From: Alphaproteobacteria bacterium
GTDB lineage: Bacteria; Pseudomonadota; Alphaproteobacteria; UBA828
Length of the DNA stretch: 64,000 nt
Assembly: GCA_963422645.2 (NCBI GenBank)
Contig: CAXXVO010000008.1
Location: 448,001-512,000, forward strand
Direction: 5' to 3'
In this document: positions 1-64,000 of the stretch, in pieces
Numbering within the stretch: position 1 is the first letter of the stretch
Layout: each line of letters opens with the position of its first letter
The notes under the pieces: generated by a model
The model's database searches: none
What the model was told of the DNA's origin: nothing
Seen by the model: only the letters and a program-made list of their open reading frames with translations
Translations under genes and position numbers: made by a program

Positions 1-1856
1 TCGATGCGACCGATCAGCAGTCCGTCGTCGAGATGGCCGAGGACATCAGGAATCTGCTCGCGGTCTACAGCCCGCCCGAAGGCGCGAGCGTCACTATCTG
101 GAACGACAATGCCAGTCCCATATTCGACCGGCTGCTGGAGATCGTGAAGAACGGGGCGATCGGTACGATCCTGGTGTTCATCAGCCTCGTTCTCGTCTTC
201 GAGCTCCGCATCGCGTTGTGGATGACCGTCGGCATCCCCCTGTCATTCGTGGGCTCGCTGCTCTTCTTCGATGCTGCGGACCTCACCCTCAATCTCGGCA
301 CGATCTTCGGCTTCTTCCTCCTGGTGGGCATCGTCGTCGACGATTCCGTCGTGGTGGGAGAAAGCATCGCGTCGGAACGAGAAAAGGGGAAAGGTGCGCT
401 CGATGCGGCGATATCGGGCGCGCGGGCCATGGTGGGCCCCCTCACCATCGGCGCCATTACGACGATTCTGGCCTTCCTGCCCTTCCTCTTCGTCACATCG
501 CCCGCGTTCCAGATCGTGAACGTGTTCCCCTACGTCGCGATCTTCGTCCTGCTCGTCTCCCTCGTCGCGGCGTTCTTCATTCTCCCGGCGCATCTCTCGC
601 ATGGGAGGCGCTGGAGCCTCTCGCCGCTGAGCGACGTGCAGAGCCAGGTCGGTGGATGGCTGGACGAGGTGCGCGACAGGGTCGTGGCGCCTGCGGCCTC
701 ATGGGCCGTGCGCAACGTCGGGCTGTCGATCGTCGGTGGAATCCTGGTTCTGGTCGCCGCCCTCCTGCTCATCGGCTCCGATTCAGTACGGATCGTCCTC
801 TTCGACCAGAACCTGAGCAGCAGCGACAGCGTGCAGGCGGACATCTATCTGCCGGTCGGCGCGCCCTTCGAGGAGACGCTGGCCGCAGCCGATCGCTTCG
901 TCGAGGCAGCGCATACCATCGACGACCGGCTCGAGGAGACCTCCGTCGACGCAGTGAGCATGATCGTCGGCAACATCGAGACGGGCCGGAAGATCAAAGA
1001 GAAGCTGAACAGCAGCCATCTCGCCTCCGTGCGCCTGCATCTCAGCGATCAGGCCGATCGCAGCGCGAGCCCGGCCCAAGTCGAGCGCGCGTGGCGCGAG
1101 GCCGTCGGGCCATTGGTGAACCTGGACAAGGTCGAATTCCGCTCCAGGCGGGTCGATGTGAGGCCAAGCGTTTCCTATTCGCTCAAGCACGACGACATGG
1201 AGACGTTGAGAAGCGCCGCCGAGTTGAGGGCGGGGATGGCGACCGTGCCGGGGATCTACGGCATCCATGACGACCTGGCACTGGGGAAACGCCACTTCGA
1301 GATCGAGCTGACCCCGGCAGGGAAGGCCGCAGGGCTGACTCCGGCACTGATCGGAAAGCAGCTGCGCTCGAGCTTCCACGGCGCGGATGTCCAGCGCATC
1401 CAGCGGGGCCGCGAAGAAATCAACGTGGTGGTCAGGTACCCGGCCGAGCGGCGGAGCAGTCTGAGCGAGCTGGCCAGCGAACGTATCCATCGGCCGGGCG
1501 GCGGCGAAATCCCGCTCTCGCTGGTCGCGTCGATCACCGAGAAGCGCGAGCCGGCGACGCTGACGCGGATCGACGGCAAGCGGGCTGCGCGCGTCAACGC
1601 GCGGGCGGACACCGCGTTGATCACGCCCATTCAGGCGCGGCGGGAGGTTCGCGACCAAGTCGTTTCCAGCCTTCTGGCGAAGTATCCCGGTCTCGCCATC
1701 GAGGTCGAAGCCGGCGCTCGGGACGAGGGCGACATGCTCGAGACGCTGGCGCTTCCCCGCGAGCGTATCGACGACGTTGGTCGCGCCCATCAGCTCTTCC
1801 GCGTAGGCCCGGCGGGGGTCCTCGGCCGTGCCTGCGACGGTGGCATATTCGCCTGA
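1..1856 (+). pseudogene. AcrB/AcrD/AcrF-family RND efflux permease; begins before the window and is 3'-truncated (RND-like sequence ends ~1750, last TM helices missing)
   Basis: GIVVDDSVVVGE motif, TM helices, periplasmic 'VQRIQRGREEINVVVRYP' and 'RIDGKRAARVNA'; the sequence turns unrelated after 'DMLETLA'. Confidence 0.8.
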
Positions 1857-2104
1857 GGGCAGCACCGGCTCGGTCAACTCGTAACGCCGCAATGCCCAGA
1901 ACTGTCAATCGGCTTTCAATACTGACCCCCGATCGGCGTGCAAAATTGACCCCCCTGAGTGGCACGGCGGAGGTTGTCCCGGTAGCCAATAGGGGGGACC
2001 CGCGCGGCTTCGTGTGGCGCCCTGCGCTACGCGGAGCGAAGCCGCGTGGGGGGTCCCTGTTGGCCCACCGGGGCAACCGGGCCGCAAGGGAGGCCGGCGG
2101 CGGG

Positions 2105-2833
2105 TCAGGAGCGGTTCTTGAAGCGCCAGCTCTCGTTGCCGGTCTCGATGATCTCGCAATGATGGGTGAGGCGATCGAGCAGCGCTGTGGTCATCTTGGG
2201 GTCGCCGAAGACGGATGGCCATTCGCCGAAGGCGAGGTTTGTGGTGATGACGATCGAGGTGCGCTCGTAGAGCCGGCTCATCAGATGGAAGAGCAGCTGC
2301 CCACCGGCCTGGGCGAAGGGCAGGTAGCCGAGCTCGTCGAGGATGACGAAGTCGCGGCGGACGAGCTGGTCTGCAGTGCGGCCCTGGCGTCCGGCGCGAA
2401 GCTCGGCCTCGAGGAGGTTGACCAGGTCGACGACGTTGTAGCACCGGCCGCGCGCGCCCTTGCGGATGCAGGACCGCGCGATGGCGACGGCGAGATGGGT
2501 CTTGCCGGTACCGGTGCCGCCGACCAGCACGATGTTGCGTTTGCCCTCGAGGAAGCCGCCGCCGGCGAGCTCCTGGATCAGGGGCTCGTTGACCGGCGAG
2601 GCGGCGAAGTCGAAGTCGGCCAGCTCCTTGACCGTCGGCAGCTTGGCGGAGGCCATCTGGTACTTGATCGAGCGGGCCCTCTTGTCGGCGATCTCGACCT
2701 GCAGCAGCGTACCGATGATCTGTTGCACCGGATGGCGGCGCTTGAGCCCGTCGGCAAGGATGTCGTCGTAAGCGGCGCGCATACCTGCGAGCTTCAGCTG
2801 GGTCATCATCTCCAGCACATCATGACGCTCCAT
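2105..2833 (-). CDS. istB: IS21 helper AAA+ ATPase IstB
   Basis: Walker [27 protein letters not shown]. Confidence 0.95.
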
Positions 2834-4346
2834 GACCGGCCTCCCTCAGGCTGTCGTAGCGCTGACAGTCGGCTACCGGCTTGTGGCGAAGCTGCAGGCC
2901 CTCGGGCGTCGGGATGATTGCCGGCGGTGCCGGCTGGCGCTGCCGGGCGAGGATGTTGAGCACCACGTCGGCGCTGCAGGCACCGCAGTCGAGCGTCTCG
3001 GCACAGGCCGCCTCAACCGCCTCCAGTCCGTCCTCCAGCACCGCCGCGAGCACCTTGACGAACTGCCGGTCGCCGTCGTCGTGGCCCGCGAGCCGGGTTC
3101 GCAGGCGGCCGAGCGCGTTGGGCAACTGCCAGTCCTTGAAGGGCGCGCCATTGCGTAGCGCGCCGGGCTTCCGCGTCAGGATCGGCACGTAATGCCACGG
3201 ATCGTAGACGAACCGGCCGCGCCCGAAGCTGCGGGGGTGCTCGGCAACGGTCTCGCCGTCCTGGCGGATGACGATCCGATCGGCATAGGCCCGCACGTCC
3301 ACCGGCCGGCCGACGGCGCGGGCCGCGACGCTGTACTGGTTGTTGTCGAAGCGCACCAGACAGGTCTTCGAGACCGACACCTCGCTGGCATGGAAGCCGT
3401 CGAAGGGGCCGCGATACGCCATCAGGAAGGGCTGCTCCTCCTCGAACACCTGCCACACCGTCTTGCCCGGGATTGTCGGATGCGGATGCTTCTTGGCGTC
3501 CTCGATGCACCGATCCATCAGCCACTCGTTGATCTCGGCGTAGGAGCGGCCCCGCGGGATGGGCACGAACAGGCGGCCGCGAAGGTCACCCACCTGCTTC
3601 TCGACCTGCCCCTTCTCCCAGCCAGCCCCTGGCGTGCACGCCACAGGCTCCACCAGATGGTGCGAGCACAGCTCCTGGAAGCGGCGGTTGTAGTCCCGCT
3701 TCTTGCCCACGAAGATCGTGCTCACCGCCGTCTTCATGTTGTCGTAGATGCCCCGCCGGCAGACCCCGCCGAAGAAGCGGAAGGCACGCTCGTGCGCCTC
3801 GAAGACCATCTCCTGGCTCTCGCGGGGAAAGATCTGGACCAGATACATCCGGCTGTGGCACAGCCGCATGTGCGCCGCCTTCACCCTGGTCGTCGCGCCC
3901 GACAGACGCGCGTACTCGTGGCTCCAGTCGAACTGGTAGGCCTCGCCGGGATCGAAGATCAGCGGCACATAGGCCTGCGCCGGCGACAACAGCCGCCACC
4001 GGCGCCGCCAGGCCCTGGCATAGCGGCGAACCGCGTCATAGCCGCCCTTGTAGCCCAGCGACACAAGGTCTTCATGAATCCGCAGAAGAGACAGCCGATC
4101 CTTGCGTGCCTTCTTCTCGTTGGCCTTCAGCTGGCGCTCAAGCTCCTCCACCCACAGCCCAAGCTTCGGCATCGGCTGGATCTTGCGCTCGTAGCTGTGC
4201 GAGGTCGCATCGCCCCGCACCACCTTGCGTATCGTGTTCTTGGAAACCCTCAAATCCCGGGCGAGCTTCTTGATCGGAACGCCCTTCACCAGATGATCCC
4301 GACGGATCTTCGCGATCGTTTCCACAACCAGCATCTCCCCCACCAC
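2820..4346 (-). CDS. istA: IS21 transposase IstA
   Basis: N-terminal HTH; QFDW, YDNMKT, EKGQVE DDE motifs. Confidence 0.95.
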
Positions 4347-4453
4347 CCCGTCCGTCCAAACGACGAGGTGTGTTCATGGACACAAATCCAAGGGGGTCAA
4401 TTTTGGACGCCGATCACCCCCAATAGGGGGTCACTTTTCCACGCTTAACAACA

Positions 4454-4518
4454 ACCAGGCCGCGGCCGCCGCCATAATCACCGTCCTCAACTCAGGATTG
4501 GGGTACCTGGGTAGTTAC
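4454..4518 (-). mobile_element. 65-bp left-end remnant of the methyltransferase-carrying IS66
   Basis: Identical to 22816-22880, ending in CCTGGGTAGTTAC. Confidence 0.9.
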
Positions 4519-4521
4519 ATT

Positions 4522-6409
4522 GTAACTGCCCAGGTTCTTGCTGTGAAAATTCTCTGGGATTCGGCACAACGCTACCCACGCGACGCCCGTGTGCTCCTCT
4601 GTGGTCGCCGGGTTTCACAGCTCACGATGCCCCTCTTGCGGACTGCGACCGGTAAGCTACCCCGATGTGGCCCGAAGTCCGCCCGCGCGACGGGCACCGA
4701 TTTTCATTCTATGGGGTGGTCCAGCACGGCGTCGACCATGATCGTTTATGAGAATGGCTCCGCTGTTGGAGAACCCGTGCCAGGTGAGCTTACGCGCACT
4801 TGACGGTGGCGATGAGCCGATCCGATGGGCTGGTCAGGGCTTCGATGATATTCCAGCCCTGCTTTCTGGCGGTGGTGATGACGCTGCGCAGGATGGCGAA
4901 GTTCTCGGCCCCCTGCGCGGACCGGAAGCCCCCGGAGATCTTCTGGCGCAGCTTCATCATCCGAAGGTCGCGCTCGGCCTCGTTGTTCGTGAACCCGACC
5001 TCGAGGTCGATCAGGAACCGGAGCACCGCGCATTTGTGGTCGCGCAGCCTCAAGGCCAGATTGTGACCGATCCTTCGCTTCCGGCGCTTCTTCCTCTTGC
5101 CAGGCGAGAACGGTGGTTGGCTCTCGTGAAAGGCCAGCGCATCGGCGATGATCTCGTCGTATCGGCGCTCGATCAGCGCCACAAGCCTCGCCGGAACGGC
5201 GATATCCTTGTCCAGCGCGATGCGGGCGGCGCGATTGGCTCGGCGCAGGAGCTGCTGCATCCGCCGGGCCCAAGCCTCCCCTTCGATGTCCACCAGCGCC
5301 TGCAACTCCCGCAGGTGATGGGCGTTGCACAGGCCGTGCTCCACCCCTTCCATCGCGAAGTACGGCTTCCAGTGATCGTGCACGACGATGCCGGAGACAC
5401 CCGAGAGCAGGGCGCCGCGCTTGCCGCTGACCCGGTACGCCGCCAGCAGCGGCGTGCAGATCACATGAAGCCACTGCGTCTGACCGCCGATCCGCAAGCC
5501 GGTCTCGTCCATGTGTTTCACCCGCGCCGTGCCCGCCGCCAGGTCCTGTATGTGCAAGGCCGCGTCCCGCAGCCGCTCGGCCGCCCTCTCGCTCATCGTC
5601 GCCAACGTCGCAGCCGTCACCGGCGCGCCGAAGAGCTCGGCCATCACCTGCGACAGCCGATCCTCCGGCAGGAAGTGAGCGTGCTGAAGGTAGACCGCCA
5701 CCCCGGCAATGCGCGGGCCGTACTGCACCGGCGCCGACACCCCGTCGGGGAACGCCGCCCGGGTCACCGTCCCGCAATGCCCGCAGCACTTGGCATGCGC
5801 CCGGTGCTCGGTCACCTCCAGGGGGCTCGGCTCGGGCAGATCGAACACCTGGCGGGCGACGGGCGTTCCCGCCCTGGCCGCGTCCGAAAGCGGCGAACCG
5901 CATCCCTTGCAGGAAGCCGGGACGTGATCCTTCACCCGATCCGGGTGATCGGCGCGGCGCAGCGTCTTGCCCTTGTGGCCGGGCTGGCCACCGGGCTTGC
6001 GGCCCGATTTGCCGCGCAGGCTTCGGGTTCGCCGCTTCGAATTCGGCTTCCTCAGCCCATCGCTCGAAGGCGGCTTGCCGCTGTTGCCGCTGTTGAGGCC
6101 GAGACGGCGCTCCAACTCCTCGATGCGCTCGACGAGACGCGCGACTTGCTCTTCCAGCCGCGCGTTCTGCTGCCGAAGCCAGGCATTTTCCTCCCGAAGC
6201 CGGGCGTTCTCCTCCTCCAGGCGGGCGATCTTCTGCGCGGGCGTTTCGGGCGCTGCTCCCGTCGAAGGGCCGCGCGGCGACTCGGGATTGCTCATGTCGT
6301 TGTTGAGTCATTTCCCGAAATTCCCGTCAAGCCCTTTCCACCAACTCCGAACGAGAAACGCCTCAATCCACTGGCCCAAAATGACAAATCAGACGACCTG
6401 GGCAGTTAC
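4522..6409 (-). mobile_element. Single-ORF IS66-family element (type A), copy 1
   Basis: Terminal IR GTAACTGCCCAGGT at both ends; repeated at 48160 and 55637; no TSD. Confidence 0.93.
4790..6295 (-). CDS. tnpC: IS66 transposase (TnpC-like)
   Basis: Coiled coil, NSGKPPSSD, Cys zinc motifs, HMDETG, CNAHHLREL, TNNEAERDLR. Confidence 0.93.
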   Translation of the reverse strand: MSNPESPRGPSTGAAPETPAQKIARLEEENARLREENAWLRQQNARLEEQVARLVERIEELERRLGLNSGNSGKPPSSDGLRKPNSKRRTRSLRGKSGRKPGGQPGHKGKTLRRADHPDRVKDHVPASCKGCGSPLSDAARAGTPVARQVFDLPEPSPLEVTEHRAHAKCCGHCGTVTRAAFPDGVSAPVQYGPRIAGVAVYLQHAHFLPEDRLSQVMAELFGAPVTAATLATMSERAAERLRDAALHIQDLAAGTARVKHMDETGLRIGGQTQWLHVICTPLLAAYRVSGKRGALLSGVSGIVVHDHWKPYFAMEGVEHGLCNAHHLRELQALVDIEGEAWARRMQQLLRRANRAARIALDKDIAVPARLVALIERRYDEIIADALAFHESQPPFSPGKRKKRRKRRIGHNLALRLRDHKCAVLRFLIDLEVGFTNNEAERDLRMMKLRQKISGGFRSAQGAENFAILRSVITTARKQGWNIIEALTSPSDRLIATVKCA

Positions 6410-6593
6410 TCTATATTTATTTGGCATCTTTTGAGTGGCCCGACCAATTCGGATATGATTACGAGTGGTTAGACCAATAGACTCCATACAAGAAAATCAA
6501 TATAGCACCATATCATTTCAACTATGTTACGGCCTAACAAAAACGGGGATCAAATCACAATATTTCGTGGTAACGCCGATCGCCAGATAACCT

Positions 6594-9106
6594 CAGACTT
6601 CCTGACCTCGTGATGCTGGCTGTTCTGGGCAGCGTGCCGGGAACTCCTTGAATTCTGATACATTTCGGTTGTTTCAGGCGGTTTTTCGCTGGGTGTCGCG
6701 CCCGAGGTCTGATAGTATAATTTGATACCAATTGCACGGTCTCAACCATGCCCAGTACCCTCCCAATGTGCCCTCCAGAGGCGGTCTCGATCGGCAACAG
6801 CTGCTTCGCCGTCCTGATCTCGGACGACACCTTCACCTACTTTTCCAACCTCATTCCCTTTGACAGCCACGCCGCCGATGACCGCACGGCCATGCTCTTG
6901 CGGATCGGCCGCCTCGCGGCGATCAGCGCGGTCTCGCCGCAGGAACTGGCTGACGCTTTCGCTGTCTCGCGCGCGACGGTGCAGCGCGCACGACGGCGCT
7001 ACCTGGCCGAGGGCGAAGCGGGGTTCATGAAGCCCCGGCGCGGTCGCGGGCCGTCGGTGTTCACTCCGGAGTTGGCGGAGAAGGCGACGGCGTTGCTGGC
7101 ATCGGGCCTGAGCGGCTCTGCGGCGGCCCGGGTTCTCGGCGTGTCAGCGCCATCGGTCAACAAGTGGCGCCGTCAGGGACTGATCGGCAACACGGAGGCG
7201 GATGGGGAGCCCGGACGCTCAGCGCTGGCTGCGCCGCCTGACGCGGGTGCGGCTCCTGAAGGCCGTGTCGATGAAGAGAGTACCGGTGCCCCGGGGCCGG
7301 AGACGGCGCCGGGGCTGGAAGCGCAGCCGCAAACGGATCGCAGCGCGCGCGATCGGCGGGACCGGCAGGCGCCGATGGGGCGTGCGACTTGCGATGTTCC
7401 GGCTCGGGTTCTGGCCAGTTGTGGACAGGCGGGGCCGGTCGAACCGCAGTTCGCCGCCGCCGCCCGCGGTGTCCGCTTCGGCGGCGTGCTCGCCGCCCTG
7501 CCGGCCCTGCTGAAGGAAGGTCTTCTCTCCGAGACCGGTCTCCTGCCATTGCTGCCGAAGGGCTATTACGGCTTGCCTACGATCCTGCTCTTCCTGGCCT
7601 TCATGACCTTGGCGCGGGTGCGCAACCCCGAGAGCCTGCGCTACCAGGCGCCGGGCGAATGGGGCGCCATTCTCGGCCTCGATCGCTGCCCCGAGGTCAA
7701 GACGCTGCGCCGCAAGATCGCTCTCATCGCCGACGACGAGGCCGGCGTGCGGGCGTGGCAGCTCGCCCTTGCCAGGCGCTGGCAAGCGCCGACGAGCCGG
7801 AGCTCTGGGCGACGCTGGCCATCGACGGGCACGTCAAGGTCTACTCCGGCCGCAAGGGGCGCTTGCCCAAGCACTTCGTCTCGCGCGAGAAGCTGTGCCT
7901 GCCGGCGAGCGCCAGCTACTGGATCAACGCTCTGGGCGGCAAGCCGCTGCTCTGTCTGCACAAGCCGCTGGACCCGAAGATGGTCGCGGCCATCGAAGCC
8001 GACGTGGTGCCGGCGCTGCAGGAGCTTGGGATCGTTGGCGCCGGGGCGCCGGACCTGACCGCCGAGCATCCCGGCCAGCCGGCGCTCACCCTGGTCTTCG
8101 ACCGCGAGGGCTGGAGCCCGGATCTGTTCCGCCGGCTGGCGAGGCGCGGCGTCGCCTGCCTGACCTGGCACAAGAACTTCAGGGGCGAGGACTGGCCGGC
8201 CGAGGACTTCGGCGCGATGACCGTTCCCATTCACGGACCGGCGGCGGACGGCAGCGCCACCATGCGGCTGGCTGAGAAGCCGGTGACGTTGCCGAACGGC
8301 TTCAGGGTGCGCCAGATCCGCCGCCTGCTCGACAACGGCCGTCAGGTGCCGCTGATCACCACCGATCCGCACAAGCCGATGGCTGAGGTTGCGGGCGCCA
8401 TGTTCTCGCGCTGGTCGCAGGAGAACTTCTTCAAGTACATGCGTGACGAGTTCAATCTCGACGCCCTGCCGACCCACGAGCTCGAGCCTCTCGATCCCGC
8501 CGCCATGGTCGTCAACCCGCTGCGGCGGGCCTATGACAAGGCAATCCATCGCCTCGACCGCCAGCTTGGCCGCCTGCGCAACCGCATCGCCGACACGGCC
8601 CGGAAGAAGCAGCCGACGGCGGAACTCAGGAGGGAAGTCAGGGACCTCCAGGATGTCCGCGACATCGTCAGGGCCAGCCGCAGGGAGACGCCCAAGCACT
8701 GCCGGGCCGGCGACCTCGACGAAGCCGAGCAGCTCGATGCCTTGCCCGCGCGCGAGCGCCTCCTCCTCGACGTCATCCGGATGATCGCCTACCGCGCCGA
8801 AACCCGCATGATGCTTCCCGTCATGCAGGCGCAGGGCCACAAGCCCCATCCCCGGAAACTGCTTCAAGCGCTGCTCACCGCCGATGCCGACATCCTGCCG
8901 GATCCTGGCAATGGCCTCCTGCGGGTCCACATTCTTGGCCTCGCAAACGACGCCTGCGACCGTTGGATCGATGCGGTTCTGAGCGACCTGAACGCCACCG
9001 AAACGGTCTTCCCCGGCACCCGTCTGCGCATAGTCTACGACATCGACGGGGCCTCGGAATCCGCGCGGCTCGTGTCACCTAAAATCAGCAGAGGTCAGGA
9101 AGTCTG
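6594..9106 (+). mobile_element. Unclassified ~2.5-kb IS (type C), copy 1
   Basis: IR CAGACTTCCTGACCTC / GAGGTCAGGAAGTCTG; 5-bp TSD AACCT; repeated at 18036 and 35071. Confidence 0.9.
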
Positions 9107-9107
9107 A
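6748..9107 (+). pseudogene. ~785-aa HTH + DDE-type transposase with a frameshift near 7785
   Basis: ORFs 6748-8058 and 7389-9107 join at RRWQ|ADEPE; motifs IDGHVKVY, VFDREG, RWSQENFFK. Confidence 0.8.
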
Positions 9108-9304
9108 ACCTTAACTCTTTGAGACATTTGGACTGGCCTTTCGTACGACAGGCGCGTCGCTGGGCGCAATGGAGACGCGGCAAAGGGTCGATTACTATGG
9201 GGGGGGGGAGAGCGTGTGAACCTGGAGCGAACCGGTACCATGCGTTGAAGCGACTCGCGGATCGTCACCACACTCGCCGGCAGCCTGGCCCGGAACTCGA
9301 ATCG

Positions 9305-9547
9305 ATGATCCTGATCCCCGGCGTGATCGACAACCTGACCAAGCACCTGGATCACCCCGAAGTGGTGGCCGAGCGCATCCGGCGCGCGGTCGAGGCGGCG
9401 GGGGATCGCAGTCGGGTGATCCCGGGCGTGGACTGCGGCTTCGCCCTCTTCACCGACGACGCGATGATGACCGAGAACATATGCTGGGCGACGTTTCGCA
9501 CGCTCCGCGCCGGCGCGAACTTGGCCAGCAGCCGGCTCTGGGGATAG
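9305..9547 (+). pseudogene. C-terminal fragment of a cobalamin-independent methionine synthase-like (MetE/UROD fold) protein
   Basis: LIPGVID..HPEVVAERI..PGVDCGF motifs; no N-terminal part. Confidence 0.7.
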
Positions 9548-9629
9548 CGGCCGGGCGCGTGGGCGCTCATCATTCGGATGCGCAATCTGAGGAAGTCGAC
9601 TTTCTCTCGCGACGGACAGGAGGATCGAC

Positions 9630-10127
9630 GTGAACGTCATTGTCTTCGGGGCGACTGGGAAAACAGGGCAACACGTGTGGCGGACGGCGCTGCAAGAAGG
9701 CCACGATACGGCAATCGTCGCGTTGGGCAGCAACGGCCTGCGCGACAAGACAACCCTCGCCACTGGGGCGAAGACCGTCGTGGACGGCATGATTTCCCAT
9801 GCCGTCGAGCGTCTTGTCGTCCTTTCCGCAGCAGGCGTGGGAGATAGCTGGGGTCAGGTCTCGTTGCTTGCCCGCGTGCTGTTCGGGACACTGCTTCGCA
9901 ACATTCATGCGGACCACACTGCACAGGAAGCGATCGTGAGAGCCAGCTCCCTCGACTGGACAATCGTGCGCGCCGCCATTCTCAGCGACGACCCCGCTAC
10001 GGGAAAGACCGCCGCTACCAACACGGGAAAGATCTCGCGCATCCGGCGCGCGGACCTCGCGGGCTTCCTAGTCAAGGAAGCGGGCGAGGGGGCCTTCAGC
10101 AGGCAAGCGATATCGGTCACGTCCTAG
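9630..10127 (+). CDS. NAD(P)H-binding flavin reductase/biliverdin reductase B-like protein, apparently with an in-frame internal deletion
   Basis: VFGATGKTG Rossmann motif, LDWTIVR; only 165 aa and jumps from GHD to TAIVALG. Confidence 0.7.
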   Translation: MNVIVFGATGKTGQHVWRTALQEGHDTAIVALGSNGLRDKTTLATGAKTVVDGMISHAVERLVVLSAAGVGDSWGQVSLLARVLFGTLLRNIHADHTAQEAIVRASSLDWTIVRAAILSDDPATGKTAATNTGKISRIRRADLAGFLVKEAGEGAFSRQAISVTS

Positions 10128-11085
10128 TCGCGCGCGACCCCGTGCCCACGCGAAGGGGTGGCAAGAGTGCGTCCTTCAGCGCGTCCTCGTGGCCGAGGCC
10201 CAGGATCCAGGCTTCCTCGGTCTCGATGAGCCGGCGCTCTTCGGCAGTGAGACAGGGAGCACCGGCGAAGAGGGGCGCGAGCCTTCCCTGCGCATCGAGC
10301 CGGGCGAAGGCTTCGACATTTACGCGCACCTGGGCGCTGTCGAGGATTTCGCTGTCGCGCCTGCGCGCGTGGACTTCCGCCCTGAGCAGCGAGGGATAGA
10401 CCTCGGCGATCACCGCTTGCGCGTCGGGCGTTTGCAAACCGGTCTCGAACGGCCAGATCGCCACGCGGCCCGCGATGCGCTGGTCGGCGACCAGGCGCTT
10501 GAGTGCAGGCAGGCCGAGCAATATCTGCGAGCCGACGGAGCCGGCATAGGCCAGTTGCCAGACGGTCTTGGCGCCGGTGGCGCGGATGTCGCAGATGCGA
10601 CGTTCCGGCGGATGCAAATTCTGCTCCGTGCGCTCGGATGCCTGCACCGGAATCGTCGGGTACAACCAAGACGACGGACGACCCCAGAATGGGCCGAGAC
10701 CCGGATAGGTGTCGTTGATCGCTGCCGCGACATCGTAGCGATTGTTGCCGTTGTCCGGTGCGTCACCGATTCGTGCGGCCAGCCAGCCCCAAAGGGCCAA
10801 GCCGGAAGCCTTGCCCCTTAGGTGCTCTGCGACACCCGCGGGATAACCGAAGGGAAAGTCGAAGCCCACCAGCACCCGACGGCCCGAGTCCAGCTCGCCG
10901 GCCACTAAGCCGGCAAGGCGATCGAGCGCCTCGTGGCGGGTGCGGACATACTCCGGTTCGTCCACCTTGTTTCTGCTCGCGATGCGGGCAACGGCCCACC
11001 AGATCGCGTCCTTGGCGGGCTTGGCGGGGCTCGGCTTCGACCGCGCCGACCAGTCGATGACGATGTGGGTTTGGAACAGAGGCAT
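10117..11085 (-). CDS. Conserved protein with an RNase H-like/DUF429-like acidic motif set
   Basis: IDWSA, LVGFDFPFGYP, IAEVYPS, EEAWILG; start placed at ATG 11085 within ORF 10117-11643. Confidence 0.6.
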   Translation of the reverse strand: MPLFQTHIVIDWSARSKPSPAKPAKDAIWWAVARIASRNKVDEPEYVRTRHEALDRLAGLVAGELDSGRRVLVGFDFPFGYPAGVAEHLRGKASGLALWGWLAARIGDAPDNGNNRYDVAAAINDTYPGLGPFWGRPSSWLYPTIPVQASERTEQNLHPPERRICDIRATGAKTVWQLAYAGSVGSQILLGLPALKRLVADQRIAGRVAIWPFETGLQTPDAQAVIAEVYPSLLRAEVHARRRDSEILDSAQVRVNVEAFARLDAQGRLAPLFAGAPCLTAEERRLIETEEAWILGLGHEDALKDALLPPLRVGTGSRATRT

Positions 11086-11185
11086 TCCAGCTTTGCCCGC
11101 AATGGCTAAAAGGGCAGCGTGACAGCAGCATGGCGGTCCGTCACCCTTGGCCCCTGCTCCCGACCGAGATGCGCGAGACCAGCCC

Positions 11186-12724
11186 ATGCGCACAATCCGC
11201 CACCTGAGACACTTGGCAATTGCCCTTGTGACCCTCGTTTTGTTGAGTTCAGCAGCACTCCCCGCCCTGGCTGCGCCGCTTACGCTCACACTCGTCCACG
11301 TTAACGACTGGGACCAGATGGCGGGGGTCGGCGGCGCAGGCGGCGCTGCGAAGATCGCTACCGTGGTCGCCGAAGAACGTGCGCGGGCGGAGGCCGAGGG
11401 CGGCCTTGCGGTGGTTACCTTCGGTGGCGACATGATCTCGCCCTCCGTGCTCTCCGGAATCGACAAGGGCGCGCATATGATCGATCTCGCCAATGCCGTT
11501 GGCTTCGACGTGGCGGTCCTTGGCAACCACGAGTTCGATTTCGGCCCTGATGTGCTGGAGGAGCGGCTCGCGGAGTCGGAAACGGTCTGGCTCGCGGGCA
11601 ACGTAACGATCGCGGGCCGCGGCTTTCCCGGCACCACGGCCACGGCGGTGGTGGAGAGGGACGGCTACCGGATCGGCTTTCTCGGCCTGGTCACACCAGA
11701 GACCCCCGTGATTTCGAGTCCCGGCCCCGATGTCGCCTTCGCGCCCGCTGCGGAGGCAGGCGCCCGTCTTGCCGAAAATTCGAGGGCGGAGGGCGCCGAC
11801 ATCGTCATCGCGCTGACTCATCAGGGGCTCGGCGCGGACCTGGAGTTGCTGCGCAAAGTGCAGGGAATCGATGTCGTGCTCGGCGGCCACGATCATCTGT
11901 TGATCGCCCACCATGATGGCCGACACGCAGTGATGAAGGCGGGTTCCCAGGGCCGCCACGTCGGCGTGCTCACACTGAAGATCGACCGTGTAGAAGGCCA
12001 CGGCGGCGCAACCAAGGTCGTCTGGACACCGGACTTCCGCCTCCGCTCGACTGCGGCCACCGAAGGCGATGCCAAACTGGCCGCAAGGGTTCGTGACTAT
12101 CAGGCGCGCCTCGACGAGAGCCTGGACGTCGTGATCGGCGAGACCGCGGTGGAACTCAGCACCCGCGGCTTCCTGCGCGGATCGGCCGAGACCGCCTTTG
12201 GCAATCTGCTGGCCGACGCCATGCGTCTGGCGACGGGCGCCGACATTGCGCTCACCAACGGCGGCGGCATTCGCGGCGACACGGTCTATCCGCCTGGCTC
12301 CCGCCTCACCCGCAAGATGGTGCTGACGGAGCTTCCTTTCGGCAACAAGACCGTGGTGCTCCGCCTGACCGGCGCTCAGGTGCGGGAGGCCTTGGAGAAC
12401 GGGGTGAGCCGTGCCGAGAACCCCTCGGGCCGCTTCCCGCAGGTCTCGGGCCTCGCCTTCACTTTCGACGCGCGCAAGCCGCCGGGCGATCGCGTGACGA
12501 GCGTCACGGTGGCCGGCGCGCCGCTGGAGGAGGGCAAGACCTACACGCTTGCGACCAACAATTTCCTCGCGAAGGGCGGCGACGATTATCGCGTATTCAG
12601 GGGCGGCGAGGTGCTGGTCGACTCAGCGTCCGGCAGTCTGATGGCCGGCCAGCTCATCGACCACATCATTGCGGCTGGTGCGGTTTCTCCCGTGATCGAG
12701 GGTCGGATCACCCGCGTGGACTGA
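11186..12724 (+). CDS. Exported bifunctional metallophosphatase/5'-nucleotidase (UshA-like)
   Basis: Signal peptide, HVND, GGD, LGNHEFD, GGHDH, NGGGIR, FPQVSG. Confidence 0.9.
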   Translation: MRTIRHLRHLAIALVTLVLLSSAALPALAAPLTLTLVHVNDWDQMAGVGGAGGAAKIATVVAEERARAEAEGGLAVVTFGGDMISPSVLSGIDKGAHMIDLANAVGFDVAVLGNHEFDFGPDVLEERLAESETVWLAGNVTIAGRGFPGTTATAVVERDGYRIGFLGLVTPETPVISSPGPDVAFAPAAEAGARLAENSRAEGADIVIALTHQGLGADLELLRKVQGIDVVLGGHDHLLIAHHDGRHAVMKAGSQGRHVGVLTLKIDRVEGHGGATKVVWTPDFRLRSTAATEGDAKLAARVRDYQARLDESLDVVIGETAVELSTRGFLRGSAETAFGNLLADAMRLATGADIALTNGGGIRGDTVYPPGSRLTRKMVLTELPFGNKTVVLRLTGAQVREALENGVSRAENPSGRFPQVSGLAFTFDARKPPGDRVTSVTVAGAPLEEGKTYTLATNNFLAKGGDDYRVFRGGEVLVDSASGSLMAGQLIDHIIAAGAVSPVIEGRITRVD

Positions 12725-12832
12725 GGCATATCGCACATTGCACGAGAGAATTGCGGACCGGCGGGTTTCGCACCACGGTCATGCCACCCCCAACACCCAG
12801 AACGGTATCCCTCCAATGAGGAGCAGGCGACG

Positions 12833-13783
12833 ATGACACTTCTGAAATTCATGCCCCGCTCAGTGCGCGTCCTGATCGCCGGCCTCGTCACAGCCCTGCT
12901 GCTGACGGCGACCGCGCCGGCAGACGCGCATGCCATTCGCGACGAGACCCCGCGCATCGCCGTGGTCTCCGCCTTCGCGCCGGAACTCGTGATCCTTCAG
13001 GGGGAGATGGGAGGCGCGACGACGCAATCGGTCAACGGTGTCGCCTTCACCACCGGCACCCTGGAGGGGCGTGATGTGGTGCTCTTCCTGAGCGGGATCA
13101 GCGTGGTCAACGCGGCCATGACGGTGCAGCTTGCGCTGGATCACTTCGCCATCGAGCGCATCGTGTTCTCGGGGATCGCCGGCGGCGTGGACCCCGACCT
13201 CAACATTGGCGATGTCGTGATCGCAGACCGCTGGGGGCAATACCTGGAGATGGCCTTCGCCCGCGAGGTGGAGGATGGCTGGATGACGATGCCCTTCTTT
13301 GAGTACCCCCACGGGAACTTCGGCATGATGTTCCCGCGTTCGGTCACTGTGCTCCGCCCCGGTGCCGAGGTGCCCGAAACCCGGTTCTGGTTCCCTGTAG
13401 ACGAAGCGCTGCTCGCCAGCGCCGGCAGCGCGGCGAACGATGTGACGCTCGCCCGCTGCACGGCGGAGGACAGGTGCCTCGAGGCGGCGCCCAAGATCCT
13501 TGTCGGCGGCTCAGGTGTCTCGGGCAGCGCCTTCATCGACAACGCGGCCTTCCGCACCTGGGCCTTCGAGACCTTCGGCGCGCGGGTGCTGGACATGGAG
13601 AGTGCTGCCGTCGCCCACGTGGCCTACGCCAACGACGTGCCCTTCCTTGCCGTCCGCAGCCTCGCGGATCTGGCCGGCGGGAGCGAAGGGGCGAACCAGA
13701 TGGAGGTTTTCTTGGGCCTCGCAGCGGGCAACGCAGCGACGGTGGTCAAGGCACTGCTCAGGGCGATGCCAGGCGAAAATTGA
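12833..13783 (+). CDS. Exported 5'-methylthioadenosine/SAH nucleosidase-family protein
   Basis: Signal peptide; SGIS.VNAA, FSGIAGG, DMESAAVAHVA, RSLADLAG. Confidence 0.85.
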   Translation: MTLLKFMPRSVRVLIAGLVTALLLTATAPADAHAIRDETPRIAVVSAFAPELVILQGEMGGATTQSVNGVAFTTGTLEGRDVVLFLSGISVVNAAMTVQLALDHFAIERIVFSGIAGGVDPDLNIGDVVIADRWGQYLEMAFAREVEDGWMTMPFFEYPHGNFGMMFPRSVTVLRPGAEVPETRFWFPVDEALLASAGSAANDVTLARCTAEDRCLEAAPKILVGGSGVSGSAFIDNAAFRTWAFETFGARVLDMESAAVAHVAYANDVPFLAVRSLADLAGGSEGANQMEVFLGLAAGNAATVVKALLRAMPGEN

Positions 13784-13816
13784 CCGCGCCGGTGCTTGCG
13801 CGGCCCCCTCGCCCGC

Positions 13817-14446
13817 TCAGGTAATGAAGGGGATGAGCACCATGACGCCGAGGGTGACGACGGCGAGCCCGATTGCCGCGACCGCGCCGTAGCGGTGCTC
13901 GAGGATGCGCTGGGCCCTGGGCCCCAGATACCAGAGTATCGCGGCCTCGACGTAGAAGCGCATGCCTCTGGCGACGAGCGACGCCAGGATGAAGGCGCCC
14001 ACGTTCAGGTGTGCGGCGCCGCTGGCGACGGCGACCAGCTTGTACGGCAAGGGCGTCAGCGCCCCGGCGGCGACGAACCAGGCGCCCCACCTGTCCCTGT
14101 ACTCGTAGAACGTCTCGAGGTCGCCGGCGTGGCCTGAGATGGCGAGCAAAGGCTCGCCCAGCCAGTCGTAGAGAAAGTAGCCGATCAGATAGCCGGTCAG
14201 GCCGCCGCCGACTGACGACACCGTGGCGATGCCGGCGAAGAGCCACGCCTTGGCGCGCTTGGCCAGCACCATGGGAATGAGCAGCAGGTCCGGCGGCACC
14301 GGCAGGAATAGGCTCTGCAAGTAGCAAAGGCCCGCCAGCACCCAGACGGCGCGGCGCGTGCCGGCACTCTGCATTGCCCAGTCGTAGAGCCGTCGGAGGA
14401 GATGGCGCTGCCTTCTCGCCGCCGGCGTAGCGCTGTCGTCGGTCAT
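13817..14446 (-). CDS. YqaA-like DedA/VTT membrane protein
   Basis: FLPVPPDLLLIPM, SVGGGLTGY, TPLPYK, ARGMRF. Confidence 0.85.
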   Translation of the reverse strand: MTDDSATPAARRQRHLLRRLYDWAMQSAGTRRAVWVLAGLCYLQSLFLPVPPDLLLIPMVLAKRAKAWLFAGIATVSSVGGGLTGYLIGYFLYDWLGEPLLAISGHAGDLETFYEYRDRWGAWFVAAGALTPLPYKLVAVASGAAHLNVGAFILASLVARGMRFYVEAAILWYLGPRAQRILEHRYGAVAAIGLAVVTLGVMVLIPFIT

Positions 14447-14505
14447 GTCGGATACGTGTGAACGGCCCCGGAGCTGCGGCGCGCGCGGATGGAGGGAGCC
14501 GGAGT

Positions 14506-15816
14506 CTACCCCCTAAACAGCTTGCGGTCTTTGTACTTGTTCCACGCCACCGCGAGCGGCAGGAACCAGGGACGGCCGGTGTAGAACGGCTTGGTCGGGA
14601 AGGGCCGGCCGTCGAAGGGGCTCGTGGCCTCGGGGTCTTCCAGCACGCGGAGCGCGGTCTTGTGGCCGAGATAGGTGCCCATGGGCACACCGGAGCCGCA
14701 CCAGCCCATGGCGTACTCGACGCCGTCGTGACTCCCGGTGTGCGGCATCATGTCGAAGGTAAAGGCGGTCTTGCCGGTCCAGCAATGGCTGATCTTCACG
14801 CCTTCCAGAGAAGGGACGATTTGCACCATGGCATCGTGCAGGTAACGCGCCTTCTGCACTAGGTCGGCGGGCGGCTCGGCGCTAAGCCCGCCGAAGAGAA
14901 TCCGCATGCCGTCCTCGTTGGGCCGGATCCAGCAGGGTGAGTAGCGGTGCTCGACCATAGGCTTGCCGCCCGGCGCGATATGCTCGACTCGATCCTCCGG
15001 CAAGGGCTCGGTCGCGATCATGAAGGCGTCGACCGGCACCACGCGGCGCCGCAGCCATTGGGCGGCCTTGGGCGTATACCCGTTGGTCGCGACGATCACG
15101 TGGCCCGTCCGAACCGTTCCGCGCAGCGTCGACACGCGGAAGCCGCTGCCGGTGCGCTCGATGGCCTGCACCGGGCAGTGGCCGATGATGCGCGCGCCGT
15201 CTCGCGCGGCCCGCTCCAGCAGGCCCGCGTGGTAGAGGCCCGCATGGATCGTCCCGTTGCCGCGCAGGATCTGGCCGCCGTGGTAATGCCCTTTGCGGTA
15301 GGCCGGCGGTGCCATGTCGGGCTCGACCATCTCGGCATCGACCGGGACACCGTCCTCCCGCATCATGGCGAGATCGCGCGCGAGGCCGTCGAACACGCGC
15401 TTGGACGGTGCGGCGATGAAGCGCCCGGTGTTGCGGTAGAAGCAGGCGATCTGCTCGCGCTCGATCAGGGAGGCCGCGTAGTCGTGGGCTGCGATCGCCG
15501 CGCGGCAGATCTCTGCGGCCCGCTCGCGCCCGAGCTGCGGCACCATGTCGCCGTACTTGTGCCAGACCTGGCGACCGAGATAGCCGGCGTTCCGCGTGCT
15601 GGCGCCGTGGCCCGCGGCCTCCGCATCGAGGACCACCGGCTCGCGGCCCCGGCGCGCGAGGGTGAGCGCGGCGGATAGCCCCACATTGCCGGCGCCCACG
15701 ATCACCACCTCGGCCTCACCCGGCGGCGCCTCATCGGTAATGTCCGGCCGCGGCGCCAAGTCCCACCAATAGGGCGTGGCCTTGAAATCCGCCGAAAGCA
15801 CACCGCCACCCGCCAT
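14506..15816 (-). CDS. FAD-dependent oxidoreductase (DadA/PuuB family)
   Basis: VIVGAGNVG, GASTRNAG, ATNGY, FTFDMMPH. Confidence 0.85.
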   Translation of the reverse strand: MAGGGVLSADFKATPYWWDLAPRPDITDEAPPGEAEVVIVGAGNVGLSAALTLARRGREPVVLDAEAAGHGASTRNAGYLGRQVWHKYGDMVPQLGRERAAEICRAAIAAHDYAASLIEREQIACFYRNTGRFIAAPSKRVFDGLARDLAMMREDGVPVDAEMVEPDMAPPAYRKGHYHGGQILRGNGTIHAGLYHAGLLERAARDGARIIGHCPVQAIERTGSGFRVSTLRGTVRTGHVIVATNGYTPKAAQWLRRRVVPVDAFMIATEPLPEDRVEHIAPGGKPMVEHRYSPCWIRPNEDGMRILFGGLSAEPPADLVQKARYLHDAMVQIVPSLEGVKISHCWTGKTAFTFDMMPHTGSHDGVEYAMGWCGSGVPMGTYLGHKTALRVLEDPEATSPFDGRPFPTKPFYTGRPWFLPLAVAWNKYKDRKLFRG

Positions 15817-16189
15817 CGCACCCTCCGCGCTTGGGCGCGCTAAGGTACCGCGACCGAACCATCCAACACTATGCCGGTGTGATATCGGGAGCCAACATTT
15901 TGCCTGCTAAACGCGAAGTCTGGGACGATTTGGCGAGGACGCGGAGAACTTCGCCGGTTTACCCCGACAAGCTGCCCTTCAGAATCCTGCATTCCACTGT
16001 CCGAACTGCATGACCGCCGTTCCCTGGAAACCGTCACGACTAACGGTAGTCTCACATCGCCACTTCAGGAGTCCACTGAAAGAGTACCAGAAGGAATTAA
16101 TCGGTCCCCGTGACCTGCCTTCTGAGAATCTAGACTACGGCTAGTGAGAAAATTCTCGGTTATGCTATTGACGACCAACTAGCGAAGGA

Positions 16190-16208
16190 CCGGCCCCCTT
16201 GGGGCCGG
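16190..16208 (-). terminator. GC-rich hairpin downstream of the orphan gene
   Basis: CCGGCCCC-CTT-GGGGCCGG; no clear U-tract. Confidence 0.35.
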
Positions 16209-16736
16209 CCAGACCTGCCGACAAGAGCTCGTCCCAAAGCACTCTCACCACGTAAGACCGCAACAGGTGGGGCAAACTTCTGATATCAACGAAGAATAAT
16301 AACCATTACAACCATCCCCACGATCATGCCGGCCATGAAGGCCTCCTGCACCATGGGCGGCATGTATTGCTGCACGTTAGTCTGCCATTGGTCGACATCA
16401 AAAGTTTCAGGATTATCCGAAAAGTACGATTTCGTGCCACTCACCAGTGCAGGGATATGTGGTGCCAAACGCGGGTCGACCGCAGCGAGTGCGATGCCGG
16501 CGAGAACCTCGTCCTCAGTCTTATTTTGCATAGCCTGTTTGTGTTCGTCGGTCAGAGGTGGGACCGTTCCCGCCGCTGCTATCGGCAGAAAGCCGCTTGC
16601 TGCCATCGTCGCAAACTCATAGGGCTGTGCGGGTGGTAGCGCCGGGAGAAGAGACGGGGGAAGTGGTTGGCTTTGATTTCCAAGTCCATGATACGGTGGG
16701 TACGATAGGTGCTGTAGCAATTGCAAAATTAGAAGA

Positions 16737-17787
16737 ACCGCTTATGCACATGGCTCCGGTTCGATCAACATGCTGTAGGTAAGGGGTTTTGCATTGGTGG
16801 CGATGCGGAAGAGCGAGCGGAAAGCAGCGTGGCGGGTTTTGCGGCGGTTGAAGCGAAAGGCGAACTCATCGAGATAGGCCTGCAGATGCTTGCGGCGCAG
16901 CCCGTGGTAGACGCCTCGCGCCCATCCTTTGAGGTTGGAGAAGACTTGGTGGATCCACGGCAGGACGAGGTGAGCGGCGGTCTTCCCGACGACATGGACA
17001 TTGTGGCGATCGGCGGGGACCGCAGCGTAGCCGGACCAGCCGTCGGTTTTCGCGATGGCGTCGGGATCGGCGGCGGTTTCGACGAAGTGTCCGAGGTCGG
17101 CGGCGCCGTAGGAGGAGATTTCGGCCAGCCGCAGGCGGCCCGGGATGGTTCCATCCCCCAGTTCGATGGCGCCGACGATGAGCATCTTGCCGTCGTGGCT
17201 GCGTCCTTGCCCTCCGGTGGGAGGATCGTCTTTGGTCCGGAATGGAAGGCTGGCCTCGTCGATTTCCACCAGGCCCGACAACGGGTTGCGCTCGGGGTCG
17301 ACCATGCTGGCGCGCAGCTTGTGGGCGAGCAGCCAAGCGCTGCGGTAAGAGCCGATACCGAGCTGTTTCTGGAGCTGCAGGGCAGAGATGCCGTTGGAGT
17401 GGGTCGCCATCAGGTAGGCGGCCCAGAACCAGACGGTGAGCGGCAGCTTGCTGGCGTGCAGGATCGTCCCGGCCGTCACCGAGGTCTGCCGGCGGCAGCC
17501 GGCGCACTCGAAGGTGTGTGCTTTTCTGCGCAGCGCCCATCCCTTTTCATGGCCGCACGCGGGACAGACGAAGCCGTCCGGCCAGCGCATTTCGATCAGC
17601 CAGGCGGCGCAGGCGTCATCGTCCGGGAACATGTGCTGGAAGGCGAGGAGGCTGTCGGCGACCTGTTTCATGTGGTGGCTCCGTCGGCAGGAACGTATAG
17701 GCAACATTCTACCCGTTCTCCCGCCCTAACCTCAACCTCAACATCTGGTGGCAAACTCTCGCGACCGGAGCCATGTGCATAAGCGGT
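16737..17787 (-). mobile_element. IS1595-family element (1051 bp)
   Basis: 24-bp IR ACCGCTTATGCACATGGCTCCGGT; 8-bp TSD TTAGAAGA. Confidence 0.93.
16742..17671 (-). CDS. IS1595 transposase
   Basis: RWPDGFVCPACG zinc ribbon, VEIDE, TDGW, YLDEFAFRFNRR. Confidence 0.93.
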   Translation of the reverse strand: MKQVADSLLAFQHMFPDDDACAAWLIEMRWPDGFVCPACGHEKGWALRRKAHTFECAGCRRQTSVTAGTILHASKLPLTVWFWAAYLMATHSNGISALQLQKQLGIGSYRSAWLLAHKLRASMVDPERNPLSGLVEIDEASLPFRTKDDPPTGGQGRSHDGKMLIVGAIELGDGTIPGRLRLAEISSYGAADLGHFVETAADPDAIAKTDGWSGYAAVPADRHNVHVVGKTAAHLVLPWIHQVFSNLKGWARGVYHGLRRKHLQAYLDEFAFRFNRRKTRHAAFRSLFRIATNAKPLTYSMLIEPEPCA

Positions 17788-18020
17788 TTAGAAGATACAA
17801 AGTGTTGGGAATAAACATGGTAGGTCTCTCCTCATTCCGCATCAGAAGGTAGATCGTAACTGCCCAGGTACCCCCTCTCTCTTATGGAACAAGCCAGTTC
17901 CTTTTGCGTCAACGCCCCCACGCCGCGGGAGTGCCTACTCTCTTGAGCGCGAGAGGATGATGAACGCCGCGTCGCGAACAAGATGAGAGGACAGCGATAC
18001 TCAGGATGAGCCGGAGAAGT

Positions 18021-21000
18021 TCAGGAGCGCAGTATCAGACTTCCTGACCTCGTGATGCTGGCTGTTCTGGGCAGCGTGCCGGGAACTCCTTGAATTCTGA
18101 TACATTTCGGTTGTTTCAGGCGGTTTTTCGCTGGGTGTCGCGCCCGAGGTCTGATAGTATAATTTGATACCAATTGCACGGTCTCAACCATGCCCAGTAC
18201 CCTCCCAATGTGCCCTCCAGAGGCGGTCTCGATCGGCAACAGCTGCTTCGCCGTCCTGATCTCGGACGACACCTTCACCTACTTTTCCAACCTCATTCCC
18301 TTTGACAGCCACGCCGCCGATGACCGCACGGCCATGCTCTTGCGGATCGGCCGCCTCGCGGCGATCAGCGCGGTCTCGCCGCAGGAACTGGCTGACGCTT
18401 TCGCTGTCTCGCGCGCGACGGTGCAGCGCGCACGACGGCGCTACCTGGCCGAGGGCGAAGCGGGGTTCATGAAGCCCCGGCGCGGTCGCGGGCCGTCGGT
18501 GTTCACTCCGGAGTTGGCGGAGAAGGCGACGGCGTTGCTGGCATCGGGCCTGAGCGGCTCTGCGGCGGCCCGGGTTCTCGGCGTGTCAGCGCCATCGGTC
18601 AACAAGTGGCGCCGTCAGGGACTGATCGGCAACACGGAGGCGGATGGGGAGCCCGGACGCTCAGCGCTGGCTGCGCCGCCTGACGCGGGTGCGGCTCCTG
18701 AAGGCCGTGTCGATGAAGAGAGTACCGGTGCCCCGGGGCCGGAGACGGCGCCGGGGCTGGAAGCGCAGCCGCAAACGGATCGCAGCGCGCGCGATCGGCG
18801 GGACCGGCAGGCGCCGATGGGGCGTGCGACTTGCGATGTTCCGGCTCGGGTTCTGGCCAGTTGTGGACAGGCGGGGCCGGTCGAACCGCAGTTCGCCGCC
18901 GCCGCCCGCGGTGTCCGCTTCGGCGGCGTGCTCGCCGCCCTGCCGGCCCTGCTGAAGGAAGGTCTTCTCTCCGAGACCGGTCTCCTGCCATTGCTGCCGA
19001 AGGGCTATTACGGCTTGCCTACGATCCTGCTCTTCCTGGCCTTCATGACCTTGGCGCGGGTGCGCAACCCCGAGAGCCTGCGCTACCAGGCGCCGGGCGA
19101 ATGGGGCGCCATTCTCGGCCTCGATCGCTGCCCCGAGGTCAAGACGCTGCGCCGCAAGATCGCTCTCATCGCCGACGACGAGGCCGGCGTGCGGGCGTGG
19201 CAGCTCGCCCTTGCCAGGCGCTGGCAAGGCCGACGAGCCGGAGCTCTGGGCGACGCTGGCCATCGACGGGCACGTCAAGGTCTACTCCGGCCGCAAGGGG
19301 CGCTTGCCCAAGCACTTCGTCTCGCGCGAGAAGCTGTGCCTGCCGGCGAGCGCCAGCTACTGGATCAACGCTCTGGGCGGCAAGCCGCTGCTCTGTCTGC
19401 ACAAGCCGCTGGACCCGAAGATGGTCGCGGCCATCGAAGCCGACGTGGTGCCGGCGCTGCAGGAGCTTGGGATCGTTGGCGCCGGGGCGCCGGACCTGAC
19501 CGCCGAGCATCCCGGCCAGCCGGCGCTCACCCTGGTCTTCGACCGCGAGGGCTGGAGCCCGGATCTGTTCCGCCGGCTGGCGAGGCGCGGCGTCGCCTGC
19601 CTGACCTGGCACAAGAACTTCAGGGGCGAGGACTGGCCGGCCGAGGACTTCGGCGCGATGACCGTTCCCATTCACGGACCGGCGGCGGACGGCAGCGCCA
19701 CCATGCGGCTGGCTGAGAAGCCGGTGACGTTGCCGAACGGCTTCAGGGTGCGCCAGATCCGCCGCCTGCTCGACAACGGCCGTCAGGTGCCGCTGATCAC
19801 CACCGATCCGCACAAGCCGATGGCTGAGGTTGCGGGCGCCATGTTCTCGCGCTGGTCGCAGGAGAACTTCTTCAAGTACATGCGTGACGAGTTCAATCTC
19901 GACGCCCTGCCGACCCACGAGCTCGAGCCTCTCGATCCCGCCGCCATGGTCGTCAACCCGCTGCGGCGGGCCTATGACAAGGCAATCCATCGCCTCGACC
20001 GCCAGCTTGGCCGCCTGCGCAACCGCATCGCCGACACGGCCCGGAAGAAGCAGCCGACGGCGGAACTCAGGAGGGAAGTCAGGGACCTCCAGGATGTCCG
20101 CGACATCGTCAGGGCCAGCCGCAGGGAGACGCCCAAGCACTGCCGGGCCGGCGACCTCGACGAAGCCGAGCAGCTCGATGCCTTGCCCGCGCGCGAGCGC
20201 CTCCTCCTCGACGTCATCCGGATGATCGCCTACCGCGCCGAAACCCGCATGATGATTCCCGTCATGCAGGCGCAGGGCCACAAGCCCCATCCCCGGAAAC
20301 TGCTTCAAGCGCTGCTCACCGCCGATGCCGACATCCTGCCGGATCCTGGCAATGGCCTCCTGCGGGTCCACATTCTTGGCCTCGCAAACGACGCCTGCGA
20401 CCGTTGGATCGATGCGGTTCTGAGCGACCTGAACGCCACCGAAACGGTCTTCCCCGGCACCCGTCTGCGCATAGTCTACGACATCGACGGGGCCTCGGAA
20501 TCCGCGCGGCTCGTGTCACCTAAAATCAGCAGAGGTCAGGAAGTCTGAGTATAGGGATCAGCTGCATCGGTTCCGGGTGCGCCAGGATTTGCAGGATGTT
20601 CCAGCCTTGCTTTCGAGCGGTGACGATGACGCTGCGCATTCCGGCGAAGTTGCAGGCGCCTTGCAGGGAGCGGAAGCCGCCTGAGATCTTCTCATGCACT
20701 TTGTTCATACGGATGTCACGCTCCGCCTCGTTATTCGTGAACGGCGTGCGCAGGTCGGTGAGGAAGCGCAGGCAGCCCTCCTTATGCTTTTGAAGGCGGC
20801 GCGCGAGGTTGTGGCCGATGCGGCGTTTCTTTCGCCCTCGCTTTGCGATCTGGAGCGGCGGTTGGGCCTCATGGAAGGCGATGGCTTCTTCGAGGATACG
20901 GTCCCATGCCCTTGAGATGCGGGCCACCAGGGAGGCGGGGACTTGACGGTCTTTCTCACGGGCGAAGCGGGCGGCCCTGCGCGCGCGCTGAAGCAGGCGG

Positions 21001-22076
21001 TGCATGCTCGCCGCCCATTCCTCCTTCTCGATGTCGATCAGGGCCTGGAGTTCGCGCAGGTGATGTGCGTTGCAGGCGCCGTGGCGGACGCCCTTGATGG
21101 TGAAGTAGGGGGCGAAGTCGTCGTGGACGAGGATGCCTTTCAGGTTCTTTTCGACATCGCCGCGTCCCTCGCCGATGCGCAGGACGGTGAGCAACGGGGT
21201 GCACAGCACATGGAGCCAGCGGGTACGGGCGGCGATACGCAGGCCGGTCTCGTCGAGGTGCTTGACCGGCGCCTGCGTGCGGATCAGATCGGCGACATGG
21301 TCGAGGAAGCCCTCGAAGCGCTGCGCTGTGCGCCGGCCCATGGCGGCGATCGTGGCAGTGGAGATGGACACCGCGAAGATGTCGCTCATGAGTTCGGCCA
21401 GACGCTTCTCGGGCACGAACTGGGCGTACAGCAGGTAACTCACCCAAGCGGTGATGCGAGGGCCGTACTGGACCGGGGCGGTGACGCCCGGCGGGAAGGC
21501 GGCTCGTGTCAGCGTGCCGCATGCGCCGCAGAGGCAGCGATGGGCGCGGTGTTCGGTGACCTCGAGAGGCTGCGGCTCGGGTACGTCGAAGACCTGCCGA
21601 CAGGCGGGCGCGCCTTGCCGGTCGGCGTCCGAGAGCTCGACGCCACAGCCGGAACAGGTGGAGGGGTGGTGATCGACGACACGGTCCGGGCTGTCGCTCC
21701 GCGCGAGGGTGGTTCCCTTGTGGCCGGGCTGGCCGCCACTGGGCCCGCCGGACTTTCCGCGCTGGCTTTGGGTGCGCCTCTGGGCTCCGCTTTTCTTCTT
21801 GAGCCCGTCGCTGGCGGGGGGCTTGCTGCTTGTGGTGCTGTTGAGGGCCGCGCTGCGCTCGAGTTCGGCGATGCGCTCGCGCAGGGCCGCGTTCTCCTGC
21901 TCGAGTGCGGCATTTTCCCGGGCGAGCGCGGTGGCTGATCGCAGCAGCCCCTGCCCCCATTCCCGGACGGCAACGACGACAGTGGTTGCGAGGGATGATG
22001 GCTCGAGAAGCTCCTTCAGGCAGCAGAAGGCCTCGTTACGGGCGGCGAGGTCTTCGTGCCAGTGCGACACCGTCAC
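18021..22076 (-). pseudogene. tnpC: IS66 type B transposase (GTG 22076), interrupted in its last codons by the type C IS; native stop at 18021
   Basis: HLDETG, CNAHHLREL, TNNEAERD; removing the insert gives ...QLIPILRS*; the read-through product ends ...ILRLPDLC and could still work. Confidence 0.85.
18036..20547 (+). mobile_element. Type C IS, copy 2 (transposase 18190-20548, frameshift near 19228)
   Basis: Same IRs; 5-bp TSD AGTAT. Confidence 0.9.
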
Positions 22077-22738
22077 GTGTCTTCGGCCTCGACGGCCATC
22101 ATGGCGGCGAGCACGGCGAGGCGTTCGCCCGGCGGCAAGGCCTGGTAGCGCCGGCCCCAGTTGGCTGCCTTGCGCTTGATGCGCTGGCGGTCGGTGAAGT
22201 TCCGGCCTGCGTGGCTGGCCCAATGCATCCGGTCGGGGGCGTAGTTGAACCAGACGACCTCGGTTCGCACCAGACCCTGGGTCGTGACCTGCAGCGCCAG
22301 CCGGCGCCATCCCGCCAGCACCTCGTCATAGAGCGCCGACGGATGGCCCGAGATCATGACCTGGCAGGGCAGAGCCTTGAGCAGCGCGAGAAGCGCGACG
22401 TGGCCGGCCTCCTCGTACTCGAAGCGGTAGCGCTGCGCCGAGCGGCGGGTCGCGTGCAGATAGGGCGGATCGCTGTAAACCAGCTCCGGGCCCAGGAACG
22501 GGAACGAGGCCAGGAAGTCATGGGCACAGCCGTGAACCAGATCGACCGGGTAGTCGCAGACGAAGGCCTCGAGCGCCTGCGCATCGCGGTCGATGCCGAT
22601 CGAACGCACGGCCGGCGGCTTGCGCTTCATCAGCGCCCCGCCCCCAAGGTGGCTTTCGATGTAGACGGAGTGCGGCGGCATCAGCGCAATCAGCGCTTGG
22701 CACAGACCTGCTGTCGCCTTCGAGCCGAAATACCCCAT
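22073..22738 (-). CDS. Compact DNA adenine methyltransferase (Dam/D12-like)
   Basis: GYFGSK, YIESHLGGGA (SAM-binding motif I), VYSDPPY (motif IV), VMISG, TEVVWFNY. Confidence 0.88.
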   Translation of the reverse strand: MGYFGSKATAGLCQALIALMPPHSVYIESHLGGGALMKRKPPAVRSIGIDRDAQALEAFVCDYPVDLVHGCAHDFLASFPFLGPELVYSDPPYLHATRRSAQRYRFEYEEAGHVALLALLKALPCQVMISGHPSALYDEVLAGWRRLALQVTTQGLVRTEVVWFNYAPDRMHWASHAGRNFTDRQRIKRKAANWGRRYQALPPGERLAVLAAMMAVEAEDT

Positions 22739-23200
22739 GGACCGCTCCCGTCACGCGAGAGAGCAGTCCATAGTCCCGCAACTCTATGAGGTCAAGAACC
22801 AATCGCGGTGGCAGAACCAGGCCGCGGCCGCCGCCATAATCACCGTCCTCAACTCAGGATTGGGGTACCTGGGTAGTTACGGTAGATCAGCATCAGCATT
22901 CCCGCATCCGACGACCACCGCATCGTACGGCGGGGCCATACTGACACCTTATTCGGGCGGCAATTCCGGACGCTTACACATGACTAGCAACCTCCATTCG
23001 AGGGCCGCCTCGTTAAGAGCCATCTCGTAGACGCCTGTTCTCAAAACGGTGCCTGTGACCAGGGCGCGACGATGGCCGGGACATCCTTCCCGCCCGCTTG
23101 ACAGCCCAACCGTGCAAGTGCCAGCGTCGCGCTGAGCCGGCCGATCGACAGGGAACAGCCGGTAAGCGGCCGGCACGGGCGAGGACGGAGGCTGGCAAAG

Positions 23201-23647
23201 ATGATAGTGCGCATCGGAATTTGCGGGGCACTGGCCGCCGCGCTAATCGTTGCCGGGTTGACGGGCAGCGCACTTGCCGACCCCAAGGGCGTCTGGCTCA
23301 GCGGTTCAGGCAAGTCGCATGTGAAGCTCGCTCCCTGTAGCGACGACGCCGACAAGCTGTGCGGCGAAATCGTGTGGCTCAGGAGTCCCAACTCCAAGGA
23401 CGGCAAGCCGAGGCGGGACGTCAAGAACGAGGACAAGTCGCTCCGCAAGCGGCCGATCATGGGCCTCCAGGTGCTCTGGGACCTGGAATACGAAGGCAAC
23501 GGCGAGTGGGAAGACGGCGAGATCTACAATCCCGAGGACGGCGAGACCTACGACGCCGAAATGGAAGAGGTGAACGCGAACACGCTCAAGGTGAGCGGCT
23601 GTGTGTGGTTCATCTGCAAGGAGCAGACCTGGAAGCGCATCGAGTAA
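23201..23647 (+). CDS. DUF2147-family exported protein
   Basis: Signal peptide, LCGEIVWL, GEIYNPEDGETY, QTWKR. Confidence 0.85.
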   Translation: MIVRIGICGALAAALIVAGLTGSALADPKGVWLSGSGKSHVKLAPCSDDADKLCGEIVWLRSPNSKDGKPRRDVKNEDKSLRKRPIMGLQVLWDLEYEGNGEWEDGEIYNPEDGETYDAEMEEVNANTLKVSGCVWFICKEQTWKRIE

Positions 23648-23906
23648 GCGGACGGCGACGCCGCCCGGTCATTCCCGCTCCTGTTGATTGTCCCACAGTG
23701 CATGGCCGTCGCGGGCACCGCCCGCGAATTGCCAATATCGAATAGACTTCGCTCCGATTTTTCTCTCATCACCTTGTGGCTGGAAGACGGCCGATGGGGC
23801 GCCGGTGAAGGCGAGCCGGTATCGTGGGAATGCCTGCCGCCGCCTGCCCGCCTGGATTGGCGCGTGATACCATGAGCTCGCAGCGTGCAACCGGTGTGGA
23901 TGCGTC

Positions 23907-24694
23907 ATGAATCAGCGTAGCGGATTGCTTGCCGGACGGCGGGCCCTCGTCACGGGTGCGGGGCCACCGGCATCGGGCAAGCCATTACGGAGGCCTTTGC
24001 GCGTGAGGGCGCGCGCGTCGTGGTCAGCGACATCAGCCTCGACGGGGCTCGGGATCTCGCCCAACGCCTCGGCGAGGGCGCACGCGCCTACAGGCTCGAC
24101 GTCACCGACGCGGCGGAAACTGCGACCGTCTTCCGCGCCGCCGCCGAGTGGATGGGCGGCTTCGATCTGCTCGCCGCCAACGCGGGCATTTCGACGATGA
24201 ACCCGGTGGTCGACCTCACCGAGGAGGAATGGGACTCCAACATGGCGGTGAACGCCAAGGGCGTGTTCCTGTCAAACCGGGAGGCGGTGCGCCACTTCCT
24301 CGCCGCCGGCGAGAAGGGCGTGATCGTCAACACGGCCTCGCTCGCCGGCAAGATCGGCGCGCCCTTGCTCGCGCACTACGCGGCCAGCAAGTTCGCCGTG
24401 GTCGGGTTCACGCAGTCGCTGGCGCGGGAGGTGGGCGAGCACGGCATTCGGGTCAACGCGGTCTGCCCCGGTTATGTGCGCACGTCCATGCAGCACCGCG
24501 AAGTCGTGTGGGAGGGCAAGCTGCGTGGCATGACGCCTGAGGCCGTCCGCGACGAGTACGTGGCCGCGACGCCTCTGGGCCGGCTCGAGGAACCCGATGA
24601 TGTGGCGGCGATTGTCGTCTTCCTGGCGAGCGACCTTTCCGGCTTTCTGACCGGCGAGGCGATCAACGCCAGCGGCGGCGTGTTGATGGATTAG
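23907..24694 (+). CDS. SDR oxidoreductase with an apparent frameshift near 23960 (real or assembly error)
   Basis: RALVTGA in one frame, ATGIG..YAASK..NAVCPG in another. Confidence 0.8.
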
Positions 24695-24711
24695 CCCGGA
24701 ACGGAAATGTC

Positions 24712-25518
24712 ATGACCTGGTTGAAGGAGAGCATCGGCGCGGGCAAACCGGTCATCGCCATGGCCCACCTGCTGCCCCTGCCCGGCGCGCCGCTCTACGA
24801 TTCGCAGGGCGGAATGCAGGCCATCATCGAGCATGTCGCAAGGGATCTGGAAGCCCTGCAGGACGGCGGCGTCGACGCGGTCATGTTCGGCAACGAAGGC
24901 GACCGCCCCTACCTGCTGGAAGCCTCGCCGGAAAGCCTTGCGGCCATGGCGGCCGTGACCGCGGCGGTCAAAGGCAAACTGCGCGTGCCCTACGGCGTTA
25001 ACTATCTGTGGGACCCGGTTGCGACGGTGGCGCTTGCCGTCGCGACGGATGCCGTCTTCGCGCGCGAAATCTTCACCGGGGTCTACGATTCCGACATGGG
25101 CTTGTGGCAGCCCTCGGCTGCCCGGGCGCTGCGCATGCGCCACGACCTCGGCCGCGACGACCTCAAGCTCATGTTTAACATCAATGCCGAGTTCGCCGCA
25201 CCGGTGGGGGCCCGCTCCGTCGAAGCGCGCGCCGCCAGTACCGTCTTTTCGTCGCTGGCAGACGCCGTTCTCGTCTCGGGCCCGATGACCGGCCAAGCGG
25301 TGGACCAATCGAGCCTCGAGCGTGTTGCGAGCGCTGTCCCCGGCACGCCGGTCCTCGCCAACACCGGCTGCAACGTGGACAACATCGCCGATATTCTGAG
25401 GGTGGCCGACGGCTGCATCGTCGGCACACACTTCAAGGTCGACGGCGACACCTGGAACGCCGTGGACCGGGACCGCGTCGCACGCTTCATGGAGGTCGTC
25501 TCGAAGGTACGCGGGTGA
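24712..25518 (+). CDS. BtpA/SgcQ family protein
   Basis: MAHLLPLPGAP, GVDAVMFGNE, DGCIVGTHFK. Confidence 0.88.
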   Translation: MTWLKESIGAGKPVIAMAHLLPLPGAPLYDSQGGMQAIIEHVARDLEALQDGGVDAVMFGNEGDRPYLLEASPESLAAMAAVTAAVKGKLRVPYGVNYLWDPVATVALAVATDAVFAREIFTGVYDSDMGLWQPSAARALRMRHDLGRDDLKLMFNINAEFAAPVGARSVEARAASTVFSSLADAVLVSGPMTGQAVDQSSLERVASAVPGTPVLANTGCNVDNIADILRVADGCIVGTHFKVDGDTWNAVDRDRVARFMEVVSKVRG

Positions 25519-27041
25519 TGAGCACTCTGCTCGGTCTCGATATCGGGACGACGTCGACAATCGGCATTCTGATCGATACCGAGGGCGGCATCCTCGCCAC
25601 CGCGTCGCGGCCCAGCGCACTCGTCTCACGCCACGCCAACTGGGCCGAAGAGGATACCGAGCTCTGGTGGGCCAATGTCTGCGCACTCGTGCCGGACCTG
25701 CTGCGGAGCACCGGGCTGGAGGCAGGCGAAATCGCGGCGGTCGGCGTGACCGGGATGGTCCCCACGGTGATCCTTCTGGATGACTCAGGGAGGCCGCTGC
25801 GCCCGTCGATCCAGCAGAACGATGCCCGCGCCGTCAATGAAATCGAGGAGCTGAAGCGGCGCATCGACGGCGACGACTGGTTCCGGCGCACCGGCGGTAG
25901 CATCAATCAGCAGGTCGTGGCGCCCAAGCTGCTCTGGCTTGCGCGTCATGAGCCAGAGTGTTTCGGCGAAGCCGGCACCGTGTTGGGGTCCTACGACTAC
26001 ATCACGTACCGGCTGACTGGAGACACCTCGATCGAGGGGAACTGGGCGCTGGAGGCGGGATTCTACAACCTCGCGCAAGGCGGCCTCGACGAGGACCTGG
26101 TTCGTTTGGGCGGCATATCGCCCGACCGGCTGCCGCCGCTCAAGGCGTCCGGCGAACCCGCAGGCGCGCTCACGCAGCGAGCAGCGGAGGAAACCGGCCT
26201 CCTTCCCGGCACGCCAGTGGTGACCGGCTGCGCCGATCATATCGCGTCGGCGTTCGTCGCCGGCGCCTGCGATCAGGGCGATCTGGTGGTCAAGTTCGGG
26301 GGTGCCGGGGACATCATGCTCACAAGCGAGCGGCCGGTGACCGACCCGCGCATGTTCATCGACTTTCACATCGTGCCGGGGCTCTATGTCTCCAATGGCT
26401 GCATGGCCGCGAGCGGCAGCGTGCTGAACTGGATCGTGGCGCAACTCGGGCAGGGAGAAGCCGAGGCCGCGCGAGCTGCGGGACAGACGCCGCACGCCTG
26501 GCTCGATGAACGGGCAAGCGATCTGCCGCCGGGCGCCGGCGGCCTGGTGCTGCTGCCCTACTTCCTCGGCGAGAAGACGCCCCTCCACGATCCCCGCGCG
26601 AAGGGCACGCTGGTCGGCCTCGGGCTCCACCACGAGCTGCGCCATGTCTGGCGCGCCGCCCTCGAATCTGTGGCGTTCGGATTCCGCCATCACATGGACG
26701 TGTTCGAGGAGATGGACTGCGGGGTGGGCCGCGTTCTGGCCTGCGACGGCGGCGCGGCGAGCGATCTCTGGATGCAGATTACCGCCAATGTCCTGGAAAG
26801 ACCGGTCGAGCGGCTGCTCGAGCATCCCGGCTCCAGCCTCGGCGCGGCCTTCGTCGCGGGCATGGGCACGGGCGTGCTCGACGACTGGTCGGCGATCGGC
26901 CGCTATGCCCGGTGCGATCGAATCTTCGAGCCGGACAGCAGCCGGACCGAAGCCTACGGCGACGCTTACGGCATCTATCGCGATCTCTACCGCCGGCTGG
27001 AGACCCTCTACCCCTCCCTCGCCGATCTGCCGGCGGCCTGA
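25515..27041 (+). CDS. FGGY-family carbohydrate kinase (xylulokinase-like)
   Basis: LGLDIGTTS, LPYFLGEKTP, DGGAAS. Confidence 0.9.
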   Translation: MMSTLLGLDIGTTSTIGILIDTEGGILATASRPSALVSRHANWAEEDTELWWANVCALVPDLLRSTGLEAGEIAAVGVTGMVPTVILLDDSGRPLRPSIQQNDARAVNEIEELKRRIDGDDWFRRTGGSINQQVVAPKLLWLARHEPECFGEAGTVLGSYDYITYRLTGDTSIEGNWALEAGFYNLAQGGLDEDLVRLGGISPDRLPPLKASGEPAGALTQRAAEETGLLPGTPVVTGCADHIASAFVAGACDQGDLVVKFGGAGDIMLTSERPVTDPRMFIDFHIVPGLYVSNGCMAASGSVLNWIVAQLGQGEAEAARAAGQTPHAWLDERASDLPPGAGGLVLLPYFLGEKTPLHDPRAKGTLVGLGLHHELRHVWRAALESVAFGFRHHMDVFEEMDCGVGRVLACDGGAASDLWMQITANVLERPVERLLEHPGSSLGAAFVAGMGTGVLDDWSAIGRYARCDRIFEPDSSRTEAYGDAYGIYRDLYRRLETLYPSLADLPAA

Positions 27042-27049
27042 CCGGACTT

Positions 27050-28153
27050 TCAGCCGGCGGTCACGGCGCGTCCCGTGGCGGTGTCGAAGAAATGCAGGCG
27101 TTCCAGGTCGACATGGAGCTGGAGCTCGGACCCGGCCGGCGCCATGAAGTCGCGGTCGAGCCGGGCCGAGACTTCCTGGCCGCCCGGCAAGGCGGCGACC
27201 AGGATCACTTCCGGCCCCAGCGATTCTACCGCCACCACGGTGACCGTGATCGCGGCGCGCTGGGCGGCGGAGGGTTGGGCGTCGAGATCCTCGGGCCGGA
27301 TGCCGAGGGTGATTGCCTCCCCCGCGTGGCCGCGCAACGCTTCCCTGTGGGCAGCGAGCAATGGCAGGCTGATCGACGGAAGATCGACGGATTCCAGGCC
27401 CGTCGCGCCGCCGAAGCGGGCATCGAGCAGGTTCATCGGCGGACTGGCGAGAAAGCCTGCAACGAAGGTGTCGACCGGATGGCGGTAGACCTCCAGAGGA
27501 GGCCCGACCTGGACGATCCGGCCGTCGCGCATGATGCAGATCCTCTCGCCCATGGTCATCGCCTCGACCTGGTCATGCGTGACATGGACGATGGTCTTGC
27601 CCAGCATGCGGTGAAGCTTGATCAGCTCCGTGCGCATCGCTGCGCGCAGCTTGGCATCCAGGTTGGAGAGCGGCTCGTCGAAGAGGAACGCTACGGGGTC
27701 TCGGACCAGCGCGCGGCCCAGTGCGACTCTCTGTTGCTGCCCGCCGCTCAGCTGCCGCGGGCGGCGTTTCAGCAGGTCCCCGATGCCGAGCATGTCCGCC
27801 GTCGCCGCGATGCGGCGATCGATTTCCTCGCGCGGGAGCTTGCGCAGCTTGAGGCCGAAGGCGAGGTTGCCCGCGACGCTCATATGCGGATAAAGCGCGT
27901 AGTTCTGGAAGACGACCGCAAGGTCGCGCTCCGCCGGGTCGACATCGTTGACCGTGGCGCCGTCGATCCTGACCTCGCCTGAGGTGATCGTCTCCAGGCC
28001 GGCGATCATCCGCAGAGTCGTCGACTTTCCGCATCCCGACGGCCCCAGCAGAACCATGAACTCGCCGTCCCGGACGTCGAGATCGATGCTGTCGACGGCG
28101 GTGACTTCCTGTCCGTAAACCTTGGTGAGGTTCCGCAGCCCGATCTCGGCCAC
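27050..28153 (-). CDS. Carbohydrate ABC transporter ATP-binding protein (MalK/UgpC-like)
   Basis: GPSGCGKST, LSGGQQQR, FDEPLSNLD. Confidence 0.93.
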   Translation of the reverse strand: MAEIGLRNLTKVYGQEVTAVDSIDLDVRDGEFMVLLGPSGCGKSTTLRMIAGLETITSGEVRIDGATVNDVDPAERDLAVVFQNYALYPHMSVAGNLAFGLKLRKLPREEIDRRIAATADMLGIGDLLKRRPRQLSGGQQQRVALGRALVRDPVAFLFDEPLSNLDAKLRAAMRTELIKLHRMLGKTIVHVTHDQVEAMTMGERICIMRDGRIVQVGPPLEVYRHPVDTFVAGFLASPPMNLLDARFGGATGLESVDLPSISLPLLAAHREALRGHAGEAITLGIRPEDLDAQPSAAQRAAITVTVVAVESLGPEVILVAALPGGQEVSARLDRDFMAPAGSELQLHVDLERLHFFDTATGRAVTAG

Positions 28154-28165
28154 CTCGCATCCCTC

Positions 28166-29062
28166 CTACGTCAGCGAGCGCATGTAGCGGTACAAGAAGA
28201 TTGTCAGCAACACGACGATGATGAGCAGTCCCACCGCCATCGCCGAGGCGCGTCCGATGTCGAGGCCGAAAAAGGCGGCGCGATAGATGAAATAGCTGAT
28301 GAGATCGGTCGCGGTGCCGGGGCCGCCCTTGGTCATGATGAAGACGATGTCGAAGGTCTTGATTGCGAAGATCATGCGTAGAAGAAGTGCGACGGCGATG
28401 ACCGGCTGCATCAGCGGGAGCGTGATGAAGATGAAGCAGCGTAGCGGCGACGCTCCGTCCATGCGCGCGGCTTCGTAAGGCTCGCGCGGCAGGGCCGAGA
28501 GTCCGGCCAGAAGCAGGATCGCCATGAACGAGACCTGATGCCAAATGTCGGTCAGCACCACGGTCCAGAACGCGATCGTGGGATCGCCAAGCCAACTGAC
28601 CGGTCTGATGCCGACGAGGCCGATGGCGTAGTTGACGATGCCGAGCTCGGAATGGAGCAACATGCGCCATAACAGCCCGACCACCACGGGGTTGATGAGC
28701 AGCGGCGCCAGCAGGATCAGGTAGTAGATCGTCTTGAATCGGTTGGTGGCGTTGAGCGAGAGCGCCACGATGAAGCCGACAATGAATTCGATGACGACCG
28801 AGGCCAGGACGAACTTGACCGTGACCCAGAGCGAGCCCGGAAGGTACTCCTCCTCGGCCGCCTCCTGATAATTTTCCCCGCCGATGAAGGTGTCGTGATT
28901 GGGGGTGAGCAGGGTGTAGTCGTAAAAGCTCGTGAAGACGGTGAAGAAGAGCGGAAAGGTGACGACGACCACCAACACGGCGAGACCCGGCGCAGTGAGC
29001 AGATACCCAAAGCGCCGGTCCCGCTGTGTCAGCGTCAAAGTGCCACCCGTTGCAGGTGACAT
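28166..29062 (-). CDS. Carbohydrate ABC transporter permease
   Basis: EAARMDGA loop, TKGGPG. Confidence 0.9.
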   Translation of the reverse strand: MSPATGGTLTLTQRDRRFGYLLTAPGLAVLVVVVTFPLFFTVFTSFYDYTLLTPNHDTFIGGENYQEAAEEEYLPGSLWVTVKFVLASVVIEFIVGFIVALSLNATNRFKTIYYLILLAPLLINPVVVGLLWRMLLHSELGIVNYAIGLVGIRPVSWLGDPTIAFWTVVLTDIWHQVSFMAILLLAGLSALPREPYEAARMDGASPLRCFIFITLPLMQPVIAVALLLRMIFAIKTFDIVFIMTKGGPGTATDLISYFIYRAAFFGLDIGRASAMAVGLLIIVVLLTIFLYRYMRSLT

Positions 29063-29080
29063 GTGCGTGCGGAGGGTCCG

Positions 29081-30361
29081 CTATTCGGCGATCTTGCCGT
29101 CCTTGATGAGCAGCTCGCGAAGCTCCCTCTGGGCATCGGCCATGGCCTCGGGAATTGGCTTCTCACCGATCGCAGCCAGGTTCAGCTCGCGGCCGACTTC
29201 TTCCACGAACTCGGTGGTGTAGGTGAAGACCGGGAAGTCCTGCGTGCCGGCGAGGATTTCGCCGAGGATCGGGTAGTAGGGACGCGCCGCCACCACATCA
29301 GGATCCGTGAAGATCGGCGCCTGTGTGGGAGCGCCGCCGAGCAGCGCGCGCCGCTTGGCGATCTCAGCGGATTCGGCCCACTTGATGAAGGTCCATGCCG
29401 CTTCCACGTTCGGGCTCGAGTTGGGGATGGCCCAGCCCCAGCCGCCGTTCAGGCCGCCGCCCGGATTGGGCGCGATGCCGACCTTTCCGGCCACCGTCGA
29501 GGACTCGGGATCCTCGAAGCCGGCGTAGAGGATGTTGAAGGTGACGAAGCTGTAGGCCCTGCCCTGCGCCATGACATTGAACGCCTCGTCGAAGCAGTAG
29601 GCTTCCGAGCCCGCCGGGCTGTAGTTCACCACCGCGTCACGATAGTACTCCATGGCCCGAATGGCCTCGGGGCTGTCCAGCAGTGGATTCCAGTTCTCGT
29701 CGTGATAGCGGCCTCCCTGGGAATAGAGATAGTTCGCCCACTGCATCGAGATGCAGTCGCCGCGCTGGCCCTGGATGACGGTTCCGTAAAAGTCGCGCTG
29801 GCCGTCGCCGTCATTGTCGCGCGTGAAGAATTGGACCTGCTTCCAGTATTCGTCCCAGGTCTCGGGGACTCTCAGATCGATTCCGTATTCCTCCCTGAAG
29901 GCCGCCTGTTCCGTCGGATCGTCGATCAGGTCCTGGCGATAAATCACGGCCATCGAATAGTTGTAGAAGGGCAGCATGTAGAGGACGCCGTCGACGCGTC
30001 CGACCAGATCCATGAGCTTGGGCACGTACACGTCGACATCGACGCCGTCGCGGGCGGCGAGATCGTCGAGCGGCATCAGCCAGCCTGCCTTGGTGAATTC
30101 GCCGACCCAGTAGAAGTCGACCACGATCAGGTCGTAGCTGCCCTGGGGTGAGATGAGCTGCGGCACCAGCTTCGAGTGCATGTCGATGTAGCTGATGGCC
30201 TCGATCTCTACATCGATGCCCGATGCTTCCTCGAACTCCGGCAACAGCTCCTGGATGTAGCGGGTGTCCGGCACCGTTTCCATCAGGATGCGAATGGTTT
30301 CCGCCTTCGCCACGCTCGCAAAGAGCATGGTTGCGGCGGCAACTGCGATGAACAATCTCAT
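29081..30361 (-). CDS. Carbohydrate ABC transporter substrate-binding protein
   Basis: Signal peptide, PETWDE, GGWGWAI; operon context. Confidence 0.9.
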   Translation of the reverse strand: MRLFIAVAAATMLFASVAKAETIRILMETVPDTRYIQELLPEFEEASGIDVEIEAISYIDMHSKLVPQLISPQGSYDLIVVDFYWVGEFTKAGWLMPLDDLAARDGVDVDVYVPKLMDLVGRVDGVLYMLPFYNYSMAVIYRQDLIDDPTEQAAFREEYGIDLRVPETWDEYWKQVQFFTRDNDGDGQRDFYGTVIQGQRGDCISMQWANYLYSQGGRYHDENWNPLLDSPEAIRAMEYYRDAVVNYSPAGSEAYCFDEAFNVMAQGRAYSFVTFNILYAGFEDPESSTVAGKVGIAPNPGGGLNGGWGWAIPNSSPNVEAAWTFIKWAESAEIAKRRALLGGAPTQAPIFTDPDVVAARPYYPILGEILAGTQDFPVFTYTTEFVEEVGRELNLAAIGEKPIPEAMADAQRELRELLIKDGKIAE

Positions 30362-30440
30362 GTCAGTCCTCCCTTGATGTGGAGCCGTGCTCCTCCGGTT
30401 GTTGCTCCGGGCCGGCGGCGCCGGAGCGCGGGGTGCCGCG

Positions 30441-31286
30441 TCACTTCAGTGCACCCAGTGAAAGTCCCTTGATCAGATATCGCCTCATGAAAGGCAACAG
30501 AACGAAAACCGGCAGAATCGCGCAGATCGTCGCCGCCGACAGCAAGGAGATGTCGACGCCGCGGTGAGTCTGGAAGGACGATAGCCCGACAGGAAGAGTG
30601 TTGGTCTGCGGGCCGCTGAGGATCAGCGCGAACAGGAACTCGTTCCAGCTCAGGATGAAGGAAAGAAGGCCCGCGGCCAGAATCCCGGGCGCCGCCACGG
30701 GCAGCGTGATGCGCAAAAAGGTCTGCAGGCGCGTGGCCCCGTCGACACGTGCCGCCTGCTCCAGCAGGGCGATGTTCCGGTCGAAGAACGCCACCAGCAA
30801 CCAGGCCAGGAAGGGCAGGCTGATGGTCAGGTGAGCGGCGATCAAGCCAGGCAGGCTGTTGAGCAGCGAGGCCTTGAGAAAGAGCGTGAAGAGCGGCAGG
30901 ACCAGAATGACCGGGGGCAGCATCTGGCTCGAAAGCACGACCAGGCGGAGCGTCATGCCGCCCGTGTTGTACCGGGCGAAGGCATAGGCGATTGCAGCGG
31001 CAAGCGGCAGGGCGATGACGGTCGCGCCGATGGCCACGGTCACACTGTTGATGAAATAGTTGAAGAAGGGGTAGCCGGTGAAGATCTCGACGAAGTTTCC
31101 GATGCTGGCCTGACCCCATTCGGGTGGAATCTTGTACGCCGTCGACTTGTCGGTGAGCGCCACGCGGAGCAGCCACAGCAGTGGCAGGAGTATGGCAAGG
31201 CTGAACGCGATGAGCACGGCATGCGGCAGGAGCTTGGCGACGACGCGCCTGATGCGCCGCGCCGCCGCGCGCTGACGAAGCGTCAA
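30441..31286 (-). CDS. Carbohydrate ABC transporter permease
   Basis: EQAARVDGA, SWNEFLFALIL. Confidence 0.9.
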   Translation of the reverse strand: MTLRQRAAARRIRRVVAKLLPHAVLIAFSLAILLPLLWLLRVALTDKSTAYKIPPEWGQASIGNFVEIFTGYPFFNYFINSVTVAIGATVIALPLAAAIAYAFARYNTGGMTLRLVVLSSQMLPPVILVLPLFTLFLKASLLNSLPGLIAAHLTISLPFLAWLLVAFFDRNIALLEQAARVDGATRLQTFLRITLPVAAPGILAAGLLSFILSWNEFLFALILSGPQTNTLPVGLSSFQTHRGVDISLLSAATICAILPVFVLLPFMRRYLIKGLSLGALK

Positions 31287-31471
31287 CGGCCTCGCCCTTT
31301 CGCGGCCTCTGTGCCCGCGCTGCGCTGCGGTCCCTTCATCTTCTCACACGACTATGCCCTGGTCGCGGCCCGGTTTTGTTGCCAGCCGGGCAACCGCTCG
31401 TAAGGCTCGACAGTTAACCGGGATCGCCACGCCGAATCCAGGGGCAATCAGCAGCCCCTTAGGCAGGCCGC

Positions 31472-31951
31472 TCAGCCCGGCGCGGCGCTTTTGAGCCAGC
31501 GTGCGAGCGCCTTGTCGGGATCGGCGATTTCCTCCACCGAGCCGTACCAGCAATCCTCCCAGCCGACCTCGGGCAGGCCGGTGAACACCATCAGGTTGAG
31601 CGGATAGGCCTCGCTGTCGGTGCAGCGGCGGAAGTCGTCGCGAAAGAGGAACACCGCCTTCTCCCAGGCGATGGCCATGCCGAGTTCTACCATCACGCCT
31701 TCGTCCGGCGGGCAGCCGTTGACCACGGCGAAGATGCCGTCGGCATCGCGCACGTCGCGCAGGTCCGCCTGGCCTATCCGGTAGGCCCAGCCGGCGGTAG
31801 CCTTGTCGATCTGGTTGTTGCGGGCGAAGGGCTCCCACACCTCCGCGCCGAGCTCCTCCAGCGCCGCGACCAGCGCCTGGAGCGGCCCATCCTTCTGCTG
31901 GGCGGAGAAGCCGTAAGGGTTTGCCAGATAGAGCGTCTTGGCCGCAGGCAT
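31472..31951 (-). CDS. Nucleoside 2-deoxyribosyltransferase family protein
   Basis: LYLANPYGFS, DEGVMVELGMA, NLM. Confidence 0.85.
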   Translation of the reverse strand: MPAAKTLYLANPYGFSAQQKDGPLQALVAALEELGAEVWEPFARNNQIDKATAGWAYRIGQADLRDVRDADGIFAVVNGCPPDEGVMVELGMAIAWEKAVFLFRDDFRRCTDSEAYPLNLMVFTGLPEVGWEDCWYGSVEEIADPDKALARWLKSAAPG

Positions 31952-31985
31952 GGCGCGCCCTCCCCTCTCGTGCCCCGCGCTGCCG

Positions 31986-32654
31986 CTACGCCGCTGCTTG
32001 ATAGCGCGCGATGGCGGCCTCGAGCCCCGAGCGCGGGCTGGTCAAGAGCGGCACCTGGATGTCGGCGCAGCGGGCGAGCGCCGGAGTCATGGAGGCTTGG
32101 GCGAGCACGATGGCGTCGGTCGAGGCGGCGGCCTCGTACAGGCCCTCGGCGATGATGCGCTCGTGACCCTCTGCATCGCCCGCCACCAGCCGGGCACGGG
32201 CCTCGGCGAAGACGACGGAGCTGATCTCGACCTCCTTGCCGGCCCGGCGCGCGGCGTCGGCGACCAGATCGGCGGTGGGCCCAATGGTGGTGGCGAGCGT
32301 CGCGGCAACGGTGATGCGCCGGCCGGCCATCACCGCCGCCTCGGCCATCGGCCGGTCGACCCGGAGGACCGGCACGTCCGCCTGCGCCGCCGCGTCGTCG
32401 GCGCCAGGGCCAACGGTTGAACAGGTGCAGAGCACGAGTGCGGCGCCCTCGGTCGCCTCCAGCAGCGCCGCGCAAGTGCGCGCCCTGATCTCGTCGGACA
32501 GTCCGCCCGCATCGATCGCGTCCGTCAGCAGTGCTGCCTGAACCACATGGCGCACCGGAACCTCGGGATCGATCTCGGCGCGCAGTTCATCGAACAGGTC
32601 AATCAGCCCCGCCACCGTGTGGACCATGACCAACTCGCCAGTTCCGCCGCCCAT
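31986..32654 (-). CDS. Asp/Glu/hydantoin racemase-like protein
   Basis: LCTCSTVG, VDRPMAEAAV, VLAQASM, LTSP. Confidence 0.75.
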   Translation of the reverse strand: MGGGTGELVMVHTVAGLIDLFDELRAEIDPEVPVRHVVQAALLTDAIDAGGLSDEIRARTCAALLEATEGAALVLCTCSTVGPGADDAAAQADVPVLRVDRPMAEAAVMAGRRITVAATLATTIGPTADLVADAARRAGKEVEISSVVFAEARARLVAGDAEGHERIIAEGLYEAAASTDAIVLAQASMTPALARCADIQVPLLTSPRSGLEAAIARYQAAA

Positions 32655-32721
32655 CGCCCCCTCCTTCGTAGTCCTGCGCCGTCCCTATCAGATGACACGA
32701 TGACGGGAAAGCGCGCGGGCC

Positions 32722-33522
32722 TCACGCCCGCCAGACGACCGGGTACTGCGGGTCTTCGTGGAAGGGCTGGCCGGTGCGGAGCGCGGTGGGATGCTTGGGA
32801 AACTCGGCCGGCGGGTCGCGCAGGATGAAGCACACATCGTCGCCGAGCCAACGGTGGGTCAGGGTGCGGCGGCGGGTGTCTTGCGTGGGGTTGTTGCGGC
32901 CCTGGTGCACGACTAGCCCCTGGAAGAAGATGCAGTCTCCGGGTTCCAGCTCCCACGAGACGATGTCGTAGTCTTCGCGCGCGGCCTCGATATCCGGGCA
33001 GCGCTCGAACGCGGCGCTGGAATGGCGGGCGCCGTCCAACATGCTGTCGAAGGGCGCGAACCAGCGCCCCCAGAGGTGGGAGCCGCGCACGAACTCCAGC
33101 GTCGTCTCCGGCGTGATCGGGTCGAGCGGGATCCAGTTGGAGCAGAGCTGCTGGCCGTCCACCGCCATGTAGGGCTGGTCCTGGTGCCACTGGGTGAGGC
33201 CTTGGGTGCCCGGCTCCTTCACGAACACCTGGTCGTAGAAGAACGTGATCGTGGCTGCCTCTGAGAGCGCGGCGGCGATCGCGGCTAGCGGGCCTTCGAT
33301 GGCGAACTCCCTGAACACCGGCACGTGGCGCCAGAGATCGAAGTCGTTGAAGAAGAGGCCGGGGTCGGACTCCTCGGTGTAGATCTCGACATTGGGGCCG
33401 GGTGCCGCCATGTCGGCGGCGACGCCCTCGCGCAGGCGCTCAATCCAGTCCTGATCGATCACGCCGCGCAGACACACCGCCCCGTCGGTGCGATAGGCCT
33501 CGATTTCGGCTTGCGTCGGCAT
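32722..33522 (-). CDS. Phytanoyl-CoA dioxygenase (PhyH) family Fe/2OG enzyme
   Basis: WHQD, WIPLD, PGDCIFF..VVH. Confidence 0.88.
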   Translation of the reverse strand: MPTQAEIEAYRTDGAVCLRGVIDQDWIERLREGVAADMAAPGPNVEIYTEESDPGLFFNDFDLWRHVPVFREFAIEGPLAAIAAALSEAATITFFYDQVFVKEPGTQGLTQWHQDQPYMAVDGQQLCSNWIPLDPITPETTLEFVRGSHLWGRWFAPFDSMLDGARHSSAAFERCPDIEAAREDYDIVSWELEPGDCIFFQGLVVHQGRNNPTQDTRRRTLTHRWLGDDVCFILRDPPAEFPKHPTALRTGQPFHEDPQYPVVWRA

Positions 33523-33706
33523 TGTGGCGCGCCCTCCGTCACCGCGGCCGAGTGTACCGCAGCGCGCAGCGCGCAGGCCAATCCTCGCGCCTGCCCTTCA
33601 CGACGCGACTTGAAATACGGCACGCCGCTGCGCACCTATGACGGCAACGCGATTCGTCGGATTCGCGTGCCTGGGCGTGAGCAGACCTGGAACGAGGGAA
33701 CAAGCA

Positions 33707-34342
33707 ATGATCGGCAGTGGAGTGGTGATGAGAATCGGTTCGGTGCGTGGCAGGTTCGGCCGGGTCGGCCTGACCGCCGCGGCACTGCTCGCCGTGGCGG
33801 TGATCGCCGTTGGCTGCGAGGTCCCGCTGCAGAGCCGCGACAGCACTCCCCCCTCCTTCGCGCACTTGCCGCCGCTGGTGTTCGACCTGGAGCGGATCGA
33901 GGTCGTTGAACGCGGGGCCGCGCCGCACCCCTCCGACGTCGACCACCTTTTCCCGATCCCGCCGGCGGTTGGCGCGCGGCTCTGGGTGGAGGACCGGCTG
34001 CGGGCGAGCGGCCACGTCGGCGTCCTGCGTGTGACCATCGAAGAAGCGAGCGCCAGAACGACACCCTTCGCGACCAATAAGGACCTCGAAGGCCTGCTGA
34101 CGGAAGAGCAGGCCGAGCGGATCGACCTTCGGCTGCGCGTGACCATCGAGGCGATAGACGGGAATGGCGAGGTGAACGGCAGCGCCACCGCCGAGGCCGA
34201 GCGCTCCCGCACGCTGCCCGAGGGCATCACTCTCGCAGAGCGCGAACGGCACTACGACGAGATCGTGGGAGCCCTGCTCCACGACTACAACGCGAGCCAG
34301 GAGGGTGCGATCCGGAAGTATCTGGGGCTCTACCTGCGGTAA
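33707..34342 (+). CDS. Hypothetical lipoprotein
   Basis: Lipobox-like AVGC after a hydrophobic stretch; start uncertain. Confidence 0.6.
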   Translation: MIGSGVVMRIGSVRGRFGRVGLTAAALLAVAVIAVGCEVPLQSRDSTPPSFAHLPPLVFDLERIEVVERGAAPHPSDVDHLFPIPPAVGARLWVEDRLRASGHVGVLRVTIEEASARTTPFATNKDLEGLLTEEQAERIDLRLRVTIEAIDGNGEVNGSATAEAERSRTLPEGITLAERERHYDEIVGALLHDYNASQEGAIRKYLGLYLR

Positions 34343-34415
34343 GGCTGTGAGGAGCGGCGGTGCGGGGTGGCAAGAACGCGATTGCGGTGGTGAACAGCAC
34401 CTAACGAATTCGATC

Positions 34416-37400
34416 TCAGGCCAGAGTGCGCCGGTCTTGCTCGTGGGACTTGGTGACAGCCTGACGCCACGGAAAGGAGCGAGACCCTGAGATGACCTCA
34501 ACTAGCCACGTTCCATCCTCCTTAAGCATCCATGGGGCGCTCTTAAAGGCTACTCCCCGTTGATCGGTAACCCAGGAGATTTCGACTCCGTTGCCAACCA
34601 TGGTGTAGCCTCGTCGCGAGGCATCTCGCATCGGTACGGGAACAGTCAACACAGCATTCCGAGCCTTCGGCGACTCGTCCAGCAGGCGTAACAAGACTGC
34701 AAATTCCTGTTGCTTTCCAGGATCTCTGGCTTGGAGCAAAGCCGTCAGTTTGGAAAGACGGGGCCCGAGGTCGACCATCTGGGTAATCGGGTCGCGGGCA
34801 ACCGCGCAGCGCCAAAGTACCGATAGAAAGAAGAGCTTGAGGTTGTGGTAGTCAAGGGAAGACCTTCGGATTGTGCGCTCATGGGCCCGTGTTTGGACTT
34901 GGTTGAGATTTACCAGAAACCGGGCGGCAACGTGTTCATAATCGGAAAATTTCTCCTCGCACCTTGAACACAGCATGTACTCTTTGAGATGTCCCGGCCG
35001 GGACTTGCCCTCCGAGTAGTCAACACGAATAGGTGTTCCGGGAGCCAGCCGCCCCATCGGTCGATACATTCAGACTTCCTGACCTCGTGATGCTGGCTGT
35101 TCTGGGCAGCGTGCCGGGAACTCCTTGAATTCTGATACATTTCGGTTGTTTCAGGCGGTTTTTCGCTGGGTGTCGCGCCCGAGGTCTGATATTATAATTT
35201 GATACCAATTGCACGGTCTCAACCATGCCCAGTACCCTCCCAATGTGCCCTCCAGAGGCGGTCTCGATCGGCAACAGCTGCTTCGCCGTCCTGATCTCGG
35301 ACGACACCTTCACCTACTTTTCCAACCTCATTCCCTTTGACAGCCACGCCGCCGATGACCGCACGGCCATGCTCTTGCGGATCGGCCGCCTCGCGGCGAT
35401 CAGCGCGGTCTCGCCGCAGGAACTGGCTGACGCTTTCGCTGTCTCGCGCGCGACGGTGCAGCGCGCACGACGGCGCTACCTGGCCGAGGGCGAAGCGGGG
35501 TTCATGAAGCCCCGGCGCGGTCGCGGGCCGTCGGTGTTCACTCCGGAGTTGGCGGAGAAGGCGACGGCGTTGCTGGCATCGGGCCTGAGCGGCTCTGCGG
35601 CGGCCCGGGTTCTCGGCGTGTCAGCGCCATCGGTCAACAAGTGGCGCCGTCAGGGACTGATCGGCAACACGGAGGCGGATGGGGAGCCCGGACGCTCAGC
35701 GCTGGCTGCGCCGCCTGACGCGGGTGCGGCTCCTGAAGGCCGTGTCGATGAAGAGAGTACCGGTGCCCCGGGGCCGGAGACGGCGCCGGGGCTGGAAGCG
35801 CAGCCGCAAACGGATCGCAGCGCGCGCGATCGGCGGGACCGGCAGGCGCCGATGGGGCGTGCGACTTGCGATGTTCCGGCTCGGGTTCTGGCCAGTTGTG
35901 GACAGGCGGGGCCGGTCGAACCGCAGTTCGCCGCCGCCGCCCGCGGTGTCCGCTTCGGCGGCGTGCTCGCCGCCCTGCCGGCCCTGCTGAAGGAAGGTCT
36001 TCTCTCCGAGACCGGTCTCCTGCCATTGCTGCCGAAGGGCTATTACGGCTTGCCTACGATCCTGCTCTTCCTGGCCTTCATGACCTTGGCGCGGGTGCGC
36101 AACCCCGAGAGCCTGCGCTACCAGGCGCCGGGCGAATGGGGCGCCATTCTCGGCCTCGATCGCTGCCCCGAGGTCAAGACGCTGCGCCGCAAGATCGCTC
36201 TCATCGCCGACGACGAGGCCGGCGTGCGGGCGTGGCAGCTCGCCCTTGCCAGGCGCTGGCAGGCGCCGACGAGCCGGAGCTCTGGGCGACGCTGGCCATC
36301 GACGGGCACGTCAAGGTCTACTCCGGCCGCAAGGGGCGCTTGCCCAAGCACTTCGTCTCGCGCGAGAAGCTGTGCCTGCCGGCGAGCGCCAGCTACTGGA
36401 TCAACGCTCTGGGCGGCAAGCCGCTGCTCTGTCTGCACAAGCCGCTGGACCCGAAGATGGTCGCGGCCATCGAAGCCGACGTGGTGCCGGCGCTGCAGGA
36501 GCTTGGGATCGTTGGCGCCGGGGCGCCGGACCTGACCGCCGAGCATCCCGGCCAGCCGGCGCTCACCCTGGTCTTCGACCGCGAGGGCTGGAGCCCGGAT
36601 CTGTTCCGCCGGCTGGCGAGGCGCGGCGTCGCCTGCCTGACCTGGCACAAGAACTTCAGGGGCGAGGACTGGCCGGCCGAGGACTTCGGCGCGATGACCG
36701 TTCCCATTCACGGACCGGCGGCGGACGGCAGCGCCACCATGCGGCTGGCTGAGAAGCCGGTGACGTTGCCGAACGGCTTCAGGGTGCGCCAGATCCGCCG
36801 CCTGCTCGACAACGGCCGTCAGGTGCCGCTGATCACCACCGATCCGCACAAGCCGATGGCTGAGGTTGCGGGCGCCATGTTCTCGCGCTGGTCGCAGGAG
36901 AACTTCTTCAAGTACATGCGTGACGAGTTCAATCTCGACGCCCTGCCGACCCACGAGCTCGAGCCTCTCGATCCCGCCGCCATGGTCGTCAACCCGCTGC
37001 GGCGGGCCTATGACAAGGCAATCCATCGCCTCGACCGCCAGCTTGGCCGCCTGCGCAACCGCATCGCCGACACGGCCCGGAAGAAGCAGCCGACGGCGGA
37101 ACTCAGGAGGGAAGTCAGGGACCTCCAGGATGTCCGCGACATCGTCAGGGCCAGCCGCAGGGAGACGCCCAAGCACTGCCGGGCCGGCGACCTCGACGAA
37201 GCCGAGCAGCTCGATGCCTTGCCCGCGCGCGAGCGCCTCCTCCTCGACGTCATCCGGATGATCGCCTACCGCGCCGAAACCCGCATGATGCTTCCCGTCA
37301 TGCAGGCGCAGGGCCACAAGCCCCATCCCCGGAAACTGCTTCAAGCGCTGCTCACCGCCGATGCCGACATCCTGCCGGATCCTGGCAATGGCCTCCTGCG

Positions 37401-37689
37401 GGTCCACATTCTTGGCCTCGCAAACGACGCCTGCGACCGTTGGATCGATGCGGTTCTGAGCGACCTGAACGCCACCGAAACGGTCTTCCCCGGCACCCGT
37501 CTGCGCATAGTCTACGACATCGACGGGGCCTCGGAATCCGCGCGGCTCGTGTCACCTAAAATCAGCAGAGGTCAGGAAGTCTGACATTAGGCGAGGGATG
37601 ACGTGGGAATGAAGGAGCCGGGACGGAACCTGGCAAAGGCGACAGTCCTCGAGAGCAGCTTCAAGATCGCGGGATGTACGGGCCTTCAT
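34416..37689 (-). pseudogene. HNH-type Zn endonuclease interrupted by type C IS copy 3
   Basis: Removing the IS joins MKARTSRDLEAALEDCRLCQVPSRLLHSHVIPRL to MYRPM...LCSRCEEKFS; CxxC..SH.IP..CxxC pattern. Confidence 0.75.
35071..37583 (+). mobile_element. Type C IS, copy 3 (transposase 35225-37584, frameshift near 36262)
   Basis: Same IRs; 5-bp TSD ACATT. Confidence 0.9.
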
Positions 37690-37795
37690 CTGTCAAATTT
37701 TCTTTCAGTCTAGATACCTCAACCATGTGGCCTGACCTCCCAAGACAAGCGGCGCAACCGTAGGCGCAAAGCGCAGTACTCGGTGTGCGCCTCCC

Positions 37796-38836
37796 CTATC
37801 CGCCGACCACTGCCTCGAGCGCCTCGCCTGCCGCATCGACCGCTGCCGCATCGACATCGAGGTGCGTGACCGCGCGCAACCGATGGCGGTCCATGGCGCC
37901 GATCAGCACGCCCTTGGCCCGTAGCGCGTCCGAAAGATCGGCCGCGCTCAGCCCGGTCTCGGCACAATCGAAGAAGACCAGGTTGCTGTCGACTCGCACT
38001 TGGTCGAGGGTGAGCTGCGGCAGCGCGCGCACCTTGTCGGCGAGGCTGCGGGCGTTGGCGTGATCCTCGGCGAGGCGCGCGACATGGTGGTCGAGCGCAT
38101 AAAGCCCGGCGGCGGCGAGGATGCCGGATTGGCGCATGGAGCCGCCGAGGCGCTGCTTCCACTGCCAGGCTGCCTCGATGAACTCGGCGGAGCCGGCGAG
38201 CACGGCGCCGACCGGGCAGCCAAGCCCCTTGCTGAAGTCCACCCACACGGAATCGAAGGGGGCGGCGTAGTGGGCAGCGTCCACGCCCGATTCGACCACC
38301 GCGTTGAGGAGCCGTGCGCCATCCATGTGGAGCGCGAGCCCGTGTGCCCTGGCGGTCTCGCCCACAGCCTCGATGGTCTCGAGCGGCCAGATCGTGCCGC
38401 CGCCCTGATTCGAGGTCTGCTCGACCACGGCGAGGCGCGAGCGCGGCGCATAGCGGCTCACGGCGCGGACCGCATCGGCAAGCTGTTCCGGCGAGTAGAC
38501 GCCGGCCTCGCCGTCGAGGGGGCGCACCATGGCGCCGGCGAGCGCAGCCGGGCCGCCGCCTTCCGACGTGATGATGTGCGCCGTGTGGTCGCAGATCACC
38601 TCCTCGCCGGGGCGGCAGTGCACCAGCAGCGCGATCTCGTTGCACATGGAGCCGGACGGCAGGAAGACCCCCACCTCCTTGCCCAGCATCGCGGCCACGC
38701 GCGCCTGCAGTGCGTTGACGGTAGGGTCCTCGCCGCGCTGCTCGTCGCCGACCTCGGCCTCGGCCATGGCCTGGCGCATGGCCGCCGTCGGCCGCGTGAC
38801 CGTGTCGCTTCTGAGATCGACGTGATTGCCCGACAT
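37796..38836 (-). CDS. ltaE: Low-specificity L-threonine aldolase
   Basis: DLRSDTVTRP, HMDGARL, FSKGLG (PLP lysine), GGSMRQSG. Confidence 0.9.
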   Translation of the reverse strand: MSGNHVDLRSDTVTRPTAAMRQAMAEAEVGDEQRGEDPTVNALQARVAAMLGKEVGVFLPSGSMCNEIALLVHCRPGEEVICDHTAHIITSEGGGPAALAGAMVRPLDGEAGVYSPEQLADAVRAVSRYAPRSRLAVVEQTSNQGGGTIWPLETIEAVGETARAHGLALHMDGARLLNAVVESGVDAAHYAAPFDSVWVDFSKGLGCPVGAVLAGSAEFIEAAWQWKQRLGGSMRQSGILAAAGLYALDHHVARLAEDHANARSLADKVRALPQLTLDQVRVDSNLVFFDCAETGLSAADLSDALRAKGVLIGAMDRHRLRAVTHLDVDAAAVDAAGEALEAVVGG

Positions 38837-38917
38837 GCTGCTCTCCCCATTATCAGCGCGTTTGCGGCGCAATGATGCCACCGAGCCGGCGCCGGCTACA
38901 GCCCCACTTCACCCGCA

Positions 38918-40228
38918 TTGCCTCCCGGGTGCCCTCCTATGCGTTGCGCGCGCCAGTCGCTATGGTCGAGCGCCGTGCCGCCCGCCGCTCCCTCACCCTC
39001 TGTGCCGCCCCACCAACATGGCTACCGCTGGGCCATGCTGGGCGGGGTCTGGCTGATCTATTTCGGCTTCGGCCTGCTGTCGCTGGCGATGGCGCCGCTG
39101 GTGGACCCTATCAGCCGCGACCTCGGCCTCAGCTACACGACCATGGGCGCCATCCTGGGCGCCTGGCCGCTTGTCTATATCGTGGCGGCCGCGCCCTGCG
39201 GGGCTTTCGTCGACCGTGTGGGGCTCAAGTGGTCCCTCTTCCTCGCCGCCCTCATCATCACCGCATCGGGCGGATTGCGTGTCGTCGCCTTCGACGCGGT
39301 CTCGATGTTCGTGGCGGTCGGGCTGTTCGGCATCGGCGGGCCGCTCGTCTCGATCGGCGCACCGAAGGCCATCGCACAATGGTTCGAGGGTGCCGAGCGC
39401 GGCTTCGCCCTGGGCGTCTACATCACGGGCCCCTTCCTCGGACACATACTCGCGCTGGTGCTGACCAACAGCGTCCTGATGCCGCTGCTCGACGGGAACT
39501 GGCGTCAGGTCCTGCTGATCTATTCCGGCCTCATGCTCGCCGCCGGCATCGCCTGGTTCCTGCTCGGGAGTCACCCGATCAACCGCGTGGTCGAGCAGGC
39601 CGGGCGCCGCCGCGAGACCATCGCGGGCCAGATTGCCGTCTTCGCTGCGCTGCTACGCCTGCCGAGCATTCAAGTCATCCTGGCGATGAGCATCGGCGCC
39701 TTCTTTCTTCATCATGCGCTCGCCAACTGGCTGCCGGAGATGCTGCGCACGGGCGGCATGGCGCCGGACGAGGCCGGCATATGGTCGGCCCTGCCCACGG
39801 CCGTCGGGATCGTCGGTGCGTTGTTGATCCCCAGGCTCGCGACATCGCCCAGACGCTTCGCGATCCTGATCGCGCTCTCGCTTTGCATCGGCGCAGGCGC
39901 GCTGCTGCTGCTGGCCACAGGCGTGCCGGCGCTGGTGGTGGCGATGGTGCTGCAGGGCATTGGCCGCGGCACGCTGATTGCCGTCCTGATCCTGGTCCTG
40001 ATGGAGACGCGCGGCGTCGACCCGCGCAACACCGGGGCAGCGGTCGGCCTGTTCTTCTCGGCAGCGGAGATCGGCGGCGTGCTGGGGCCGCTCGTGATCG
40101 GCGCGATGTGGGACCTGACAGGCGGATTCGACGCGGGCCTATGGCTCCTTGGCGCCGTGAGCCTCGCTCTCGTCGGGCTGCTCTACCTCCACCGGGGCAT
40201 CGAGCGACGCGATATCGCCGCGGCTTAG
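38918..40228 (+). CDS. MFS transporter (start uncertain)
   Basis: About 12 hydrophobic segments, GAFVDRVG motif A. Confidence 0.85.
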   Translation: MPPGCPPMRCARQSLWSSAVPPAAPSPSVPPHQHGYRWAMLGGVWLIYFGFGLLSLAMAPLVDPISRDLGLSYTTMGAILGAWPLVYIVAAAPCGAFVDRVGLKWSLFLAALIITASGGLRVVAFDAVSMFVAVGLFGIGGPLVSIGAPKAIAQWFEGAERGFALGVYITGPFLGHILALVLTNSVLMPLLDGNWRQVLLIYSGLMLAAGIAWFLLGSHPINRVVEQAGRRRETIAGQIAVFAALLRLPSIQVILAMSIGAFFLHHALANWLPEMLRTGGMAPDEAGIWSALPTAVGIVGALLIPRLATSPRRFAILIALSLCIGAGALLLLATGVPALVVAMVLQGIGRGTLIAVLILVLMETRGVDPRNTGAAVGLFFSAAEIGGVLGPLVIGAMWDLTGGFDAGLWLLGAVSLALVGLLYLHRGIERRDIAAA

Positions 40229-40237
40229 CTCCTAGCC

Positions 40238-41551
40238 TTACTCCGCCGCGGCGGCCACCCGGCGTGCTGCCCCGCGCCGCGGCTGGGGCGGCTTGTGGTA
40301 CGCGCCGTCCTTCATGACCATGAGGATGTTGTTCTTGTCCTGGAAGAGCGTGAGGTCCGCCAGCGGATCGCCGTCGATCATGATGAGATCGGCGAGGTAG
40401 CCTTCCTTGACCTCCCCCATCTCGGGAATGCCACTGCCCTGCGCGTTGGCGAAGGCGTAGAGCTCGCCGCCCAGCTTCGTGGCCGCGTGCAACACCTCGG
40501 CCGGGGTGAAATCGAAGTAGTTCACGAAGTGCTCGAAGTCCCGCGCGTCCGTCCCGTGGGGCACCCAGGCGAAGGCATAGTCGCCGAAGGGCAGCACGCG
40601 GACGCCGCGGGCGTGCAGCTTCTTCACGGTTTCGCTGACGATGGTGAGCTCGTGGTGGTGGCGGAGCGCGATCTCGCTCTCCGGCGGCATGCCGAATTCG
40701 GCGGACTCGTAGGCCGTGTTGTGGGTAATGCCGATCGCCGGCACGACAAAGACCTCGTCCTTGGCTTCAACCAGCATGTCGATGGTCTCGTCGTCGGCAT
40801 AAGTCGCGTGGTGGATGATGTTGATGCCGTACTTCAGGCAGAGCCTGACCGATTCCGCGGTCCGCGCGTGGGCACAGACGCGCCGGTTGCGCTGCTCGGC
40901 GACCTGGCAGACCGCCGCGACCTCCTCTTCCGTCATGACGGTCGTGTCGCCCCTGCCGTAGGGGTAAATGAACTCGTCGCCCGACGGCATGATCTTGAGG
41001 ATGTCGACGCCTTCGCGGCACAGCATCCGCGCGGTCTGGCGGAACTGCTCCTCCCCGTCGCATATGATCGAGAAGGCCCCGTGATGCATGTGGAGCTGGC
41101 GCGCGTCGCCCAGGCCGCCGGTGACCGTGAGCTCCGGCGAGGCCGCGAGGACGCGGGGCCCCTCCATCCTGCCCGCGTTGATTTCGTTGCGGATTACGAT
41201 GTCCATGCGAGTCTTGCCCGTCGCGGCGCAGACCAGGGCCGTGAAGCCGTGGTCGTGGAGGATCTGGGCATGGCGCATCGTGATGAGCGTGTTCTCCTCG
41301 GGCGGGGTATCGCCGAGGGAGTAGAGGGACGTCCCCTCCTCCGAATAGCCGATGTGAGAGTGACCGTTGACGAGGCCCGGCATCAGCGTCGCGCCACCGC
41401 CGTCCACCACCTCCGCGCCGTTCCGCTCGACGCGCTTCTTGCCCTTGACCACCTTCTTGATGCGGTTGCCCTGGACCAGGACCTCGCCCCGGTAGGACTT
41501 CTTGCCGGAGCCGTCGAATATCGAAATGTTGGTGAATAGCGTCTGCGTCAT
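40238..41551 (-). CDS. Metal-dependent amidohydrolase (Xaa-Pro dipeptidase-like group)
   Basis: LMPGLVNGHSH, VDILK, AHA, GYLADLIMIDGDP. Confidence 0.85.
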   Translation of the reverse strand: MTQTLFTNISIFDGSGKKSYRGEVLVQGNRIKKVVKGKKRVERNGAEVVDGGGATLMPGLVNGHSHIGYSEEGTSLYSLGDTPPEENTLITMRHAQILHDHGFTALVCAATGKTRMDIVIRNEINAGRMEGPRVLAASPELTVTGGLGDARQLHMHHGAFSIICDGEEQFRQTARMLCREGVDILKIMPSGDEFIYPYGRGDTTVMTEEEVAAVCQVAEQRNRRVCAHARTAESVRLCLKYGINIIHHATYADDETIDMLVEAKDEVFVVPAIGITHNTAYESAEFGMPPESEIALRHHHELTIVSETVKKLHARGVRVLPFGDYAFAWVPHGTDARDFEHFVNYFDFTPAEVLHAATKLGGELYAFANAQGSGIPEMGEVKEGYLADLIMIDGDPLADLTLFQDKNNILMVMKDGAYHKPPQPRRGAARRVAAAAE

Positions 41552-41779
41552 GGTCGCCCCCTTGCCCACTCGACTGACGGCGTTGGGAGGAGCGCACCGG
41601 GCTCATCTTGTTATTGTTTGCGTCGGCGCTCCGCTGCGCCCGCATCGCCGCTCGTGCGACGAACGCGAGCCCGCACCTGCCAGCCGATCCAACCGACGTC
41701 CATCCAATGCACCCCGGTTGCTCTACTCAGTGTAGCCCCATGCCGAAGCCGCAACAATCGAAAGCCGGGTCGCGCGGCC

Positions 41780-42415
41780 TCAGGCCGGGGCGAGCACGAA
41801 GTCGAAGCGCCCACGCCAGCTATCGTTGGCGCGGTCGAGGCGCATCACGAGGTCGTCCCGGAATATCCGGTCGCCGGCGTTGACCTCTACCAGGTCCGCA
41901 AAGAAGAGCTGGGTGGTGAGCACGCTGGTCGCCTCGCCCTGCACCTTCACATGAATGTGCGGCGTGCGGCCCGGATAGAGCCCCGGCCGGATGGTCTCGA
42001 AGCGGAATGCGCCGGAGGCATCGGTGAACTGATGCCCGCGATAGCCGAAGCCCCGATTGTCGTAGTGGCCCAGCTCATCACAGTGCCAGATGTCGATCAC
42101 GGCACCGGCCAGCGGCCGGCAATCGTGCGCGAGCACCAATCCTTCGAAGACCAGCGGCTCTCCCATCGTATCCGGCTCGCGCAGGGTACCCCGCTGCGGC
42201 GTCTGCGGGGTATAGAAGGGCCCAGCCGTCCGGGTGCGCGTGCCGGGCGTGCATTCCGCAGGCGGCGCGAGCGCGAGCCCGCGCTCGGCGGCCGGGCCCG
42301 AGAATGTATAGCCCAGGGAGGCCCAGCCGGTGCAGGCGGCGAAGGGCGTCGCCGCGGCGCTTCCGGCGGCGGCGAGGGCGGTCAGTGCCAAGCGGCGAGT
42401 GACGAAGCGGTTCAT
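41780..42415 (-). CDS. Intradiol ring-cleavage dioxygenase-like protein with a Tat-like signal
   Basis: TRRLAL, GPFY, DIWHCD..GHYD, YPGRTPHIHVK. Confidence 0.85.
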   Translation of the reverse strand: MNRFVTRRLALTALAAAGSAAATPFAACTGWASLGYTFSGPAAERGLALAPPAECTPGTRTRTAGPFYTPQTPQRGTLREPDTMGEPLVFEGLVLAHDCRPLAGAVIDIWHCDELGHYDNRGFGYRGHQFTDASGAFRFETIRPGLYPGRTPHIHVKVQGEATSVLTTQLFFADLVEVNAGDRIFRDDLVMRLDRANDSWRGRFDFVLAPA

Positions 42416-42524
42416 CGTCCGCACAGGGTAGCCGGTCCTGGTCCGCAATTCTAACCATGGTCGTGGTCTGCGGTGAGACATGCGGGTTAAGCTCTGCGCA
42501 ACGTATCAGGGGGAGACGACCGCA

Positions 42525-43100
42525 ATGCCAGCCATCGATCCGAACAAGGTGCAGTTCACCGGAGAGAATTCCTTCTTGAGGCTCAGGACCGAAGCCGATG
42601 GGCCGGAGACCACCGTCTGCGCCCACTGGCGCACGCTGATCTCGCCGGCCGGCCCCGGCACCTGCCTCTTCCTCCGCTCCGACGCGACCGGCGGCGAGGT
42701 CAAGCTCTATGCCGACAACATCGGTATGGCGCGATGGATTCAGGGCGAGTTCGAGTCGATCCTGAACCCGCCCTTTGCCGACACCGCCACGCCCATCGCC
42801 GAGGCGGCGTTTTCGCACGAGGGCGCTTTCCGCTCCATCTATCGAGAGATCGTCGACTCGGCCGACGGCCGCATCGAGTTGAGCTGGTCGGACATGGACG
42901 AGCCCTTCATGCTGACGCTGCCGCCGGACAACCCCGACACCGGGCCGTGGGCGGTCTACAGCTGCCTCACGCCGTGTCGGACCGCGACGCTGGAGGTCGC
43001 GGGAACGCGTGCCCAGGGCGGAGCTTATGAGAATGTCATGTTCGGGCGCCCGTCGAGCTCCTGCTGCCTGGCCTGGTCCGAAACCTGGCTGCGCGGCTGA
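42525..43100 (+). CDS. Hypothetical protein
   Basis: RBS GGGGAG; coding-like ORF directly upstream of asparaginase. Confidence 0.7.
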   Translation: MPAIDPNKVQFTGENSFLRLRTEADGPETTVCAHWRTLISPAGPGTCLFLRSDATGGEVKLYADNIGMARWIQGEFESILNPPFADTATPIAEAAFSHEGAFRSIYREIVDSADGRIELSWSDMDEPFMLTLPPDNPDTGPWAVYSCLTPCRTATLEVAGTRAQGGAYENVMFGRPSSSCCLAWSETWLRG

Positions 43101-43110
43101 GGCACCCGTC

Positions 43111-44112
43111 ATGCTTCCCAGAGTCGCAATCTTCGCCATGGGCGGGACCATCGCCATGGCCGGGCGCGGCGAGCGCGGCGTCACACCCTCGCTGGGTGCG
43201 GACGCGCTGGTGGAGGCGGTGCCGCAGCTTGCCGAGGTCGCGTCCGTCGAAGCGCAAACCTTCCGCCTGCTGCCGAGCCCGGAAGTCACGATCCCCGATC
43301 TCTTCGCGCTGGCCGACGCCATCGAGCAGGCCGTGGCCGACGGCGCCCACGGCGTGGTGGTCACGCACGGCACCGACACGATGGAGGAGTCGGCCTTCGT
43401 GCTCGACCGCATCCTCGCCGTCGATGCCCCGGTGGTGGTGACCGGCGCGATGCGCAACCCGACGCTCGCCGGGCCGGACGGGCCGGCGAACCTGCTGAAC
43501 GGCGTGCGCCTCGCCGTGCACGAGCCCGCGCGCGGCCTCGGCGTCATGGTGGTCATGAACGACGAGATCCACGCGGCACGCTACGTGCAGAAAGGGGTGA
43601 CCTCGAACCCGGCAGCGTTTCGCTCTGCGCCGGCCGGGCCGCTCGGCTGGTTCGCTGAAGGCGCGGTGCGGCTCGCCGGCCGGGTGGGTGGGCGCCGGAC
43701 GATCCCGGTGGCGCGCGACGCCGAGGTCGTGCCGGTTGCGCTGCTCACCGTGACGCTCGGCGACGATGGCAGGCTGATCGAGTGCGCGCTGGACGCGGGC
43801 TACCGGGGGATCGTGATGGAGTGCACTGGCGGCGGCCATGCCGCCGGCTGGGTCGCCGACAGACTCGCCCAAGCGGCCGAACGCGTGCCGATGGTCATGG
43901 CGTCCCGCACGGGAGCGGGCGAGATGCTGCGCCAGACCTACGACTTCAAGGGCTCGGAGATCGATCTGCTGACGCGCGGGCTGATCAGCGCCGGCTGGCT
44001 GGACGGGCTAAAGGCGCGCCTGCTGCTCACGTTGCTATTGATGCGAGGCGCCGACGACTCGACAATCCGCGAGGCGTTCGGCGCCTGCCTCGATCCTTCG
44101 CCTATACCCTGA
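43111..44112 (+). CDS. L-asparaginase/glutaminase family protein
   Basis: GGTIA, VTHGTDTMEE, TGAMR, DGPANL. Confidence 0.9.
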   Translation: MLPRVAIFAMGGTIAMAGRGERGVTPSLGADALVEAVPQLAEVASVEAQTFRLLPSPEVTIPDLFALADAIEQAVADGAHGVVVTHGTDTMEESAFVLDRILAVDAPVVVTGAMRNPTLAGPDGPANLLNGVRLAVHEPARGLGVMVVMNDEIHAARYVQKGVTSNPAAFRSAPAGPLGWFAEGAVRLAGRVGGRRTIPVARDAEVVPVALLTVTLGDDGRLIECALDAGYRGIVMECTGGGHAAGWVADRLAQAAERVPMVMASRTGAGEMLRQTYDFKGSEIDLLTRGLISAGWLDGLKARLLLTLLLMRGADDSTIREAFGACLDPSPIP

Positions 44113-44121
44113 AGGGGTTGC

Positions 44122-45534
44122 CTAGAACTTCTTCCACCAGGGGGTGCGGCCGCCGAGGCCAACCATGTCGACGCCGGTCATGAGCGAGACGTCGTAGGTC
44201 AGCGCGCGGAGATCGTTGGGGTCGAGGTCGCTCACCCTATTCTTGCCACAGGCGCGGGCGAAGAGCTGGATCTCCATGGTGAGCGCGTTGAGGTAGTTGG
44301 TCACGCTGTCGGCCGCCTCGTCCACGTCGAGGCGTTCCATCAGCTTCGGCAGCTGGGTGGTGATGCCGACGGGGCAGAGGCCGGTGTGGCAGTGCTGGCA
44401 CTCGTAGGGCGAGGTGCCGAGCCGGGCGTAGTCCTCCAGATAGATCGGCTTGTGACAGCCCATGGCGATGATCGGCGCGGTGCCGAGATAGACCACGTCG
44501 GCGCCAAGCGCGATGCACTTCGCTGCGTCCGCCCCGTTGCGGATACCGCCGCCGACGATGATCTTCATCGTGTCCTTCTTGCCCATGTCGGCGAGCGCTT
44601 CCGAGGCTTCGGCGATGGCGGCAACGGTGGGAATCCCGGCGTGGTCGAGCTGGATCGTGGGCGAGGCCGCGGTACCGCCCTCCATGCCGTCGAAAACGAT
44701 GGCATCGACCCCGGCCTTCGCCGCGATGCGAACGTCGTTGGCGATCCTGGCGGCGCCCACCTTGATGGAGATGGGCACCTTGTATTCGGTGACCTCGCGG
44801 ATCTCCTCGAGCTTCATGTAGAGATCGTCGGCGCCCATCCAATCGGGATGGCGGCAGGGGCTGCGCTGGTCGACTCCCTCGGGCAGGTCGCGCATCTCCG
44901 CCACCTCGTCCGACATCTTGAGCCCCAGCAGCACGCCGCCGGTACCGGGCTTCGCGCCCTGGCCGGCGCCGATCTCGATCATGTCGGCCTTCTTGAGGTC
45001 GTAGGGGTTCATGCCGTAGCGGCTCGGCAGGTACTGCATCACCAGCTTGTCGGAGTAGCGGCGCTCCTCGTGGTGCATGCCGCCCTCGCCGGTGCAGGTG
45101 GAAATGCCGCAGCGGCTCGCCGCCGTGCCGAGCGCGCGCTTGGCGTGAACCGAGAGCGCGCCGAAGCTCATGCCCGCGATCATGATCGGGCGCTCAAGGA
45201 CCAGCGGGTTCTCGCAGTTGCCCTCGCCGATCACCACCCGCGTGTCGCATTTCTCCCGATAACCTTCGAGCGGCATGCGCGAGAGACCAGCCGGCACGAA
45301 CACGAGGTCGTCGAAGGAGGGCAGGCCCTGGCGCTTGGTCGCCTGGCCCCTGATCTGGTAGCGGCCGAGGGCGGCCTTCTCCTGAATCTCCTCGATCACC
45401 TCGGGCGGCCACACCCCGCTGAAGCTGTAGGGCCGCGGATAGGCGCCGCTGGGCGCGGGCGCAGCGTCTTCCACAACCTCGATGGTGGAATCGCCCGCAT
45501 GGGCCTGAGGCGGTGTGCTCGTGGTCTCGCTCAT
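44122..45534 (-). CDS. glxD: FMN-binding glutamate synthase-like subunit (GlxD/MgsC-like)
   Basis: AGMSFGALS, TGEGG, GQGAKPGTGG, CQHCHTGLCPVGITTQ. Confidence 0.85.
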   Translation of the reverse strand: MSETTSTPPQAHAGDSTIEVVEDAAPAPSGAYPRPYSFSGVWPPEVIEEIQEKAALGRYQIRGQATKRQGLPSFDDLVFVPAGLSRMPLEGYREKCDTRVVIGEGNCENPLVLERPIMIAGMSFGALSVHAKRALGTAASRCGISTCTGEGGMHHEERRYSDKLVMQYLPSRYGMNPYDLKKADMIEIGAGQGAKPGTGGVLLGLKMSDEVAEMRDLPEGVDQRSPCRHPDWMGADDLYMKLEEIREVTEYKVPISIKVGAARIANDVRIAAKAGVDAIVFDGMEGGTAASPTIQLDHAGIPTVAAIAEASEALADMGKKDTMKIIVGGGIRNGADAAKCIALGADVVYLGTAPIIAMGCHKPIYLEDYARLGTSPYECQHCHTGLCPVGITTQLPKLMERLDVDEAADSVTNYLNALTMEIQLFARACGKNRVSDLDPNDLRALTYDVSLMTGVDMVGLGGRTPWWKKF

Positions 45535-46235
45535 AGCACGTCCTTCCACGCCGCGAAGTCATGCTTGTTGAAGTGCCACAGCTTGCGGTCCGACTGGAGC
45601 TTGCGGAACTTTGCGGGCGCCTCGATTTCGAAGCGGTCGAGCAGTTCCGCCACCTCGTCGAGCTCGCCGTTCTCGGCATCGACCTCCTCGAGCCCGGAGC
45701 CTAGCTCCTTCGCCGTGCCGCCGAGAAAGATCACGCCCTGATACATGGAATCGCCGAGGCCGGTGTCGGCGTCGCCGCAGACGATCATGCGACCGTTCTG
45801 CATCATGAAGCCCGACATGTAGCCGGTGTTGCCGCCGACGATGAGCTCGCCCTTTTTCAGGATCATGCCCGAGCGCGGCCCCGCATCGCCGTGCACGACG
45901 ACACGCCCGCCGCGGATCGAGGGCGCCGCCGAGGTGGCGGCGTTGCCGTGCACGACCACCTCGCCGCTCATCAGGTTGTCGGCCACGCCCCAGCCGCAGG
46001 TGCCGTGGACCTCCGCGGTGATGCCGTCGCAGAGGCCGGCAGTGAAGGAGCCCACGTGGCCGCGGTAGACGACGTGGATGGGCTGCAGAACCGAGACGCC
46101 GAGATTATGCCGCGCCTGTGGGTTCAGGAGCTCGACCTCCGGCACGCCCTCGTTCGCCGCGCGGCGAATCTCCTCGTTGATCGCGCGCGTCGGCCGGCCG
46201 GCGCAGTCGATGGTCAGTGAATTGGAATTCGCCAC
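45531..46235 (-). CDS. glxC: GXGXG-repeat glutamate synthase-like subunit (GlxC/MgsB-like)
   Basis: GWGVADNLMSG, GYMSGFMMQ, LGDSMY; overlaps both neighbours. Confidence 0.85.
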   Translation of the reverse strand: MANSNSLTIDCAGRPTRAINEEIRRAANEGVPEVELLNPQARHNLGVSVLQPIHVVYRGHVGSFTAGLCDGITAEVHGTCGWGVADNLMSGEVVVHGNAATSAAPSIRGGRVVVHGDAGPRSGMILKKGELIVGGNTGYMSGFMMQNGRMIVCGDADTGLGDSMYQGVIFLGGTAKELGSGLEEVDAENGELDEVAELLDRFEIEAPAKFRKLQSDRKLWHFNKHDFAAWKDVL

Positions 46236-47119
46236 GTCACCACCTCGCCGGCCCCCGGCTCCCACACCTCGATGTCCTCGCCGACCCCGTCGCGCAGCGA
46301 CCAGCAGTCGGAGGACACCGCCACCAGGCGGTCGGTCTCGCCCACCACCAGCGGCTTCGCCGCATAGGGGTCCTTGACGACGCCCACCTCGTCCGTGGTC
46401 ACGGCGATATAGGTGAAGCAGCCGTCGAGGATTGTCACCGAGCGTTCCAGCGCCTCGTGGAAGCTTGCGCCCTTGCCCATCTCGTCGATCAACGCCACGG
46501 CGATCACCTCGGAATCGTTGCCGGTGGCGAAGGTGTAGCCCGCACGCTCGTAGTGATAGCGCAGATGGTGGAAGTTCGTGATGTGGCCGTTGTGCATGAT
46601 CGCGAGATCGCGGTGCAGCCTGGCGGAGAGCGGTTGCCCGTGGGTGAAGTCGATGACGCTCTCGGTGGCGAAGCGCGTGAGCCCCATGGCGAGCGGGCCG
46701 TCGTAATCGGTGATGGTGAAGCGCTCCTCCAGGGTCTCCACGCCCCCCAGGTGCTTCACCACTTCGAGCTGACGGCCGATGCTGGCGACGGTATAGCCGG
46801 GACCGAGCGCGTCGATCGCGTCCACCAGCGCCCCATCGTCGCCGTCGTAACGGACCGTGGTGCGGATAAAGCCCTCGCCGTCGGTGGCGCTCTCGATACG
46901 GCCGAGCTCGTCCAGCAGACCCAGCACGCGGCCGCCGCCACCTGCTTCCTCGCAATTGACGCCGACGTAGAGGCGATCCTCGCTGGCCGGCTGGATCAGG
47001 GCGATTCCGGTCGAATCCGGCCCGCGCCGGAAGATGCCGTCCAGCACGTGATAGGCGATCTCGCCGGTGCGGCGATGATGATCCTTAGTCTTGAAGAAGA
47101 CGCCGCCGAGGCCGCACAT
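46214..47119 (-). CDS. glxB: Class II (Ntn) glutamine amidotransferase-like subunit (GlxB/MgsA-like)
   Basis: N-terminal MCG, RGPDSTG, TRFATES, HNGHITN, NDSEV. Confidence 0.85.
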   Translation of the reverse strand: MCGLGGVFFKTKDHHRRTGEIAYHVLDGIFRRGPDSTGIALIQPASEDRLYVGVNCEEAGGGGRVLGLLDELGRIESATDGEGFIRTTVRYDGDDGALVDAIDALGPGYTVASIGRQLEVVKHLGGVETLEERFTITDYDGPLAMGLTRFATESVIDFTHGQPLSARLHRDLAIMHNGHITNFHHLRYHYERAGYTFATGNDSEVIAVALIDEMGKGASFHEALERSVTILDGCFTYIAVTTDEVGVVKDPYAAKPLVVGETDRLVAVSSDCWSLRDGVGEDIEVWEPGAGEVVTWRIPIH

Positions 47120-47143
47120 GGGCTTCGCTCCCTTGCGTCGCCG

Positions 47144-47623
47144 TCAGCCGGCGGCCGGCAGCAGCTTGACCCTCTTGTCGAGGTGCGCCCAGGGGATCAT
47201 CGCGTCGATCCAGGCGTTGATGCGGTCAAAAGCGAGCATCGCTGCTTCGCAGACCTGCACCACCTCGCCATGGCTCTTGGCGCCGCCGGCCTCGAAATAG
47301 GCGGCGAGGTCGCGCACGAGCTTGACCGTGTTGGTGAGCTTCCACTTGGCAAGCCGGCCGGCATGGCGGTTGAGCAACGCAGCTGCCATCTGGTTCAACG
47401 CCGCGGGCGGCAGGGCCTCGTCGAGCGCCAGCTGGCGGACGACCTGGATGTTTTCGCCCATCCAGAAGGTGTTGAAGTTGGCGTAGAGCACGGGCGGCAT
47501 GTTGCCCATGGGCGGCAGGCTGTGCGCGCGGAGCCGGGTAATGTCGCCGGGCTCGGAACTCCAGTTGCGTCGGCCGAAGCGCTCCAGCCGGTCGATGATC
47601 GCGCTCGTCTCGGTTGCGGTCAT
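47144..47623 (-). CDS. Helical protein resembling the cucumopine synthase C-terminal bundle
   Basis: W..EP.DI..LR near the N-terminus, DRINAWIDAMIPW near the C-terminus; recognised from memory. Confidence 0.55.
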   Translation of the reverse strand: MTATETSAIIDRLERFGRRNWSSEPGDITRLRAHSLPPMGNMPPVLYANFNTFWMGENIQVVRQLALDEALPPAALNQMAAALLNRHAGRLAKWKLTNTVKLVRDLAAYFEAGGAKSHGEVVQVCEAAMLAFDRINAWIDAMIPWAHLDKRVKLLPAAG

Positions 47624-47627
47624 GGTC

Positions 47628-48020
47628 CTACGCTCCCTCGACGAGTTCGAGCCGGACCGGCAGCGGCCCCTTGGTGAGGATCTTCTTGCCCGCGGGCTTC
47701 AGATGCTCCAGCCCGTCCACGATCTTCGCGAACACGCTGACCTTCCCGAAGGGCTTGGTATCGCCGTAGAAGATGCAGGCGGTCTGGCGCCCCGGATAGA
47801 AGCCGATGTCGCCGGGCTTGACGTTGAGAATCTCGTTCTCCGCGTTGCAGTAGAAGGGGAGCATCACGATCAACTCCTCGCCCGCGAACTTGGCGTGCAC
47901 CGAGAAGCTATCGCAGGGCAGGCTCTCGGCGAACGCCTTGACGACGTTGGGCGCCTTGCCACCCAGCAGTTCGGCGACGACCGTGCGGCCGTCGATGGTC
48001 ATTGCGAAACGATCCGCCAT
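47628..48020 (-). CDS. DUF3830 cyclophilin-like fold protein
   Basis: KAPNVV.AF, HAKFAGEE, EN..PGDI.FYP, IFYG. Confidence 0.8.
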   Translation of the reverse strand: MADRFAMTIDGRTVVAELLGGKAPNVVKAFAESLPCDSFSVHAKFAGEELIVMLPFYCNAENEILNVKPGDIGFYPGRQTACIFYGDTKPFGKVSVFAKIVDGLEHLKPAGKKILTKGPLPVRLELVEGA

Positions 48021-48159
48021 GATATCCCCTCGCCCTCGCGCCGTTGCCCGCGCCCTCTGCCGCCCATTAGCCGCGGCCTCTCCAGCCGCCGCGCGGTCCT
48101 TGGGCCAAAGTCGATATCATGGCCCGCTCGGCCGGGCAATCGCACCTGACGCAGGGGAG

Positions 48160-50038
48160 GTAACTGCCCAGGTTCTTGCTGTGAAAATTCTCTGGGATTC
48201 GGCACAACGCTACCCACGCGACGCCCGTGTGCTCCTCTGTGGTCGCCGGGTTTCACAGCTCACGATGCCCCTCTTGCGGACTGCGACCGGTAAGCTACCC
48301 CGATGTGGCCCGAAGTCCGCCCGCGCGACGGGCACCGATTTTCATTCTATGGGGTGGTCCAGCACGGCGTCGACCATGATCGTTTATGAGAATGGCTCCG
48401 CTGTTGGAGAACCCGTGCCAGGTGAGCTTACGCGCACTTGACGGTGGCGATGAGCCGATCCGATGGGCTGGTCAGGGCTTCGATGATATTCCAGCCCTGC
48501 TTTCTGGCGGTGGTGATGACGCTGCGCAGGATGGCGAAGTTCTCGGCCCCCTGCGCGGACCGGAAGCCCCCGGAGATCTTCTGGCGCAGCTTCATCATCC
48601 GAAGGTCGCGCTCGGCCTCGTTGTTCGTGAACCCGACCTCGAGGTCGATCAGGAACCGGAGCACCGCGCATTTGTGGTCGCGCAGCCTCAAGGCCAGATT
48701 GTGACCGATCCTTCGCTTCCGGCGCTTCTTCCTCTTGCCAGGCGAGAACGGTGGTTGGCTCTCGTGAAAGGCCAGCGCATCGGCGATGATCTCGTCGTAT
48801 CGGCGCTCGATCAGCGCCACAAGCCTCGCCGGAACGGCGATATCCTTGTCCAGCGCGATGCGGGCGGCGCGATTGGCTCGGCGCAGGAGCTGCTGCATCC
48901 GCCGGGCCCAAGCCTCCCCTTCGATGTCCACCAGCGCCTGCAACTCCCGCAGGTGATGGGCGTTGCACAGGCCGTGCTCCACCCCTTCCATCGCGAAGTA
49001 CGGCTTCCAGTGATCGTGCACGACGATGCCGGAGACACCCGAGAGCAGGGCGCCGCGCTTGCCGCTGACCCGGTACGCCGCCAGCAGCGGCGTGCAGATC
49101 ACATGAAGCCACTGCGTCTGACCGCCGATCCGCAAGCCGGTCTCGTCCATGTGTTTCACCCGCGCCGTGCCCGCCGCCAGGTCCTGTATGTGCAAGGCCG
49201 CGTCCCGCAGCCGCTCGGCCGCCCTCTCGCTCATCGTCGCCAACGTCGCAGCCGTCACCGGCGCGCCGAAGAGCTCGGCCATCACCTGCGACAGCCGATC
49301 CTCCGGCAGGAAGTGAGCGTGCTGAAGGTAGACCGCCACCCCGGCAATGCGCGGGCCGTACTGCACCGGCGCCGACACCCCGTCGGGGAACGCCGCCCGG
49401 GTCACCGTCCCGCAATGCCCGCAGCACTTGGCATGCGCCCGGTGCTCGGTCACCTCCAGGGGGCTCGGCTCGGGCAGATCGAACACCTGGCGGGCGACGG
49501 GCGTTCCCGCCCTGGCCGCGTCCGAAAGCGGCGAACCGCATCCCTTGCAGGAAGCCGGGACGTGATCCTTCACCCGATCCGGGTGATCGGCGCGGCGCAG
49601 CGTCTTGCCCTTGTGGCCGGGCTGGCCACCGGGCTTGCGGCCCGATTTGCCGCGCAGGCTTCGGGTTCGCCGCTTCGAATTCGGCTTCCTCAGCCCATCG
49701 CTCGAAGGCGGCTTGCCGCTGTTGAGGCCGAGACGGCGCTCCAACTCCTCGATGCGCTCGACGAGACGCGCGACTTGCTCTTCCAGCCGCGCGTTCTGCT
49801 GCCGAAGCCAGGCATTTTCCTCCCGAAGCCGGGCGTTCTCCTCCTCCAGGCGGGCGATCTTCTGCGCGGGCGTTTCGGGCGCTGCTCCCGTCGAAGGGCC
49901 GCGCGGCGACTCGGGATTGCTCATGTCGTTGTTGAGTCATTTCCCGAAATTCCCGTCAAGCCCTTTCCACCAACTCCGAACGAGAAACGCCTCAATCCAC
50001 TGGCCCAAAATGACAAATCAGACGACCTGGGCAGTTAC
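48160..50038 (-). mobile_element. IS66 type A, copy 2 (transposase 48428-49924)
   Basis: Same IRs and ORF as copy 1 minus 9 bp; no TSD. Confidence 0.93.
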
Positions 50039-50151
50039 GATTTTTCTTTCCTTTCCTGCCTTCTGCCTCTTGCATCATCGCCACGGATTGTCTCCAATAG
50101 CCCCGCATTTGATGCCGCTCGATTGCGGTTTGATGACTGATATTCGAGCGG

Positions 50152-51201
50152 ATGGAGACCGTGGGAGAGACGATGCCGAAACGCAGCACACTCAAACTGA
50201 CCAAGCGGATTGTCGAGAAGCTGAAAGCCGAGGACAAGGACGCGATTTACTGGGACGGCGAGCTGGCCGGCTTGGGAGTGCGGGTCCACGCCACCGGACG
50301 CAAGCTCTTTATCGTCCAGTCCCGGGGACCGGCCGGCCTGAAGCGGGTGACGCTGGGGCCGGTTGGCGCGGAGACGATCGAGAAGTACCGGAGCGAGGCG
50401 GCGGTTGCGATCGACCGCATCAAGCAGGGTGAGGACCCGAGGCCGCCGAAGCCGGCGCCCGAGCCCACGGTCGCCGATCTGGCGGCCCGCTGCGTGTCCG
50501 TCCGGTTTGGGGTCAGGTGCAAGCCGGCAACGGCGAAGCACTACAAGATGGCTCTCGACCGTCACGTTCTTCCTGTCTTGGGGACGATGCCGCTTTCGGA
50601 GGTCGGGCCGAAAGAAGCCGCCGCGCTGCACCACTGGATGCGCGACATGCCGGCGATGGCGAACCGGGCGGTCTGGGTACTGTCGAGGCTGTTCGTTCTG
50701 GCCGAGACCTGGGAGATGGTGCCGCCCGGCCGTAACCCGTGCCGGCATGTCCGGTACTATCGCGAGAAGTCCCGCGAACGCTTCCTGACGCCCGAGGAGT
50801 TCCGACGCCTCGGGGCGGCGTTGCGAACATTCGAGGCCAGGGGGGCGACGCAGGCGTCGGCAGTCGCCGCGTTGCGTCTGCTGATGCTGACCGGCTGCCG
50901 GATGGGCGAGATCCTGTCCCTGCGGTGGGATGACATGGACCGCACGTCGCGCGTGCTGCGGTTGCGCGACGGCAAGACGGGCCCGCGCATGGTGCCGCTG
51001 ACCGATCCGGTGCTGGCGGTGCTCGACGGCATCGAGCGCGTGGAGGACGTTCCCTGGATGATCCGCAGCAAGTCGGATGGCCGACTGACCGGCCTCTTCT
51101 CGTATTGGCAGCATATCCGGAAGGACGCCGGTCTGGATGACGTGCGGGTGCACGATCTCAGGCTCACTTGTGCATCATCAGACTATCGTCTGGCCGCCTG
51201 A
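50152..51201 (+). pseudogene. Tyrosine integrase with an arm-binding N-domain, C-terminally truncated
   Basis: WDGELAGLGVRV, LTGCRMGEI, KTG, RVHDLR; the following H..G-H..Y catalytic segment is missing. Confidence 0.85.
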
Positions 51202-51346
51202 ACCCCATCAACCCGTTGTTTATAAACGTGTTTTCAGTTCCTTCCGTGCCCTCGTATATTTCCCAAATCGGCTTCCGTAATCATACCGTAACTGGAGTCG
51301 ATCCACTTCTGGACGTGACATGTCACGTCAGTAGCATGATTTCGTC

Positions 51347-51692
51347 GTAACCGTTCGGGTCCCGGGGGACGGAACACGCGCGGTCGCTACCGGAATGGTG
51401 CAGTCCCGAGGGAAGCTGCGACCTTCCTGCCGTTCAGCCCGACTTGGCACCGCGCGCCTCCCCCGAGCGTCGAACGGTTACATTTCGTCGACCATTCCGA
51501 TTCGCGCGGTTTTCGTTCGGTCACGCGTAAGCGTTCCGGTAAACGTTCCGACAACCCGTGCTGGCCCGAACGAACGGACGTGGTCAAAGCCCGCAATGCG
51601 AAGAGATCCGTCGTCTGGCGGCATCGACCGTGTCGGCGGGCCGGTCGGTTCCACGGCTTACCGGAACGGTTACCGTAACCGTAAACGTTCCG
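51347..51692. repeat. Six copies of a GTAA(A/C/G)CGTTC(C/G) motif in both orientations
   Basis: Forward at 51347, 51527, 51539, 51681; reverse at 51471-51481 and 51662-51673. Confidence 0.65.
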
Positions 51693-51762
51693 CCAGGCCG
51701 TGGAGAAGGGCATCCTCTGGTTGGCACGGTTGCACGCATGCCCGATCCGTGGGGCTTGGATT

Positions 51763-52050
51763 CTAGCGGTTGAGGGCGCGCCGCCAATCCCTTCTGAGAG
51801 GCCGGAGCCAGACGTCCTTGCGGGGTTTGTCGTAGAGCTTGTCCCGGTCGTAGCGACCGCGCCCCTGAGTGGTCCCGACCCGTATCCAGCCTGATGCCCG
51901 GTAGACGGCGCCGGTGTAGCGCGGGGTCTCGACGAAGGTCTCGATGAGCTCCGCCGCGCCGTCCAGTCCCTGGCGGTGACGAGCCAGTCGTAGCCCAGCA
52001 GGTAGTATCCGTTCATCACCAGGTCCGGCAACGGCTCCTCTGCTCTGGCC
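51763..52050 (-). pseudogene. Degenerate DUF4338 (DruA-like) fragment
   Basis: LIETFVETPRYTGAVYRASGWIRVGTTQGRGRYD motif; the upstream part is in a different frame. Confidence 0.65.
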
Positions 52051-52427
52051 TGTGTAAAAACACAAAAGTTGTCCTCAACGGACAGAATTAGTGTGTATCG
52101 CCGTCGCGCAGCTTTCGGTCGCCCTCCCTTCTCCTCACCTGCGCTGTCCGCCCTGCGCTCACACTCTCCGCGGCCTGCGGCTCGACACCCTGTCCGGTCG
52201 GCTTCCCCGCCTCGGACGCTCCTGTGTTCTGCCCTCCGGTGGCGCTCACTTCTGGGCTGTCCTTCCCGCGCCCGATCCGGGCCAGCATCCCCTTGAGGCT
52301 CGCTGTCCCCTTCGCGCTGGCCTTGAGTGTGTCGCTTGGTGGTGCCTGCTCCCCGTGTCATCATGTGCATACGGGAGTGGGTGCCCGGCGGAAATCGTGG
52401 CGAAGCGATATAGGAGAGGAGACGCGG

Positions 52428-52862
52428 ATGACACCGACTGATGCGCGCGCCGACCCCATCGTCTATGCAGTCACCATCGATCGAGGCGGTGAACGGCGGT
52501 GGTTCGGAAATATGCAGCCGTGCGCAGGCGGGCTCTGGGGTGCATGGGACGCCGACGACGCCCCGGTTGAAGGGGGGGGCGAAGAGATGTTTGAGGACCT
52601 GACCGCGTTCGTCGGGAAGGTGGGAGGGAGAAACGTCAAGATTTTGGCCGGACCCCGAAGCGCCATGGTGCAAGACCGTCACAGATACGCTTTGGCATGG
52701 GAGGCGTGGACCGCCCCGGTGCAGTGGTGGCGGTGGGGAACCGAAGACCGCGATCAGGCCCAACGGTACTCGAAGGAGGATGGGTGCATCATAAATGGCC
52801 CGAGGGAAGACATGGTGGAGGATTTCCGTCAGTACCTGAAGGACCGGGGGTGCCGTTGGTAG
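52428..52862 (+). CDS. Hypothetical protein (144 aa, Trp-rich)
   Basis: RBS AGGAGAGGAG before ATG 52428. Confidence 0.55.
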   Translation: MTPTDARADPIVYAVTIDRGGERRWFGNMQPCAGGLWGAWDADDAPVEGGGEEMFEDLTAFVGKVGGRNVKILAGPRSAMVQDRHRYALAWEAWTAPVQWWRWGTEDRDQAQRYSKEDGCIINGPREDMVEDFRQYLKDRGCRW

Positions 52863-53078
52863 AGGCAGGCTGACCAGGACATCCTCGCTGGGCCGCCAGC
52901 CTACGTTTACAGCTTCTCGCCGTCGCGCGGCTCCACGTCGCCACGCTCTCTTCGTAGCTTCCACGTTACGCTGTTCCGCGTTTCTTCGGTTTTTCCTTAG
53001 CGATCTCCTCCTTGCCCGGAAACCTAGCCGAATTATTGCGGATTCCGTGAAAACGGACAGAACTACCGCGTATGCCTG

Positions 53079-54341
53079 TCAGCCGCCGGTCGGGCAATCA
53101 ACAACTTGGCGATCCCATCCGGCCGGATTTTCTGCGGAACTGCGGACAGGTTTAGTGCGTTTGCACATGGCCGGCCGGTTCAGATCGTCCCTCACCTCGG
53201 GATCATTGTAGATGTGGTAGAGGCGGGATCTGTAGGTTCTGGCGTCGGGCACGGCGTCGTCGCGGATCACCACACGCGGCGTCTTGACGAGGCCGGACTC
53301 GATGGCGTCGTTCAATCCTAAATCACTCACGATCCAGTCGAACAGCGCTTCCTCGGAACTTCTCCCGCCCGACGGCGCGAACGGTGTCGCCGAGAAGTCG
53401 TAGCAGGCGAGAATGCCGCGCGCTCGGTGGATTCGATCCAGCCCGCCGATCCACTTGGTCGCTTCCTCAATGGTGCCCCTGGCGACGCCCCTGACCTTGC
53501 CCCCGGCCGGGACACGCCATGCGTGATGCGCCTCATCGTTGACGACCAGGATGTTCCGGGCGCGCGCCATGTCGCCGAGCACATCGCGGATATAGGCTTC
53601 GACGCTCTTGGCGCCGCGTTTGTTGGCGATCTTCTCGTCCGTCTCCCAATTAAGCGCGTGCCAGTTGCGGATCGCCACCTTGCCTTGACGCAGCTTGTCG
53701 AGCACAGCCGACGGAACGACACGGAAGGCCTCGTAGTAGTTCTCTGGATGAGACGGCACCAGAACGGCCAAGCGGTTTCTTACCGTGAGACCGGGAGCGA
53801 TGACGAGGATGTTCTTGGCGAATCGGGTATCGCGGGGGTTGGCAATCTTGTTCACCACATGCCAGGCGATAACCATGGCTATGACGACGGTTTTGCCGGA
53901 GCCGGTCGCCATCTTGGCGCATAGCCGCTGGAACGCGCCGCCGTCGGACGGGATATCGACCCCCACGCGCTCAGCCGCCGGCGCTTCGGTGAGCCAGATT
54001 AGCGTTTCCGCCGCCTCGACCTGACAGAAGAAGAACCGCCGGGCGAACTCCTCGGGATCGTTCCAGTACTCCAGCAGGCGCTTCGTGACTCCCGTAACTC
54101 CGGGATAGCCAGCGGCACGCCACGCGCGCACGCGTTCTCGAATGCAGTTGACCAGGGGGATTTCGACGAAGACGCCGGGGTCTCCGAAAGCCTTGGAATC
54201 CTGCGACGCGATGACATATCCGGCCGGCCGGCGTCCGTCCCCGAGGTCGAACAGACGCGTCGTCCGATCGTAGCGCCAATGGCGCGCGGGCTCCTCGTAG
54301 AGAGAATTGACGATCAGGCGGTCGATGATGGCGCGGGCCAC
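53079..54341 (-). pseudogene. res: Type III restriction endonuclease Res subunit, 3'-truncated near 53170
   Basis: FFCQVEAAET, KMATGSGKT, NDEAHH, DFSATP, DAIESGLVKTP; second helicase domain and nuclease domain absent. Confidence 0.85.
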
Positions 54342-54703
54342 TACTCCGCCTCCGGCGTCGGGCCGCGCTTAGGCGGGATTGCCGGTTCAAGCAGAGAGAT
54401 CAGTTCCGGCAAGTCACCCTGTACCGTTTTCCAGACGATATCGAGGTTGATGTCGAAATATGCATGCACGAGTCGATTGCGCATCCCGACGATCCGTTCC
54501 CACGGAATCTCCGGCAAACGCTGGCGTGTGGGTTCGGTGACCTGCGTTGCCGCCTCGCCGACAATCTCGACATCCTTGAGCAGCGCAAGGAGCAGTTGGC
54601 GATCCTTGTCGAGGTCGCCGCGCGTCCGTCCTCTAGCGAAGGCGACCGCTTCTCGCGCGGCGTCCAGCATGTGCCGCAAACGGATCTCGTCATCCTTGCG
54701 CAT
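54341..54703 (-). CDS. hepT: HEPN/DUF86 ribonuclease toxin (HepT-like)
   Basis: EIVGEAA, IPW..IVGMRNRLVHAY (RX4HXY). Confidence 0.9.
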   Translation of the reverse strand: MRKDDEIRLRHMLDAAREAVAFARGRTRGDLDKDRQLLLALLKDVEIVGEAATQVTEPTRQRLPEIPWERIVGMRNRLVHAYFDINLDIVWKTVQGDLPELISLLEPAIPPKRGPTPEAE

Positions 54704-54995
54704 ACTGGACTTCCGCCGTGTCGAGGACTTCCTGGCGGAAATAGCGGCTCAGATCCTCCGGGGTTCGCAGGTCGACCTTGCGGCCGCCGAACAGGGTCGA
54801 GAGCTCGATCTCCATGCCAGCCACGCCCAACAGGCCGGGAGTGCGACCTGGCGCGAACTCGACCAGCACGTCGACATCGCTCTCGGGACCGAATTCGCTC
54901 CGCAATGCGGAGCCGAAGATGGCGAGCCGACGGATGCCGTGCGCCTGGCAGAATTCAGTCAGTTCGGACTTCGGGATCGATAGGCGCGGGTTCAT
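54690..54995 (-). CDS. mntA: Minimal nucleotidyltransferase antitoxin (MntA-like)
   Basis: FGSALRSEFGPESDVDVLVEF (GSX10DXD), RKVDL. Confidence 0.9.
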   Translation of the reverse strand: MNPRLSIPKSELTEFCQAHGIRRLAIFGSALRSEFGPESDVDVLVEFAPGRTPGLLGVAGMEIELSTLFGGRKVDLRTPEDLSRYFRQEVLDTAEVQYAQG

Positions 54996-54997
54996 GT

Positions 54998-57598
54998 CTA
55001 AATCGCCTTGTTGGCGTCGACATCGAAGCCGGCGACCTTCAATTCTTGAACGAGTCTTACCCTCCAGCCGCCCCCATCGTCCAGCTCAGTATAAACCACT
55101 CCGTCGTAGTCCGACGGGGTTTCCACATCGCCTTTGACAAGGGGACAGACACACTCCCGGCCAAGCTTCCCGAGGAAGAAGCCCAGCTCCAGAATGACGT
55201 TCTGCCGAGCGCGAGGCTTGAGGTCGAACTTCTCATCATTCCGCTTACCCACATCGTCCGGGGTCAAGAGGACAACCGCGAAAGGGACATCCGCATGATC
55301 CACGAACTTTTCGATGATCGTGCGGCCCTTGTTCGCCTGTTCGTGTAGGATGATCGGCTGGAGTTCCAGGTTCTGCAGAAATCTCGCAACCGTTTCCCGA
55401 GCGGCTCCGTCGTGCCCGTGGATGACGAAAACTCTATTGCTCTTGTGCACCATATCATCATCGGCATTGGAGCCGTCAGAAGCCCGCCCCGTCTCTGGCC
55501 AGTCCTCCTCAACTTCCTCAATCCAAGAATTTAGCAAGGTTGCGGCTCTATCCACATTGGTGCCGCTATCTTCATGCAGATGAATTATCAAGCTGCGGTC
55601 GAAGTCTCTGGGATAATCACTCTGACTACCGAATATGTAACTGCCCAGGTCGTCTGATTTGTCATTTTGGGCCAGTGGATTGAGGCGTTTCTCGTTCGGA
55701 GTTGGTGGAAAGGGCTTGACGGGAATTTCGGGAAATGACTCAACAACGACATGAGCAATCCCGAGTCGCCGCGCGGCCCTTCGACGGGAGCAGCGCCCGA
55801 AACGCCCGCGCAGAAGATCGCCCGCCTGGAGGAGGAGAACGCCCGGCTTCGGGAGGAAAATGCCTGGCTTCGGCAGCAGAACGCGCGGCTGGAAGAGCAA
55901 GTCGCGCGTCTCGTCGAGCGCATCGAGGAGTTGGAGCGCCGTCTCGGCCTCAACAGCGGCAAGCCGCCTTCGAGCGATGGGCTGAGGAAGCCGAATTCGA
56001 AGCGGCGAACCCGAAGCCTGCGCGGCAAATCGGGCCGCAAGCCCGGTGGCCAGCCCGGCCACAAGGGCAAGACGCTGCGCCGCGCCGATCACCCGGATCG
56101 GGTGAAGGATCACGTCCCGGCTTCCTGCAAGGGATGCGGTTCGCCGCTTTCGGACGCGGCCAGGGCGGGAACGCCCGTCGCCCGCCAGGTGTTCGATCTG
56201 CCCGAGCCGAGCCCCCTGGAGGTGACCGAGCACCGGGCGCATGCCAAGTGCTGCGGGCATTGCGGGACGGTGACCCGGGCGGCGTTCCCCGACGGGGTGT
56301 CGGCGCCGGTGCAGTACGGCCCGCGCATTGCCGGGGTGGCGGTCTACCTTCAGCACGCTCACTTCCTGCCGGAGGATCGGCTGTCGCAGGTGATGGCCGA
56401 GCTCTTCGGCGCGCCGGTGACGGCTGCGACGTTGGCGACGATGAGCGAGAGGGCGGCCGAGCGGCTGCGGGACGCGGCCTTGCACATACAGGACCTGGCG
56501 GCGGGCACGGCGCGGGTGAAACACATGGACGAGACCGGCTTGCGGATCGGCGGTCAGACGCAGTGGCTTCATGTGATCTGCACGCCGCTGCTGGCGGCGT
56601 ACCGGGTCAGCGGCAAGCGCGGCGCCCTGCTCTCGGGTGTCTCCGGCATCGTCGTGCACGATCACTGGAAGCCGTACTTCGCGATGGAAGGGGTGGAGCA
56701 CGGCCTGTGCAACGCCCATCACCTGCGGGAGTTGCAGGCGCTGGTGGACATCGAAGGGGAGGCTTGGGCCCGGCGGATGCAGCAGCTCCTGCGCCGAGCC
56801 AATCGCGCCGCCCGCATCGCGCTGGACAAGGATATCGCCGTTCCGGCGAGGCTTGTGGCGCTGATCGAGCGCCGATACGACGAGATCATCGCCGATGCGC
56901 TGGCCTTTCACGAGAGCCAACCACCGTTCTCGCCTGGCAAGAGGAAGAAGCGCCGGAAGCGAAGGATCGGTCACAATCTGGCCTTGAGGCTGCGCGACCA
57001 CAAATGCGCGGTGCTCCGGTTCCTGATCGACCTCGAGGTCGGGTTCACGAACAACGAGGCCGAGCGCGACCTTCGGATGATGAAGCTGCGCCAGAAGATC
57101 TCCGGGGGCTTCCGGTCCGCGCAGGGGGCCGAGAACTTCGCCATCCTGCGCAGCGTCATCACCACCGCCAGAAAGCAGGGCTGGAATATCATCGAAGCCC
57201 TGACCAGCCCATCGGATCGGCTCATCGCCACCGTCAAGTGCGCGTAAGCTCACCTGGCACGGGTTCTCCAACAGCGGAGCCATTCTCATAAACGATCATG
57301 GTCGACGCCGTGCTGGACCACCCCATAGAATGAAAATCGGTGCCCGTCGCGCGGGCGGACTTCGGGCCACATCGGGGTAGCTTACCGGTCGCAGTCCGCA
57401 AGAGGGGCATCGTGAGCTGTGAAACCCGGCGACCACAGAGGAGCACACGGGCGTCGCGTGGGTAGCGTTGTGCCGAATCCCAGAGAATTTTCACAGCAAG
57501 AACCTGGGCAGTTACCCGAATATTCTCTTTAGGTCTTGACTAGTAGAAGTTTTCCATTTCTGAAAATCCGAATTGCCATGCTTTAGACCCCGTAAACT
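54998..57598 (-). pseudogene. TIR-domain protein (CAP12/Pycsar-type TIR), split by IS66 and cut at its 5' end by a type C IS end
   Basis: VFVIHGHD, GRTIIEKF, LLTPDD, RARQNVILELGFF, PSDYDG; the frame continues across the TSD (..DFQKWKTSTSQDLKR|IFGSQSDY). Confidence 0.85.
55637..57515 (+). mobile_element. IS66 type A, copy 3 (transposase 55751-57247)
   Basis: IRs; 8-bp TSD CCGAATAT. Confidence 0.95.
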
Positions 57599-57711
57599 CA
57601 GACTTCCTGACCTCGTGATGCTGGCTGTTCTGGGCAGCGTGCCGGGAACTCCTTGAATTCTGATACATTTCGGTTGTTTCAGGCGGTTTTTCGCTGGGTG
57701 TCGCGCCCGAG
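57599..57711 (+). mobile_element. 113-bp left-end remnant of the type C IS, cut by IS21
   Basis: Matches the first 113 bp of 6594 onward; preceded by AAACT (ANNNT). Confidence 0.9.
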
Positions 57712-60262
57712 TGTCAATCGGCTTTCAATACTGACCCCCGATCGGCGTGCAAAATTGACCCCCCTGAGTGGCACGGCGGAGGTTGTCCCGGTAGCCAATA
57801 GGGGGGACCCGCGCGGCTTCGTGTGGCGCCCTGCGCTACGCGGAGCGAAGCCGCGTGGGGGGTCCCTGTTGGCCCACCGGGGCAACCGGGCCGCAAGGGA
57901 GGCCGGCGGCGGGTCAGGAGCGGTTCTTGAAGCGCCAGCTCTCGTTGCCGGTCTCGATGATCTCGCAATGATGGGTGAGGCGATCGAGCAGCGCTGTGGT
58001 CATCTTGGGGTCGCCGAAGACGGATGGCCATTCGCCGAAGGCGAGGTTTGTGGTGATGACGATCGAGGTGCGCTCGTAGAGCCGGCTCATCAGATGGAAG
58101 AGCAGCTGCCCACCGGCCTGGGCGAAGGGCAGGTAGCCGAGCTCGTCGAGGATGACGAAGTCGCGGCGGACGAGCTGGTCTGCAGTGCGGCCCTGGCGTC
58201 CGGCGCGAAGCTCGGCCTCGAGGAGGTTGACCAGGTCGACGACGTTGTAGCACCGGCCGCGCGCGCCCTTGCGGATGCAGGACCGCGCGATGGCGACGGC
58301 GAGATGGGTCTTGCCGGTACCGGTGCCGCCGACCAGCACGATGTTGCGTTTGCCCTCGAGGAAGCCGCCGCCGGCGAGCTCCTGGATCAGGGGCTCGTTG
58401 ACCGGCGAGGCGGCGAAGTCGAAGTCGGCCAGCTCCTTGACCGTCGGCAGCTTGGCGGAGGCCATCTGGTACTTGATCGAGCGGGCCCTCTTGTCGGCGA
58501 TCTCGACCTGCAGCAGCGTACCGATGATCTGTTGCACCGGATGGCGGCGCTTGAGCCCGTCGGCAAGGATGTCGTCGTAAGCGGCGCGCATACCTGCGAG
58601 CTTCAGCTGGGTCATCATCTCCAGCACATCATGACGCTCCATGACCGGCCTCCCTCAGGCTGTCGTAGCGCTGACAGTCGGCTACCGGCTTGTGGCGAAG
58701 CTGCAGGCCCTCGGGCGTCGGGATGATTGCCGGCGGTGCCGGCTGGCGCTGCCGGGCGAGGATGTTGAGCACCACGTCGGCGCTGCAGGCACCGCAGTCG
58801 AGCGTCTCGGCACAGGCCGCCTCAACCGCCTCCAGTCCGTCCTCCAGCACCGCCGCGAGCACCTTGACGAACTGCCGGTCGCCGTCGTCGTGGCCCGCGA
58901 GCCGGGTTCGCAGGCGGCCGAGCGCGTTGGGCAACTGCCAGTCCTTGAAGGGCGCGCCATTGCGTAGCGCGCCGGGCTTCCGCGTCAGGATCGGCACGTA
59001 ATGCCACGGATCGTAGACGAACCGGCCGCGCCCGAAGCTGCGGGGGTGCTCGGCAACGGTCTCGCCGTCCTGGCGGATGACGATCCGATCGGCATAGGCC
59101 CGCACGTCCACCGGCCGGCCGACGGCGCGGGCCGCGACGCTGTACTGGTTGTTGTCGAAGCGCACCAGACAGGTCTTCGAGACCGACACCTCGCTGGCAT
59201 GGAAGCCGTCGAAGGGGCCGCGATACGCCATCAGGAAGGGCTGCTCCTCCTCGAACACCTGCCACACCGTCTTGCCCGGGATTGTCGGATGCGGATGCTT
59301 CTTGGCGTCCTCGATGCACCGATCCATCAGCCACTCGTTGATCTCGGCGTAGGAGCGGCCCCGCGGGATGGGCACGAACAGGCGGCCGCGAAGGTCACCC
59401 ACCTGCTTCTCGACCTGCCCCTTCTCCCAGCCAGCCCCTGGCGTGCACGCCACAGGCTCCACCAGATGGTGCGAGCACAGCTCCTGGAAGCGGCGGTTGT
59501 AGTCCCGCTTCTTGCCCACGAAGATCGTGCTCACCGCCGTCTTCATGTTGTCGTAGATGCCCCGCCGGCAGACCCCGCCGAAGAAGCGGAAGGCACGCTC
59601 GTGCGCCTCGAAGACCATCTCCTGGCTCTCGCGGGGAAAGATCTGGACCAGATACATCCGGCTGTGGCACAGCCGCATGTGCGCCGCCTTCACCCTGGTC
59701 GTCGCGCCCGACAGACGCGCGTACTCGTGGCTCCAGTCGAACTGGTAGGCCTCGCCGGGATCGAAGATCAGCGGCACATAGGCCTGCGCCGGCGACAACA
59801 GCCGCCACCGGCGCCGCCAGGCCCTGGCATAGCGGCGAACCGCGTCATAGCCGCCCTTGTAGCCCAGCGACACAAGGTCTTCATGAATCCGCAGAAGAGA
59901 CAGCCGATCCTTGCGTGCCTTCTTCTCGTTGGCCTTCAGCTGGCGCTCAAGCTCCTCCACCCACAGCCCAAGCTTCGGCATCGGCTGGATCTTGCGCTCG
60001 TAGCTGTGCGAGGTCGCATCGCCCCGCACCACCTTGCGTATCGTGTTCTTGGAAACCCTCAAATCCCGGGCGAGCTTCTTGATCGGAACGCCCTTCACCA
60101 GATGATCCCGACGGATCTTCGCGATCGTTTCCACAACCAGCATCTCCCCCACCACCCCGTCCGTCCAAACGACGAGGTGTGTTCATGGACACAAATCCAA
60201 GGGGGTCAATTTTGGACGCCGATCACCCCCAATAGGGGGTCACTTTTCCACGCTTAACAACA
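57712..60262 (-). mobile_element. IS21 copy 2 (istB 57914-58642, istA 58629-60155)
   Basis: Proteins and ends identical to copy 1; no TSD. Confidence 0.95.
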
Positions 60263-60748
60263 GTCCTCACCCTCGTGCCACTTCCTGGGGCGCTCGCGCA
60301 CCAGGCCGCGATTGCGCATCGCCCGCGTCAGCGTCGCGTAGGACGGCATCGGGCCGAGCTCGGGATGGGTCGCAACATGAGCCTTGAGGGTCTCGTAGTG
60401 GAGCTGCGCCGCCCACGAGGGATGGACCCGGTACTGCTCGCGCAGCGCCGCGATCAGCCCCGCCGACATGGACCGCTCGCGGCCGACGTCGGTCCGAGGC
60501 TTCCGGCGCAGCGCCTTGACCGGGTCCTGCTCCTCTGCCCGCGCCCGGTAGTACCAGCGCTCGATCGTCGAGGCCGCAAAGCGCACCGGCCCCTTGCCCG
60601 ACGGGTGCTCCCAGTCGCGCTGCGACAGACGCTCGAACTCGGCCCCCAGCTGGCCTGCAGGCGGCGGTGAAGCCAGAAGCGGCCCCACCACCGCAAAGCG
60701 CAGCCGGGCCCACTTCTCGCGCCTGGCGCCTGCGTCGTCCTTGTCCAT
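60263..60748 (-). pseudogene. N-terminal HTH part of a DDE integrase/transposase, truncated by IS21
   Basis: ARLRFAVVGPLL, STIERWYYRAR, RKPRTD.G, PSYATL.R. Confidence 0.75.
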
Positions 60749-60797
60749 TCCGGCATCCCTCCCTCGCCGCATCGGAGAGATGCCCATGTAGAACGCC

Positions 60798-61415
60798 CTA
60801 TCCGGGCGTGACAGGAACACTTTCTGCGGGCGGCGCCGAGCCATCGCCGAGCCCGCAATAGCCCGTCCACGGCTTGAACCAGATCAGGCTCAGGAACAGA
60901 CGCTCACCGAAGCGTCCGCCCCGCATCTGCCGCAGCACGAAGAGCAGCGGCACCTCCTCGGGTGGCATCACCAGTTCGCCACGCTTCGCTCCCCAGGGCT
61001 CCGTCGCCGGGAACGCCTCCAGCCACCACTTCCGCCAGCGGCGCAGTGTGGCGACCGAGACCCCCCACTTCCGCTTGATCGTCTGCAACCGCACCCCGCC
61101 TCTCAGAACCAGTGCACTCAACAGAACGAACAGGGCGCCCAGATAAAAGCGGCGCCCGAAGAATCGTACCGATGGTGGGGTCGCTCGCAGGCGGCAATCC
61201 GCGCAGCAGAAGCTGAACCGCCGCGTGCCCTCTTCCCTCAACTCGGCTGCCAGACCGTACGGCTTGCGCGGATACGTCGCGCTGTGCAGCTTGCCGGGGC
61301 AGTGTCGGCAGCCCGCCTCGCGGCAGCGCGCCGCCTCGGCCTCATCGACCTCGCGCAGCCAGGCCCAGACCAGGGCGTTGCAAAGCATGGAGTGGCGGAA
61401 AATGTTGTGCGACAT
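60798..61415 (-). CDS. Cys-rich zinc-ribbon/HTH accessory protein of a multi-gene transposon
   Basis: CRHCPGKLHSATYPRKP, FSFCCADCR.R.TPPSVRF.GRR, TLRRWRKWW; directly upstream of the DDE gene; putative TG end near 61565. Confidence 0.7.
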   Translation of the reverse strand: MSHNIFRHSMLCNALVWAWLREVDEAEAARCREAGCRHCPGKLHSATYPRKPYGLAAELREEGTRRFSFCCADCRLRATPPSVRFFGRRFYLGALFVLLSALVLRGGVRLQTIKRKWGVSVATLRRWRKWWLEAFPATEPWGAKRGELVMPPEEVPLLFVLRQMRGGRFGERLFLSLIWFKPWTGYCGLGDGSAPPAESVPVTPG

Positions 61416-61565
61416 TGGGGCCGTCTCTGGCGATTGTGACCGTCACCACGAGACAAAGCCCCCCGGCGAACTTCTTGCAAGTTCGCCGAGGGGCACCCGC
61501 CCCAAAACCTCAACAAATCCGAGCGGATCAGGCCCCGATCCCCGCTGAAAGACCGCGCGCGCTCA

Positions 61566-63247
61566 CTGGCCGCGATCATGGCCGTCGAGGCCGACGAGGG
61601 TTCGTGACAGTGTCGCGCTGGCACGAGGACCTCGCTGCCCACGACGAGGCCTTCGCGTGCCTGCAGGACCTTTTCACCCCACAATCCTTCGCAATGACCG
61701 CCGTCAAAGCCATTCGGGAATGGGGCCAGAGGTTGCTGCGCCTGAGCGCGGCCCTGGTCAAGGAGAACGACGCGCTGGAGCGGGAGAACGCCCGCTTGCG
61801 CGAGCGGATCGCCGAACTCGAGCGCAGCGCCGCGCTCGACAGCACCACCAGCTCCAAGCCGCCGGCCAGCGACGGTCTGAAGAAGAAGAGCGGTGACCGG
61901 GAGAAGCGCACCCGGAGCCAGCGCGGCAAGTCCGACAGGCCCAGTGGCGGCCAGCCGGGCCACAAGGGAACTACCCTGGAGCGGACCGCGACGCCCGACC
62001 ATGTCGTCGATCATGATCCGTCCGCCTGTGAGGGCTGCGGCGCGCCGCTGTCGGACGCTGACCGTCACGGAGCCCCCGTCTGCCGGCAGGTCTTCGATGT
62101 GCCCGAGCCGCAGCCCCTCGAGGTCACCGAACATCGCGGCCATCGTTGCCTCTGCGCTGCCTGCGGCACCGTGACGACAGCCGTCTTCCCGAACGGCGTG
62201 AGCGCACCGGTCCAATACGGGCCGCGCATCACCGCGTGGGTGACCTACCTGCTGCACGCTCAGTTCATTCCCGAGAAGCGGGTCGCCGAGGTCATGAGCG
62301 ACCTCTTCGCGGTCAAGCTCTCAACAGCCACCATCGTCGCCATGGGAAGGCGCACCGCCCGGCGCTTCGAGGGCTTCCTCGATCGCCTCGCGGAGATCAT
62401 CCGCACCGCAGCCCCAGTCAAACACCTCGACGAGACCGGCATCCGCATCGCCGCCCGGACCCATTGGCTCCATGTGCTGTGCACCCCGTTGCTCACCATC
62501 CTGCGCGTCGCCACCGGGCGCAGCCACATCGACGAGAAGCTCAACGGCATCGTCATCCATGACGACTACGCCACCTACTTCGCTCTCGAGGGCGTGCGCC
62601 ACGGGGCCTGCAACGCCCATCACCTGCGCGAGCTCCAAGCCCTCATCGAGATCGAGAAGGAAGACTGGGCAACGAGCACGCACCGGCTCCTCATCCGTGC
62701 CAACAGAGCCGCCCGCTTCGCCCACAAGAACGACCGCGACGTGCCCGCCTCACTGGTGGCCCGCATCTCGCGAGCCTGGGACCGCATCCTCGAACGTGCC
62801 ATCGCCTCTCACGAAGAAATGCCACCGCTCCAGACCGGAAAGCGCGGACGACAAAAGCGCCGCATCGGTCACAACCTCGCCCTCCGACTCCAGAAGTACA
62901 AGGAGGGGTGCCTGCGCTTCCTCACCGATCCGCGAACCCCCTTCTCCAACAACGAGGCCGAGCGCGACCTCCGAATGGGCAAGCTGCGCCAGAAAATCTC
63001 AGGCGGCTTCCGCTCGATACAAGGCGCCCGCGACTTCGCAAACCTGCGATCCGTCATCGCCACCGCTCGAAAACAGCGCTGGAATGTCCTCGAAACCCTG
63101 GCGCACCCCGATCCAATCCAGCTGATCCCCTTATTGCGCTTCTGAAATCCTGCGCTGCTCCGGGAAAGCGCCGCCTGACCCCTGGCTGGTCAGAACCATC
63201 AATCCATCACGTCCGAGTGCTCGGCAGAATCAGACCTGGGCAGTTAC
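61566..63247 (+). mobile_element. Divergent second member of the methyltransferase-IS66 family, 5'-truncated
   Basis: MTase tail LAAIMAVEADEGS* at 61566-61607; right IR CCTGGGCAGTTAC at 63247. Confidence 0.85.
61604..63145 (+). CDS. tnpC: IS66 transposase (type B')
   Basis: GTG start overlapping the MTase stop; VTVSRWHEDLAA N-terminus as in type B; HLDETG, NNEAERDLR. Confidence 0.9.
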   Translation: MTVSRWHEDLAAHDEAFACLQDLFTPQSFAMTAVKAIREWGQRLLRLSAALVKENDALERENARLRERIAELERSAALDSTTSSKPPASDGLKKKSGDREKRTRSQRGKSDRPSGGQPGHKGTTLERTATPDHVVDHDPSACEGCGAPLSDADRHGAPVCRQVFDVPEPQPLEVTEHRGHRCLCAACGTVTTAVFPNGVSAPVQYGPRITAWVTYLLHAQFIPEKRVAEVMSDLFAVKLSTATIVAMGRRTARRFEGFLDRLAEIIRTAAPVKHLDETGIRIAARTHWLHVLCTPLLTILRVATGRSHIDEKLNGIVIHDDYATYFALEGVRHGACNAHHLRELQALIEIEKEDWATSTHRLLIRANRAARFAHKNDRDVPASLVARISRAWDRILERAIASHEEMPPLQTGKRGRQKRRIGHNLALRLQKYKEGCLRFLTDPRTPFSNNEAERDLRMGKLRQKISGGFRSIQGARDFANLRSVIATARKQRWNVLETLAHPDPIQLIPLLRF

Positions 63248-63432
63248 TGAAAATCGGTGCCCGTCGCGCGGGCGGACTTCGGGCCACATCGGGGTAGCTT
63301 ACCGGTCGCAGTCCGCAAGAGGGGCATCGTGAGCTGTGAAACCCGGCGACCCCAGAGGAGCACACGGGCGTCGCGTGGGTAGCGTTGTGCCGAATCCCAG
63401 AGAATTTTCACAGCAAGAACCTGGGCAGTTAC
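63248..63432 (+). mobile_element. Right-end fragment of IS66 type A
   Basis: Matches 57331-57515 with one substitution. Confidence 0.9.
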
Positions 63433-63449
63433 ATAACTTTTGGCGGCCT

Positions 63450-63661
63450 ATTCCGGCTCAAGGCGGCTCAAAGTGGCTCAAAGTGGCCCAAAGTGGTCCA
63501 GGGCGGGCGGCTCAAAGCGGTCCAAGGTGGCGAATTCCGGTTCAAGGTCGCGCACGCGCGCAGCATCGTGCGCGCGAAATCAAGGGTCGCGCGCGCGTCT
63601 CCCGCACCTGAATCGCGCACGCGCGCAGCGTCGTGCGCGCGAAACCAAGAGTCGCGGGCGC
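63450..63661. repeat. 10-bp tandem repeats (GGCTCAAAGT-like) plus two ~49-bp semi-palindromic direct repeats
   Basis: Decamers at 63455-63530; TCGCGCACGCGCGCAGC..TCGTGCGCGCGAAA at 63548 and 63613. Confidence 0.75.
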
Positions 63662-63930
63662 GGCAACAAGGTTCATCCCATCCATCCGTCTTGCTCGCCG
63701 TGAGCCGCTCGCTCTCGCACCGCATGGCGCGATCCTGACGCAGGCATCCCACCCTGTGCACCGCACCATCGTCCGGGTCCCGCGCGCGGAACGAAGTCGC
63801 GCTGGCCTGCCGAAATGCCGATGCCCGAGGACTTCCGCGCGACTGAAGGGCTACGGCGGGTTTGTGCTAGGTTTCGCAAGGTTCAACGGATGCCCGGCAC
63901 CCGTGCGGGCGAGCAGGCGGGGAGCGGACC

Positions 63931-64000
63931 ATGGCTAGAATCGTGCGATTCCACGAGACCGGCGGCCCCGATGTGCTGCGCCTCGACGAGGTGCCGGAGG
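63931..64000 (+). CDS. N-terminus of an MDR/quinone oxidoreductase-family protein (runs off the window)
   Basis: RBS GGAG; MARIVRFHETGGPDVLRLDEVPE. Confidence 0.7.
   Translation, partial: MARIVRFHETGGPDVLRLDEVPE

Follow-up and report, generated by a model that had tools for sequence, protein, structure and literature searches.

Introduction

Insertion sequences of the IS66 family are defined by an 8-bp target duplication and terminal repeats of the GTAA type, and comprise canonical elements with tnpA, tnpB, and tnpC as well as an ISBst12 group with tnpC only, a division into three-gene and tnpC-only elements reportedly made by Gourbeyre et al. in 2010 and in ISfinder. Some other insertion sequences encode repressors of their own transposase. 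InsA of IS1, OrfA of the IS3-family elements, and the Tn5 inhibitor bind the ends of their elements and are either helix-turn-helix proteins or truncated transposases. Dam controls IS10, IS50, and IS903, and, for IS10 and IS50, the methylase is that of the host, with GATC sites both in the ends and in the promoter. Orphan methylases are common on conjugative plasmids.

Transporter IS with methyltransferase passenger genes have been recorded (IS220, IS1380 family; excerpt of PMC11891212). Upf31 of the IncP-1beta plasmid pBP136, which has a Dam-like N-terminal domain, represses its own promoter (Elg et al. 2025, PMC11997246); XylE activity from a 68-bp promoter fragment was 4.76 units when the full-length protein was absent and 0.09 when it was present. 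The same paper reports that Upf31 induced in methylase-free E. coli ER2796 caused no modification detectable by SMRT and gave no GATC protection in digests, that it is located among CAGCATCG inverted repeats, and that its C-terminal domain is a predicted protein-binding module with KorB as the partner (PMC11997246). The name IS66 occurs nowhere in PMC11997246, and no published description of an IS66 architecture with a Dam-fold gene plus tnpC was found in the literature.

Results

In the window, i.e. the whole 64,000-nucleotide stretch of alphaproteobacterial DNA analysed, positions 17856-22880 were confirmed as an IS66-family element with the gene of a DPPY protein ahead of tnpC. As the initial annotation had stated, the element is bounded by inverted repeats and a perfect 8-bp target-site duplication, GGTAGATC, which was read directly on both sides (tnpC-distal copy at 17848..17855, second copy at 22881..22888). 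The terminal inverted repeats, found by direct reading and repeat search, are GTAACTGCCCAGGTACCCC at the tnpC-side end (17856..17874, minus strand) and, at the promoter side (22862..22880, minus strand), its inverted partner GGGGTACCTGGGTAGTTAC, which reads GTAACTACCCAGGTACCCC on the minus strand; these 19/20-nt repeats form pair I9 of the repeat search (20 nt, 95% complementary). The same genome contains 36 full copies of the intact 2508-bp unit, identical at 99.7% or better and sharing the termini of the window element, and 22 of the 36 are flanked by a perfect 8-bp duplication. The IS66 element is thus real, mobile, and highly active. Its size, given before as about 2.5 kb, is correct for the 2508 bp that remain without a nested insertion sequence, but not for the 5025 bp present in the window.

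The nested element, identified by Pfam and repeat search, occupies 18036..20547 on the plus strand (2512 bp) and is unrelated and foreign to the IS66 unit. It has perfect 17-nt inverted repeats, CAGACTTCCTGACCTC (pair I18), a 5-bp target duplication, AGTAT, at 18031-18035 and 20548-20552, and a transposase that matches PF21804 and is frameshifted in the window copy; the genome contains 67 full-length copies, 34 of them with a 5-bp duplication. The nested element was inserted into the final two codons of tnpC and has split off a non-coding 3' end of 180 bp from the IS66 element (17856..18035, minus strand, matching reference positions 1-180), which runs straight into position 20548 in intact copies.

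The gene tnpC (20526..22076, minus strand, GTG start at 22076) encodes a DDE transposase, whose IS66 membership was borne out by its matches to NF033517 (3.7e-86, 289.6 bits, cut-off 180) and PF03050 (4.5e-41, 141.6 bits, cut-off 23.1), along with a match to DUF6444 (5.2e-10). Because the nested element replaces the final codons, TnpC in the window has 516 aa and ends in ILRLPDLC, whereas intact copies have 512 aa and end in ILRS; the sequence is native from 20548 upward. TnpC with these two matches, the 8-bp duplication, and terminal repeats opening with GTAA are all features of the IS66 family. Unlike canonical IS66, however, the 2508-bp unit contains only two conserved ORFs, tnpC and a 221-aa protein gene, in agreement with the initial annotation. 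Both tnpA and tnpB are absent, as judged from the ORFs of the unit and from a PF05717 (TnpB_IS66) search of the genome, which gave three matches, none inside intact copies of these elements. With a Dam-fold gene ahead of tnpC instead, the element has neither the three-gene nor the one-gene IS66 layout. One of the three PF05717 matches lies directly beside a truncated copy of family 1 (C3:40269).

The gene of the 221-aa protein, delineated by its ORF, motifs, profile, and structural model, lies at 22073..22738 on the minus strand. Since tnpC starts at GTG 22076, the GTGA read directly at 22076..22073 both starts tnpC and ends the small gene. All 23 distinct alpha-type loci with intact junctions that were listed share this previously noted overlap (gap -4), as does a sister family in the same genome (family 2, gap -4), whereas in gamma-type elements the two genes are 10-36 nt apart and do not overlap. 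The position of the gene where tnpA and tnpB would be, together with its translational coupling to tnpC in all alpha-type lineages, might suggest a structural transpososome subunit which replaces TnpA/TnpB and binds TnpC or the element ends. The lack of overlap in the gamma-type elements speaks against such a subunit, as do observations on copies and relatives given below.

The 221-aa protein contains motif I (HLGGGA, residues 30-35), motif IV (DPPY, residues 90-93; SDPPY in the ORF), and a basic C-terminal two-helix domain (residues 181 to 220) with RIKRKAANW. Its AlphaFold model (pLDDT 92.8) has a 7-stranded Rossmann core and helices at 181-199 and 203-220, and the best Foldseek matches to this model are E. 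coli Dam, Mcbe1, DpnM, and T4 Dam. The family profile matches DpnM at 1.2e-9 and Dam at 6.7e-6, but the target-recognition domain is missing, with profile positions 66-81 (16 positions) facing DpnM residues 78-183 (106 residues); the earlier remark that this Dam-class protein is too short for such a domain was therefore right. Along its full length it is 45% identical to pBP136 Upf31 (222 aligned positions, E 8e-68), and RIKRKAANW aligns with RIKRKKARW of Upf31. The protein, which has no target-recognition domain, is accordingly placed in the Upf31 branch within the Dam/DpnM (D12) methyltransferase fold. Public records label its relatives as 'DNA adenine methylase'.

These features bear on the possibility of an active orphan N6-adenine DNA methyltransferase whose recognition site is short or relaxed and which would mark host and element DNA at large, be it for anti-restriction, for a change of the methylome, or for the control of end binding. 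We regard this as rather unlikely. The Dam/DpnM fold is clear, and the SAM-binding and DPPY motifs are strongly retained, D90, P91, and P92 being invariant and G32, G34, and Y93 at least 90% conserved across 61 diverse relatives, which argues for a retained catalytic function that a pure repressor would not need. The naming in public records agrees with such an activity, as does the frequency of relatives on conjugative plasmids (134 of the 196 plasmids with matching relatives are conjugative). On the other side are the missing target-recognition domain and the weak profile matches: PF02086 is matched at E 0.01 or better by 54 of the 61 relatives, but the window protein has no Pfam match at this threshold and reaches only 22.1 bits against TIGR00571, below the cut-off of 114.85. 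Upf31, the sole relative studied, was SMRT-negative and left GATC unprotected (PMC11997246). In addition, an insertion sequence would presumably be unable to shield incoming DNA before the gene is expressed.

A promoter with an embedded operator-like inverted repeat was found by direct reading and conservation at 22767..22795 (minus strand), about 85 bp inside the left end of the element. Its -35 hexamer TTGACC (22795..22790) and -10 hexamer TATGGA (22772..22767) are separated by a 17-nt spacer, and the half-sites CATAG (22788..22784) and CTATG (22773..22769, both on the minus strand) follow the consensus YATAG-N10-CTATR, which fills the spacer and the -10 region. No other promoter-like element precedes tnpC. 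A consensus promoter scan of the window made no call at this site. The sequence TTGAC-N2-CATAG-N10-CTATG is present at 61 of 79 loci, and the core ATAG-N10-CTAT at 75 of the 79 (25 of 29 distinct upstream sequences). Furthermore, the repeat is conserved between alpha-type and gamma-type elements despite divergent flanking bases and transposases. The genome contains 80 YATAG-N10-CTATR sites, 79 of which are at these promoters, while about 3 would be expected from base composition. This conservation points to regulation at the element's own promoter. The terminal repeats have no conserved candidate site, which counts against the general methyltransferase and against the earlier suggestion that the protein regulates end binding. 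Given the overlap of CTATG with the -10 hexamer, promoter function alone may account for some of the conservation of this half-site.

Plasmid genes of Xanthomonas, Photobacterium, and Lichenicola are likewise preceded by YATAG-type repeats, and a CATCG..CGATG type precedes upf31 of pBP136, one gene on a P. aeruginosa plasmid, and two genes on chromosomes; no clear repeat was seen at the plasmid relatives of Sphingobium and Methylomonas. The two types match the two halves of the protein tree (a quick tree), so that the operator type appears to track the protein clade rather than the genomic context. In this tree, a single clade (SH-aLRT 100) unites the IS66-linked proteins and is nested among relatives from plasmids with the same operator type.

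The small gene encodes 221 aa in all 36 full copies. Between these and the sister family, of which at least 19 copies share the core at 82% DNA identity, dN/dS amounts to 0.23 in the small gene and 0.24 in tnpC; the small gene is kept under purifying selection as strong as that on tnpC. The association also extends beyond this genome. In other genomes, tnpC of IS66 was directly downstream at 72 of 80 small-protein loci, and relatives are enclosed by IS66 ends there as well, with a GTAACT.. inverted-repeat pair at 51 loci, 36 of them with a perfect 8-bp duplication. Alpha-type and gamma-type elements share 68-70% identity in the small protein, but only 28-32% in the transposase.

The frequent pairing with tnpC would suit a transpososome subunit, as would the predicted KorB-binding module of Upf31 (PMC11997246). 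However, three copies belong to a sub-lineage in which the small gene has a +1 frameshift, and each of the three has its own 8-bp duplication; these moved, although supply in trans is possible. The small gene is thus dispensable in cis, which is more in keeping with a regulator than with an essential transposition factor. Close relatives also function without an IS, on plasmids and on chromosomes, and the genome holds about 93 copies of a related IS66-like unit that lacks such a gene and whose TnpC is 55-60% identical to the one described here. Taken together, we consider a structural role improbable.

Equally improbable, in our judgement, is that the small gene belongs to a plasmid cassette of promoter, operator, and gene which regulates itself, was captured once by an IS66 element, and is carried as cargo without any role in transposition. 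Its place in a clade nested among plasmid relatives with the same operator type would agree with such a capture, the far higher identity of the protein than of the transposase between elements suggests cassette movement, and insertion sequences with methyltransferase passenger genes are on record (IS220, IS1380 family; excerpt of PMC11891212). Against this, purifying selection on the small gene equals that on tnpC, and the captured promoter is the only one apparent upstream of tnpC, which overlaps the small-gene stop. With a shared promoter and an overlap, any regulation of the cassette necessarily regulates the transposase. In a transporter IS, the passenger gene would have no role in transposition; here, frameshifted copies have moved, but the promoter of the small gene is the one that feeds tnpC.

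Discussion

The reading we favour, albeit at about even chances, is that the 221-aa protein is an autorepressor which throttles the transposase coupled to it. In this scenario, a single promoter would drive the 221-aa protein and then, through the GTGA stop/start overlap, TnpC; the protein, probably as a dimer, would bind YATAG-N10-CTATR in its own promoter and thereby shut off transcription of both the small gene and the transposase gene. Such a repressor would act in trans, and therefore each copy would damp every other copy, in a genome with about 75 small-gene copies and 79 candidate operators. The outcome would be a copy-number-dependent self-limitation of transposition. The anatomy, the mobility, the homology, the fold, and the conservation and exclusivity of the candidate operator are established for this element, whereas autorepression and the lack of detectable methylation are known from Upf31 only; we infer the binding of the repeat, the repression, and the dimeric action. 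The extra gene is most likely the element's own off-switch rather than a genome-wide DNA methylase. The initial proposal of a mobile epigenetic IS that shields transposition intermediates or alters the methylome is disfavoured by the repeat at the promoter and by Upf31, a SMRT-negative autorepressor (PMC11997246).

The protein described here resembles Upf31 in size (221 versus 224-225 aa), in its Dam-like N-terminal domain and basic two-helix C-terminus with a conserved Trp, and in a promoter embedded in inverted repeats, albeit repeats of another sequence. In contrast, Upf31 is encoded by a plasmid backbone gene, with KorB as the predicted partner and a CAGCATCG-type repeat, whereas the present gene heads an IS66 transposase operon with YATAG-N10-CTATR and no KorB. 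Transfer of function from Upf31 is weakened because the two proteins are only 45% identical, fall into different halves of the family tree, and are associated with different repeats. Two further observations count against a repressor, namely the about 93 copies of the related unit without the small gene, and the half-sites, which are 15 bp apart from centre to centre, unlike the usual one-turn spacing of a simple dimer.

In its proposed logic, an autorepressor would resemble InsA, OrfA, and the Tn5 inhibitor, in that a small trans-acting protein encoded by the element limits the transposase as copies rise. Unlike these proteins, it has a methyltransferase fold and a candidate operator inside the promoter, and its repression is deduced. 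The link between an adenine-methylase-type protein and the control of transposition is shared with the Dam-controlled IS10, IS50, and IS903, but, unlike in IS10 and IS50, the gene belongs to the element itself, and methylation is putative here.

Alternatively, the protein may be a methyltransferase that acts solely on its own operators, where a dimer would read YATAG-N10-CTATR and methylate a promoter adenine, which we consider possible but fairly doubtful. If true, the element would possess a private Dam-like epigenetic switch, in which fully methylated promoters are off and post-replication hemimethylation opens a brief window of transposase synthesis. Such a switch would resemble the action of host Dam on IS10, but in hosts without Dam. 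An operator-length site would be absent from the E. coli test strain, and this would explain why Upf31 appeared inactive by SMRT.

Architecture of the IS66 element

The IS66 element (17856-22880, 5025 bp including a nested IS) lies between two copies of the 8-bp target-site duplication GGTAGATC, read directly from the sequence at 17848-17855 and 22881-22888. Its terminal inverted repeat GTAACTGCCCAGGTACCCC occupies 17856-17874 with the inverted partner ending at 22880, and the repeat search reported the pair as 20 nt and 95% complementary. A 221-aa minus-strand ORF containing SDPPY (22738..22073) precedes tnpC, and the TGA stop of this small gene has three bases in common with the GTG start of tnpC at 22076. 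The transposase starting at this GTG matches NF033517 (3.7e-86), PF03050 (4.5e-41), and DUF6444 (5.2e-10). The initial annotation had described this unit as an IS66 element with a methyltransferase-like gene translationally coupled to tnpC, and the description was right in all details that could be checked. A 594-aa ORF from the ATG at 22310 was ruled out as the true tnpC, the similarity to relatives starting exactly at the GTG.

An unrelated IS of 2512 bp (18036-20547) is inserted in the last two tnpC codons; its inverted repeats are 17 nt long and perfect, its target duplication is AGTAT, and its PF21804 transposase is frameshifted. Thus, TnpC in the window is 516 aa long and ends in ILRLPDLC, whereas that of intact copies is 512 aa long and ends in ILRS. 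An IS1595-family transposase gene (NF033547, 7.5e-55) lies at 16742-17707 on the minus strand, separated from the IS66 element by ~150 bp, the window as a whole being a nest of IS.

Copies and mobility in the genome

Using an uninterrupted copy as BLAST query against the genome of this contig (5.9 Mb, 23 contigs, contamination estimate 8.5%), we found 36 copies of the intact 2508-bp element at ≥99.7% identity, besides many fragments. A perfect 8-bp duplication surrounds 22 of these copies, the small gene encodes 221 aa in all 36, and tnpC encodes 512 or 513 aa in 34. A sister family with 82% DNA identity, hereafter family 2 as opposed to family 1 of the window, is present in 19 copies with a common 2356-bp core, which extends into terminal repeats of the same type and gives a whole unit of 2461 bp as read from the alignment; 8-bp duplications are readable at two examples. 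Family 2 carries the same two genes with the same GTGA overlap, and the dN/dS values between the families are 0.23 (small gene) and 0.24 (tnpC). A tblastn search located the small gene 75 times at full length in this genome. Only three TnpB_IS66 matches were found genome-wide, none of them inside intact copies of these elements, and one adjoins a truncated family-1 copy at C3:40269. As for transposition of the 5-kb composite of IS66 element and nested IS, its left junction was found at two other sites in the genome and both junctions together at none.

The same genome also contains a 1738-bp IS66-like unit without the small gene, in ~93 copies, whose TnpC is 55-60% identical to that of the window. 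In one example (L123, G000:C16:126900-129100, at 135-1872) the TnpC is frameshifted and GTAA ends are not obvious; elements of families 1 and 2 are repeatedly found next to the GATTTGTCAT end of this gene-less unit. The IS load of the genome is extreme, with at least four families at 19 to ~93 copies each, many inserted into one another. The IS nested in the window element (inverted repeats CAGACTTCCTGACCTC, PF21804 transposase, 5-bp duplication) has 67 full-length copies, of which 34 show the duplication and 10 retain a single 785/786-aa ORF, the ORF being split in the rest including the window copy. It also occupies one identical site in 5 of the 19 family-2 copies.

Distribution of the two-gene layout

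In a survey of one genome per species, 80 loci encode the small protein at 68-95% identity. These belong to Alphaproteobacteria, Gammaproteobacteria, and metagenome-assembled genomes labelled Tectimicrobiota, Dehalococcoidia, Binatia, and Pontiella, and many of the genomes contain multiple copies. An IS66 tnpC lies directly downstream in 72 of the 80 loci; of the remaining eight, the two inspected (L067 and L073) are both cut by other insertions. The initial annotation had left it to be checked whether homologous genes are enclosed by IS66 ends elsewhere, and this is indeed the case: an inverted-repeat pair starting GTAACT[AG]C is identifiable at 51 loci, 36 of which also show a perfect 8-bp duplication. 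The GTGA overlap is kept in alpha-type lineages of the element, whereas 10-36 nt separate the two genes in a gamma-type lineage. Compared with the window, gamma-type elements have small proteins 68-70% identical but transposases only 28-32% identical. Since the conserved small protein accompanies diverged transposases, while the gene-less unit has a related TnpC, the presence of the gene does not follow the transposase tree. In a quick tree, all IS66-linked small proteins fall into one clade (SH-aLRT 100).

In a sub-lineage represented by L077, L078, and L079 (~3590), one extra G in the G-run encoding motif I shifts the frame of the small gene (+1). This could be a real defective lineage, or could be a homopolymer error common to long-read copies. 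The sub-lineage occupies three insertion sites, each with its own 8-bp duplication, and having made these insertions it indicates that the small protein is not needed in cis; the protein might be provided by intact copies in the same genome. These observations bear on the idea that the small protein is a transpososome subunit in place of TnpA/TnpB. The gene position and the coupling to tnpC would fit such a role, but the frameshifted copies, the sister IS66-like unit without the gene, and the existence of free-living relatives make it very improbable.

Fold and family of the 221-aa protein

The small protein alone reached no Pfam family, scored only 22 bits against TIGR00571 (Dam; cut-off 115 bits), and gave no match in a single-protein phmmer search of PDB sequences. 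A profile of its family did match PDB sequences, with E-values of 1.2e-9 for DpnM and 6.7e-6 for E. coli Dam. The family is large, with 5660 clusters at E ≤1e-3 and 563 at E ≤1e-30 in a 50%-identity library. In an alignment of 61 diverse members, 54 of which match PF02086, residues H23, D90, P91, P92, H113, G178, and R184 are invariant and G32, G34, and Y93 nearly so. The profile match is split: one piece covers the N-terminal motif X/I region and the other the DPPY region, and the 16 profile positions separating them stand opposite 106 DpnM residues. Judged from this alignment, the gap is the position of the target-recognition domain (TRD), which bears out the earlier suggestion that the protein is too short to contain one. 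In the AlphaFold model (pLDDT 92.8), two long helices (181-199 and 203-220) come after a seven-stranded Rossmann core, and Foldseek ranked Dam, Mcbe1, DpnM, and T4 Dam at the top.

Promoter and candidate operator

When the left ends of nine lineages were aligned, alpha-type and gamma-type elements proved to have almost nothing conserved in common besides the coding sequence, the terminal GTAACTAC, and the block TTGAC-N2-CATAG-N10-CTATG. The window version of this block has a -35 hexamer TTGACC (22795..22790) and the half-sites CATAG (22788..22784) and CTATG (22773..22769); a 17-nt spacer separates the -35 hexamer from a -10 hexamer TATGGA (22772..22767). A consensus promoter/terminator scan of 20400-22900 called nothing; this -10 hexamer fails the position-6 rule of the scan. 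Of the 79 loci with enough upstream sequence, 61 have the exact block and 75 the core ATAG-N10-CTAT; among 29 distinct upstream sequences, 25 have the core. In the whole genome, YATAG-N10-CTATR occurs 80 times, 79 of them at these promoters, compared with ~3 expected from base composition. CATAG/CTATG was not found near the element ends, and its count within the element is at chance level (3 observed vs 2.7 in shuffles).

The YATAG-type repeat also precedes related genes on plasmids of Xanthomonas, Photobacterium, and Lichenicola. In the other half of the family, which includes upf31 of the IncP-1beta plasmid pBP136, a Pseudomonas aeruginosa megaplasmid gene, and two chromosomal genes, a CATCG..CGATG palindrome lies at the same place, after TTGACA. 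No clear repeat was seen upstream of the plasmid relatives in Sphingobium and Methylomonas. As the repeat types are sorted by family half, the repeat type tracks the protein clade and not the genomic context. Such covariation would be expected of a protein that reads the repeat.

Upf31 and a possible autorepressor role

Plasmid matches of the small protein amount to 196 records, all below 60% identity, of which 134 are conjugative. The match in pBP136 is identified as upf31.0 by its position after an OmpA-family gene. Full-length identity between the small protein and this Upf31 is 45% (E 8e-68), and the C-terminal RIKRK..W motif is shared. Upf31, an enigmatic plasmid protein, was recently demonstrated to be a costly autorepressor: a 68-bp fragment upstream of upf31 is promoter-active, and full-length Upf31 lowers its activity from 4.76 to 0.09 XylE units (PMC11997246). 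The same authors suggest the CAGCATCG inverted repeats of IncP-1beta plasmids as binding sites of Upf31, and KorB binding is predicted for its C-terminal domain. Upf31 gave no Dam-like protection, and SMRT showed no kinetic signature upon its induction in methylase-free E. coli (Elg et al. 2025, PMC11997246). This negative result for a homologue, together with the missing TRD and the absence of candidate sites in the element ends, makes a genome-wide orphan methylase unlikely, albeit one that the sequence motifs and the fold would fit.

We propose a reading, with an even chance of being correct in our estimate, in which the small protein is an autorepressor of its own promoter and of the coupled tnpC. 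In this scheme, a single promoter would feed the small gene and then, through the overlap, tnpC; the small protein would bind the repeat spanning the spacer and the -10 region and turn both genes off. Acting in trans on all copies, the repressor would lower the transposase supply as copy number rises. The three insertions of the frameshifted sub-lineage lend support to this scheme. The invariant catalytic motifs in the 61-member alignment and the 15-bp half-site spacing speak against a purely repressive role of the small protein. It is conceivable, but rather unlikely, that methylation is restricted to the operator as a private replication-coupled switch. That the small gene is pure cargo would agree with the single IS66-linked clade nested among plasmid genes, but we consider it very improbable: the cassette promoter drives tnpC, so that any regulation of the cassette must affect the element.

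IS66 counts among the large IS families, and what its accessory genes do is still poorly understood. The present analysis defines a widespread two-gene IS66 layout in which a gene for a Dam-fold protein, with its own candidate operator, precedes the transposase gene. In searches of the published literature on IS66 with methylases or methyltransferases and on passenger-gene IS, we did not find this layout described. The analysis adds the link to Upf31, an operator that covaries with the protein clade, and a proposed autorepressor in place of the methylase of the initial annotation. Upf31 is thereby connected to transposition control, a connection we did not find in published papers, and the operator varying with the protein clade offers a concrete DNA target for both Upf31 and the element protein. 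IS66 occurs 0 times in PMC11997246, and a review records IS with methyltransferase passengers in the IS1380 family (PMC11891212). If the autorepressor reading is true, a methyltransferase fold has been put to use in the sequence-specific regulation of a selfish element, and one promoter with two genes makes a simple system for asking whether TRD-less enzymes still methylate. It may also help explain how IS-rich genomes carry dozens of copies without host death.

Neighbourhoods of related genes

In several Sphingomonadaceae plasmids (L114, 2495-4771), an IS1380-family (ISSp1-like) transposase gene is preceded, at a distance of 200 bp, by a relative of the small gene (51% identity). Among members of the Upf31 half (L092, 1498-3652; L093, L117, and L119), the Dam-fold gene overlaps (ATGA) a gene for a 257-aa Ogg-type HhH glycosylase-like protein (PF22175, 4.4e-13), and a nitroreductase-like gene is convergent with this pair. 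Neighbours in a P. aeruginosa megaplasmid and a Synechocystis plasmid are nitroreductase-family, 7-cyano-7-deazaguanine synthase, and PfkB kinase genes, the first of which has no name in the Synechocystis record. The neighbourhood of the Dam-fold and glycosylase-like genes may represent an undescribed DNA-modification island.
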